Made by a program: the position numbers and the translations under genes
Assembly (NCBI GenBank): GCA_002269645.1
Contig: NIVC01002054.1
Coordinates: forward strand, 124,001 to 188,000
Direction of reading: 5' to 3'
DNA from: Macrostomum lignano
Lineage: Eukaryota
DNA length: 64,000 bases
Shown here: piece after piece, positions 1 through 64,000 of the stretch
How the letters are laid out: each line of letters starts with the position of its first letter
How positions within the stretch are numbered: the first letter of the stretch is position 1
The notes under the pieces: generated by a model
Seen by the model: the letters and a program-made list of their open reading frames with translations, nothing else
The model's database searches: none
What the model was told of the DNA's origin: nothing

Positions 1-1517
1 TTCAAGTCGGACGGGATCCCGCCTACCATCGGGATAGAGATAGGCTCGCAGCTGCGGCATGAGCAGCCGCTCCCCTGGCAGCAGGGCCGGTCGGGTAATC
101 CTGGCCTTCTGCGACTTCGGAATCTTGCAGTACTCTGCCCAGATGTTATCTAACGATTCCATGTGAACGCTGTGCAGAAACTCGTGCAAGGTTCGCTTGA
201 GACTGTTAATCTGAGATTGGGACAGCCCGTTCTCTGAGCACACTCGATCTAAGAACCTATCGCGTATCCAAGCCTCCAGTTCGCGAGCAAATTGTTCGCT
301 CAGTTTAGCAGCAGCCGCGTTTGCCTCGCGTTCTGCCTGAGATTGAGAGGCCTGATGATGCTGCTGGTGCTGGGACTCCTGAGACTCCGTCTGCGACGAA
401 CCGCCGCCGGGTCCGCCACCGCTGAAATGATAAAAAAGGAAACTATGCACTTTTATAGGGACGCTTGATGGACTTGATACAAGATGTACGCTGAGGTCTG
501 TAAGCTTGGGGGGATAAGGTGTCAAGAGCGAGAGTGTAACTTGTGGGGCCGAAAGTTGCAAGAGTGTACATTCAGGGAGAGAGGGCTTGGTCTGAAGTGC
601 ACATTCAGGGAGAGAGATGCTTGGTCTGAAGTGCACATTGGGGGAGAGAGATGCTTGGTCTGGAGTGTACACTGAGGGGCAGAGATTCTTGGTCAAAAGT
701 GTACATTGAGGGGCAGAGAAGCTTGGCCTGGGAGTGTACATTGAAAGATAGAGCAGCTTGGCCTGGAGTGTACATTAAGGAATAAAGCAGCTTGGCCTGG
801 AGTGTACATTGAGGGATAGAAATTATTAGTCCCTCACCCCTGATTGGTGGAGGACAACTCGCTAACGCCGACATCGCGTCGATTGCCTCCGCCGCCGGCC
901 CATCGCCGTTTAGCCGGCTCAAGCGGCATTCGCAAAGCGGCCAGAATAACAATAAAATGCTTGGCCGCACTCTCCACTGTTTCCTCTTCAATTTTTTTCA
1001 GTTCTTCTAATTCGGCGGTGGACAGTTGCTCGCTGTGCTGCATCACTTTGGCTACGATATCGAGAGCCGTAGCGCTTGGATCCACGGGTTCGTCCGGTTT
1101 CCATTCGGCCAGCCGGCCAACGTAATAGTCGCACAGTTGAGTCTGAACAAACCGCGAGAACGCCCAGTGCCAGAAGGCCTCCGATGACCAGGCTGTGCAG
1201 GCTTGGACTTCTTCCGTCATTGAGGCCTGGGTAATTGTAGTGAGTTGAGGTTCATCTAAAATAATTCCACTCGTGGACTGAACTTCCTGTAGCATCTGGA
1301 TATAGCTAGCATCCTGGATATTGAATTAACTCCTCTGATAATCTACAGACCTGTCAGTCATCCGCCTCTTTTTTATAAATTTTCGGAACTGCCAAAAATT
1401 TATCTAACTTGTCAGGCATCTTTCGATTAAAACTAACAGACACACAGATACTCAAATACTAAGATAGACAGACAGACAGACAGACAAAAAGACAGACATA
1501 CAGACAGACAGACAATA

Positions 1518-1558
<41 letters not shown>

Positions 1559-1593
1559 TACAGACAGACAGACAGACAGACAGACCGACAGGC

Positions 1594-1626
<33 letters not shown>

Positions 1627-1628
1627 GG

Positions 1629-1668
<40 letters not shown>

Positions 1669-1669
1669 A

Positions 1670-1715
<46 letters not shown>

Positions 1716-1727
1716 GGACAGACAGAC

Positions 1728-1822
<95 letters not shown>

Positions 1823-4800
1823 CTAAGACAGACAGACAGACAGAAACAGACAGACAGACAGACACTAAGACAGACAGACAGACACAGACAGACAGCCCAA
1901 CAAAGCAGGGCAGTACCTGCAGCTCCAAGGAGGCGGTGCTATTCTGACAGGGCAGCTGGCAGCGCAGCCGCTCCAGCAGCGGCAGGCACCGCAGGGCGCA
2001 CAGCCATTCCTCGTGTTGAGCATCAAATCTCAGAGCTTGCACCAACAATTCGCAGGCAATCTCAAATTGTTGCTGATCAAGCGTCGACATGCCCCTAGCA
2101 ACCACCATATCGTTGAGCAGATCGACTAATCTCAATCGGCTAGACCGATGAGCCAGATCGCGCTTCACCGCCTTCAGAGATTTTTTAGCGTCAGCAATCC
2201 GCCGTTCGAACACGTTTTTAACGCACAGCTCCAGTATCTGCAATTTCTGACGATGAATATCGGCGGACGAGGAAAACTGCTGTTGAGTCGGCGGCAGTAG
2301 CAGATCTTCAAGCCGTTGTCCTGGCGGCACAGTTTTAAACTCTTGTCGGCGTCTTTGATGATCTTGTTGCTGGCTCGGCTGTTCGAGTGCTTTTGTGGAG
2401 GCTGCGGATGGCTTTGAGGACTTCGCTGGCGAGCTGCGGTAATTTAGTGGATCGATTGCTTGATTTGCAGTCTGGCAGCGATTTTAATATCCGATCCAAC
2501 GCCCTAACTTAGTCTAATACATGTCGCTTTTAATCCATCTCGCTATTAATAGATCTCGCTGTTAATCTATCTCGCTCTAACCCATTAGACTCTAATCCAT
2601 CTCGCTCTTAATCCATGTTGCTTTAATCCATGTCGCTATTAATCCATGTCGCTCTTAATTCATTCCACTCTAATCCATGTCGCTCTTAATCTATGTTGCT
2701 CTAATCCATGTCGCTCTTAATCTATGTTGCTCTAATCCATGTCGCTCTTAATCCATCTTGCTCTTAATCCATGTCGCTCTAATCCATGTCGCTCTTAATC
2801 CATCTTGCTCTTAATCCATGTCGCTCTAATCCATGTCGCTCTTAATCCATCTTGCTCTTAATCCATGTCGCTCTAATTCATGTCGCTCTAATCCATCTCT
2901 TTCTAATCCATGTCGCTCTTAATTCATTCCACTCTAATCCATGTCGCTCTTAATCTATGTTGCTCTAATCCATGTCGCTCTTAATCCATCTTGCTCTTAA
3001 TCCATGTCGCTCTAATCCATGTCGCTCTTAATCCATCTTGCTCTTAATCCATGTCGCTCTAATCCATGTCGCTCTTAATCCATCTTGCTCTTAATCCATG
3101 TCGCTCTAATTCATGTCGCTCTTAATCCATCTCTTTCTAATCTATGTCGCTCTTAATTCATGTCGCTCTTAATCCATTCCACTCTAATCCATCTCGCTCT
3201 AATCCATTTCACTCTAATCCATGGTGTTCTAATCCATCGCCCTCCAATCTTTTCCAATTAGATCCCGAATCTCACTAACATTAAACTGTAACTGAATCAA
3301 CAGAAAAAAAGCAGAGAAAAAAGCTGTTATATAAGCAACGAACCCTCTTCTAGCCGCTGGATCAGAGCCAGTTCGACCAGATGCAGCTGCCATCGCGTCG
3401 TCAACTTCTCGTTTAGCCTCCTCGGCTTCGATAGCTTCAGCTACTAGACGCTCGTTCAACAGAGGAAACGGCTCTGGCGGCCCCGCAGCCGGGTCGTCCG
3501 GCGGTTGCGGCACATTTACAGAAACTTTTTCGGCCTCGCTATTATTGTTGACAGCCGTTGTTATTGAAGTTTCGCATTCGCATAATTGCTTAGCCAATTC
3601 GTCCAGATGACGCCGACGTAAGCGACGTCCGATAGCAACAGTTGCGACGTCAGTGGGGACACCGATGAATCGGCATTGTTGTCGTTGTCGGCGTCGATGC
3701 TGACGCACAGGGCCAGCTGGTGCGGCGGCGGCAGTAGAAGCTCGGCGGCCTCGGCGGCTTGAAGCTCCGACAGGCGATCGTACAATTCGTCGAATGCGTC
3801 GATACGACGATAGGGCGGGCCGCGGGCTTGGCAAAACTGGCAGAACATCTCCGACTCGGTGGCCAGGCGTCGCATGAACTTGTCGTCTACTAGGCCGCGA
3901 CCGCCCAGGAAACTTGCCTGCGTGTAGGGGGCGGATGTCAGCTGATTACTAAGGGGCGGATGTCAGCTGATTACTAAGGGGCGGATGTCAGCTGATTACT
4001 AGGGGGCGGATGTCAGCTGATTACTCGGGGGCGGATGTCAGCTGATTACTAAGGGGCGGATGTCAGCTGATTACTAAGGGGCGGATGTCAGCTGATTACT
4101 AGGGGGCGGATGTCAGCTGATTACTCGGGGGCGGATGTCAGCTGATTACTAAGGGGCGGATGTCAGCTGATTACTAGGGGGCGGATGTCAGCTGATTACT
4201 AGGGGCCGGATGTCAGCTGATTACTAGGGGGCGGATGTCAGCTGATTACTAGGGGGGGCGGATGTCAGCTGATTACTAGGGGGGATGTCAGCTGATTACT
4301 AAGGGGCGGATGTCAGCTGATTACTCGGGGCGGATGTCAGCTGATTACTAGGGGGGCGGATGTCAGCTGATTACTAGGGGGGATGTCAGCTGATTACTAA
4401 GGGGCGGATGTCACCTGATTACTCGGGGCGGATGTCAGCTGATTACTAGTGGGCGGATGTCAGCTAGGGGGGGGGCGGATGTCAGCTGATTACTAAGGGG
4501 CGGATGTCAGCTGATTACTAGGAGGCGGATGTCAGCTGATTACTAGGAGGCGGATGTCAGCTAAGGGAGGGGGGCGGTTGTCAGCTGATTACTAGGGGGC
4601 GGATGTCAGCTGATTACTAGGGGGGGGATGTCAGCTGATTACTAGGAGGCGGATGTCAGCTGATTACTAGGAGGCGGATGTCAGCTGATTACTAGGAGGC
4701 GGATGTCAGCTGATTACTAGGGGCGGATGTCAGCTGATTACTAGGAGGCGGATGTCAGTTGATTACTAGGAGGCGGATGTCAGCTGATTACTAGGGGGCG

Positions 4801-7800
4801 GATGTCAGCTGATTACTAGGAGGCGGATGTCAGCTGATTACTAGGGGGCGGATGTCAGCTGATTACTAGGAGGCGGATGTCAGCTGATTACTAGGAGGCG
4901 GATGTCAGCTGATTACTAGGGGGCGGATGTCAGCTGATTACTAGGGAGCGGACGTCAGCTGATTACTAGGGAGCGGACGTAGGCTACTGATTTCTACAGT
5001 TTTTAGCATCAGTCTAAAAGCAGAAGTCTCACATAGTGAAAGTTGATAACATTACTCGGCAGAATCCTACTAATCACTAGGCAAGACCTGTAGCCATTAA
5101 CAATTTCAGCAAAAGCTCGCATAAACGCCGCCCGGATCTGTTTGTCCAGCCAGAAATCGTCACCGCCGCCGCCGTAAGCTGAGACGCAGGAGCGCAGAGT
5201 TCCGCCAGTTGGTTTCTTAAACGCCCGATCAGCTGTTGCTAGGCCGGGATTCAACACGTCGGTGATATCCGCCAGCAGATTCTGCAGCACTTGATCTGAC
5301 AGAGGCGTCACTATAGAACTCTGGCCGCCGCCGCAGCCTGACCAGTTTTCGGCTACGCAACCCAGATCGAGGTCGGCCGTGATTAAATCGAACATTGATT
5401 CTGTGCAATCTTCGATTTGACGCTTAAATGAACTGTGCACGCCGTATAGATAGGGCACAGTGGCGCACACGTATTCTAATAGCGGCTTCGGCATTATAGG
5501 CACCAGAGTGTACTCGCTGCGTGTTGGGACAGGGTGAAGAAGAATTCAATCTCGCATTTTTTACTACTGTAAGTAGAAATGCTGAACTATTTTTTGCTAA
5601 ACACTTCAAGTGCGTTCTACTTCTCCTAAGGACCACTAACGATAGTTCTGTGACTCAATGACCACTGTAACACCCTAATGACCACTTTAACACCCTAATA
5701 ACCACTGTAACACCCTAATAACCACTGTAAAACCTCAATAACCACTGTAACACCCTAATTGCCATTTTAACACCCTAATGACCACTGTAACACCCCAATG
5801 ACCATTGTAACACCCCAATGACCCCTGTAACACCCTAATGACCATTTTAATACCTTAATGACTACTGTAACACCCTAATGACCATTTTAACGCCCTAATG
5901 ACTATTGTAACACCCTAATGACCACTGTAAACACTTTAATGACCAAAATTGACACCCCAATGACCACTGTAAAGCTCCAGTGACTATATAGACAATCTAA
6001 TAACAAGTTCTATGCACTCTACTTACTACTTAAAGGGATACAGTAGCGCTTTCAGCGCCCGACAAGCATCCGTTAGCTGTGTGAAACTAGCCGAGAACAG
6101 CACAACTTTACAACCGGTTAACAGGGCAGTGACCAGTTTCACACTATTGTGAATGCCCAATTGACGAAATAGTCGAACGACAACGCTGCCAGTGGCTGGC
6201 ACCGAGCAACAGTCGCTAGGCAAAGATTGCAGGATTTGACAATCGAATCCTGGCAACAGAGAAAAGACTGTGTAACTATTATTGGTTGGCAGGAATACGC
6301 TAGACAGAAGGCGAGCAATCATCTCTTCTAAGTGGTCCCGACGCCCTGCAGCGTGGGCGGCATAGAGTACAACCAAGCAGTCGTGCAGAGTCTCGGGTAG
6401 GTCCAGGCGCGACTGTAGTACTAAAGTTTTAGGGGCGTAGACAGCGACCTGATGCTGCAGCTGCGATTCGCCAGTCTGGGCTGCTGGAGATGGAGCCAGG
6501 TGTCAGGTGTGCGAGAGACTTTATTAATCATCGTCTAAGTTACTTCTTGCGTTGGAAGAATCAGCGAGGAGTTGAAAATCAAGAGAAAAAGGGACAGATA
6601 TCAAGAAAGAGGAACCATAAATCAAGAGAGGGGAAACCAGAAATCAAAAGGAGGGAGCAGAAATCAAGAAAGGGGAAACCAGAAATCAAAAGGAGGGAGC
6701 AGAAATCAAAAAAGGGGAAACCAGAAATCAAAAGGAGGGAGCAGAAATCAAGAAAGGGGAAACCAGAAATCAAAAGGAGGGAGCAGAAATCAAAAAAGAG
6801 GGGCCAGAAATCAAGAGGGACCAGAAATTAAGAGGGACCAGAAATCAAGAGAAACCAGAAATCGAGAGAGACCAGAAATCGAGAGAGACGAGAAATCAAA
6901 GGAAAGAAGAACCAGAAATCAAAAGAGGGGCCAGAAATCAAGAAAGGGGTAACCGAAAAAAGAGGCAGGGACCAGATACAGGGACCAGAAATCGAGAGAG
7001 ACCAAAAATAAGAGGGACCAGAAATCAAGAGAGACCAGAAATCAAGAGGGACCAGAAATCAAGAGGGACCAGAAATCAAGAGGGACCAGAAATCAAGAGA
7101 GACCAGAAATTAAGAGAGACCAGAAATTAAGAGGGACCAGAAATCAAGAGGGACCAGAAATCAAGAGGGACCAGAAATCAAGAGGGACCAGAAATCAAGA
7201 GGGACCAGAAATCAAGAGGAACCAGAAATTAAGAGGGACCAGAAATCAAGAGGGACCAGAAATCAAGAGGGACCAGAAATCAAGAGGGACCAGAAATAAG
7301 AGGGACCAGAAATCGAGAGAGACCAGATATAAGAGGGACCAGAAATCAAGAGGGACCAGAAATCAAGAGGGACCAGAAATAAGAGGGACCAGAAATCGAG
7401 AGAGACCAGATATAAGAGAGACCAGAAATCAAGAGGGACCAGAAATCAAGAGGGACCAGAAATCAAGAGAAACCAGAAATCGAGAGAGACCAGAAATAAG
7501 AGAGACCAGAAATCAAGAGGGACCAGAAATCAAGAGGGACCAGAAATCAAGAGGGACCAGAAATAAGAGGGACCAGAAATCAAGAGGGACCAGAAATCAA
7601 GAGGGACCAGAAATCAAGAGGGACCAGAAATCAAGAGGGACCAGAAATCAAGAGAAACCAGAAATCGAGAGAGACCAGAAATAAGAGAGACCAGAAATCA
7701 AGAGGGACCAGAAATCAAGAGGGACCAGAAATCAAGAGGGACCAGAAATAAGAGGGACCAGAAATCAAGAGGGACCAGAAATCAAGAGGGACCAGAAATC

Positions 7801-8608
7801 AAGAGGGACCAGAAATCAAGAGGGACCAGAAATCAAGAGGGACCAGAAATCAAGAGAGACCAGAAATCAAGAGGGACCAGAAATCAAGAGAAACCAGAAA
7901 TCGAGAGAGACCAGAAATCGAGAGAGACGAGAAATCAAAGGAAAGAAGAACCAGAAATCAAAAAAGATGGGCCAGAAATCAAGAAAAAGGTAACCGAAAA
8001 AAGAGGCAGGGACCAGATAGAAGGACCAGAAATCAAGAAAAAGGTAACCGAAAAAAGAGGCAGGGACCAGATAGAAGGACCAGAAATCAAGAAAGAGGAA
8101 CCAGAAATCAAGTGAAACAGACAAGACAAAAGCAAGACAAATGATTACCTCCAGCAGCAGCTAGAGCAGCGGCAACAAAGACTGTCTCGGTGTCAGCATC
8201 GCTATCAACCAGGGACAGGGAGGAGGGCACCGGTTGGATATTGCTAGCACTGACAGCGTCTTCGTCCACCCCGCTCCCAGCGCCGCCGCCGGAGCTGATA
8301 TTGAACAGCTGCCTTCTCTGCTGCATGGAAAGCGGCTCGTGTACGCTAAGCATGGCTGAATAGCACTGCTGGCCGCTCTCAGCGGTGAATGTCTGCACAA
8401 AATAAGTGGCATCCTGCGGCAGGCGACTCAAACGCCAACCGCAGGGCTGGCAGAACACTTCTTGATTGGCTACAAACTCTACATCGGCCCGATCCTGCTT
8501 AGGAAATCGTTGGATGAGTTGACCAGAACAGGCCTGCTCGGCTCGACCTTGCCAGAGGAATGGGGAAGGGTGAAGTAGATGAAGAAAATCTATGCAATAT
8601 CCAGTCAT
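1..8608 (-). CDS. Sbf: DENN-domain myotubularin-related pseudophosphatase Sbf (MTMR5/MTMR13 family), 5' part; gene continues past the left edge. Exons: 8608-8149, 6483-6027, 5516-5033, 3917-3344 (frame-disrupted), 2433-1917, 1313-838, 421-<1
   Basis: Translated exons match SBF1/SBF2 blocks recalled from memory: uDENN GQLIQRFP...FCQPCGW, cDENN YAPKTLVLQSRLD...LFRQLGIHN...LTDACRALKALLYPFKYEYTLVPIMP, dDENN NFHYASFLGGRGLVDD...GPPYRRIDAFDEL, and ITRPALLPGERLLMPQLRAYLYPDGR. All junctions are GT-AG with compatible phases apart from a 1-nt deficit inside exon 4. The ATG at 8608 is plausible by length but unconfirmed. Confidence 0.93.
570..805. repeat. Degenerate ~35-bp tandem repeat (gagagatgcttggtctgaagtgcacatt-like) in Sbf intron
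   Basis: About 6-7 diverged copies visible between exons 838-1313 and 1-421. Confidence 0.75.
1462..1892. repeat. (GACA)n microsatellite in Sbf intron
   Basis: Direct reading; source of the spurious SVCL-repeat ORFs. Confidence 0.97.
2520..3240. repeat. 15-16-bp minisatellite (aatccatgtcgctct[t]) in Sbf intron
   Basis: Dozens of tandem variant copies. Confidence 0.95.
3926..4980. repeat. ~25-bp minisatellite (ggggcggatgtcagctgattactaa) filling almost the entire Sbf intron 3
   Basis: About 40 copies abutting the splice acceptor at 3918-3919. Confidence 0.97.
5655..5990. repeat. 20-bp minisatellite (aatgaccactgtaacaccct) in Sbf intron
   Basis: About 16 variant copies. Confidence 0.93.
6575..8110. 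repeat. 17-bp minisatellite (aagagggaccagaaatc) with degenerate longer units at the edges, Sbf intron 1
   Basis: Period 17 measured at 7801/7818. Confidence 0.96.
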
Positions 8609-8844
8609 CCAAAAAGCATTTCACTTTATATTTTTGAAATTTCAGTAGCTATTTGATAAAAACATTTGTGGTTGTTTTGTTAGACTAATTATTACTTTAA
8701 AACAATAATTTTCTGCTGTGAAAATAAACCCAACAACATTCAAAATTTGTGCTTATTTACTTCATAAACATAAACTTGGCAGTTCAACTCATCCTGCCAA
8801 TGGGGCTGGGGGTGTTGCACATCTAGCTGTTAAGGCTGATACGG

Positions 8845-9330
8845 AGGATTGCTGAGATGTCAAGGCTTATGGGGGGAATTGCTGAGATGTCAAGGCTTAT
8901 GGAGGGGGAATTGCTGAGATGTCAAGGCTTACGGGGGGGGGGATAGCTGAGATGTCAAGGCTTATGGGGGGGGATAGCTGAGATGTCAAGGCTTATGGGG
9001 GATAGCTGAGATGTCAAGGCTTACAGGGGGAATTGCTGAGATGTCAAGGCTTACAGGGGAATTGCTAAGATATCAAAGCAGATATATCAAGGCTTATGGG
9101 GGTAATTGCTGAGATATCAAAGCAGATTTATCAAGGCTTATGGAGGGAATTGCTGAGATATCAAAGCAGAGATATCAAGGCTTACAGGGGGAATTGCTGA
9201 GATGTCAAGGCTTATTTGGGGAATAGCTGAGATGTGAAGGCTTACATAGGGAATTGCTGAAATGTCAAGGCTTATAGGGGGAATGGCTGAGATGTCAAGA
9301 CTTATGGGAGAATTGCTAGGATGTCAAAGC
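8845..9330. repeat. ~30-bp degenerate tandem repeat (ttgctgagatgtcaaggcttatgggggaa)
   Basis: About 15 variant copies upstream of the Sbf start. Confidence 0.9.
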
Positions 9331-11303
9331 TGAAGTCAGAAGCTACATGCAGTTTATTCAGAAATTTTTATATTCCATTCCTTGTTGGCTCCCCAATGGG
9401 GGGTGCTAATTGCTAGTCTATAATGTAAAGAGGATTTGAAAAGATAATCATTGGCAGTTTTTTTCTCCAAAAAATGGTTGATTTCATAGATCTGGCTGAG
9501 TGGCCTGTAACTTATTGGCACACTATTACAGATGGGAATGACACTATTTTTTAGAAAATAATATATAATACTTTCTTGTTCAAACTAATTATTGCTTGTA
9601 ATAAAGTGCAATAACATTCTGGATCCATTTGAGGTATAGAGCTCAGCATGACACGAAATAGATACATAACTAATACAGTTTAAACAATTTGAAAATTGGG
9701 AAAATATATTTAAGAGCAAATGTATTATGCTAGGTTGGAAATTGACCAATACTATTTCAAATTTTTATGTTTTAGCCATTGTTTGACAATTGCATTGGTT
9801 AACAAAATGGGATGTCAAAGCTAGTTTTAATACTATATTTTATAAACTTAATTTTTATATCTTTACCATTAAAATAAGCTTTAATTATGATATAATGACA
9901 TAATAAGCTTTGCAATCCCATTGGGAAATAATTGTCCTTCAACTGTGTCAAATGGCACATTAAAACAAAAAATGTAAAATAGGCCTCAATTTTACTTTGA
10001 AGTTTCTTAGAAAGTTGCATTTCAAAATACTACAATGTTGTTATATTATGTGAATATTAGGAATATTTCCTACATTTGATATATTTTGTATATTAGGTAT
10101 ATTGCCATTTGTTTAAAAAAAGTAGGAAAATTTTCACTATAAAAGGAATCTAGTTAAAGGCCAAGAAAAATAAACCCTCTTTCTTTTGTTCCACTCATTT
10201 GTTTGCTTAGCATTAGCAAAATACCTACCAAAGTGTAAGAATATCTAGACCAGGATCTGAGAATCTGCCCCAGGGCAATAAACCTACTAGAGTGTAAGCT
10301 ATGACCTTCTGATCCCAGGAGTGCCTAGGACTCAGAGAATAAAACCATTTAGAGGAGCAAAATAGGAGTATAAAATAGGGTAGACTGAGCCATAGGACTG
10401 CATAGACCAGTAGATAAGTACATATGCTACCAGTAGATAAATACATATGTTACTAGTAGACTAATACATATGCTACCACTAGATAACTACTTATGCTACC
10501 AGAAGTACATTTATAAAAGTACAGGCATTATAGGAATTATTATACCAGCTTAGTGACAGTTGTGGAATGGTTCTAAAAGGCAAAAATAAGCTCTAGCATA
10601 ACTTGATAGCAGCTTTTAGGATATTTATAGAGTAAGAAGAAGCAAATATACCACAAAAGTTATTAGTTTTTGCTTAGGCTTTTTCATAGGTAAGTTGCAC
10701 TTTTGGTCAAAATATAGGTCAAAAAATGTTAAATTAGAGAGATTGTATATGTATGGTTATGGTTGTAGCCAAATTGTATCATTTGTTATATTTAGTATAG
10801 AAATATGCTTATTAGCATAATTGTTTCATAACTATGCCAGCTATACTAAAAAGACATTTGAAGATATTCATAAATATACCAACTGACATAGATTGGCATA
10901 GTTGGTACAATCTCAGATTTTGCTTTTGCTAAGAATTATTTCCTACCCAGATAGATTGTATGCACTAAATTATTGACTAACTAATCAGAAACAACTATTA
11001 TTTACCAGCATAGGCCCCAATGACTTTAATGAAATTATATTCAACCTTACCCAAAGTGCATTTGTATTTTTCTATATTTATCACCTTATTGCTAATTGAT
11101 AAATAGAGTTAATCGAACTCTAAAGTGAGCACTTTTTTCATTCTTATAATTGAATTTTATTGCCTTAGTTAATAAACCTAATCTAGGTATTTTACCTATA
11201 ATTCTTATAGGAAACAAACTTTAATATGCTAAATTATGTTTACTACAAAAGATAAAAGGAATTAAATATATTGGTTGTAGGCCTAACAAAAAAGGCAAAA
11301 AAT

Positions 11304-12445
11304 TAGTGTTCTGCTGTAATTACAGCTACAGCTACGGCAAATTACGGCTACGACACTTTTGAAGCCGTATTTTCATTACGGATTATGGTTAAGGACATAT
11401 TTTGAGCTTACGGTTATGGTTACGGATTACGGAGATTTTTCTAGACTTGCCGTAATTGGTAGCCGTAACAAAAATTATTTATTTTTAACTGTTTAGTGTT
11501 ATAAAAGAAAATTTTTTTATATCAACTTCAACCAGTTTTCAGTTTGTTTTACTAGTTATTATTATTTTTTACATTTGTTAAGTTTCTAAATATCTACGAA
11601 ACTTTTTGAAAATGAAAAATGAATTTTTTCACAAATTTTCTCATTAGGCATATGGCATAGCATAGCATAGCGATAGCATGATAGCAGCGAGACAGAGAGA
11701 GCCAGTCAAAGCCTACAAGAGACTAAGAATCTGGCATTCTTATTTCTTAGCCATATGTAGCATTTAGCTCCTTAGCATAAAAATAGGATATTAGATTTAG
11801 ATTATGAGGATAAGGATGAAAAAAATATTAATAAGGAAATACTAAATAAATACTAATAGGATATGAATATGAATTATGATTGAAAATTGATTGAAACCAA
11901 AGAAGACAATACAATAGACAATGCAATAAAATGAAAAAGAAAAATGTAACATGCAATTTCTTAGTCATCGGAAATTTTGAAGCAGTTTTATTTGAACAAA
12001 TTCATATATTTATTTAATGATATTAAACATACACATTGACCTTGGCACGTCAGTCATAGATTCATATTGTAGCAAAACAGAACAGAATCACGACACAGAA
12101 AACTGAAAAAGGCACCAAGCACACAATTGCATACAACAATGCTAAAGAATACTTAGATAAAGATATTATATTTACGAAAAAATAAATGAATATTAATGCA
12201 TGAACAAACAACAAATAGGTTTTATTGCTATCCTTTTATCTTTTTTATCTGTCCTTTTCTGTCTGCCCCACTTTTTATGCAAAAATATCAACTTTTGTTA
12301 TACATTACGGCTATGGTTACGGCAAATTACAGTTTTGGACTTTTTATAGCCCGTAATGATGGAAAAATTTGGCTACGGAAGTTGCTTCTTTCTTATGGCT
12401 ACGGTTACGGTTATGGAGGTCAAAACTCGCGGCGGCGGAACACTA
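11304..12445. mobile_element. Non-autonomous hAT-type DNA transposon (~1.14 kb) with subterminal (T/C)TACGG arrays
   Basis: Left end TAGTGTTCTGCTG; reverse complement of right end TAGTGTTCCGCCG. Flanks caaaaaat (11296-11303) and taaaaaat (12446-12453) form a 7/8 TSD. Clustered ttacgg/ctacgg/ttatgg hexamers occur near both ends. No transposase ORF. Confidence 0.75.
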
Positions 12446-13612
12446 TAAAAAATGTTTTTCTATGGTTTCCCAATGCATTTTGTATCTTAGATTGACTTTT
12501 TAGGCATTGCTATAAAGGTTTTGACCATGTTGGCTATAATAGATTTATTTTTATTAAAAGATAAAGAATTGAAAAAGCTAAAAAAATATTGCGCCTAGTG
12601 GAGTAGTGGGCATAAAAATTAATTGATAAAAAAAAATATTGTCAAAAATATAAAATGGTCATTACAGTGCCTAATAAGCCCTGAGAAAAATGTATTACAA
12701 TAATAAAATAAAATTATAGACAAAAGGTTTCTTTACTTAAAGTTAGACAAAAATAGGATTTAGCAAATAAAATAAATAGAAAAATTTTGTTTTTTGATCT
12801 TGAAACATAAAATATTTCATTTTTTCAGTTTTAAAAAATTCCTAGCACTTTGTCTTAGATGTCCTGTTAGACTTTCTAACATATATGATACATAAGCTTG
12901 AATTTATAACAAAATTTTAATTGATTTTTAATTTATTTATTATATAACTTATAAGCATTGCCCCAACTTACGAGAAGCAGCATCAAAATTGTAGCCATAA
13001 ATGGCAATGTAGTCCACAAGTCTGGACATGAGATTAACTTTATTCTGAATTACAGAATGTGTAGCCAGTGTAAGGGCTTATTTTCATTTTTTTGGAGAAT
13101 TGTTGACAATTTAGAATTAAAGTCCTTTTTTAAGTATAAAATTGGACTATTGCTTAATGCTAGTGATACCTAAATAGTAAGTGTAATTATTTTGTCAGGA
13201 TAAAAATCGAATCTAAAAACTTAAACTAGTAAAGTACAACCACTTATCAATAATAAACTACTAGGCCTATTGGGCTATTACTAATGGTGTAGTCTGTAGA
13301 GTAGACCTAGGTCTAAGAATTTTATCACACAATACGTCTCAAGTAATGACCATTATTATCGCTGTATCTTTAATTAAAATCAATAGTACATCTTAACCCC
13401 GAGTATTTAGCAAACAAGAAATGTAGCGCTAAGTTACCAATACTAGTTGATTACGATAACGTACCTAGTTAAAAAATCACGAAACTAAGTTGCAAAATTT
13501 AAATTAGTGCGATTATGGAGTTCGCAGAAAGCTAAACGCTAACACGAGAAATCCGCAAATATACCATTTAGGACGTGCTTAGATTCTAGCAAATGCATGC
13601 CGTCCATAACGA

Positions 13613-13977
13613 GGGGGCCGTGGCCCAGCGGTCTAGCGCAGGCTCTGGTGTTCCAGCGACCCAGGCTCGATTCCAAGTGCAGTCACATTAATTTGGGGCT
13701 AAATTGGAATCTCGGCATGGCTCTGCTCATGCAATTAACGGCCTTGAGAGCCAACCCCCCAAGGCGCAGTGAAGTGTACATGCCTAACGATAATATAAAG
13801 TTAGGGCCGCTGCACACTCCTGTGTGAGTGTGTGCCTGCGTACGTATCCGCGCGCTTGTATGCCTGCTCAGGGCAGTCGGCGGAATGGGCAGTATAATGC
13901 CTCTCGCCGGTTGTGTGCCTATGTCGCTTAAAGTGCGCCAGGGTGCACACAACCCCCTGCCTCTAATAAAATAAAAA
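13613..13977 (+). mobile_element. tRNA-derived SINE (~365 bp)
   Basis: Head GGGGGCCGTGGCCCAGCGG (A box) ... GGCTCGATTCC (B box); A-rich tail aataaaataaaaa. Flanking direct repeat atgccgtccataa (13597-13609) / atgccgtctataa (13978-13990). Body is homologous to the element at 50665-51017. Confidence 0.85.
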
Positions 13978-14213
13978 ATGCCGTCTATAATAAACCATAC
14001 TTCAGTCATAGCTGGATATTTTAATGGGTTATTGTCATTGACACTTGCTTTTGCGTCAGCTTTTGCCTTTAGGGTTTGTTCACCCTGGCCAGCATTAAAT
14101 AAATGACCTCGGAATCATTGATATTCAAGTAAAACTGCATGTGTGATCACAGACAATCTGGTCTCGATTGATAGCCGTGTGGACAACCCTTTATCATGTT
14201 GAAGAAGCTACTA

Positions 14214-14437
14214 CACCTTTTCACGTTCAATTTTGAACAAAGTCCAGTTCTAAAAAAACTAGCGGAAATTCAATTCAGACAATTCAGACTGGGGCAACAA
14301 ACCCCAGTTCAAAACATTCTGCTACGGAAGCGAGGTTTAGCCATAGACAAAATTGTCCCCAGTCTGAATTGTCTGAATTGAATTTCCGCTAGTTTTTTTA
14401 GAACTGGACTTTGTTCAAAATTGAACGTGAAAAGGTG
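14214..14437. mobile_element. Palindromic MITE, 224 bp, 81-bp perfect terminal inverted repeats, TA-flanked (Tc1/mariner-type signature)
   Basis: 14214-14294 is the exact reverse complement of 14357-14437; TA dinucleotides at 14212-14213 and 14438-14439. Confidence 0.9.
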
Positions 14438-15060
14438 TAACGAGACTTCTTATCTATTATTAATTAAAAAACTCATTGCATCCGATGAACTGTTTAGATG
14501 ATTCAGAAGAGTTTATTGCAGGAGTAATAGCTAATTTTTGCAAAATTTGTGGCTTGTTTTATTAGTTAAATGAACATTAATTATCTCGTGCTAATCGGGA
14601 GAATCGGAGTTTAGAAAACGTATGAAAGCAGTCCTGCAGCCTAGATGTATGAATTTTTTTGATTTGTTGATGATTTGGACATGCATTGGCGTATCCTAGC
14701 TATATAGTATAGTGATCGATTTATTTCTTCATGAGGGTGTACAAAGTACACGTACATATAAGCTTGCTTAAATAGCAAAGTGTATGTACACATGTTGCAA
14801 TCGTAACTATAAGCTAGGAACCGCCGGCTCAAGTGAGTGTGCAGTGTACATGTAAAATTCATGAATATGAAAAATGATTCTATAGTGATGAGAAACAAAA
14901 GCTCATACATGTACATGAGAAACAATTACACATACAGTCTTACATACATTTAATGTACATCGAACATGTAACATCAGCAGCAGCGTGCGGTTCTAGCCAA
15001 AACTGAAACAACATCGATCTGCGATGATCTTTGCTCCCGCGATGCAAGATACTCGCGTAT

Positions 15061-15756
15061 TTATGGATTATCGTCGTCGGCACTCGGACCGCTAACGACA
15101 TCGCCAATGAAAATGTCGGCCCTAAAGGCTCCAGTGTCTGGCGATATCATGGACGGTCGCTCCTCATCGACAGCTCTTTCAGATTTGATATCCAAGCTGC
15201 TCATTGTGGATCGACTTGATATTGAGCCGACGTCTGACTGCTCATATTCAGTGTTTTCATCGGCGGTTGCAACGTCGCATTCTATTACCAATGATTTCTT
15301 GAATTCTTGCTGTTTTGTCGGTTTCAAAATCGTTTCGAGCTGTTGAGCAGCTTGCTCTCCTTGCTGAGCTGGCAATTGCTGCTTCTGCTGAGTCTTGAGT
15401 ACCTTGATCTCTTCCACGGCTAACTTGATTTTATTGACAACGAATGCTATGTCAGGATAGACATGGTCCTTGCTAGTTTGACAGACCGGACTATTTGACG
15501 TGCTGATGTACACGTCGAACGAACCGTAAGATCCCATCTCGACTAGCAGATTCTCAAACGGAAACGATTCAATTTGAAATCGGAGCCGACGATGCAACTC
15601 GCGCAGAGCCACCTGGCTCAGGTGATATGTTGAAGTGATGACCCTAACTTCCGGATAAAGTGCTTTAGAATTGTCCTGCTGCGGTACGATTGTAGTCACG
15701 GTTGACGGCTTGAACGACTGGCCTCCTGACTTTGATCTCAGATGCTTTGCTGACAT
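15061..15756 (-). CDS. Intronless 231-aa uncharacterised protein; N-terminal half resembles an Rdx (SelW/SelT/MIEN1)-like fold, C-terminal half acidic and low-complexity
   Basis: ATG-to-stop, non-repetitive ORF with exon-like GC content inside AT-rich DNA. The fold resemblance is by eye only. Confidence 0.6.
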   Translation of the reverse strand: MSAKHLRSKSGGQSFKPSTVTTIVPQQDNSKALYPEVRVITSTYHLSQVALRELHRRLRFQIESFPFENLLVEMGSYGSFDVYISTSNSPVCQTSKDHVYPDIAFVVNKIKLAVEEIKVLKTQQKQQLPAQQGEQAAQQLETILKPTKQQEFKKSLVIECDVATADENTEYEQSDVGSISSRSTMSSLDIKSERAVDEERPSMISPDTGAFRADIFIGDVVSGPSADDDNP

Positions 15757-16035
15757 TTGAGTTGGATGTAAAAGTACACAAATTTTGTGCTTTAATTACA
15801 AATTGTTTTCAGAATTGAGATGTTAATTGATTTTATTATACAGCTGAGGCTCAACTGAAACTGCAAGTTGAAGCCATAGACAAGAAGCTTTGAAAACTTG
15901 ACCAATGAAATTCAGAGTTAAAACTCTAATTGGGTGTCAAGGGTCTCCTTATTTTAATGTATGAGGCTTCGAACTAAGCCTAAGGTTCCGTGTCTGGACT
16001 CGACTCTACGCTGCATGGATGGTCAATGGAACCTT

Positions 16036-16616
16036 TCATTTGCTCTCGCTTGAGCTCACTCATGAACTCACTCATGAACTCACTCATGAACTCACTCATG
16101 AACTCACTCATGAACTCACTCATGAACTCTCTCATGAACTCACTCATGAACTCACTCTTGAACTCACTCATGAACTCACTCTTGAACTCACTCATGAACT
16201 CTCTCATGAACTCACTCATGAACTCTCTCATGAACTCACTTATGAACTCACTCATGAACTCACTCATGAACTTACTCATGAACTCACTCATGAACTCACT
16301 CATGAACTCACTCATGAACTCACTCACGAACTCACTCATGAACTCACTCATGCATTCACTCATGAACTCAGTCACGAACTCGTGAACTAATTATTTCACT
16401 CATGAGCTCGCTCATGAACTCACTCATGAACTCACTCATGAACTCACTCATGGACTCACTCATGAACTCACTCATGAACTCACTCATGAACTCACTCATG
16501 GACTCACTCATGAACTTACTCATGAACTCACTCATGAACTCATTCATGAACTCATTCATGAACTCACTTATGAACTCACTCATGAACTCACTCATGAACT
16601 CACTCATGAACTCATG
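16036..16616. repeat. 12-bp minisatellite (gaactcactcat)
   Basis: Tandem copies, briefly interrupted near 16380-16400; source of the ELTH/MSEF ORFs. Confidence 0.96.
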
Positions 16617-17214
16617 AAATAAAGCCTTCAGATATTTTTAAATTTATATATTTGTACCGTACGTAGTAAACATAAGTTCTATCGATAGTGACCTTAACTG
16701 ACTACTTTTTCAAACTCAGTGGGATAACAGGAGTTTTTTACACAACATACATATTCGCCCGATAATGTCATTATTTCGACAAGTCAAGCTGACAGAAGCA
16801 CAAAACTTAATGAAATAAAATTGGTTGTCTTTGATACCCAAAACAAGTGAGTGACAGGCTTGTAGTGATTCCAAAAGTTCCTCGTAGTTAGTTAGTTAGT
16901 CCCTAGGATTGACGTTAGTTAAAACAGAACTAACTCTAAATGACACAGACGTGAAATTGCATGCGCTTATCGGGGTATCAAATGCGGTATTAAAAATTGT
17001 GTGCTGAAGCCGGCCACAAAATTTTGAATGTATCGATCGCGCTGAAATTCCGCAACAGGTCTTTTTGGAATATAGCTCGTAAAAATAAAATGCGGATATT
17101 CAATACCATTGTTGAGCGGCTATTTTGTTCAATTCGCCTGAAAGGTGAGGACCAATGTTATTTTAAAAGGCGGTCTGATTTTATTGACGTCAAATTTTTG
17201 TCATTCCTTGTTCC

Positions 17215-17475
17215 CGCACCTGTCTGTTTATCCCTAGGCCTGTCTGTTTATGCCTAGGCCTGTCTGTTTATCCCTAGCCTTGTCTGTTTATCCCTAGACC
17301 TGTTGTCTGTTTATCCCTAGGCCTGTCTGTTTATCCCTAGACCTGTCTGTTTATCCCTAGACCTGTCTGTTTATCCCTAGACCTGTCTGTTTATCCCTTG
17401 ACCAGTCTGTTTGTCCCTAGCCCTGTCTGTTTGTCCCTAGTCCAGTCTGTTTGTCCCTAGTCCAGTCTGTTTGTC
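17215..17475. repeat. 20-bp minisatellite (tgtctgtttatccctagacc)
   Basis: About 12 copies. Confidence 0.92.
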
Positions 17476-17823
17476 CCCGCACCATCCTATCACACGGCTT
17501 ATCCAAATCAAGGATTTATTGATCAAAATTTCACACGTCAACATGATATGCTTTCCATCATATCGATTTTTCTCGGTTCATATCACCATACATCTGAGCA
17601 TCGCTTGTTGCATACAGGAATTTTTATTTTGCTTTTTCTGTCACTTTTATTGCACTTCTCTTTTGCCAGCCAATCAAGCGACAGGTAACTCACTAAATCC
17701 GGAGACCCTACTAAACCAACCCGATGCTTAGATATAAACTTGAGCGACCATTCAAACTTGGCATTGTAGAAAGCTTGCTCAGCCACCTAGCAGACTCAAA
17801 GTTTTCTCAACTCATAGCTCGAC

Positions 17824-22764
<4,941 letters not shown>

Positions 22765-23019
22765 CTGTTTAGTTAGAAGATTTCTGCTTGGCTATAAAGA
22801 TCATAATGTTGTCACATAAGGATCGGCCTCAAATGCCGTTAATCTTAAAACAGAGAAACTGTCGATCAAGACACGTGAAAATGAGATCCATCCGATCCAA
22901 AAATGTAAACAGAAACAAGGTGTCAGTCAGCTTATTACTTAATGATTGCCTTCCAATACAAGTGATCTATCATGATGAAAGTGACTGGTTTTTGTTAGTC
23001 TCTTTTGAACGGACCAAAT

Positions 23020-24025
23020 GACTGAGTGAGCGGAGAGGCAGATTCCCAATGACTGAGTGAGTGGAGAGGCAGATTCTCAATGACTGAGTGAGCGGAGAAG
23101 CAGATTCTCAGTGACTGAGTGAGCGGAGAGACAGATTCTCAGTGACTGAGTGAGCGGAGAGGCAGATTCTCAATGACTGAGTGAGCAGAGAGGCAGATTC
23201 TCAATGACTGAGTGAGCAGAGAGGCAGATTCTCAGTGACTGAGTGAGCGGAGAGGCAGATTCTCAATGACTGAGTGAGCAGAGAGGCAGATTCTCAATGA
23301 CTGAGTGAGCGGAGAGGCAGATTCTCAATGACTGAGTGAGCGGAGAGGCAGATTCTCAATGACTGAGTGAGTGGAGAGGCAGATTCTCAATGACTGAGTG
23401 AGCGGAGAGGCAGATTCTCAATGACTGAGTGAGCGGAGAGGCAGATTCTCAGTGACTGAGTTAGCGAAGAGGCAGATTCTCACTGACTGAGTGAGCGGAG
23501 AGGCAGATTCTCAATGACTGAGTGAGCGGAGAGGCAGATTCTCAGTGACTGAGTGAGCGGAGAGGCAGATTCTCAATGACTGAGTGAGCGGAGAGGCAGA
23601 TTCTCAATGGCTGAGTGAGCGGAGAGGCAGATTCTCAATGACTGAGTGAGCGGAGAGGCAGACTCTCAGTGACTGAGTGAGCGGAGAGGCAGATTCTCAC
23701 TGACTGAGTGAGTGGAGAGGCAGATTCTCAATGACTGAGTGAGCGGAGAGGCAGATTCTCAATGACTGAGTGAGCGGAGAGGCAGATTCTCAGTGACTGA
23801 GTTAGCGAAGAGGCAGATTCTCAGTGACTGAGTTAGCGAAGAGGCAGATTCTCAATGACTGAGTGAGCGGAGGGGCAGATTCTCAATGACTGAGTGAGCG
23901 GAGAGGCAGATTCTCAGTGACTGAGTTAGCGAAGAGGCAGATTATCAATGACTGAGTGAGCGGAGGGGCAGATTCTCAATGACTGAGTGAGCGGAGAGGC
24001 AGATTCTCAGTGACTGAGTAAGCGG
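23020..24025. repeat. 31-bp minisatellite (aatgactgagtgagcggagaggcagattctc)
   Basis: About 32 copies with non-unique variation; no spacers, so not a CRISPR array. Confidence 0.96.
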
Positions 24026-24629
24026 GGGAGAGGCAGATTCCCAGAGGCGGCTTCAAAACGGTAAAATTCTTAAACAAAAGTAAAAACTCTGCCCTTCTGT
24101 TATTTCCCGTCGGGTTTCCTGCTAGCAACGCTAATTAGCCCAATAACGTGCAAAGGAATAATTAAAAACTGCAATCAGATCTAAGTAGGAAAGTAGGAAA
24201 AGTTTGAAAAGATAACCTTGTCTTCTGAGGTATTTTTACGAGTTGTCGAAATTCATTTCAACGAGACTAAGGATGAGCTTTAATGAGCAGGTATGAAGGT
24301 ATGTAGAAGTATATATTACTAAGTAGGCATTATAGCGAGCCTAATGTCGGGACACGGACACACAGAAGATCATTTGATGATAACAGCAAGACTTTATATC
24401 CCAGAAAATGAGCGGCTATTAGAGAACGCTATTTGACAGGAAGGAGCGACAATATTTCGAGCAGGTTAATAATATATTCATTAAATTCATAATTTGTGTG
24501 GCAGTTTTGTTCGCTAGAGAAAGTAATTAATTGATGTCATAAAAAATTTGACCGCAACAGGTTAAGGCGCGAACTTCAATAGATTTACTATGATAGTTTC
24601 TTTAATCTGCAACTTTTGTAGCTTGCACT

Positions 24630-25005
24630 CGATTCTCATGATGGTTTGCAGGCGATTCTCATGATGGTTTACAGGCGATTCTCATGACGGTTTACAGGCG
24701 ATTCTCGTGGTTTACAGGCGATTCTCATGATGGTTTACAGGCGATTCTCATGATGGTTTACAGGCGATTCTCATGGTGGTTTACAGGCGATTCTCATGAT
24801 GGTTTACAGGCGATTCTCATGGTGGTTTACAGGCGATTCTCATGATGGTTTACAGGCGATTCTCATGGTGGTTTACAGACGATTCTCATGATGGTTTACA
24901 GGCGATTCTCATGATGGTTTACAGGCGATTCTCATGATGGTTTACAGGCGATTCTCATGGTGGTTTACAGACGATTCTCATGACGGTTTATAGGCGATTC
25001 TCATG
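24630..25005. repeat. 23-bp minisatellite (atggtttacaggcgattctcatg)
   Basis: About 16 copies. Confidence 0.95.
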
Positions 25006-25009
25006 ATGG

Positions 25010-26400
25010 ACAGATTTAATCCACGCCTCTTTGCGTACGTCCTGCATGTTCTTGCCCTCTTTCAAGTTGCTTCAGAGGAGGTTCGTGTTTGTTGCTCCAA
25101 AAGTATCGGTAACAATTGTCGATCAAGCTTTGTAGTTCGCGTGTTTCCTTTACAGAACATGGTCTTGTGCTGCAGTAGAACAGCAGAACGCACTCTACGC
25201 AAGCTTCCACGATTTTTGCTGTTTTTTGCTTGTTTTCTTACCTATGCGGCTTTTCGTGTAGCTGAGACCCCTGACCCGTCCTCAAATGCCACCTGCGCGG
25301 CGTTTGCGGTTTTTCAAATCCGCTTGTTTTGTTCCGATCCAGCAGCCGTGGAAGTGGGTCGCCTTGTTGATCTGTCCTTCCAAAGACTGTGTACTTTTCT
25401 ATTTGTCGTCGTTGGTGTGTTCTTCGAAGGTGTTCATTTTGGAGTTCACAGTTAAAACGTTCTGGGTACTGCAGCTCTCTGCATAATCTCCCTCCTTTCC
25501 GCGTATGCGATAGCTCGTTGTCACATGCAGGTGGATGTTGGTTTGTAAGAAGCTTCTCTTGAGTCCTAGGCGGTTAAGCATCCTCCATAGCTCAAGTTTA
25601 TTCACGCCTTCTTTAGATCAAGTAGATCTGCTATTTCGGAAGCAGCTTTGGTTTTCACTGAGTATGCTCTCTCTCCGCCAATGTTTTTTGGAAATGTTAT
25701 GCAATAGACTATTTCTTTCTGGGTTTTTTAATCTGCTTCGTTGATCAGGGGCGTCGCCATGGATTTTATGGTGGCGGTGGCGGGCACAAAGCCAATTGAG
25801 TTCAACATGTACATGACTAAATTGCTAAATGTCAATTACTTTGAGAATCTGTGTTTTTAGCGCGCTCATTTTGACGCCTCAGGCACTCATTTTAGCGTCG
25901 AAGGCGCTGTATTTTGGCGCCCTGTTATTGATTTCCACAAGGGGCACACGGGGGGGACAAAGCATTGACACGTCCCCCCATTAGCTTTTACTGGGGGGGG
26001 GACATGTCTCCCCTGTCGTTGATGTTCGTAGCACATCCTTGACTCAATCCTTCTTTGTTGCTGATTCTTTCATCGCTTGCCGAATTTCCTACTCGGTTGG
26101 TCTTGTGTTGATGTTTTGGTTTGCCTCTATTGCTTCCTTGTTTTGTATTATAGGTCATGCATTCTGCCCACTTCGCTGAAGATTTTCTCTCGTTGTATTT
26201 GGAATCGGACTTTCGAAGTGTTCAATGAAGTGCTCTGATCTTTGAGTCCCTGCGTGTGGTTTGCTCGTTCTTTGTGAGTCTCTTTTTGTATGCTTTGTAA
26301 ATTCTGCGGATCTCCCTCGGGCTGCTCGCTTCGACGCTCTCCTATCATTTCTTCCCTTCCCTTTTGTCATCATTAGATTTATGCTTCATTCGTTTACTTG
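25010..26400 (-). mobile_element. Decayed non-LTR retrotransposon (RTE-like LINE) reverse-transcriptase fragments
   Basis: Minus-strand fragments NTRPTE*EIRQAMKRIS, ILSENQSCFRNSRST, LDLKKA, VNKLELWRMLNRLG and EACVECVLLF resemble RT pre-domain and domains 2-3 and the C-terminal region. Many stops, frameshifts and deletions. Confidence 0.72.
25746..26015. mobile_element. 270-bp non-autonomous hAT-type element inserted in the LINE
   Basis: Perfect 8-bp TSD TCGTTGAT at 25738-25745 and 26016-26023; termini CAGGGG...CCCCTG. Confidence 0.8.
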
Positions 26401-26764
26401 CGTCCGCCTTTTGCAAAAAATCTCTACTCTTAATTGGTGATCACGTTTGCTCATTTTCGGCGGCCACTAATTTTGAATTTTTGGAACAGCCATGGACCTT
26501 AATTTACTGAGGTGCATTCTGTTGCGCATAGATTCGAATGATGGTTTCTTGGCGATTTTTTATGAAAATTGTTTAAAGATCAAGAAGAGCTTTGTAATTA
26601 GCAAACAAGACCATCAAAGAGATAAAAAGTAAAATAATTTGTGCTTGAGCGTGCGTGCTGCCTCAGTCGCATTAAAAGTCAAAGCAAACGCATGCCCTGT
26701 GCACGCCACAGAACAAGGCAGAGAAGGTCGCTGAGGGTAACAGACAGACAGCTTTACTTGTGAA

Positions 26765-26850
26765 ACATACCGACAGACAGGCAGACAGACAGACAGACAG
26801 ACAGACAGGCAGGCAGACAGATAGACAGACAGACAGACAGGCAGGCAGAC

Positions 26851-26887
<37 letters not shown>

Positions 26888-26926
26888 GGCAGACATACAG
26901 ACAGGCAGGCAGACAGGCAGGCAGGC

Positions 26927-26963
<37 letters not shown>

Positions 26964-27370
26964 GGCAGACAGACAGACAGGCAGGCAGGCAGGCAGACAG
27001 ACAGACAGACAGACAGGCAGACATACAGACAGACAGACAGACAGGCAGGCAGGCAGACAGACAGACAGACAGACAGACAGGCAGACAGACAGGCAGACAG
27101 ACAGACAGGCAGGCAGGCAGGCAGGCAGACAGACAGACAGACAGACAGACAGACAGGCAGGCAGGAAGACAGACAGGCAGACAGACAGACAGACAGACAG
27201 ACAGACAGGCAGACAGACAGACAGACAGACAGACAGACAGGCAGACAGACAGGCAGACAGACAGACAGGCAGGCAGGCAGGCAGACAGACAGACAGACAG
27301 GCAGACAGACAGACAGACAGACAGGCAGACAGACAGGCAGACAGACAGACAGACAGACAGACAGACAGGC

Positions 27371-27403
<33 letters not shown>

Positions 27404-27856
27404 GGCAGGCAGGCAGGCAGACAGACAGACAGACAGACAGGCGGACATACAGACAGACAGACATACAGGCAGGCAGGCAGGCAGACAGACAGACAGACAG
27501 ACAGACAGACAGGCAGACAGACAGGCAGACAGACAGACAGACAGACAGACAGGCAGACAGACAGGCAGACAGACAGACAGGCAGGCAGGCAGGCAGGCAG
27601 ACAGACAGACAGACAGACAGGCAGGCAGGCAGACAGACAGACAGACAGGCAGGCAGACAGACAGACAGGCAGACAGACAGACAGACAGACAGACAGACAG
27701 GCAGACAGACAGGCAGACAGACAGACAGGCAGGCAGGCAGGCAGACAGACAGACAGACATACAGATAGACAGACAGACAGGCAGACAGACAGACTGACAG
27801 GCAGACAGGCAGACAGACAGATAGACAGACAGACAGGCAGACAGACACAGACAAGC

Positions 27857-27889
<33 letters not shown>

Positions 27890-28104
27890 GGCAGGCAGGC
27901 AGGCAGACAGACAGACAGACAGACAGGCAGACATACAGACAGACAGACAGACAGGCAGGCAGACAGACAGACAGACAGACAGGCAGACAGACAGGCAGAC
28001 AGACAGACAGGCAGGCAGGCAGGCAGGCAGACAGACAGACAGACAGGCAGACAGACAGACAGACAGACAGGCAGGCAGGCAGACAGACAGACAGACAGAC
28101 AGGC

Positions 28105-28137
<33 letters not shown>

Positions 28138-28224
28138 GGCAGACAGACAGACAGGCAGGCAGGCAGGCAGACAGACAGACAGACAGACAGGCAGACAGAC
28201 AGACAGACAGGCAGACAGACAGGC

Positions 28225-28265
<41 letters not shown>

Positions 28266-28380
28266 GGCAGGCAGGCAGGCAGACAGACAGACAGACAGAC
28301 AGGCAGACATACAGACAGACAGACATACAGGCAGGCAGGCAGGCAGACAGACAGACAGACAGACAGGCAGACAGACAGGC

Positions 28381-28413
<33 letters not shown>

Positions 28414-28582
28414 GGCAGACAGACAGGCAGACAGACAGACAGACAGGCAGGCAGGCAGGCAGGCAGACAGACAGACAGACAGACATACAGATAGACAGAC
28501 AGACAGGCAGACAGACAGACTGACAGGCAGACAGGCAGACAGACAGATAGACAGACAGACAGGCAGACAGACACAGACAAGC

Positions 28583-28635
<53 letters not shown>

Positions 28636-28638
28636 GGC

Positions 28639-28669
<31 letters not shown>

Positions 28670-28744
28670 TAGACAGACAGACTGACAGGCAGACAGGCAG
28701 ACAGACAGATAGACAGACAGACAGGCAGACAGACACAGACAAGC

Positions 28745-28801
<57 letters not shown>

Positions 28802-28812
28802 GGCAGACAGAC
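26765..28812. repeat. ~2-kb compound (GACA/GGCA)n microsatellite with higher-order duplications
   Basis: Direct reading; source of the 570-735-aa SVCL pseudo-ORFs. Confidence 0.97.
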
Positions 28813-29239
28813 TTGTTTTCAACAGCAATAAGGCCACAGTTGAGAAAGCAGTGTTTAAAAATTCATTACAGAATAGCAATCAATCACAGTTTCAATACTG
28901 GGTGGAAATGTAGGAATATTTTATTTTCTTAATAACCTCACAATATTGGTAGCAGGTTACCATCGCATGATTTTAAGCAACTAAAATGACGAAGAATACC
29001 ATTACAATTTAATCATTATAAGAATCAACATAAGAATAGAATAGAATAGAAATATAATTGATAATTATTTTAGAAAACAAAAAGTCATTTGTCTTTCAAG
29101 TGACCTTTGATTGTGGAATTGAGCAACAGAGGAAATGTAAAGTTGATATGAACTTATAACTTACAAAAATAGTAATCATAATCAAATATTCAGCAAAGAT
29201 GTTACGAATGAAGAATGAAAAAAAACTTCTTCACGAAAT

Positions 29240-29995
29240 GTAGGGGGAATTCCCCACTGGCTATAAGGGGAATTCTTCACGAAATGTAGGGGGAATTCCC
29301 CACTGGCTATAAGGGGAATTCTCCACTTAATTTAGAGGGTATTCCTTACTTGATGTATGGGGAATTCTTCACTAAATGCGGGAGGAATTCCTCGCTGGCT
29401 GCAAGGGGAATTCTTCGCTTAACTTAGAGGGTATTCCTCACTAAATGTAGGGGGAATTCTTCACTAACTTAGAGGGTATTCCTCACTAAATGTAGGGGGA
29501 ATTCTTCACTTAACTTAGAGGGTATTCCTCACTAAATGTAGGGGGAATTCTTCACTTAACTTAGAGGGTATTCCTCACTAAATGTAGGGGGAATTCTTCA
29601 CTAACTTAGAGGGTATTCCTCACTAAATGTAGGGGGAATTCTTCACTTAACTTGGAGGGTATTCCTCACTAAATGTAGGGGGAATTCTTCACTAACTTAG
29701 AGGGTATTCCTCACTAAATGTAGGGGGAATTCTTCACTAACTTAGAGGGTATTCCTCACTAAATGTAGGGGGAATTCTTCACTAACTTAGAGGGTATTCC
29801 TCACTAAATGTAGGGGGAATTCTTCACTAACTTAGAGGGTATTCCTCACTAAATGTAGGGGGAATTCTTCACTAACTTAGAGGGTATTCCTCACTAAATG
29901 TAGGGGGAATTCTTCACTAACTTAGAGGGTATTCCTCACTAAATGTAGGGGGAATTCTTCACTGGCTTTAGGAGTACTTCTAACTAGCGGTAGGG
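29240..29995. repeat. 45-bp minisatellite (tagggggaattcttcactaacttagagggtattcctcactaaatg), a dimer of ~22-bp subunits
   Basis: Period 45 measured at 29701/29746. Confidence 0.95.
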
Positions 29996-30088
29996 GGAAT
30001 TTCTCAGGGCTGAGGAGGGAATTGTTGCTAATGAATCTAAGCAAATGACTCAACTAATGATTTAAAGCATCTGGAGCTGTGAAAAATC

Positions 30089-33000
30089 TCACGAGCAGCA
30101 CACAGAACACGAACTGGTCCGCCGTGAGCCGACAAGGCAGCCGCCGTGAAACACGTGACCGCAACGAAAAGCTACAAAGTAACGTTCCGACTCGGCTTCA
30201 ATTGACTCCGATTGAGTTGCCTCGTTAAACAGACAGCCAACGGTTAATGGTAAGCGACACCAGGCGCAATTAGTCTCGTCTGAGTCCATAGCAACGCCCC
30301 AGCAAAGATTAGCTGAAGCAATAGCTCGCGATTCAGCAGGCGTCACAGATTCGTGTTGCCTGGCGGTGGAATTTTCAGCTGCAACTCGAATGCAATCGGC
30401 TACAAAGCCAGGGATCCGGTGCTCGTTAGCGTCACCAAGCAGACTGAGCACATGGGCTGGTGACAGGCCAATTTTAATTAGGGCCTGAGCGAGTCCATCC
30501 ACAGTGACAGTGGGGCATGAGCGGCTGTCAGGCAGGACTGGATATTCAGTACCGCATTTGCCGCACCGCCGCTGCTGCTGGTGATGCGGCTGAGCAAGCC
30601 TGGAGGCCAGCATGGTGCGCAGGGCCGCCTCAGAGTTGGAGCCGCTGTCTGCGAACGGAGAGAACAGCGAGAAGGGATGGAGCTTTTTTGAGAAGTTTGC
30701 ATGCTTAGTTGCTAGGCAGTGCAATCACTGAGGTGAAATAGCAGTGAAATTTTTTTGAAATCCATTTTGCAGTGACAGGTCAGTGACTCGACAGTCAGTG
30801 ATATTCCAATCAGTGACATCTCAGTCAGTGACATCTCAGTCAGTGACATTTCAATCAGTGACATCTCATTCAGTGACATCTCATTCAGTGACATTTCAAT
30901 CAGTGACAACTCAGTCAGTGACATTTCATTCAGTGACATCTCATTCAGTGACATTTCAATCAGTGACATCTCATTCAGTGAAATTTCAATCAGTGACATC
31001 TCATTCAGTGAAATTTCAATCAGTGACATCTCATTTAGTGACATTTCAATCAGTGACATCTCATTCAGTGACATTTCAATCAGTGACATCTCATTCAGTG
31101 ACATCTCATTCAGTGACATTTCAATCTGTGACCTCTCATTCAGTGACATTTCAATCAGTGACATCTCAGTTAGTGACACGACAATCAGTGACATCTCAGT
31201 CAGTGACATCTCATTTTTGCAGCAAAATTGTAGTCTAATTCTTAGACTTCTAAAATGATGTTATAATAAAGATATCTATAAGTGCCCAGTCACAGGCGGT
31301 CTCACGTAGCCTCAAAACTAATTGAAGTCAAACGCACATGCTTTCGAATTCTAACATCACAGAGAAATGTTAATACACAGTTGGTTGAGCATCATCAAAA
31401 CTTGTTGAAATACTGAAGTCATATATAGGCAAAAATATTTCCATCTAATTAAGGCAAAAGTTTTCTGACCAAGGAAAAGTCACGTTTGACTGCTAAGAAA
31501 AAAAATTACATAATTAGGAGCAGCAAAAGTCCAGAAAAAATCACGTGCATATTTTAATAACGCAGAAAGCAACGCAGCTCACCAACAATGTAATCCAATA
31601 GCTGGCCATTGTCCAACTGCAGGCACCAGAATGCCAAATGAGAGGTCCAACACAGCCGCTTCAATAGATGAATGGCTGGGGATAGCTGACTGGAGAGAGT
31701 GTGGGATAGGCAAGAGAAACACGCATTATTTATTTTAAGTCGGGGCTCAGCAAACTTTTTTATCTCAAGGGCCAGGTAGAAAACCTAGCGCATGACTGCG
31801 GGACAAATGGGGGAGAGGAGAGGGAATAGAGATGAGAGAAGAGAGGAGAGGAGAGAAGAGGAGAAGAGAGGAGAGGAGAGGGGGGAGGAGAGGAGAGGAG
31901 AGAGGAGAGGAGAGAGAAGAGGAGAGGAGGGGAGAGAGAAGAGGAGAGGGGAGGAGAGAGGAGAGGAGAGGAGAGGAGAGGGGGGAGGAGAGAAGAGGAG
32001 AGGAGAGGAGAGAGGAGAGGAGAGGAGAGAGGAGAGGGGAGGGGAGAAAAGGAGAGAAGAGGAGAGGAGAGGAGAGAGGAGAGGAGAGGAGAGAGGAGAG
32101 GGGAGGGGAGAAAAGGAGAGAAGAGGAGAGGAGAGAAGAGGAGAGGAGAGAGAAGAGGAGAGGAGAGGAGAGGAGAGAAGAGGAGAGGAGAGGAGAGAAG
32201 AGGAGAGAAGAGAAGAGGAAAGGAGAGAAGAGAGCTGAGAAGAGACACAAGCCTTGAGCTGGCCAGATTGCTATTGTGAAGTTTCAAATGACCCGAGGGC
32301 CGGAGGCTTCGCTAACCGGAGTTTGCCGACCCCTGCTCTAAGTAGAGTAAACTAATATTAGGCGCGTAATAAATTACTAAAAAAACTCACTGCCGTTTAA
32401 CAAGGTAGCTATAAAGCTGCTGCATATCAATTTTAGGATTAGGACCCTCGCTTCGAGAACAGATTTCGTCCAGAGTGACTTGCTGGCTAACATCCGTTAG
32501 ATCGATACTGAAAGAATACCGAAAAACGCTAATTTTACTACTGGCTTAAGTTAGTAGTAAGAAAAGGCGAGAATAAAATAGAATAGCGAAAAACGCTAAT
32601 TCTATTACTTGTAACAACTATACATAAGTAGTGTAATCAGAACAATACCTTGTTGTTAAAGGAAATCGGCAGTAGTCGCAGCCTTTTTCATCGTTCATCA
32701 TCGGAAAGGATTCTGAGTTGCCGTTGCACCAGCCAAAACGTTGCCCGCCAAATGCTAGAAGGCCGCGAGCGCCAAGCTGGCGCAGAGTGGCGCTCAGATC
32801 GGCGCTTGATGGCGCCGAACTGAAAAATGTACAGTAATTATTCTATATTGTTACACACTGTGACACTGGGTGTGACATTTGGTGTGACACTGGGTGTGAC
32901 ATTGGATGTGGCACTGAGTGTGACACTTGGTGTGACACAGAGTGTGACACTTTATGCGACACTAAATGTGACAATGGGTGTGACACTTTATGTGACACTA

Positions 33001-36000
33001 GGTGTGACACTTTATGTGACACTGGGTGTGACACTTTATGTGACACTGGGTGTGACACTTTATGTGACACTTTATGTGACATTGGGTGTGACACTGGGTG
33101 TGACACTTTATGTGACACTGGGTGTGACACTTTATGTGACAGTGGGTGTGACACTTTATGTGACAGTGGGTGTGACAATGCTTGTGACACTGTATGTGAC
33201 ACTAGGTGTGACACTTTATGTGACACTGGGTGTGACACTTTATGTGACACTGGGTGTGACACTTTATGTGACACTGGGTGTGACACTGGGTGTGACACTT
33301 TATGTGACACTTTATGTGACACTGGGTGTGACACTTTATGTGACAGTGGGTGTGACAGTGGGTGTGACACTTTATGTGACACTTTATGTGACAGTGGGTG
33401 TGACATTGGGTGTGACACTTTATGTGACACTGGGTGTGACACTTTATGTGACAGTGGGTGTGACACTTTATGTGACACTGGGTGTGACACTTTATGTGAC
33501 AGTGGGTGTGACACTGGGTGTGACACTTTATGTGACACTGGGTGTGACACTTTATGTGACACTGGGTGTGACACTTTATGTGACACTTTATGTGACAGTG
33601 GGTGTGACACTGGGTGTGACACTTTATGTGACACTGGGTGTGACACTTTATGTGACAGTGGGTGTGACAGTGGGTGTGACACTTTATGTGACACTGGGTG
33701 TGACACTAAATGTGACACTGGGTGTGACACTAAATGTGACACTGGGTGTGACACTAAATGTGACACTGGGTGTGACACTAAATGTGACACTGGGTGTGAC
33801 ACTAAATGTGACACTGGGTGTGACACTTTATGTGACAGTGGGTGTGACAGTGGGTGTGACACTTTATGTGACACTGGGTGTGACACTAAATGTGACACTG
33901 GGTGTGACACTAAATGTGACACTGGGTGTGACACTAAATGTGACACTGGGTGTGACACTTTAGGTGACACTGGGTGTGTCACTTTATGTGACACTGGGTG
34001 TGACACATTATGTGACACTGGGTGTGACACATTATGTGACACTGGGTGTGACACATTATGTGACACTGGGTGTGACACTTTATGTGACACTGGGTGTGAC
34101 ACTTTATGTGACACTGGGTGTGACACTTTATGTGACACTGGGTGTGACACTTTATGTGACACTGGGTGTGACACTTTATGTGACACTGGGTGTGACACTT
34201 TATGTGACACTGGGTGTGACACATTATGTGACACTGGGTGTGACACATTTTGTGACACTACAAGCGTAACAGTTAATGTTAAGGGCTACGAAAAAGCAGA
34301 CAACATCCCTAATATCTTACTTGTCAGTAGGCAGTAGAGCATTTGCCTTCTCATTAATCATGCTATCCACAAAGGAGGCAAACTCCGCTGCATTGCCGGT
34401 CAACCGGTACAACAGGAACAGCTCATCGCGTTTAAAATAATACAAATGATTTAGCAGAAAATTCTTAATGTCCGACTTGTGACTATTAAAATTTCTGAAA
34501 ATAAATATAGGTCGTATGTATATATTTATCACAAAAAACTATAGTCAAAGGACTCGTTAAGTCTTACTTAATCAGTAGTAGCATAGTCTCCATAGAGGCC
34601 AAGGCGGATGGCGACCTGCCCAGACTTGACAGCAATGATTTACAGCTGGCGTCCACCAGTTTCGGCAGTTCAGAGCTCTCGCATTGCCACAGTTTGTCTG
34701 CGGTTTAACAGCGAAATAAGCTACGTTACACACTACTTTAAGTAAACAAAAAATTTAGTTTAAGATTACTATAAAACGCTATTTAGACTACTTCTAACGA
34801 AGTCGAGCATATTTCTAGCGGGATTATAGCCTAGTGGTTAGAGCGTCGGTCTCACGACGGAAAGGTCGGGGGTTCGATTCTTAATTCACTCGGAACAATT
34901 GTTTGTCCTTGAGCACTTAACTGAGCATTGCTTCAGTTCATCCAGCTGTAAAATGGGTACCAGCATTAGCTGGGGTAATTGAGGTTGCAATTGTTTAAAG
35001 AATAAAAAATGCTTCTAACACTACTTCAAGTAGCAAATATTCTACTTGAAATTTTCGGAAAAAATCCTTTTTACACTACTTGCAAGTAGACAGTCAAGGA
35101 TAATATTATCAAATAGCAGTTTAATCGGTAGGAAAAGTCAGATTTACTCACTCCAACAGAAACTGAGCACTTGAACAGTATCAGAAGCTTCCAGACTCAA
35201 TGCTTCATCTGCTCCGCAAGCCAACCGACGAACTGTAGCCCAATCAACTTGTTGAACAAATCCGTCAGCTTCCAGATCCAGATTAGACATCAGTTCAGAC
35301 TGAGGCTTGGCCGTTATAATGACAACTTTCAACAGTTCATCAATCGGTGAAGATGCTGCATTGCTGTCAATCTGACAGGCTCTGACAGGTCTGACTGTCA
35401 ACCAATCAGCGTCAGTCTGCACTGATTTATCCCTAGCCGAGCCAACAGCATCGGCAACAGAAGAACCCGACAATATCGAGGCCGATGACTTATCGACAGT
35501 CAGTCTCAGAGCGACAATCCAGCCTAACAGGCAGCTTAATTCCGATTTCAATTTTTCCGCTATTGGAAACGATCTTGTTGACATTGGCAACCAGGCTGTT
35601 TGAGTCTGGGCAGTGCTAACAGGTGCACTACTACTACTAGCAGTAGTTTGACAGAATGCGCCGTTAGTAGCCAGATAACTCAGACGCTTTCTAGATAACT
35701 CAGCCAACAGATTAGCTAAATCCAACAAGCGATTAACGCAGTCCACAGGTGCCGCCTCGGCGCTTACAAGTCTCTGATGAAGCGTCAGGGATTCTGCTTC
35801 CAGCTTAACCAGGTCGGCCGGCTCCAGGCCGGCAAACTGGTCAGCGCCGGTCAGTTCCGACGGCGAGCCGGGCCTGCCAGCCAGAGCCCGCTTCTTCAAT
35901 GACTGCGCCTTGCCGCGGAAGCCGCCGAAATTGATCGGCACCCGGAAGTCGGTCATGATCATGCCGGCCGAGACGGCGGTGACGTCGGTGCCAACGAGCT

Positions 36001-39000
36001 CGTCGCTAGGCGGTATGCCCGCAGCTGTAGCGGCATCGTCAGGCTTTGGCCAGTTGATGTACTGGATTAGGCGGCCAACCCCGGCTGATGCGGCAGCCAG
36101 CTTCTCAGAGACAGCAACCGCGGCGGTGGCGTGGGCGGGCGCAGCGGCGGCGGGCAGCGCACTGGCGAGAGAGAGAAGGCACAGATATGTAACTGCAGCA
36201 TATATATAGAACATCTAAATAGAAATTAAGGCATATTATTTATAGTTGCCTATGTTTCTACTGCAAGTAGGCCAATGAGAGAACGCATTGGATGAACAAC
36301 TTTGCAAAATTGGTAGTAGCATCCTAAAAGTGGAAATATCCCGAAACTGGAAATATCCCCACAATTGGAAATATCTCCACAACTGGAAAATCCCACAACT
36401 GGAAAATCCCAAAACTGGAAATACCCCCAAACTGGAAATATCCAAAAAACTGGAAATATCCCAAAACTGAAAATATCCCCAAACTGGAAGTATCCCTACA
36501 GCTGGAAATATCCCACAACTAGAAATATCCCCAAAACTGGAAATATACCTAAAACTGGAAATATCCGCAAAACTGGAAATATCCCTGAAAACTGGAAATA
36601 TCTCCAAAACTGGAAATATCCCCAAACTGGAAATATCGTTAATAGGATAAAATATCCATACAAAAAGCCTAAGCGGAGAATTTCCCTCCCTCGCCGGTCA
36701 CTACCTATCGCTAGCCGACGCGCGCAGGCTGTTGGACGCGGCGGCACCAACAGCATAGATACCAGAGTCCGTACGTCTGATTCTACACGATTCATCAGCC
36801 GCAACGGAAGTTGCCCTGCGATACTCTTCACTTTCCAGCAACCAGCCGAATCCCGAATCCACATCAATGCCCGCAGCTGAGCAGCATCGACTCAGACAGT
36901 CGGTTGTCAACGTCAACAATAGCTTTTGATCGCCTAGCAACCGATCTCTGGGCTGATCAAGCAGCCACTTGGTCAGGCCTACGGGATACGCGCCGCTGAG
37001 TGTTGATACAACACTGGCTGGATTAGGGCAGACTCGGATTAGCACCAGGTGGCGATCGTTTATTAATAGGGCCAGGTGCGCTGCAGCCGCTGAGCTTGAT
37101 GCAGCCGCTTGGCAACTGCTTCTGGTGACCGCGATGCTGCTGATGCCTGAGGGAGGCAATTATACAATATTAATGATAGTCTTTTTTATAGTTTTATAAG
37201 AGGTTATTACACGTGGAGTAGAGTCTCTCAGTGGACAGCGATACAACATGGAACCCCTGAGTTCTTTGAGCACCCTTCAACCCCAGATCCCTTCAAACCT
37301 TTAATTCCAGATCCCTTCAAACCTTTAACTCCAGATCCATTCAACCCTTCAATCTTAGAACCCTTCAAACCAGACCTTTTTGACCCAGATTCACCCAGAT
37401 TTGATCCGTTCACCCCGTGAACCCTTCACCCCTTCAAGCCTTCACCTCTTCAAACCTTCACCTCTTCAAACCTTCACCCCTTCAAACCTTCACCTCTTCA
37501 AACCTTCACCCCTTCAAACCTTCACCTCTTCAAACCATCACCCCTTCAAACCTTCACCTCTTCAAACCTTCACCCCTTCAAACCTTCACCTCTTCAAACC
37601 TTCACCCCTTCAAACCTTCACCTCTTTAAACCTTTACCCCTTCAAACCTTCACCTCTTCAAACCTTCACCCCTTCAAACCTTCACCTCTTCAAACCTTCA
37701 CCTCTTCAAAACTTCACCTCTTCAAAACTTCACCTCTTCAAAACTTCACCTCTTCAAAACTTCACCTCTTCAAACCTTCAACCCTTCACCCCTTCATCCC
37801 TTCAACCCTTCATCCCTTCAACCCTTCACCCCTTCAACCCTTCACCCCTTCAACCCTTCAACCCTTCACCCCTTCAACCCTTCACCCCTTCAACCCTTCA
37901 CCCTTTCACCCCCGCAACTCACAGGAACAGCCGGCCAGCCAGCAGACCACCCGAGGTCCGGCTGCCGTGTCAAAGAAAAGTACATCGTGCAACTCGGTGA
38001 CCACAATCAGCAGGTTGGGCCCGGCTTGAACCAGCTGACGATAGGTGCCGTTGCACTGAGCGTTGGCTACGCAAGATGACGAATGGAGGCTGTGAGAGCC
38101 GGGGTTTATTCTGTGGGCAGCGGGTATGAGTGTGGCATTTCAAGTGACCAGTATGCTTCAAAGAGATAATGATCTAAGGCTACTAGTCAATATCAACTGA
38201 TCGGGGTCAAACTCGCGATTTCGTTATTTTTCCATCGCCCGACAAAGAGTCTTGGAGACCATATTTGAGGGTCATAGCTAATTTACTTAGGTGTCATAGA
38301 AGTCATACTCGAGGGTTATAGCAACTCTTAGGGCTCATAGGAGTCATATTTGAGGGTCATGAGTTATACTTAAGTGTCATAACTACGAGCTAATTTAATT
38401 AGGAGTCATACTCGAGGGTCATATTAACTTAGGGGTTATAGGAGTCATACTTAAGGTTGATAGAAACTTACGGTCATAGGAGTCATATTTGAGGGTCATG
38501 AGTCATAGGAGTCATGCTCGAGGTTCATTAAAACTTAGGGGTCATATGAGTCATACCTGAAGGTAATAGCAAATAAGGAGTCATAGGAGTCATATTTAAG
38601 GGTCATGAGTCATACTTAAGTGTCACAACTAATTTACTTAGGAATCATAGGAGTTATACTCGAGGGTCATAGCAACTGAGGGGTCATAGGAGTCATATTT
38701 GAGGGTCATGGGTCGTACTTAGGGTCATAGCTAATTTACTTATGGGTCTTGAGTCATAGGAGTCATGCTCGGAGGTCATGGCAACTTAGGGGTCATAGGA
38801 GTCATACCTGAAGGTTATAGCAAATAGGATTGCTGATACCTGAAGGCCATGCTACTCAAAAGTCAGGGTTTTTACTTTATTAGGGTCATAGCCAATAAGA
38901 GTCGTACTCAATGGTCATAGCTACCTAACTATACTCATAGCTGCTAAGAAAACGTATACAAGCAAGTCTTACAAAATGTCACTCAAGGCCAGCCTCTCAG

Positions 39001-42000
39001 CTGCATCGGCCAGCCTGCTGCCAAACACAAACGTGTTAAGAACTCGTTTTGAATCGGTGCGCAGCAGCCACATCCGGTGCTTGGGCCGGGCGGCGTAAAC
39101 TTTAGCCGCCACCGCCGCCGCCGGAGCCGGGCCGGTCTCGGCGAACAGGCAGGCCCCAAACGGGCCGTTTCTTGGCTTGTCCGAGCCGAGTTGAAAAAAT
39201 GTCCGACTGTCTGCGTTGCACAGCACCGCCCGGCACCTGGTGGAGACCAACAGCAGGTGCTGCTGACTGCCCCAGTCTGAGTCCAGCTGCACTATGGGAC
39301 CCTCCTGCGGCAGCGTCAGCACCTGCTCGCATGTGGCGTCCAGCGCGAACAGCTCCCGGGGCTGGGCGCGGGTTTCGGCGCGGGCGGGTGTTGCAACTTT
39401 TTTTAATACTTCATTCTCGATTTAGTCTAACAGCTACTCAACATTCAGATGGGCATGGCTGCCAACCTCCCATCTCCCCCTCAGGACCCCTCCTCTCACT
39501 CTCCTCATTCCCACTTTCCTTCTCAACCCCGCTCTTAATCTCCCTCAATCTCCCTCAATCTCTCTCAATCTCCCCTCAATCTCCCTCAATCTCCCTCAAT
39601 CTCTCTCAATCTCCCCTCAATCTCTCTCAATCTTCCTCAATCTCCCTCAATCTCTCTCAATCTCCCTCAATCTCTCTCAATCTCCCCTCAATCTCCCTCA
39701 ATCTCTCTCAATCTCCCCTCAATCTCCCTCAATCTCTCTCAATCTCCCTCAATCTCTCTCAATCTCCCTCAATCTCTCTCAATCTCCCCTCAATCTCCCT
39801 CAATCTCTCTCAATCTCCCTCAATCTCTCTCAATCTCCCTCAATCTCTCTCAATCTCCCTCAATCTCCCTCAATCTCCTTCAATCTCCCCTCAATCTCCC
39901 TCAATCTCCCTCAATCTCCCTCAATCTCTTTCAATCTCCCTCAATCTCTCTCAATCTCCCTCAATCTCCCTCAATCTCTCTCAATCTCCCTCAATCTCCC
40001 TCAATCTCCCTCAATCTCCTTCAATCTCCCCTCAATCTCCCTCAATCTCTCTCAATCTCCCTCAATCTCTCTCAATCTCCCTCAATCTCTCTCAATCTCC
40101 CTCAATCTCTCTCAATCTCTCTCAATCTCCCCTCAATTTCTCTCAATCTCTCTCAATCTCTCTCAATCTCCCTCAATCTCCCCTCAATCTCCCTCAATCT
40201 CTCTCAATCTCTCTCAATCTCTCTCAATCTCCCTCAATCTCCTTCAATCTCTCTCAATCTCCCTCAATCTCCTTCAATCTCTCTCAATCTCCCTCAATCT
40301 CTCTCAATCTCCTTCAATCTCTCTCAATTTCCCTCAATCTCTCTCAATCTCCTTCAATCTCTCTCAATCTCCCTCAATCTCCCTCAATCTCCCTCAATCT
40401 CTCTCAATCTCCCTCAATCTCCCTCAATCTCTCTCAATCTCCTTCAATCTCCCCTCAATCTCTCTCAATCTCCCTCAATCTCTCTCAATCTCCCCTCAAT
40501 CTCCCTCAATCTCTCTCTATCTCTCTCAATCTCCCCTCAATCTCCCTCAATCTCTCTCAATCTCTCTCAATCTCCCTCAATCTCCCTCAATCTCCCTCAA
40601 TCTCTCTCAATCTCCCTCAATCTCTCTCAATCTCCCTCAATCTCTCTCAATCTCCCTCAATCTCTCTCAATCTCCCTCAATTTCTCTCAATCTCTCTCAA
40701 TCTCCCTCAATCTCCCTCAATCTCTCAATCTCCCCTCAATCTCCCTCAATCTCTCTCAATCTCTCTCAATCTCTCTCAATCTCCCCTCAATCTCCCTCAA
40801 TCTCTCTCAATCTCCCTCAATCTCTCTCAATCTCCCTCAATCTCTCTCAATCTTCCTCAATCTCCCTCAATCTCTCTCAATCTCCCTCAATCTCTCTCAA
40901 TCTTCCTCAATCTCCCTCAATCTCTCTCAATCTCCCTCAATCTCTCTCAATCTCCCTCAATCTCTCTCAATCTCTCTCAATCTCCCTCAATCTCTCTCAA
41001 TCTCCTACAATCTCTCTCAATCTCCCTCAATCTCCCTCAATGTCCCTCAATCTCTCTCAATCTCCCCTCAATCTCCCTCAATCTCTCTCAATCTCCCTCA
41101 ATCTCTCTCAATCTCCCTCAATCTCTCTCAATCTCCCACTGAATCCCCGCAACCCCAGCAGCACCGCCTACCGAGTCGGCCATAGAAGTAGACGACACCA
41201 TTCCATCGGAGTCGCCAGAGAACAGACAGCCGGCAGTCCAGGCCACACAGGTGATTACTCTACCGGTGTGCATCCGATTAATCCTGACCCGATCTGCCCA
41301 GCACCTGCGCTGGGTGCTGTGCAATTCGTACACCTCAACGTGGCCGTTGCTAAGGGCGCAGGCTAGATAGCGATCGTTAGGAGACAGAGCCAACAGGCGG
41401 GCCACGCCGTTATTATTGAGACTGAAGTGCAGTCGCAGCTGCAGACTGGCGGAACCAAACGGGGCGGTGAGAATTCGAACTACTCCGGAATTTGAGCACA
41501 GGGCCAGCGAGCCGCCGCTGGTCAGAGATATCGCTGTGGTCTGCGGAGGGTGGAGTGCCGCGTTCTGTCAGACACATCGCTGTTGCGAGGTCAGTAAAGC
41601 GAGTAAAAAAAGGAAGAAAAATGGAGACAAGGGAGAGGAAGACAGTCGTGGGGGAGACAAAGGTGAGGGAGACGGAGGAGAGGGAGACAGGGGTGAGGGA
41701 GACAGGGTGAGGGAGACAGGGGTGAGGGAGACAGGGTGAGGGAGACAGGGGTGAGGGAGGCAGGGATGAGGGAGACAGGGGTGAGGGAGACAGGGGTGAG
41801 GGAGACAGGGTGAGGGAGACAGGGGTGAGGGAGGCAGGGATGAGGGAGACAGGGGTGAGGGAGGCAGGGAGAGGGAGACAGGGGAGAGGGAGACGGGGAG
41901 AGGGAGACGGGGGAGAGGAAGACAGGGGAGAGGGTGACAGGGGAGGGGAGACAGGGGAGAGGAAGACAGGGGAGAGGAAGACAGGGGAGAGGAAGACAGG

Positions 42001-43367
42001 AAAGAGGAAGACAGGGGAGGGGAGACAGGGGAGAGGAAGACAGGGGAGAGGAAGACAGGAAAGAGGGAGACAGGGGAGGGGAGACAGGGGAGAGGAAGAC
42101 AGGGGAGAGGAAGACAGGGGAGAGGTGGTGAAAGAGGTAGACAGGAGAGGGAGACAGGGGAGAGGAAGACAGGGGAGAGGAAGACAGGAAAGAGGGAGAC
42201 AGGGGAGGGGAGACAGGGGAGAGGAAGACAGGAAAGAGGGAGACAGGGGAGGGGAGACAGGGGAGAGGAGACAGGGGAGAGGAGACAGGGGAGAGGGAGA
42301 CAGGAAAGAGGGAGACAGGGGAGGGGAGACAGGGGAGAGGAAGACAGGAAAGAGGGAGACAGGGGAGGGGAGACAGGGGAGAGGAGACAGGGGAGAGGAG
42401 ACAGGGGAGAGGGAGACAGGGGAGAGGGAGACAGGAAAGAGGGAGACAGGGGAGGGGAGACAGAGGAAAGGAGACAGGGGAGAGGAGACAGGGGAGAGGG
42501 AGACAGGGGAGAGGAAGACAGGAAAGAGGGAGACAGGAAAGAGGGAGACAGGGGAGGGGAGACAGGGGAGAGGAAGACAGGGGAGGGGAGACAGGGGAGA
42601 GGAAGACAGGGGAGAGGAAGACAGGAAAGAGGGAGACAGGGGAGGGGAGACAGGGAGAGGAAGACAGGGGAGAGGTGGTGAAAGAGGTAGACAGGAGAGG
42701 GAGACAGGGGAGAGGAAGACAGGGGAGAGGAAGACAGGAAAGAGGGAGACAGGGGAGGGGAGACAGGGGAGAGGAAGACAGGAAAGAGGGAGACAGGGGA
42801 GGGGAGACAGGGGAGAGGAAGACAGGGGAGGGGAGACAGGGGAGAGGAAGACAGGGGAGAGGAAGACAGGAAAGAGGGAGACAGGGGAGGGGAGACAGGG
42901 GAGAGGAAGACAGGGGAGAGGTGGTGAAAGAGGTAGACAGGAGAGGGAGACAGGGGAGAGGAAGACAGGGGAGAGGAAGACAGGAAAGAGGGAGACAGGA
43001 GAGGGGAGACAGGGGAGAGGAAGACAGGAAAGAGGGAGACAGGGGAGGGGAGACAGGGGAGAGGGAGACAGGGGAGAGGGAGACAGGGGAGAGGGAGATC
43101 AATTCAGATTATACCTAGGAAGAAGCTGCCTAATCATGTACAAGTATACCGAAAAAAGCAATAATTCCACAATAAAAAGCAAACTACGAGTAATTCAGCT
43201 CAACTCACCGTATTCCGCTGCGACAGCTTGGCAACGCTTTGAATTTTCTCATCGATTTGTTCGGCAAAGACCTGGCAGACGGCGGATGAGGTGGCCGCTT
43301 CTGGTGGAGCAGAGGCGGTGCCATCAGCCGCAGACAGCTGCCCTGATGCAGAGGCCTCCGAGGCCAT
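30089..43367 (-). CDS. HPS5: BLOC-2 subunit HPS5 (pink) homolog, ~1207 aa. Exons: 43367-43209, 41540-41172, 39361-38973, 38089-37923, 37146-36705, 36161-35152, 34697-34568, 34494-34321, 32507-32391, 31689-31583, 30648-30089
   Basis: N-terminal WD40 blocks match HPS5 from memory (HTGRVITCVAW...LFSGDSDGMV; IVQLD...LLVSTRCRAVLC...FFQLGSDKPRNGPFGACLF; VYAARPKHRMW). All 10 introns are GT-AG with consistent phases; the exon sum is 3624 nt, a multiple of 3. No TECPR repeats were seen, which favours HPS5 over TECPR2. Confidence 0.9.
30775..31212. repeat. 15-bp minisatellite (tcagtgacatctcat/tcagtgacatttcaa) in the last HPS5 intron
   Basis: About 29 copies. Confidence 0.95.
31741..32335. mobile_element. 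Non-autonomous hAT (Charlie-like) element containing an expanded GA-rich repeat (31810-32240)
   Basis: Left end CGGGGCTCAGCAAACT; reverse complement of right end CAGGGGTCGGCAAACT. Flanks ttttaagt / ctctaagt match 6/8. Confidence 0.65.
32853..34258. repeat. 12-bp minisatellite with alternating variants (gtgacactgggt / gtgacactttat) in HPS5 intron
   Basis: More than 100 units. Confidence 0.97.
34818..35010 (+). mobile_element. tRNA-headed SINE with CORE-like central domain in HPS5 intron
   Basis: A box TAGCCTAGTGG, B box GGTTCGATTCT, then tgtccttgagcacttaactgagcattgcttcagttcatccagctgtaaaatggg (resembles the CORE/MIR consensus from memory), and an A-rich end. Confidence 0.7.
36335..36636. repeat. 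~19-bp minisatellite (aaactggaaatatcccca) in HPS5 intron
   Basis: About 16 copies; the transcribed strand carries repeated TTTCCAG. Confidence 0.93.
37260..37910. repeat. 16-bp minisatellite (accttcacctcttcaa) in HPS5 intron
   Basis: Direct reading. Confidence 0.93.
38270..38940. repeat. Degenerate tandem repeat (gagggtcataggagtcatact-like) in HPS5 intron
   Basis: Recurrent ggtcatag/gagtcata motifs. Confidence 0.8.
39535..41135. repeat. 10-bp microsatellite (tcaatctccc/tcaatctctc) in HPS5 intron 2
   Basis: About 160 units. Confidence 0.97.
41620..43097. repeat. GA-rich repeat (gggagacagggga...) in HPS5 intron 1
   Basis: Direct reading. Confidence 0.95.
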
Positions 43368-43544
43368 TCGCAGTAATCTTATTTAAACTGACTAGCTGGA
43401 CTCAGTGCCAGTGAGTTGGACTCTGCAAATCGCGATTTCAAAGAGCAGTAAACAGAGAAATCACTCCCCTCACTCTAGTAAGGGAGTCATGCATCAAGTT
43501 TTTTTCCACAGGGTTTGTCAATGTGTAGTGAGTCAGTAGGTCAG

Positions 43545-44220
43545 CAGCAGTTGTCAGTCAGTTCGTCAGTAGTTCAGTGGTTCGGTAGGTCAGTGGGTCA
43601 GGTCAGTAGCTCAGTGGTTCAGTGGGTCAGTATAGGTCAGTGGGGCAGTAGGTCAGTGGGGCAGTAGGTCAGTGGGCCAAGTCAGTGGGTCAATGCTACA
43701 GTAGATCAGTGGGTCAGGTCAGTAGGTCAGTAGTTAGGTGGGTCAGGTCAGTGGGTCGGTGGGTAAGTAGGTCAGTGGGTCAGGTCAGTAGTTCAGTGGT
43801 TCGGTGGGTCAGTGGTTTAGTGGGTCAGTAGGCCATTGGGTCAGTATAGGTCAGTGGGCCAGTAGGTCAGTGGGTCAGAATGTCAGTGGGCCAAGTCAGT
43901 GGGTCAATGCTACAGTAGATCAGTGGGTCAGGTCAGTAGGTCAGTAGTTAGGTGGGTCAGGTCAGTGGGTCGGTGGGTAAGTAGGTCAGTGGGTCAGGTC
44001 AGTGGATAAATGGGTTAGTAGATCAGTAAGTCAGGTTAGTGGGTCGGTGAGTCAATAGGGCAGTAGATCAGTAGTTCAGTGGGTCAGTAATTTAGTGGGC
44101 CAATAATTTAGTGGGTCAGGGGGTCAGTAATTCAGTAGGTCGATAGTTTAGTCGGTCAGTGAGTCAGTGGAACAGAGAGTCAGTCAATAGGTTACAGAGT
44201 AGTGAGTCAACCGGTCAGTC
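43545..44220. repeat. Degenerate ~10-bp repeat (gggtcagtag/gtcagt) upstream of HPS5
   Basis: Direct reading. Confidence 0.88.
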
Positions 44221-44599
44221 ATTGAGTTTATCAATTATTTATTACAATTAAAATAAAAAAAATAAAAAAACTTTCAATAAAGTTGATTTCAGTACACCAA
44301 AGCTAATTATGCAATTATCGAAGAAGTAACAGGTTAATCGATGCAGTTAAACCCCCTGGTGTACTTTTCCATAGCAAAGCAATGTATTTTGCACTTGAAT
44401 AATTCCATTAAAATTGACAAAAAATACACGACTACACAGCAGGCCCCAACAAACGAATGAGGGAGAAGGTTATTAAATGTGCAACGAACTACTCGTACAA
44501 AAGTCTTTTTAATTGCATAGCGAAAGAATTTAACACACGCTGCTCATATACGAGCTGGTTCCGTTCGAAGTCCCCACCTCATTCTTTAAGCTCTTTTTA

Positions 44600-46740
44600 C
44601 TCGCCTCTATCTCTCACTCTACTCTCACTTATCTCTCACTCTACCCTCACTATCTCTCACTCTACCCCTCTCATCTCTCACTCTACCCCTCTCATCTCTC
44701 ACTCTACCCCTCTCATCTCTCACTCTACCCCTCTCATCTCTCACTCTACCCTCACTATCTCTCATTCTACCCCTCTCATCTCTCACTCTACCCTCACTAT
44801 CTCTCATTCTACCCCTCTCATCTCTCACTCTACCCCTCTCATCTCTCACTCTACCCTCACTATCTCTCATTCTACCCCTCTCATCTCTCACTCTACCCTC
44901 ACTTATCTCTCACTCTACCCTCACTTATCTCTCACTCTACCCCTCTCATCTCTCACTCTACCCCTCTCATCTCTCACTCTACCCCTCTCATCTCTCACTC
45001 TACCCCTCTCATCTCTCACTCTACCCCTCTCATCTCTCACTCTACCCTCACTTATCTCTCACTCTACCCTCACTATCTCTCATTCTACACCTCTCATCTC
45101 TCACTCTACCCTCACTATCTCTCACTCTACCCTCTATCTCTCACTCTACCCTCACTATCTCTCATTCTACCCCTCTCATCTCTCACTCTACCCTCACTAT
45201 CTCTCATTCTACCCCTCTCATCTCTCACTCTACCCTCACTATCTCTCATTCTACCCCTCTCATCTCTCACTCTACCCTCACTATCTCTCATTCTACCCCT
45301 CTCATCTCTCACTCTACCCCTCTCATCTCTCACTCTACCCTCACTATCTCTCATTCTACCCCTCTCATCTCTCACTCTACCCTCACTTATCTCTCACTCT
45401 ACCCTCACTTATCTCTCACTCTACCCCTCTCATCTCTCACTCTACCCTCACTTATCTCTCACTCTACCCCTCTCATCTCTCACTCTACCCTCACTATCTC
45501 TCACTCTACCCTCACTATCTCTCCCTCTACCCTCACTATCTCTCACTCTACCCTCACTTATCTCTCACTCTACCCTCACTATCTCTCACTCTACCCTCAC
45601 TTATCTCTCACTCTACCCTCACTATCTCTCACTCTACCCTCACTATCTCTCACTCTACCCTCACTATCTCTCACTCTACCCTCACTTATCTCTAACTCTA
45701 CCCTCACTATCTCTCACTCTACCCCTCTCATCTCTCACTCTACCCTCACTATCTCTCACTCTACCCCTCTCATCTCTCACTCTACCCTCACTATCTCTCA
45801 CTCTACCCTCACTATCTCTCACTCTACCCTCACTTATCTCTCACTCTACCCTCACTATCTCTCACTCTACCCCTCTCATCTCTCACTCTACCCTCACTAT
45901 CTCTCATTCTACCCCTCTCATCTCTCACTCTACCCTCACTATCTCTCATTCTACCCCTCTCATCTCTCACTCTACCCTCACTATCTCTCATTCTACCCCT
46001 CTCATCTCTCACTCTACCCTCACTATCTCTCATTCTACCCCTCTCATCTCTCACTCTACCCTCACTATCTCTCATTCTACCCTCCCTATCTCTCACTCTA
46101 CCCTCACTATCTCTCATTCTACCCCTCTCATCTCTCACTCTACCCTCACTATCTCTCATTCTACCCCTCTCATCTCTCACTCTACCCTCACTATCTCTCA
46201 TTCTACCCCTCTCATCTCTCACTCTACCCTCACTTATCTCTCACTCTACCCTCACTATCTCTCACTCTACCCTCACTATCTCTCACTCTACCCTCACTAT
46301 CTCTCATTCTACCCCTCTCATCTCTCACTCTACCCTCACTATCTCTCACTCTACCCTCACTATCTCTCACTCTACCCTCACTTATCTCTCACTCTACTCT
46401 CACTCTACCCTCACTTATCTCTCACTCTACCCTCACTTATCTCTCACTCTACTCTCACTCTACCCTCACTTATCTCTCACTCTACTCTCACTCTACCCTC
46501 ACTTATCTCTCACTCTACCCCTCTCATCTCTCACTCTACCCCTCTCATCTCTCACTCTACCCCTCTCATCTCTCGCTCTACCCCTCTCATCTCTCACTCT
46601 ACCCCTCTCATCTCTCGCTCTATCCCTCTCATCTCTCACTCTACCCCTCTCATCTCTCGCTCTATCCCTCTCATCTCTCACTCTACCCCTCTCATCTCTC
46701 ACTCTACCCTCACTTATCTCTCACTCTACCCTCACTTATC
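44600..46740. repeat. 21-bp minisatellite (tctctcactctaccctcacta / tctctcactctacccctctca) between UBA3 and HPS5
   Basis: About 100 units. Confidence 0.97.
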
Positions 46741-46909
46741 AAATTTCTGAATTAACCAAACTACAAAACTGAATAGCGATGGAATTGGAATCAGACGGGA
46801 TAATATATATATGATGCTGTGTTATATAGGGAAAAGTACAAAAAGTACTTCTAGAACTTTAATAGAAATTAAAAATAGAAGACCACCAATGCTTACACGG
46901 CGACATAAA

Positions 46910-49900
46910 TTAAGTCTCCATACCGTCTTCAAGATTGAGCACAAAAGTGACGGGTTTCATGCCACTCTGAGCACTGTCAGTAACATTTAGCACTGTATTA
47001 GAAAGCAGGCCTAATTCTGCCAGAGATTTGTCTAAATTGTCAGCTAATTGATCGCGCAGAAATGACAAGTCCATGTATAGGGTGACATCGCGACCTTCAA
47101 CGCAAGCGGTGAGGCTCGGCCGTGTCATACCGTGCTCCGACTTCAATTGGTTGATGACGGTCTGCAGCGAGTCCCGACTATTGAACGTCAGAGGCTTGGG
47201 CGGAGGCTGGCCGCACACGTCGCACTGGGGATTCCGCTCCAACGGCACAACATTCACGGCTACGCCTTCGATGTCGCTGAAGTTAGCGAAGTTGTTCAAC
47301 AGCGGGTAGCAGCCGGTGATGGCTTTGAATACTTCGGTGACGCACTGGGCGCTGATGACAGCGTTGGTGGATGCCACGGCTGGAATGATGTGCTTCACTA
47401 CGCCCTGAGTCAGCCGGAAATCCGGTTCCCGGATGCCGAATTGTCTGGCACGTTTGCAGGCCTCCGTGCGAATCCAGTCCACGTGGTGTGGGTCGTCTCC
47501 GTCTACGGGCACCTGGGGGTGGGCAATTTAGTGATCAGTGGGGTGGGGAATTTAGTGATCAGTGGGGTGGGCAATTTAGTGATCAGTGGGGTGGGGAATT
47601 TAGTGATCAGTGGGGTGGGCCAATTTGGTGATCAGTGGGGTGGGGAATTTAGTGATCAGTGGGGTGGGGAATTTAGTGATCAGTGGTGTGGGGAATTTAG
47701 TGATCAGTGGGGTGGGCAATTTAGTGATCAGTGGTGTGGGGAATTTAGTGATCAGTGGTGTGGGGAATTTAGTGATCAGTGGTGTGGGGAATTTAGTGAT
47801 CAGTGGTGTGGGGAATTTAGTGATCAGTGGTGTGGGGAATTTAGTGATCAGTGGTGTGGGGAATTTAGTGATCAGTGGTGTGGGGAATTTAGTGATCAGT
47901 GGTGTGGGGAATTTAGTGATCAGTGGGGTGGGCAATTTAGTGATCAGTGGTGTGGGGAATTTAGTGATCAGTGGTGTGGGGAATTTAGTGATCAGTGGTG
48001 TGGGGAATTTAGTGATCAGTGGGGTGGGCAATTTAGTGATCAGTGGGGTGGGGAATTTAGTGATCAGGTAGAGTGGGGGAATTTAGTGATCAGTGGGGTG
48101 GGCAATTTAGTGATCAGTGGTGTGGGGAATTTAGTGATCAGTGGTGTGGGGAATTTAGTGATCAGTGGTGTGGGGAATTTAGTGATCAGTGGTGTGGGGA
48201 ATTTAGTGATCAGTGGTGTAGGGAATTTAGTGATCAGTGGTGTGGGGAATTTAGTGATCAGTGGGGTGGGCAATTTAGTGATCAGTGGTGTGGGGAATTT
48301 AGTGATCAGTGGTGTGGGGAATTTAGTGATCAGTGGTGTGGGGAATTTAGTGATCAGTGGGGTGGGCAATTTAGTGATCAGTGGGGTGGGGAATTTAGTG
48401 ATCAGGTAGAGTGGGGGAATTTAGTGATCAGGTTGAGTGGGGAATTTAGTGATCAGGTTGAGTGGGGAATTTAGTTATCAGGTTGAGTGGGGAATTTAGT
48501 GATCAGATAGAGTGGGGAATTTAGAGTGATCGGTGAAGTGGGGAATTTAGAGTGATCAGGTTGAGTGGGGAATTTAGTTATCAGGTTGAGTGGGGAATTT
48601 AGTTATCAGATAGAGTGGGGAATTTAGAGTGATCGGTGAAGTGGGGAATTTAGAGTGATCGGTGAAGTGGGGAATTTAGAGTGATCGGTGAAGTGGGGAA
48701 TTTAGAGTGATCGGTGAAGTGGGGAATTTAGAGTGATCGGTGAAGTGGGGAATTTAGTGATCACATAGATTGAGGAGTTTGTTGAAAAAGAGTCGGGAAT
48801 CTAGAGAAACATAGTGGGGAAATTTAATGAGTTGATGAAGGGGTAATTTAGAGAGGTAAAGTGTGGAAATTCAGTGAAGTAGAGTAGGAAATGTAGTAAG
48901 TAAGCTACAGAGAAATTGAAGAGAGTTGAAATAGCTTAGTAATTTCATAATTGGAACGGGGTATTTAGAGTGCTGAAAATGCAGAGCTATTGTATTTAAT
49001 TTAATTTTCATTCCGTTTTCATTACCTCTTCGCCGAACGGCCACTCCTGGGGCCACTGCATAATCCTGGCGAACTCGATGCAGTGCTCTGGCAGCCGGGG
49101 AGTGTGGGCCAGAGTGCACAGAGGGAACCCCTGCTGGGTGCTGCTATAGAGGTCGGCTGTGCACTCCAGACACGGGGTGGCGTGGGCTCGAACCACCCGG
49201 CAGTGGCCCTGAAATCCTTGGGTGCCGCCGTCGATCAGGGGGATGACGCTGGTCGGAATGGGCTGATCAGACTCGTCAAATTGAACCAGGGAGCAGACTA
49301 TCTGGTTGAGGCGGCGCCTGCGGGGATTGAGATTCGGCTACTCTTGTACCTGGATACAGACAGACGGACAGGCAGACAGATAGACAGACAGACAGAAAGA
49401 CAGACAGACAGACAGAAGGACAGACACTCAAACAGACAGACACTCAGACAGACAGACAGACAGACAGACAGACAGGCAGGCAGACAGATAGACAGACAGA
49501 CAGAAGGACAGACAGACAGACAGTCCCGCTCGCACCTGGCCTGCACGCTGTCCAGGCCGCACACGATGCACATGAACTGCCTGTAGAACTCCAACGGTTT
49601 GTCCTCCAGTTTGCCAAAGTGCGGCGTCACCCGGCAGCCGGAGACGCGGCGTTCAACAAATTCGGCAGCAACGACGGCCTTCGGCCTGCCGATGTCTTTG
49701 GGGCGGAACAGAAACTGGCGATTCAGATTGGACAGATCGATGGTGTCCATGTCGATCAGATGCAGATTGACAAAGCCGCTCAGGGCGAGGTCTTTCAGCA
49801 TCTCGCAGCCGAGACCGCCAGCCCCGACAACCAATATCTGGACAAGATCTGAGCGAATCGCTGAGAATAGCTCAGGATCGGGTTCGAACTCAGGACCGCC

Positions 49901-49969
49901 CAAGGGCCCGGCCCGCTCTAATAGCCGACGCACGTGGCGCCAACGATTGTCTGTGCCCGGCGAGCTCTG
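46910..49969 (-). CDS. UBA3: NEDD8-activating enzyme E1 catalytic subunit. Exons: 49969(or 49966)-49536, 49317-49026, 47512-46910; no in-frame ATG precedes the conserved N-terminus
   Basis: [62 protein letters not shown], catalytic [45 protein letters not shown]. Splice phases are consistent; about 443 aa with an initiator Met. Confidence 0.95.
47515..48770. repeat. 24-bp minisatellite (gggaatttagtgatcagtggtgtg) in UBA3 intron 2
   Basis: About 50 copies abutting the acceptor at 47513-47514. Confidence 0.97.
49360..49522. repeat. (GACA)n in UBA3 intron 1
   Basis: Direct reading. Confidence 0.93.
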
Positions 49970-50335
49970 CTGTTGGAATAAATTCGTTTAGCGATTTTCA
50001 AAACTACTGCTACTAAAGATACTACTACCTTAATAATTGGGTAAAACTATTGGAAAACTACACGAGAAAACCACCGCATTGATTAAAAATCCAGGGCCTA
50101 AGCAAACTAGCACTAGAGTGTGTAGTATATGCTGCACAAGTATCGCACAATTCATCGATAAGAGCCAAGAATATAAGATAAGAATAAGTTTGCTGTCATG
50201 CCGTTGCAGCATTTGACCGATTTATATCCAAGCACCTGCGAAGTACTGCACTTGCTTTGCGTTTAACCAACTCTTCCAGAAACCCTAAGCAAGAAATCAA
50301 TTCTTTTTTTCTGAAAAAAAAAGCAATCCGAAACA

Positions 50336-51842
50336 ATGCGAGGCCTAATATTTCTAACCGCTGACAATTCTTTGAAGTTGAAGAACGATCTGCAAGATCC
50401 AAAGCCGAACAGCGAAGAGGTCGTAGTACGGGTTAGCCATTGCGGAGTATGCGGTACAGACCTGCACATCATGCAAGGTCACTTTCCCGTGGCTGTGGAG
50501 ACTCAACTAGTCCTGGGCCACGAGTTCACCGGCTGGCTGCAGGAAGCGAATACCGATAGCAAGAAAAATCAAGACGGAAACTTCGGCACTCCCGTGTTTG
50601 TCAATCCGAATGGTCGGTGCGGCTACTGCATCGGTTGCCAAGAGGTTTGTTTCACTTAGCAACACAGTGAAATAATAAATATTCGGACAAAAGCTGCGGG
50701 CACCCTGACGCAAGGTCTTCGGAGACATCGTCTCACAACCAGAGTTGACGGCAATTTTGTCCATTTCGCTGACTCCTAAGCACAAACAAGCGCACCAATA
50801 CTGTACGCAAGCACGCACTCACACACGCTCACACAGGGGTGGACAGCGGCCCTCTGACTTTCGAATCGTCAGGCACGACACCCACGGTGCGTTAAAAGCT
50901 GGCCCTCACTGGTGTGAATCGCACGACAACCACTCAACCAACTTGGTTGCACACGGAATCAAACCAGGGGTCGTTTTGCTAGAGTCAGACGGGTTTACCG
51001 CTGAGCTGCTCTGCCCCTAGCAACAGGCATTGCATAAACCAGCCTTAATGAATTTTTCCGTGAAAAAACACTCGATCAAAACACCCTATTAGGGCCGAGT
51101 GCACTTCTGCGGCTACCGAGCTATGGGTGCCGCTTCAGTGGGCGTCGGTCGAGACGGCGGCTGGGCGGAGTTCGTGGCGGTGCCAGCCAATCAGGTTCAC
51201 CGAATGCCTAAAGATCTGCCGATGTCAACTGGAATTCTGGTTGAGCCAATCAGCTGCGTGCTTCACGGCTACGATCGGCTGTTCACCGCTGGAGCAGCCA
51301 AGCAGCTGGACCCAACTGACTCTGTGCTCATTCTGGGTGCTGGCATCATCGGTCTGCTTTGGGCCTGCCTGCTGCACCAGCGTGGCTACCGGACCATTCA
51401 CATCAGCGACATTTCTCCGGAGCGACGCCAGGTCGTTACTAACATGAAATTAAACGGCATGTCGCCTAAACAACCAACCGAGCTGCTTAGCAACACCTAC
51501 CAGCTGATCGTGGACTGCACCGGAGTGCCAAAGGCGCTCGAGTCGGCCTATAAAAGCCTGTCTAGCGGTGGCATCCTGTGCGTGTTCGGATGCGCACCAG
51601 AGGGAGTCAAGCTGAACCTGCCGTATTATGACCTGGTCAACCGAGAGATCACCGTTGTGTTTTGTCGCGTTAATCCGTTCACAAGCGACCGAGCTATCGA
51701 CCTGACGCGTCGTTTACATCTGGACGGCTACCTGGACTTGGACCGGCTGGGCATTAAGGTATTCGGACTCGACCAGCATCAGCAAGCCTTTGAAATGCTG
51801 AACAATCGTCAGGCACCTAAGGTTGCCTTCCGGCTAAACTGA
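50336..51842 (+). CDS. Zn-dependent medium-chain (MDR) dehydrogenase, sorbitol/threonine-DH-like, copy 1; join(50336-50644,51093-51842), 352 aa
   Basis: CGVCGTDLH and LGHE catalytic-Zn motifs, CGYCIGC-x7-C structural Zn, GAGIIG NAD-binding motif, acidic residue in SDISPERR. Phase-0 GT-AG intron. Confidence 0.93.
50665..51017 (-). mobile_element. tRNA-derived SINE (353 bp) inserted in the intron of dehydrogenase copy 1
   Basis: Minus-strand head GGGGCAGAGCAGCTCAGCGG...GGTTTGATTCC; perfect TSD TAGCAACA at 50657-50664 and 51018-51025; body aligns by eye with the SINE at 13613-13977. Confidence 0.85.
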
Positions 51843-52510
51843 GCGAGGGCACAACAGAAGTGACAGTGTTCTTAGTTTAATTTTTTAAAACGGTTGCATG
51901 CTAACTATTGATGACAATATTCAGACGAAAGCCGTTTAAGAATACAAAGTTCGAGTTGGAGAAGGAAACTCGGATATTTTTTTGATTCTTGGGAGGTATG
52001 GATAATTACGAGCGTAGTTTCGTTTTTATCGTTCTGTAGCTATCTCATTGTCAAAGATCAAGCACAATTGTGATCTATTAGGAACAAGATAATACGTACA
52101 TCGTCGAAACAGGCAATGCTAAAAGTGGCCGTAAAAGCTCGCGTAACGTGGAAATTCAAGACTAGCATCAAAGCAGCAAGATTTACTGTGAGGCAAAAGT
52201 AAAACATGTTGACGGAATTTCAGCTGACCCAAGCACAGTACATGAAAGGTAGATAGCATTACCTGCAAGCATTACCTAACGAATTCGATACAACTCTAGA
52301 ATAGCCATGAAGCGTTTAAAAAAGAGCGCAGCGTAACCTTGTTACCAAATCAAACCACTGATAAGAGACGCAAACAGATAAGAAGGTAACCATTTCTTGT
52401 TTCGTAGGCTGTATTTAATCGCACAGAAGACACGCCTCTCTAAGCAGAATTTATTTTGCTAGTTTCAATGCTAAGACAATAAGAATCAAGTTTAGCAACT
52501 ATTTGCAGCT

Positions 52511-53644
52511 ATGCGCGGCCTAGTGTTTGTAACTAGCGACAGCTCACTACAGCTGCAGGATGATATTCAAGTGCCTAAGCCGACTTCTGAAGAGCTACTA
52601 GTACGGGTTAGCCACTGCGGTGTATGCGGAACAGACCTGCACATCATGCAGGGCCATTTCCCGGTGGCTGCTCGATCTACTCTCGTACTCGGACACGAGT
52701 TCACTGGCTGGCTAATTGATGGCGATGGAAGCCAGCCAAGTAAAGGCAAATCCAACACGCCTGTTTTTGTCAATCCGAACGGACAATGCGGCTACTGCAA
52801 CGAGTGCCAACGGGTAAAACTTTCATGGAAGCATTTAATTGACATTTGAAATGCACTACTGGATAGAAAGACAAGTTTTTGCATATCATTGCAGGGTCTG
52901 GTGCACTTCTGCCCCCAGCGTACCTTAGGCGCTGGAGCTGTAGGTCTGGCAAGAGACGGCGGCTGGGCGGAGTTCGTGGCGGTGCCAGCCAATCAGGTTC
53001 ACCGAATGCCTAAAGATCTGCCGGTGTCAACTGGAATTCTCGTTGAGCCAATCAGCTGCGTACTACACGGCTACGATCGGCTGTTCACCGCTGGAGCAGC
53101 CAAGCAGCTGGACCCAACTGACTCTGTGCTCATTCTGGGTGCTGGCATCATCGGCCTGCTCTGGGCCTGCCTGCTGCACCAGCGGGGCTACCGGACCATC
53201 CACATCAGCGACATCTCTCCGGAGCGACGCCAGGCTGTTGAAAACTTGAAACTTGACGGCGTGTTGCCTAGGCAACCAACCGAGCTGCTTAGCAACACCT
53301 ACCAGCTGATTGTGGATTGCACCGGAGTGCCAAAGGCGCTCGAGTCGGCCTATAAAAGCCTGTCTAGCGGTGGCATCCTGTGCGTGTTCGGATGCGCCCC
53401 GGAGGGAGTCAAGCTGAACCTGCCGTATTATGACCTGGTCAACCGAGAGATCACCGTTGTGTTTTGTCGCGTTAATCAGTTTGCTAGCGATCGAGCCATC
53501 GACCTGACGTACCAGCTGCACCGACAGGGTTACCTGGACTTCAACCGGTTGGGCATTCAAGTCTACCCACTCGATCAGCACCAAAAAGCATTCGAAACGT
53601 TAGGCAAGCGTCAGGCACCGAAGGTGGCCTTCCAACTGGGCTGA
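52511..53644 (+). CDS. Zn-dependent MDR dehydrogenase copy 2; join(52511-52813,52895-53644), 350 aa
   Basis: Same motifs and same intron position as copy 1; the intron is 81 nt. Confidence 0.93.
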
Positions 53645-54340
53645 ACGGACATTTTCATGACAAATTTGACGTTTTGAAAACTTGGTTTCTAACCGTGAAC
53701 TGATAAATTGTTAATGGCCAAAAGAAAGTGGGAAATTTTTTTTCGACCTAGCTCGTATATGTAACGAGATCTATGCCTAGAAACGTCTTCTAGAATTCTA
53801 GAAACGCTATGTTTTCTCTCGGTGAGTAGTATGTTTAATATAGCAATCCTAAAACAACCATTAAATATAAAAAATAAAAAACACAAATTCGACTTCACAG
53901 CATTACAACATCCCTTGTATTTTTATGCAACAGATAGACAGAAAACAACTGACAATTACTAACGTGCCAATTAGTTATTCAGCCAGAGTAGTCAAAAATG
54001 CATATCAACATATCAACAGAATAGAGGCGAGTTTCCGAACTTATGAGATGTTCTGCAGAATCGAACAGCTTTAAGTAGAAACCATCGTACAGAAACGTGT
54101 CCAAAAATATTTCGCTTCGTTAACTTTAAATGACGAGTTTTTTATCCAACTCTGAAGTAATCTTAAAGGTGGATTGTTAAGATAAATTACCTGTTATCAG
54201 TGACTACAGTATTTTTCGTTTCCTACTCTTCAAGATCGCTAAAGTTTATAAGTAATGCGTGATCAACATCAAAAAGCGTAAAAGGCGTCACATCCTTGAG
54301 CTAAGACAATGCAAGACGAGATAGTCAACTCAAGTATTGC

Positions 54341-56176
54341 TCAATCGAAAGCGGCTCTTTTACGCTTAGCTCCAACAATTAATTTTTGCACTTCAACAGC
54401 TTTGCTCGCCTCCGAATGAGTTGGATCCACGTGATAATTTGGATCGGTGAACAGCGCGCCAAATCGTTCGTCGGCTGCCACATCGGCTGCTGTCACTGCC
54501 GAGTGAGCACCTGCGACCCGGTCGGCAACTAGCATTGCCAACTCCTGCTCACTAGCCGGCATTTCTCCTTCGCCTTCGCCACTGTCACCTTCGTCACTAT
54601 CGCCGCTGCCGCCGGCTCCGTCAGCCTTAGAAGGCAGCAGGCCAGCTTTAGCCAGTTTAGCCCGTTTCGCTTGCTCCTTTAATCGGCGACGCCTCGTGCG
54701 CTTGCGAGATTCTTTCGGCTCCGATTGCTCCTGCTGCTTCTGGCCCTTGGCACTTGACTTGGCCTTAGCATCGACGTCCTGCATGGCTAAAGCGATATCG
54801 TCGGGCAGCTCGTCGTCTGAGAAGGTGGCCGGCAACTCGCTGCCATTGTCGGCGTTATCTTCGGCTTTGTCGGCTCCGACATCGTCTCCTAACAGCGCCC
54901 GACGAAGCTTCACCGTTCTGGCTTTGATGGCGTCACTGTCCTCTTCATCATTGTCGGATTCATCGCTACTCAAATTGAGAAACTCCGACAGTCTATTAAG
55001 ATCCGGATCGTCTTCGTTGAAATCGGTCTTGTTGAACAGGCCCTGCAGGTAGCGAGTTCGCTCAGTCGGTGTCTCGTCCCAGGTTAGGCCGACTTTTGTA
55101 CGGTTTAATAGACCAGCGGTTAGTTTGCGCGGCTTATAAGCAGCCGGGTCCAGACCCGTGCACCGCGTTACAAGATGACGCCACTCGTCTGGCACATCGT
55201 CCGGACCGCCGAACTCCATACCCGCCGGCACGTAGCTCAATCTAAGACACCCGCCGGTGCTTTCCACCTCTAGACCGGAGCACTGCTCATAGACACTGGT
55301 TGCGGCTGGAGTGCAATCAAACTCCGCTACAGCGTAATAGTACCACAATCGTTTTAGCTGGTAGCGTCGAAGACTTCGACGATAAGAGCCAGACGAAGTT
55401 GACGACTTCTTAGCCGGATCGGACGACGCTTTTCGGCGCAACTCCAACGGTCCCGCTTTGGCCTCTTCGGCCATTCGACGTTGACCGAATTTCGAGGGAT
55501 AAACTGTGACACTTAGCAAGCGACCAACAGACGATGGACAGTGACTGGAGAGCAGCATAAACAGATCGGTAGCTTTGATCTGCTCCCAGTCTTGCTGAGT
55601 AACAGCTAGTCGATTTGTTGGAACAACCGACTGGTCGTTTTCTTCATCAATCGCTGCGCTGGACGAGCGTTCGAGATTGCGAAACTCCTCGTCGCTGCTG
55701 CTTCTCGCTTCGCTGTCGCTGCCTTCTTCATCATTGTCTGCCTCATTTTGCTCATCATCATCATCATCCTCTTCATCTGAGTCGGATTCTTCCTCAGCTA
55801 CTTCTTCATCTTCTTCGTCTTCATCCTTATCCACAGCATCCTCACTCTCTTGATCTTCTTGGTTGTCAGAACTAGCTTCGACCTCATCATTATCATCCTC
55901 ATCCTCACCGTGACGACCCTGTTTCAATCCGTAGAACCTGCTCAGATCCTGTCGCGAGCTCATGGCCACTGGCCTGCCCCTCTTATCGCTGCGTACGCTG
56001 GTGGAGAACTCAGGATCTGTAAACATGGCGCCAAATCGATCGTCAATTTCAACGCGAGTTGCTTTGCGAGCCGAAGCCGATCGATAGCGCGGATCGGTGG
56101 TCACGTGACCGAAGCGCGGATCCGAGCGCCATTCTTCGTCGCGGTTGCCTGCTGCGTTGCGACGCTTCTTAACCAT
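54341..56176 (-). CDS. ESF1: Pre-rRNA-processing protein ESF1 homolog (NUC153 domain), 611 aa, intronless CDS
   Basis: DPRF...IDDRFGAMFTD...DKRGRP; RLAVTQQDWEQIKATDLFMLLSS; YPSKFGQRRMAEE...GP; LRRYQLKRLWYYYAVAEFD; C-terminal DERFGALFTDPNYHVDPT. Confidence 0.94.
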   Translation of the reverse strand: MVKKRRNAAGNRDEEWRSDPRFGHVTTDPRYRSASARKATRVEIDDRFGAMFTDPEFSTSVRSDKRGRPVAMSSRQDLSRFYGLKQGRHGEDEDDNDEVEASSDNQEDQESEDAVDKDEDEEDEEVAEEESDSDEEDDDDDEQNEADNDEEGSDSEARSSSDEEFRNLERSSSAAIDEENDQSVVPTNRLAVTQQDWEQIKATDLFMLLSSHCPSSVGRLLSVTVYPSKFGQRRMAEEAKAGPLELRRKASSDPAKKSSTSSGSYRRSLRRYQLKRLWYYYAVAEFDCTPAATSVYEQCSGLEVESTGGCLRLSYVPAGMEFGGPDDVPDEWRHLVTRCTGLDPAAYKPRKLTAGLLNRTKVGLTWDETPTERTRYLQGLFNKTDFNEDDPDLNRLSEFLNLSSDESDNDEEDSDAIKARTVKLRRALLGDDVGADKAEDNADNGSELPATFSDDELPDDIALAMQDVDAKAKSSAKGQKQQEQSEPKESRKRTRRRRLKEQAKRAKLAKAGLLPSKADGAGGSGDSDEGDSGEGEGEMPASEQELAMLVADRVAGAHSAVTAADVAADERFGALFTDPNYHVDPTHSEASKAVEVQKLIVGAKRKRAAFD

Positions 56177-56399
56177 TGTGTAGGTCTAGGGCTGCTGTGA
56201 GTAGCATAAACGATGATAATGATATATGGTCAAGGGAATCCATAGAATAATATACTGGCTAATTAAATGTAGCCTACATCTACCTGCCTGTCTGCGTGCA
56301 CGATTAAGCCTGTCATTCTCTCTGCCTGCTCGTCTTAGTGTCCTAGTGTCTGTCTGTTTTCGTCTGTATGTACGTCTTTCTTTCTGTCGTAGTGTCTTA

Positions 56400-56405
56400 G
56401 TGCCC

Positions 56406-56457
<52 letters not shown>

Positions 56458-56610
56458 GTCTGTCTGTCTATCTGACTATCTGTCTATCTGTCTATCTGTA
56501 TATCTATCTGTCGATCTGTATATCTGTCTATCTGTCTGTTTGTCGGTCTGTCTGTCTGTCCGTCTGTCTGTCTGTCTTAGTGCCTTAGTGTTTGTCTGTC
56601 TGTCTGTCTA
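56400..56610. repeat. (GTCT/ATCT)n microsatellite upstream of ESF1
   Basis: Direct reading. Confidence 0.9.
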
Positions 56611-57786
56611 CCTGCCTCTCGCAAGCTAAGCAGACTTTCAAGTGTCCAGTACACCAAGCACAATTAACAACAGGCAGCAAAGCTACCAAGTGTGCCATAA
56701 GAGAACCAATCAAATTAGAATATATTTCATTGCTTTCAGATTTAACACAATAAACAACAGTGTATAAAGTATTCAAAGCAAGCAATGAGATTATTGCAGT
56801 ACAATAAAAGCCGGACTAGATAACGCAGACACTGCTACACAATCACGGTAATCTATAGGCCATGCATTAGCGACTACATAGTACATGCTGAAGCAGTCAC
56901 AGCCGAAAAAAGCAAACCCACTCTTAACAACAAAACAAACAGCAATAACGAATAAAACTGTCACAAGAATTGTAAAGAATTAAACCAAGAAAAAATCTCG
57001 ACTGTGTAAAAAAATTTAAGCTGCGTAAGCGATATTATAAAATCTGAGTATTACATGACGAGAAAAAAAACTTAATAAAAAGTTGTGCGCAAAACAGTGA
57101 CAGTCTACAAGCAAGTAAACTATTATCAGGCAATCTAAAATACTAATTAAAATATTTAGTATTTTAATAGCAAGAGATTGTGCTCAATAGTTGTAACCTA
57201 AAACGCTAAAAGATTATTTGATACGTTTAAATTTGCAAAATACAAAGAATAAAAAATAATTTTAAACACATACGATTACTAAAAGTAGCGAAATCGAATT
57301 TTAAATTTTCTATCGGCACCGCCGATTTTAAAAAATTACTATTTATTAAGTAGTTGACAGACGAATCCAACAGATCACATAAAAACACAATAAGAGACAA
57401 TTATTAAAATATTCAATTTTCTTAAAAACAAATACTGCACGATAGTAAACAAACAAACAAACAAACAAACAAGAATACGAACGAAATTCTTTGTAAGCCA
57501 TCGTAAATTTAAACTTTGTCAAAAAACTGAGTATAATATATGAATCACTCTGTGAATCTCTTAATAAAATGAAAGAATACTGTTGTTGTGCAAAAACTCT
57601 TAGATTGTTTCACACGCTTACTATACTATTAATCGGTATTGAATAAAAATTATAAAATAACTTGATATATAGAATTTGAAAAAAAAACGGAAAAGCGCAA
57701 ATTTCTACTGCAATAAAAATTGGCAGTAGTATAAGTCCGACTTAAAACACAAAATTGTTTGAACTGACGCAGTCAAATCTGGCATA

Positions 57787-60331
57787 TTATTTAATCTGCA
57801 CAGGTGTGGGAGATGAGCACGACCTGGCGCCGCTTCTGCCAGCAATAACGGACGGTCGCGAGTTCGATTCCCCAGCAGCTTGGCTAGCAATTTTTGATGA
57901 AGATAGCGACTTCTGACGCTCCGTTGAAGCGTTTAAATTCTGCGAGTTGCTGCCGATCGCTCCGCTGGCATTGCCCAGCTCGGCTGGTGCAGCGGAAGCA
58001 ACCCTGTAACGAAGAAAATACACCGATATGTAGCGAAAATTACTTCAAAAGAAGTAAAATTAAATTAGTACCATTTTTCAATCAGAAGCAAGTTCTTACC
58101 TGTCGCGATTAAACGTTAAGAACCGAGTGTTCAATTCGTTTAGCGCTTTTGACATCGGTGTATCCTCAACCTGAATAACAGGGAAAATTATTTATTTTAT
58201 GGTAAAATATGCAAACTGCACTACTTGCTGTCGATAAATCAGTAGCAAAAATGGAGTATGAATTAGTTCAAGCTCTTCTAATATTCTTCTTAAATTCCCA
58301 GTCAAACATTTTCCCATTTTCTGGGTTTTTTTAATCTTAGCTAGCTTATTAGCTAAAATAATATTATTATTATATCTGCACCCCTTCTAATCACTTTGCC
58401 ATTCTCTTTTACTACTTATCCATTCAATAATTTCTCTCTTTCTGATTTGACACCTTCCTTATACCACCCTAATCCACCTTCTAAACCGATACCCTCCCTA
58501 ATTTCTTCCCTAGTCTGCTTGCTCCCTTCCCTAATCCCTCCCCTAATCTTATCATTTCCCTAATCTCATCATCTCTAATCTGCTCCCTTACCTAATCTCT
58601 TTATCTGTAATCCGATCCCTTCCCTAATCTATCTTCTAATCTGATCCCTTTCCTAATCATTTCTCTAATCCGATCCCTTCTCTAATCTATCCTCTACTCT
58701 GATCCCTTCTCTAATCTTGTCTCTAATCCAAATCTTCTTTAATCTATCTTCTAATCTGATCCCTTCCCTAATCCCTTCTCAAATCCGATCCATTCCCTAA
58801 TCCCTTCTCAAATCCGATCCATTCCCTAATCCCTTCTCAAATCCGATCAAAACGGCAGCGCTCACCGCGCACTTATCAGCCAATTTAGCCAGACGTTTCT
58901 TTTTCTTATGCAACGGCTTGGACTCGATAATCATCTCCTCTAATTCGTAGGTTGGATCGCAATTCAACTGATGCTTGGGCGGCGCGAACACCGGTTTAAC
59001 AGTTTTGGCTAGCACGCCTGGCCAGTCTAGGCCACGCATGAAGCTGTGAGAGCGGAGCATCTGAAGAGAGGACAGCCGGAGGCCGGGGTCCTGCTCTAGC
59101 AGGCTCATCAATACAGAGCGCAGCTCGGGGGATGCAGCCGAAGGATAATGCACGTTGCCGGATCGGATGGCGCTGAGACAGTCCGCCAGGCTCAGGTGGG
59201 ACCCAATGTCGAATGGCCGCTGCGGGGATTCATTGGGACGAGTCTTGGGATCGGCTTGAATATTTGATCGCTAGCTGGGCATTCGTAATGGAGAGCAAAG
59301 ATTGGGACGACAGGGGGTGAGATTCGAAAGAGAGGGGTTGGGTTCGGTAGAGAGGGAGTGAGATTGGTGAGGGAGGAGGTAGAGATTGGTGAGGGAGGAG
59401 GTAGAGATTGGGGAGGGGTGAGATTAGGGAGAGAGGGTGAGATTGGTGAGGGAGGGTGAGATTAGGGAGAGAGGGTGAGATTGGTGAGGGAGGGTGAGAT
59501 TAGGGAGAGAGGGTGAGATTGGTGAGGGAGGGTGAGATTCGAAAGAGAGGGGTTGGGTTCGGTAGAGAGGGGGTGAGATTGGTGAGAGAGGAGGTAGAGA
59601 TTGGGGAGGGGGTGAGATTAGGGAGAGAGGGTGAGATTGGTGAGGGAGGGTGAGATTAGGGAGAGAGGGTGAGATTGGTGAGGGAGGGTGAGATTAGGGA
59701 GAGAGGGTGAGATTGGTGAGGGAGGGTGAGATTAGGGAGAGAGGGGTCTGATTGAGAAAAGGTGTGTAAGATTAGGAGAATAGAGGTATTGAGGGAGATA
59801 AGGTAAGACTGGGAAGAGAGGGTTGAGATTTTCGAGTGGAGGTCAGATCGAGTCGCACGAGTCGAAGATTTAGGTGAGGTGCGATGAGATGAGGTTGGTA
59901 GAGAAAGGGTTAAAAACCGAAAGAATCAGGGTGCGATAAGACAATGAAGACACCCGTATAAAGATGAGAAGAGGCGAGATGGAATGAGCAGCATAGAACT
60001 CATCACTAAGCAAAGAACAATTAAAAAGGCTGGCAACAAAGAAAATAAAATGAGCTAGAAACAAAGAAGGTCAACTGAGCAACCAGACTCGCAGACAAGT
60101 AAACAGAACTCAAATGCCAGTTCATTAAATCCATGCTTATCATTCCTAAGCTACGAGTAAGAAAAAAGCAAAAGTGCATTATCAGTTAATTGGGGGGGGG
60201 GGGGGGCAGCGCTCTCACCCGACATCGAGCCAGCTCGAAAATTGTGACGCCCAGACTCCACCAGTCCGCTGCGTATGAGTAGCCGGGGATCTCTTTGAGT
60301 CCGGTCTGAAACACCTCGGGCGCTGCGGGAT

Positions 60332-60395
<64 letters not shown>

Positions 60396-62355
60396 CAGTA
60401 GATAGAGGAATATCTCACACCATCGCACACGGTAGGTCATTGAACCAAATAGAACGGATATCCCGAAATTATAGCCAATGGTGGATCGAATAATTAAAAG
60501 GCAGATTCAAGAAAGCTGCAATCCTGCGGAAGGATCGTCTAGCTTTGACAGCCAGCACTAATGAGAGGAAGAGAACCCACAGCCCTTGATGACGATTCCA
60601 GCCGGGCTGGGCAAGTGTTTGGCCCTTAGAGCTACTCTGCATTTTCCTTTGCTGTAACTTATCCTTTATCTTGTACCAGTCGATCAGCTCCACTCCCTCA
60701 GCTCCCTTTATCACTTTTATCTCCCGTTAAAAGTACAATTAATCCATCTACTAATTGTAGCAGATCTTAGAGCCGAATCGGGTCCGTTAAGGACTGGCAC
60801 TCCAGTTGAAGTGCGCGCACCCAGACAGTTAGGATTATCAAGCATTAATAAGGGTTTCGTGCATAATTCAATCCGAACTTCTACCTCAAAAAGTAGCAGC
60901 CTGTCTTTAAGACTGTTTAACTCTGAGAAATCTAATACGCTTGCTGTTCAATAAGATGTTCAATAATAGTAGCAAAGCGCTTCTTCTGCTTTCATTAACT
61001 TCTGTCAGCAATGGCACATTAATTAGTGCAATTATAACTTGATACATACAATTACACTGACGAGCATCTGAGGCTATAAACCTTATAGACGAAAAGAAAT
61101 ATGAGGCAATATGCCATGAGCCTAATCTATTTAAGGCTGGATCCCATACCCCATAATATCGGAGAATAGATTAATCTCATACCTAAAATGAGTCTAGATA
61201 GATCCCATACCCTCAACCATCTGAGACTAGATAGATCCCATACCCTCAACTGTATCTGAGACTAGATAGGTCCCATACCCTCAACTGCATCTGAGACTAG
61301 ATAGATCACATACCCTCAACTGCATCTGAGACTAGATAGATCCCATACCCTCAACTGTATCTGAGACTAGATAGATCCCATACCCTCAACTAACTAAGAA
61401 TAGATAGATCCCATACCCTCAACTAACTGAGAATAGATAGATCCCATACCCTCAACTGTATCTGAGACTAGATAGATCCCATACCCTCAACTAACTAAGA
61501 ATAGATAGATCCCATACCCTCAACTAACTGAGAATAGATAGATCCCATACCCTCAACTAACTGAGAATAGATAGATCCCATACCCTCAACTAACTGAGAA
61601 TAGATAGATCCCATACCCTCAACTAACTGAGAATAGATAGATCCCATACCTTCAACTAACTGAGAATAGATAGATCCCATACCCTCAACTGTATCTGAGA
61701 CTAGATAGATCCCATACCCTCAACTAACTGAGAATAGATAGATCCCATACCCTCAACTAACTAAGAATAGATAGATCCTATACCCTCAACTAACTGAGAA
61801 TAGATAGATCCCATACCCTCAACTGTATCTGAGACTAGATAGATCCCATACCCTCAACTAACTGAGAATAGATGATCCCACACCCTAAACTATCTAGCAT
61901 TGAGTCCTCCCAGTGCCGCAGACAATAAAACGCTTCAAAGTAACTCTTGGACGACTGTTTGACGACTTTTTAGCGACTTGTACCGCGACATTTCGTTATT
62001 TTAGAGTAATTTAGAGAGTCACTTCTTCCCTATTTTACCGCAACAACACTGAAACCAGCGGGTATCCTCTCTCTTATCTCTCATCTCATCTATCCTCTTC
62101 TCTCTCCTTTATTCCCTCTATCTCTATCATCAGGCCCACAGCAATAGTCTAGATTGCCCTTAACTGAGACTAGATAGACTGATAGACTATCAATAGCAAA
62201 CAGTACATGTGGGTGATCCCAGCTCACCCATATAAGGCTTGGTCCCGGACACTTCCGTAGCCAGTTTATTATCCAATAGAACAGCGGCCACATTGAAGTC
62301 AGTTAGAAACACATTGCCAGCTTCATCAAATATCAAGTTATCCGGCTTGATGTCT
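57787..62355 (-). CDS. STK32: Serine/threonine kinase STK32 (YANK) family, 3' part. Exons: 62355-62228, 60322-60219, 59219-58866, 58170-58100, 58003-57787; N-terminal exons not found in the window
   Basis: RDIKPDNL...LTDFNVA...SGTKPYMAPEVF...[13 protein letters not shown]...RPF...[28 protein letters not shown], the STK32 signature. Splice phases are consistent. Confidence 0.93.
58480..58848. repeat. Degenerate repeat (ctaatccgatcccttc) in STK32 intron
   Basis: Direct reading. Confidence 0.85.
59310..59750. repeat. GA-rich repeat (gagggtgagattaggga/ttggtgag) in STK32 intron
   Basis: Direct reading. Confidence 0.9.
60331..60395. repeat. (GATA)n microsatellite adjoining an STK32 acceptor
   Basis: Direct reading. 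Confidence 0.93.
61195..61885. repeat. 33-bp minisatellite (agatagatcccataccctcaactaactgagaat) in STK32 intron
   Basis: Period 33 measured at 61501/61534. Confidence 0.95.
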
Positions 62356-62829
62356 CTGAAAGACAAAACAAAGGATAAATGAAAGAATATAGAATGTAAG
62401 TTTCTCTAATTCTTGGATTTATTGTCATGACTCAAAACTAACTATTACTCTTTCAAAACTGACTGTTTACACGGTTTCAAGGCGTACAAACTGAGGGCAA
62501 ACACAGAGGCTGATAATGAATCAGGTCCTGCAGTTGCAGGCCAGACGGAAGTAAAAATGACAAAAATAGAAAATTGGGAATACGAGGAGTTGCTAGTTAG
62601 GTAGAAAGAAAACTGAGGCGAAATCCCCAATAAAGAGGACAGCTAAAAGCAAAGTACACACGTCGTAGCAGTATGGATAGAAGAATAAATGAAAAATTGA
62701 CTTCCGATGAAAAATGCTCACAATGTTTCGGAGACACTGGGCAGAGTGAAATTCGCCTCTGCCCAAGAAAGCATACGATACAAGGCAAAAAAAGAACACC
62801 TGGTACTTTCTTTGAGGGGACAGGGGGGA

Positions 62830-63480
62830 TACAAGGGTGGGACGGAGACAAGGATGAGAGGAAGACAAGGGTGAGAGGAAGATAAGGATGAGAGGAAGAC
62901 AAGGGTGAGAGGAAGACAAGGATGAGAGGAAGACAATGTAGATAGGGAGACAATGATGAGAAGGAGACAAGGATGTTTGGGAGACAATGATGAGAGGGAG
63001 AAAATGATGAGATGGAGACAAGGATGAGAGGGAGACAATGATGAGAAGGAGACAAGGATGAAAGGGAGAGAATGATGAGAGGGAGGCAATGTAGATAGGG
63101 AGTCAATGATTAGAGGGAGATAGGAGAGACAGGGGGAAATGGAGACAAGGGTGAGAGGGAGACAAGGATGAGAGGGAGATAGGAGAGACAGGGGAAGATG
63201 GAGACAAGGGTGAGAGGGAGACAAGGATGAGAGGGAGATAGGAGAGACAGGGGAAGATGGCGACAAGGGTGAGAGGGAGACAAGGATGAGAGGGGTGAGA
63301 GGGAGACAAGGATGAGAAAGAGACAGGGGAGACAAGGATGAGAAAGAGACAGGGGAGACAAGGATGAGAAAGAGACAGGGGAGACAAGGATGAGAGGGAG
63401 ACAAGGTAGAGAGGGGGCCAATGATGCTTGAGAGACAAGGATGAGTGGGAGACAGGAGAGACAGGGTGAGAGGGAGAATG
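62830..63480. repeat. GA-rich degenerate repeat (gagacaaggatgagag) upstream of the first visible STK32 exon
   Basis: Direct reading. Confidence 0.88.
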
Positions 63481-64000
63481 AGATGTTAGAAGAGTAAAAA
63501 ACGGGTGAAACAAGAGAAATGATAGACAAGAAACAGAGCGACGGGCAGTCTCTATGGGATCGATTAGGAAGGAAGGAAGCAAGCGTTAGCAATGCCAACT
63601 TTACAGGCCAACAACAGTCCTAACAAAAATCGCTAGGCAAACAGAACTTGCCTAACTAAAATCTATCCAATATGCAAGCATAATGACAAAACCTATCGAT
63701 CGACTGACTACACAATCGAGCAGAGAGGCCCATTCTCCCCTTGGGGAACTGATAATTAAACGAGCGCACGACAATATAAACCTTCAATTATAACAGCCCG
63801 TTTCACATGTTTCAGCAATACATAATAAAGGTGACGGCAAAAGTGAGAATAACAAGAGAAAAGTTGAGCAAAGTTAGATTGACAGGTGGCTGGTTGCACC
63901 TGCCAAGGGCGAGATATTCTCATGGGCGGAGCAGAAATCAAAGGCAGTGAGAGAAAGATGAGCAAATAGGAAATTTGAAGCAACTTTTCTTTCTTGCTTG

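What the first reader, a model, noticed from the sequence alone, without database searches (positions are those of the whole stretch)
49933..50335. UBA3 has no start codon: conserved coding sequence begins at an in-frame 3' splice acceptor (candidate spliced-leader-donated AUG)
Seen: the UBA3 frame ([18 protein letters not shown], matching the conserved RWNHVKKFLE) opens directly after tttattccaacag| at 49969, or cag| at 49966, both phase 0. An in-frame TAA lies a few codons upstream. The first in-frame ATG is deep inside the adenylation domain (GCEM). Only 366 bp separate this point from the ATG of the divergent dehydrogenase gene. The four upstream minus-strand ATGs lack a strong phase-0 donor, and the best-looking donor (aag|gtagta near 50029) has an in-frame stop and no ATG. 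Established: flatworm spliced leaders end in AUG, and that AUG has been shown to initiate translation in Schistosoma. Inference: SL trans-splicing supplies the Met, giving MQSSPG... or MSSPG..., so expression of a neddylation enzyme would depend on trans-splicing.
Basis: partly seen in the sequence, partly recalled or inferred. Interest (0 to 1): 0.72.

Follow-up and report, generated by a model that had tools for sequence, protein, structure and literature searches.

The report
Flatworm UBA3 gene lacking its own ATG
In the flatworm Macrostomum lignano, the gene for the NEDD8-activating enzyme UBA3 has no usable start codon next to its coding sequence and most likely takes its AUG from the trans-spliced leader, a mechanism already known in flatworms.

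Summary
The window is Macrostomum lignano (assembly Mlig_3_7, contig NIVC01002054.1). UBA3 lies on the minus strand. Its reading frame opens 6 codons after a TAA, directly behind a tandem acceptor ttccaacag|cag| (first exon base 49969 or 49966). The first in-frame genomic ATG (49801, residue 58) lies after the GxGxxG nucleotide-binding loop. Two other genome copies are identical here, so this is not an assembly error.

The species' 35-nt spliced leader ends in ATG. Of 27 AG sites from the dehydrogenase ATG into the start of exon 1, only these two give a full ORF when joined to it (443 or 442 aa). Public models of the other copies are 5'-partial and start at these acceptors. UBA3 is also annotated as a downstream gene in a transcriptional unit shared with ESF1.

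The public model for this copy (PAA61255.1) has a start: a 21-nt mini-exon (52657-52637), antisense inside a dehydrogenase coding exon, spliced to 49966. It looks like a minor isoform or an ORF-calling by-product.

No read joining the leader to UBA3 could be examined. Leader-donated AUGs are established in Schistosoma, so this is a likely new member of a known kind, of modest interest.

The parts
49967..49972 (-). Tandem (NAGNAG-type) 3' splice acceptor cag|cag|. The exon starts at 49969 (giving M-QSSPG) or at 49966 (giving M-SSPG). This is the proposed trans-splice site.
   Evidence: Sequence. The annotated 5'-partial CDS of copy L002 starts at the base equivalent to 49969. UniProt models and the cis-spliced model PAA61255.1 use 49966. 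Only these two of 27 AG sites give a full ORF with the leader ATG.
49973..49995 (-). Moderately pyrimidine-rich stretch (tttattcc) and a branch-point-like ctaaac upstream of the acceptor. It contains the in-frame stop TAA at 49990-49988.
   Evidence: Sequence. 9 of the 15 bases before the AG are pyrimidines. The splicing role is inferred, not tested.
49970..50335 (-). Putative outron, which is also the shared intergenic region with the divergent dehydrogenase gene. It holds four minus-strand ATGs (50212, 50199, 50155, 50079) that would act as upstream ORFs on an untrimmed mRNA.
   Evidence: About 99% identical in three genome copies.
49536..49969 (-). UBA3 coding exon 1 (QSSPG...SVQA, ending in phase 2). 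It holds the GxGxxG loop, the first in-frame ATG at 49801-49799 and an in-frame GTG at 49933-49931.
   Evidence: Alignment to human UBA3.
49026..49317 (-). UBA3 coding exon 2, which includes the catalytic-cysteine motif [18 protein letters not shown].
46910..47512 (-). UBA3 coding exon 3, ending in the stop codon at 46912-46910.
52637..52657 (-). The 21-nt mini-exon coding part ATGGCCCTGCATGATGTGCAG (MALHDVQ) used by the public model PAA61255.1. Its donor is CAG|GTCTGT. It lies antisense inside exon 1 of the distal dehydrogenase gene.
   Evidence: The gene start in the annotation table maps to 52657. Sequence. Exact-sequence look-up of MALHDVQ+SSPG... returns PAA61255.1. The ATG is the reverse complement of the His codon CAT of ...MQGHF...; the proximal paralogue has CAC, giving GTG.
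54341..56176 (-). ESF1-like gene (611 aa, single exon), the upstream same-strand neighbour. In the other two copies it carries the same transcriptional-unit prefix as UBA3.
50336..51842 (+). Proximal Zn-dependent alcohol/sorbitol-dehydrogenase-like gene, divergent from UBA3. The distal tandem copy is at 52511-53644.

Best explanation
UBA3 of Macrostomum lignano is made from a pre-mRNA whose 5' part (the outron) is removed by spliced-leader trans-splicing at the tandem acceptor cag|cag| (first exon base 49969 or 49966).

The 35-nt leader ends in AUG, and that AUG falls in phase 0 with the UBA3 frame. The mature mRNA therefore reads ...UUAUUGCAUG|CAGAGC... or ...GCAUG|AGCUCG..., and translation starts at the leader's AUG. 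This gives [11 protein letters not shown]... (443 aa) or [10 protein letters not shown]... (442 aa).

The genome supplies no start codon next to the coding sequence, so a full-length enzyme depends on trans-splicing.

The pre-mRNA is probably part of a multi-gene transcriptional unit that also contains ESF1. A cryptic donor in the outron (52637|52636) may occasionally be cis-spliced to the same acceptor. That would give the annotated MALHDVQ isoform.

Shown here:
- the sequence anatomy;
- the frame arithmetic;
- identity across three genome copies;
- the state of the public gene models;
- the leader sequence (from the literature).

Inferred:
- that the leader is actually joined at this site;
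- that its AUG is the one used;
- that the cis isoform is minor.
For: 1. **Species and leader.** The contig is NIVC01002054.1 of M. lignano Mlig_3_7. The leader is CGGTCTCTTACTGCGAAGACTCAATTTATTGCATG. About 30% of genes are trans-spliced, with enrichment among conserved genes (PMC8629364; PMC5173321).
2. **Frame.** Of the 27 AG sites from the dehydrogenase ATG into the start of exon 1, only 49969 and 49966 give a long ORF when joined to ATG (443 and 442 aa). All others stop within 45 codons.
3. **No usable genomic ATG nearby.** TAA lies 6 codons upstream. The first ATG is residue 58, after the GxGxxG loop and inside Pfam ThiF (residues 45-341). Homology to human UBA3 starts at residue 8.
4. 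**Public models.** PAA82304.1 (442 aa, 'partial') begins with the first base after ttccaacag|. PAA55670.1 is also 'partial'. Three UniProt models begin SSPG without Met. A 5'-partial ORF that adds not even the next upstream CAG codon means the transcript model ends within 2 nt of the acceptor.
5. **Annotation method.** Leader sequences were trimmed, and transcriptional units were cut at peaks of leader-containing reads and at poly(A) sites (PMC5730564). ESF1 and UBA3 are g1/g2 of Mlig006702 and g2/g3 of Mlig002698.
6. **Not an assembly error.** Three contigs are identical at the site.
7. **Precedent.** All reported flatworm leaders end in AUG. In Schistosoma mansoni this AUG is in frame in 28% of trans-spliced cDNAs and is required by more than 40 (Cheng et al. 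2006, as cited in PMC9851317, and PMC12582326). The authors of the Macrostomum genome paper call the leader's final ATG the likely translation start codon (PMC10468722).
Against: - No read, cDNA or protein joining the leader to this exon was seen. Exact look-ups of M+QSSPG... and M+SSPG... were not in the protein collection. Homology searches returned nothing from this species. Supplementary tables did not list the gene.
- The acceptor does not fit the enriched trans-splice motif [T/C]TNCAG beyond its CAG.
- The public model for this very copy has a cis-spliced ATG exon, which implies some transcript support for a cis junction at 49966.
- The third copy's model starts 12 nt inside the exon, not at an AG.
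- Reading the transcriptional-unit prefix as evidence of a polycistronic precursor relies on the authors' naming scheme, not on data I could inspect.
Confidence: 0.75

Rival explanations
1. The public annotation is right. UBA3 starts at the genomic ATG at 52657 in a 21-nt coding mini-exon, which is cis-spliced (CAG|GTCTGT ... cag|AGC) across the proximal dehydrogenase gene to 49966. This gives MALHDVQSSPG... (448 aa). No leader AUG is needed.
For: - The exact protein is PAA61255.1 / A0A267EIB2, and its gene start maps to 52657.
- The junction is a canonical GT-AG in phase 0, with an in-frame stop upstream at 52714.
- It has the joint-best donor score among the 101 ATG-plus-phase-0-GT combinations found upstream.
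- Parasitic flatworms share acceptors between cis- and trans-splicing (PMC12582326).
Against: - The identical mini-exon sequence is present at the distal dehydrogenase copy of all three loci, yet only one of three models uses it. The other two are 5'-partial.
- The ATG is the reverse complement of a synonymous His codon (CAT) in the dehydrogenase. The paralogue has CAC. Its presence is therefore explained by the other gene's coding sequence.
- The donor GTCTGT departs from the species consensus GT[G/A]AG.
- 101 such ATG-donor combinations exist by chance in the 4.4 kb.
- 25 minus-strand ATGs lie between the ESF1 stop and 52657, 8 of them within 500 nt. On a long first exon this ATG would not be the first AUG.
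- MALHDVQ matches nothing in UBA3 homologues.
Confidence: 0.12
2. Another upstream coding or non-coding exon, not annotated and not found here, is cis-spliced to the acceptor and carries the real ATG. It could lie further upstream in the transcriptional unit.
For: - The acceptor is a good cis-type CAG.
- Only sequence-based enumeration was possible.
- The locus sits in a long transcriptional unit.
Against: - Five of the six models of this gene retrieved here (from two annotation sources) show no upstream exon; the sixth is the mini-exon model PAA61255.1.
- No candidate with a consensus donor was found in the 4.4 kb up to ESF1.
Confidence: 0.06
3. Translation starts on a non-trans-spliced mRNA at a non-AUG codon (GTG 49933, or a near-cognate codon just after the TAA) or at the internal ATG 49801.
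For: An in-frame GTG at 49933 and the ATG at 49801 both exist.
Against: - A GTG start would delete the conserved RW.H segment that aligns to human UBA3.
- An ATG 49801 start would delete the GxGxxG loop and the first part of the ThiF domain.
- An untrimmed leader region carries four upstream ATGs.
Confidence: 0.05
4. The copy is a decaying duplicate (pseudogene) that has lost its ATG.
For: M. lignano is a hidden polyploid with many duplicated genes (PMC8629364; PMC10468722).
Against: - All three copies keep intact 441-442-codon frames, canonical introns and every catalytic motif. They differ by only a few conservative residues.
- None of the three has an ATG, so no 'intact' copy is on record.
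Confidence: 0.02

Closest known systems
Schistosoma mansoni mRNAs that need the spliced leader's 3'-terminal AUG as initiator (Cheng, Cohen, Ndegwa & Davis, J Biol Chem 2006; known here only through citations in PMC9851317, PMC12582326 and PMC5832876)
   Same: A flatworm leader ending in AUG is joined in frame to an exon that has no start codon of its own. The conserved protein begins a few residues after the junction.
   Different: The species is a free-living macrostomorphan with its own leader sequence. No cDNA, reporter or translation experiment exists for this gene, whereas the Schistosoma cases were shown experimentally.
M. lignano trans-spliced genes cut out of multi-gene transcriptional units (Wudarski et al. 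2017, PMC5730564; Ustyantsev & Berezikov 2021, PMC8629364)
   Same: Same genome and same 35-nt leader. UBA3 shares a unit prefix with ESF1 and is a conserved housekeeping-type gene, the class enriched for trans-splicing.
   Different: UBA3 lies 4.4 kb downstream of ESF1, with two opposite-strand dehydrogenase genes in between. It would therefore not count as an operon member under the 2021 paper's rule of under 1 kb with no interruption by opposite-strand genes. Those papers do not discuss use of the leader AUG.
slORFs: reading frames created by leader addition (slORFfinder, PMC9851317)
   Same: The start codon is supplied by the leader and is invisible to genome-only annotation.
   Different: Most slORFs described there use near-cognate NUG codons in nematode, Oikopleura and trypanosome leaders, and often alter an existing ORF. 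Here a true AUG completes the only functional ORF.
NAGNAG tandem acceptors
   Same: Two AGs lie 3 nt apart (cagcag), and both are represented in public models. The products differ by one residue (Q).
   Different: Here the acceptor would be used in trans. The relative use of the two AGs is unknown.

Membership tests
Flatworm genes whose initiator Met comes from the spliced leader | The organism has a spliced leader ending in AUG | tested here: met
   Species identified as M. lignano. The leader ...TTATTGCATG is reported in PMC8629364 and PMC5173321. No leader gene lies in the window itself.
Flatworm genes whose initiator Met comes from the spliced leader | The mRNA is trans-spliced at the acceptor that opens the coding exon | tested here: inconclusive
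   Only indirect evidence. 5'-partial public models start at the two AGs. The gene was cut from a transcriptional unit by a pipeline that uses leader-read peaks. No junction read was seen.
Flatworm genes whose initiator Met comes from the spliced leader | The leader AUG is in frame with the conserved ORF, with no stop between | tested here: met
   Joining ATG to 49969 or 49966 gives 443 or 442 aa. The other 25 AG sites give 45 aa or fewer.
Flatworm genes whose initiator Met comes from the spliced leader | No genomic in-frame AUG can give a functional protein | tested here: inconclusive
   None lies in the contiguous frame (TAA at 49990; first ATG at residue 58, after GxGxxG). However, an annotated cis-spliced ATG mini-exon exists at 52657. 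I judge it incidental.
Flatworm genes whose initiator Met comes from the spliced leader | Translation actually initiates at the leader AUG | not testable with these tools
   Needs ribosome profiling, N-terminal proteomics or a reporter assay.
UBA3 / NEDD8-activating enzyme E1 catalytic subunit | ThiF adenylation domain with a GxGxxG loop, a catalytic cysteine motif and a C-terminal E2-binding ubiquitin-fold domain, with full-length similarity to UBA3 | tested here: met
   Pfam ThiF (5.9e-53) and E2_bind. Human UBA3 structures (1YOV_B, 3GZN_B, 1TT5_B) align over residues 8-423 at E = 4e-143, including [18 protein letters not shown] against [18 protein letters not shown]. Best database hits are UBA3 of many animals at 55-61% identity.

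The most novel reading that the evidence does not exclude
UBA3 in M. lignano has lost its genomic start codon altogether, unlike the two parasitic-flatworm orthologous loci examined here, which keep a genomic ATG. Neddylation capacity would then be strictly gated by trans-splicing. In addition, the same acceptor is contested by a cryptic cis donor whose ATG is embedded antisense in a neighbouring gene's coding exon. This would give two alternative N-termini, chosen by trans- versus cis-splicing competition.
Probability: 0.1. Interest if true: 0.5.

Novelty: new member of a known kind. Interest (0 to 1): 0.3.

Why it matters
**Annotation.** Genome-only and leader-trimmed pipelines label such genes 'partial', or give them invented N-termini such as MALHDVQ in PAA61255.1. 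Counting the leader's AUG would turn these into complete proteins. This matters for proteomics databases and for transgene and knock-in design in M. lignano, the flatworm in which transgenesis works.

**Biology.** An essential conserved enzyme would be translatable only after trans-splicing. That adds a concrete case from a free-living flatworm to a mechanism shown so far in Schistosoma. It also fits the reported enrichment of trans-splicing among conserved and stem-cell genes. It does not open a new kind of mechanism.

Tried and rejected
**Searches that found nothing**
- *Transcript-derived proteins.* A homology search with exons 1-2 returned only other species at 61% identity or less. A search with the N-terminal 49 aa returned nothing. 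This was despite the M. lignano cluster being in the collection, so the index does not expose it.
- *Exact look-ups.* M+QSSPG..., M+SSPG..., the after-stop TNLFQQ... version, the GTG-start and internal-ATG versions were all absent. Only MALHDVQ+SSPG... was found.
- *Supplementary tables.* Those of PMC5816591, PMC5173321 and PMC5730564 were searched for the gene identifiers and for UBA3, with no hits. A full-text search for the identifiers also found nothing.
- *Metagenome scan.* The leader-UBA3 junction pattern gave 0 matches.
- *RNA families and leader copies.* An Rfam scan of the window gave no hits. There is no leader copy in the window.
- *Papers not held.* The 2006 J Biol Chem paper was not held, and my look-up of the 2015 PNAS genome paper by a PMC id recalled from memory found nothing. 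Their content is cited only second-hand or left out.

**Ideas considered and rejected**
- *The 448-aa annotated product is the frame read from just after the TAA.* That version is also exactly 448 aa, but the exact look-up rejected it.
- *Loss of the genomic ATG is shared across flatworms, suggested by the truncated Clonorchis and Cichlidogyrus models.* Both loci have a genomic ATG in an unannotated first exon.
- *The cis junction is a mapping artefact of leader-containing reads.* The leader tail plus CAG shares only TGCAG with the mini-exon end. By my own reasoning that is too short to create a junction. This was not tested.

Full report
**What the window is.** An exact look-up of the 611-aa single-exon ORF at 54341-56176 (minus strand) places the window on contig NIVC01002054.1 of GCA_002269645.1. 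The proteins found there are named Macrostomum lignano, a free-living flatworm. The window has about 47% G+C (mean of the 32 windows) and is full of micro- and minisatellites that create long spurious ORFs. Rfam finds no RNA gene in it.

**Check of the observation.**
- UBA3 lies on the minus strand in three coding exons: 49969/49966-49536, 49317-49026 and 47512-46910. The introns are canonical GT-AG.
- The frame reads TAA (49990-49988) TNLFQQ|[18 protein letters not shown]... The sequence ttccaacag|cag|agc offers two acceptors 3 nt apart, both in phase 0.
- The next in-frame ATG is at 49801. That is residue 58, directly after the GxGxxG loop G50-G55 and inside the Pfam ThiF match (residues 45-341).
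- Human UBA3 crystal-structure sequences align from residue 8 to residue 423 at E = 4e-143, including the catalytic-cysteine motif. The conserved protein therefore begins almost at the acceptor.
- The 366 bp up to the ATG of the divergent dehydrogenase gene (50336, + strand) contain four minus-strand ATGs. Each runs into a stop, and none has a convincing phase-0 donor.
- Two further contigs of the same assembly (loci L002 and L003) show the same gene order: kinase, ESF1, dehydrogenase(s) on the opposite strand, UBA3, HPS5. They are about 99% identical over this region, with the same TAA, the same cagcag and no ATG. An assembly error is excluded.

**What the public record says.** The annotation table for this contig shows a 448-aa ThiF/E2_bind product whose gene starts at window position 52657, not at 49969.
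- At 52657 the minus strand reads ATG GCC CTG CAT GAT GTG CAG|gtctgt.
- An exact-sequence look-up shows that MALHDVQ + SSPGTDNRW... is PAA61255.1 (BOX15_Mlig029981g3, UniProt A0A267EIB2). The deposited model therefore has a start codon, in a 21-nt coding mini-exon cis-spliced over 2.7 kb to the second acceptor (49966).
- The same 90%-identity cluster holds the other copies. PAA82304.1 (442 aa, 'partial') starts QSSPG. PAA55670.1 (438 aa, 'partial') starts GTDNRW. Three UniProt models start SSPG. None has a Met.
- In L002 the partial CDS starts at exactly the first base after ttccaacag|. A 5'-partial ORF would have been extended by the next CAG codon if the transcript model reached 3 nt further. 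That model therefore ends within 2 nt of the acceptor.

**Why the leader is the likely source of the AUG.**
- M. lignano has one 35-nt spliced leader, CGGTCTCTTACTGCGAAGACTCAATTTATTGCATG. It is found on about 30% of genes, preferentially conserved ones (PMC8629364; the same 3' end is given in PMC5173321).
- I joined ATG to the base after each of the 27 AG dinucleotides from the dehydrogenase ATG into the start of exon 1. Only 49969 and 49966 gave the full protein (443 and 442 aa). All others terminated within 45 codons.
- The authors of the assembly trimmed leader sequences from transcripts. They then cut 'transcriptional units' into genes at peaks of leader-containing reads and at poly(A) sites (PMC5730564; supplementary legend).
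- ESF1 and UBA3 are g1/g2 of unit Mlig006702 and g2/g3 of unit Mlig002698. UBA3 is thus annotated as a downstream gene of a multi-gene precursor. That is the class of gene whose 5' end is defined by trans-splicing.
- Leader trimming plus ORF calling on the trimmed transcript explains why these models are flagged 'partial'.

**Why the mini-exon start is probably not the working start.**
- The 21 nt and their donor are identical at the distal dehydrogenase copy in all three loci, but only one of the three models uses them.
- The ATG is the reverse complement of the His codon CAT in the dehydrogenase motif ...LHIMQGHF... The proximal paralogue uses CAC, which gives GTG on the UBA3 strand. The ATG is accounted for by a synonymous codon choice in another gene.
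- The donor GTCTGT departs from the species' GT[G/A]AG consensus.
- The 4.4 kb between ESF1 and UBA3 offer 101 ATG-plus-phase-0-GT combinations by chance.
- Twenty-five minus-strand ATGs precede 52657 downstream of ESF1, 8 of them within 500 nt.
- The seven residues resemble nothing in other UBA3 proteins.
- A cis junction in a deposited model still suggests that some precursor molecules are cis-spliced from this cryptic donor to the trans-splice acceptor. Sharing of acceptors between cis- and trans-splicing is reported in parasitic flatworms (PMC12582326). I treat it as a minor isoform, or as a by-product of cutting the unit at the ESF1 poly(A) site instead of at the leader site.

**Comparison with other flatworms.** The deposited Clonorchis sinensis and Cichlidogyrus casuarinus UBA3 models start at an internal Met just before the GxGxxG loop, which at first suggested the same situation. 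Reading their loci shows an unannotated first exon with a genomic ATG in each: *MTEINWMQKWRSVRCILEREGPF...|gtgggt and MLNMISPDKEQWHGINCLLERSGPL...|gtaagt. Deposited Schistosoma japonicum and Protopolystoma proteins also begin with Met before the conserved W. Among the flatworms sampled, absence of a genomic ATG is therefore particular to Macrostomum.

**What is known already.**
- Cheng et al. 2006 reported that the Schistosoma mansoni leader AUG is in frame in 28% of trans-spliced cDNAs and is required by more than 40 (as summarised in PMC9851317; also PMC5832876).
- The mechanism is thus established. Its application to M. lignano UBA3 is new only as a specific case and as an annotation correction.

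**Limits.**
- No leader-UBA3 junction read, cDNA or peptide could be inspected with these tools.
- The acceptor matches the enriched trans-splice motif [T/C]TNCAG only in its CAG.
- The third copy's model starts 12 nt inside the exon for unknown reasons.
- Whether UBA3 is transcribed from the ESF1 unit or from the 366-bp bidirectional region is not resolved.

**Verdict.**
It is only partly supported, because direct evidence is missing and a cis-spliced ATG exon is on record.
- Novelty: new member of a known kind.
- Interest: 0.3.

Noticed in passing
window 50336-51842 and 52511-53644 (+ strand): Tandem pair of Zn-dependent alcohol/sorbitol-dehydrogenase-like genes (Pfam ADH_N, ADH_zinc_N, Glu_dehyd_C), divergent from UBA3. 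They lie antisense within the ESF1-UBA3 transcriptional unit.
   Followed up: partly
window 49356-49523 and 47519-48763: UBA3 intron 1 is largely an (ACAG)42 microsatellite. Intron 2 holds a 24-nt minisatellite of about 51 copies. Similar arrays across the window produce spurious ORFs of up to 735 aa (for example 26614-28879).
   Followed up: partly
L004 5857-5958 (Clonorchis sinensis DF142907.1) and L005 5865-5972 (Cichlidogyrus casuarinus JBJKFK010002354.1): The deposited UBA3 models of both parasites start at an internal Met. A first exon with a genomic ATG and the conserved W...ER.GP segment lies just upstream, followed by a GT donor, and is not annotated.
   Followed up: yes
L002 1940-3625, compared with window 54341-56176 and L003 1787-3619: The ESF1-like gene is 561 aa in one genome copy and 611 or 610 aa in the other two, a length difference of about 50 aa between near-identical copies.
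   Followed up: no
L003 8001 (equivalent to window 49957): The third UBA3 copy (PAA55670.1) is annotated 'partial' from GGC (GTDNRW), 12 nt inside the exon and not at an AG. The reason is unknown.
   Followed up: no
window 20390-21394 (+ strand): ORF with the C-terminal half of a rhodopsin-type 7TM receptor (Pfam 7tm_1, 1e-15), running into a tandem repeat of about 27 aa (...[27 protein letters not shown]...).
   Followed up: no
protein search tools: The word-indexed homology search never returned the M. lignano UBA3 cluster, even for an identical 49-aa query, although exact look-up shows the cluster is in the collection. Negative results from that search for this species carry no weight.
   Followed up: partly
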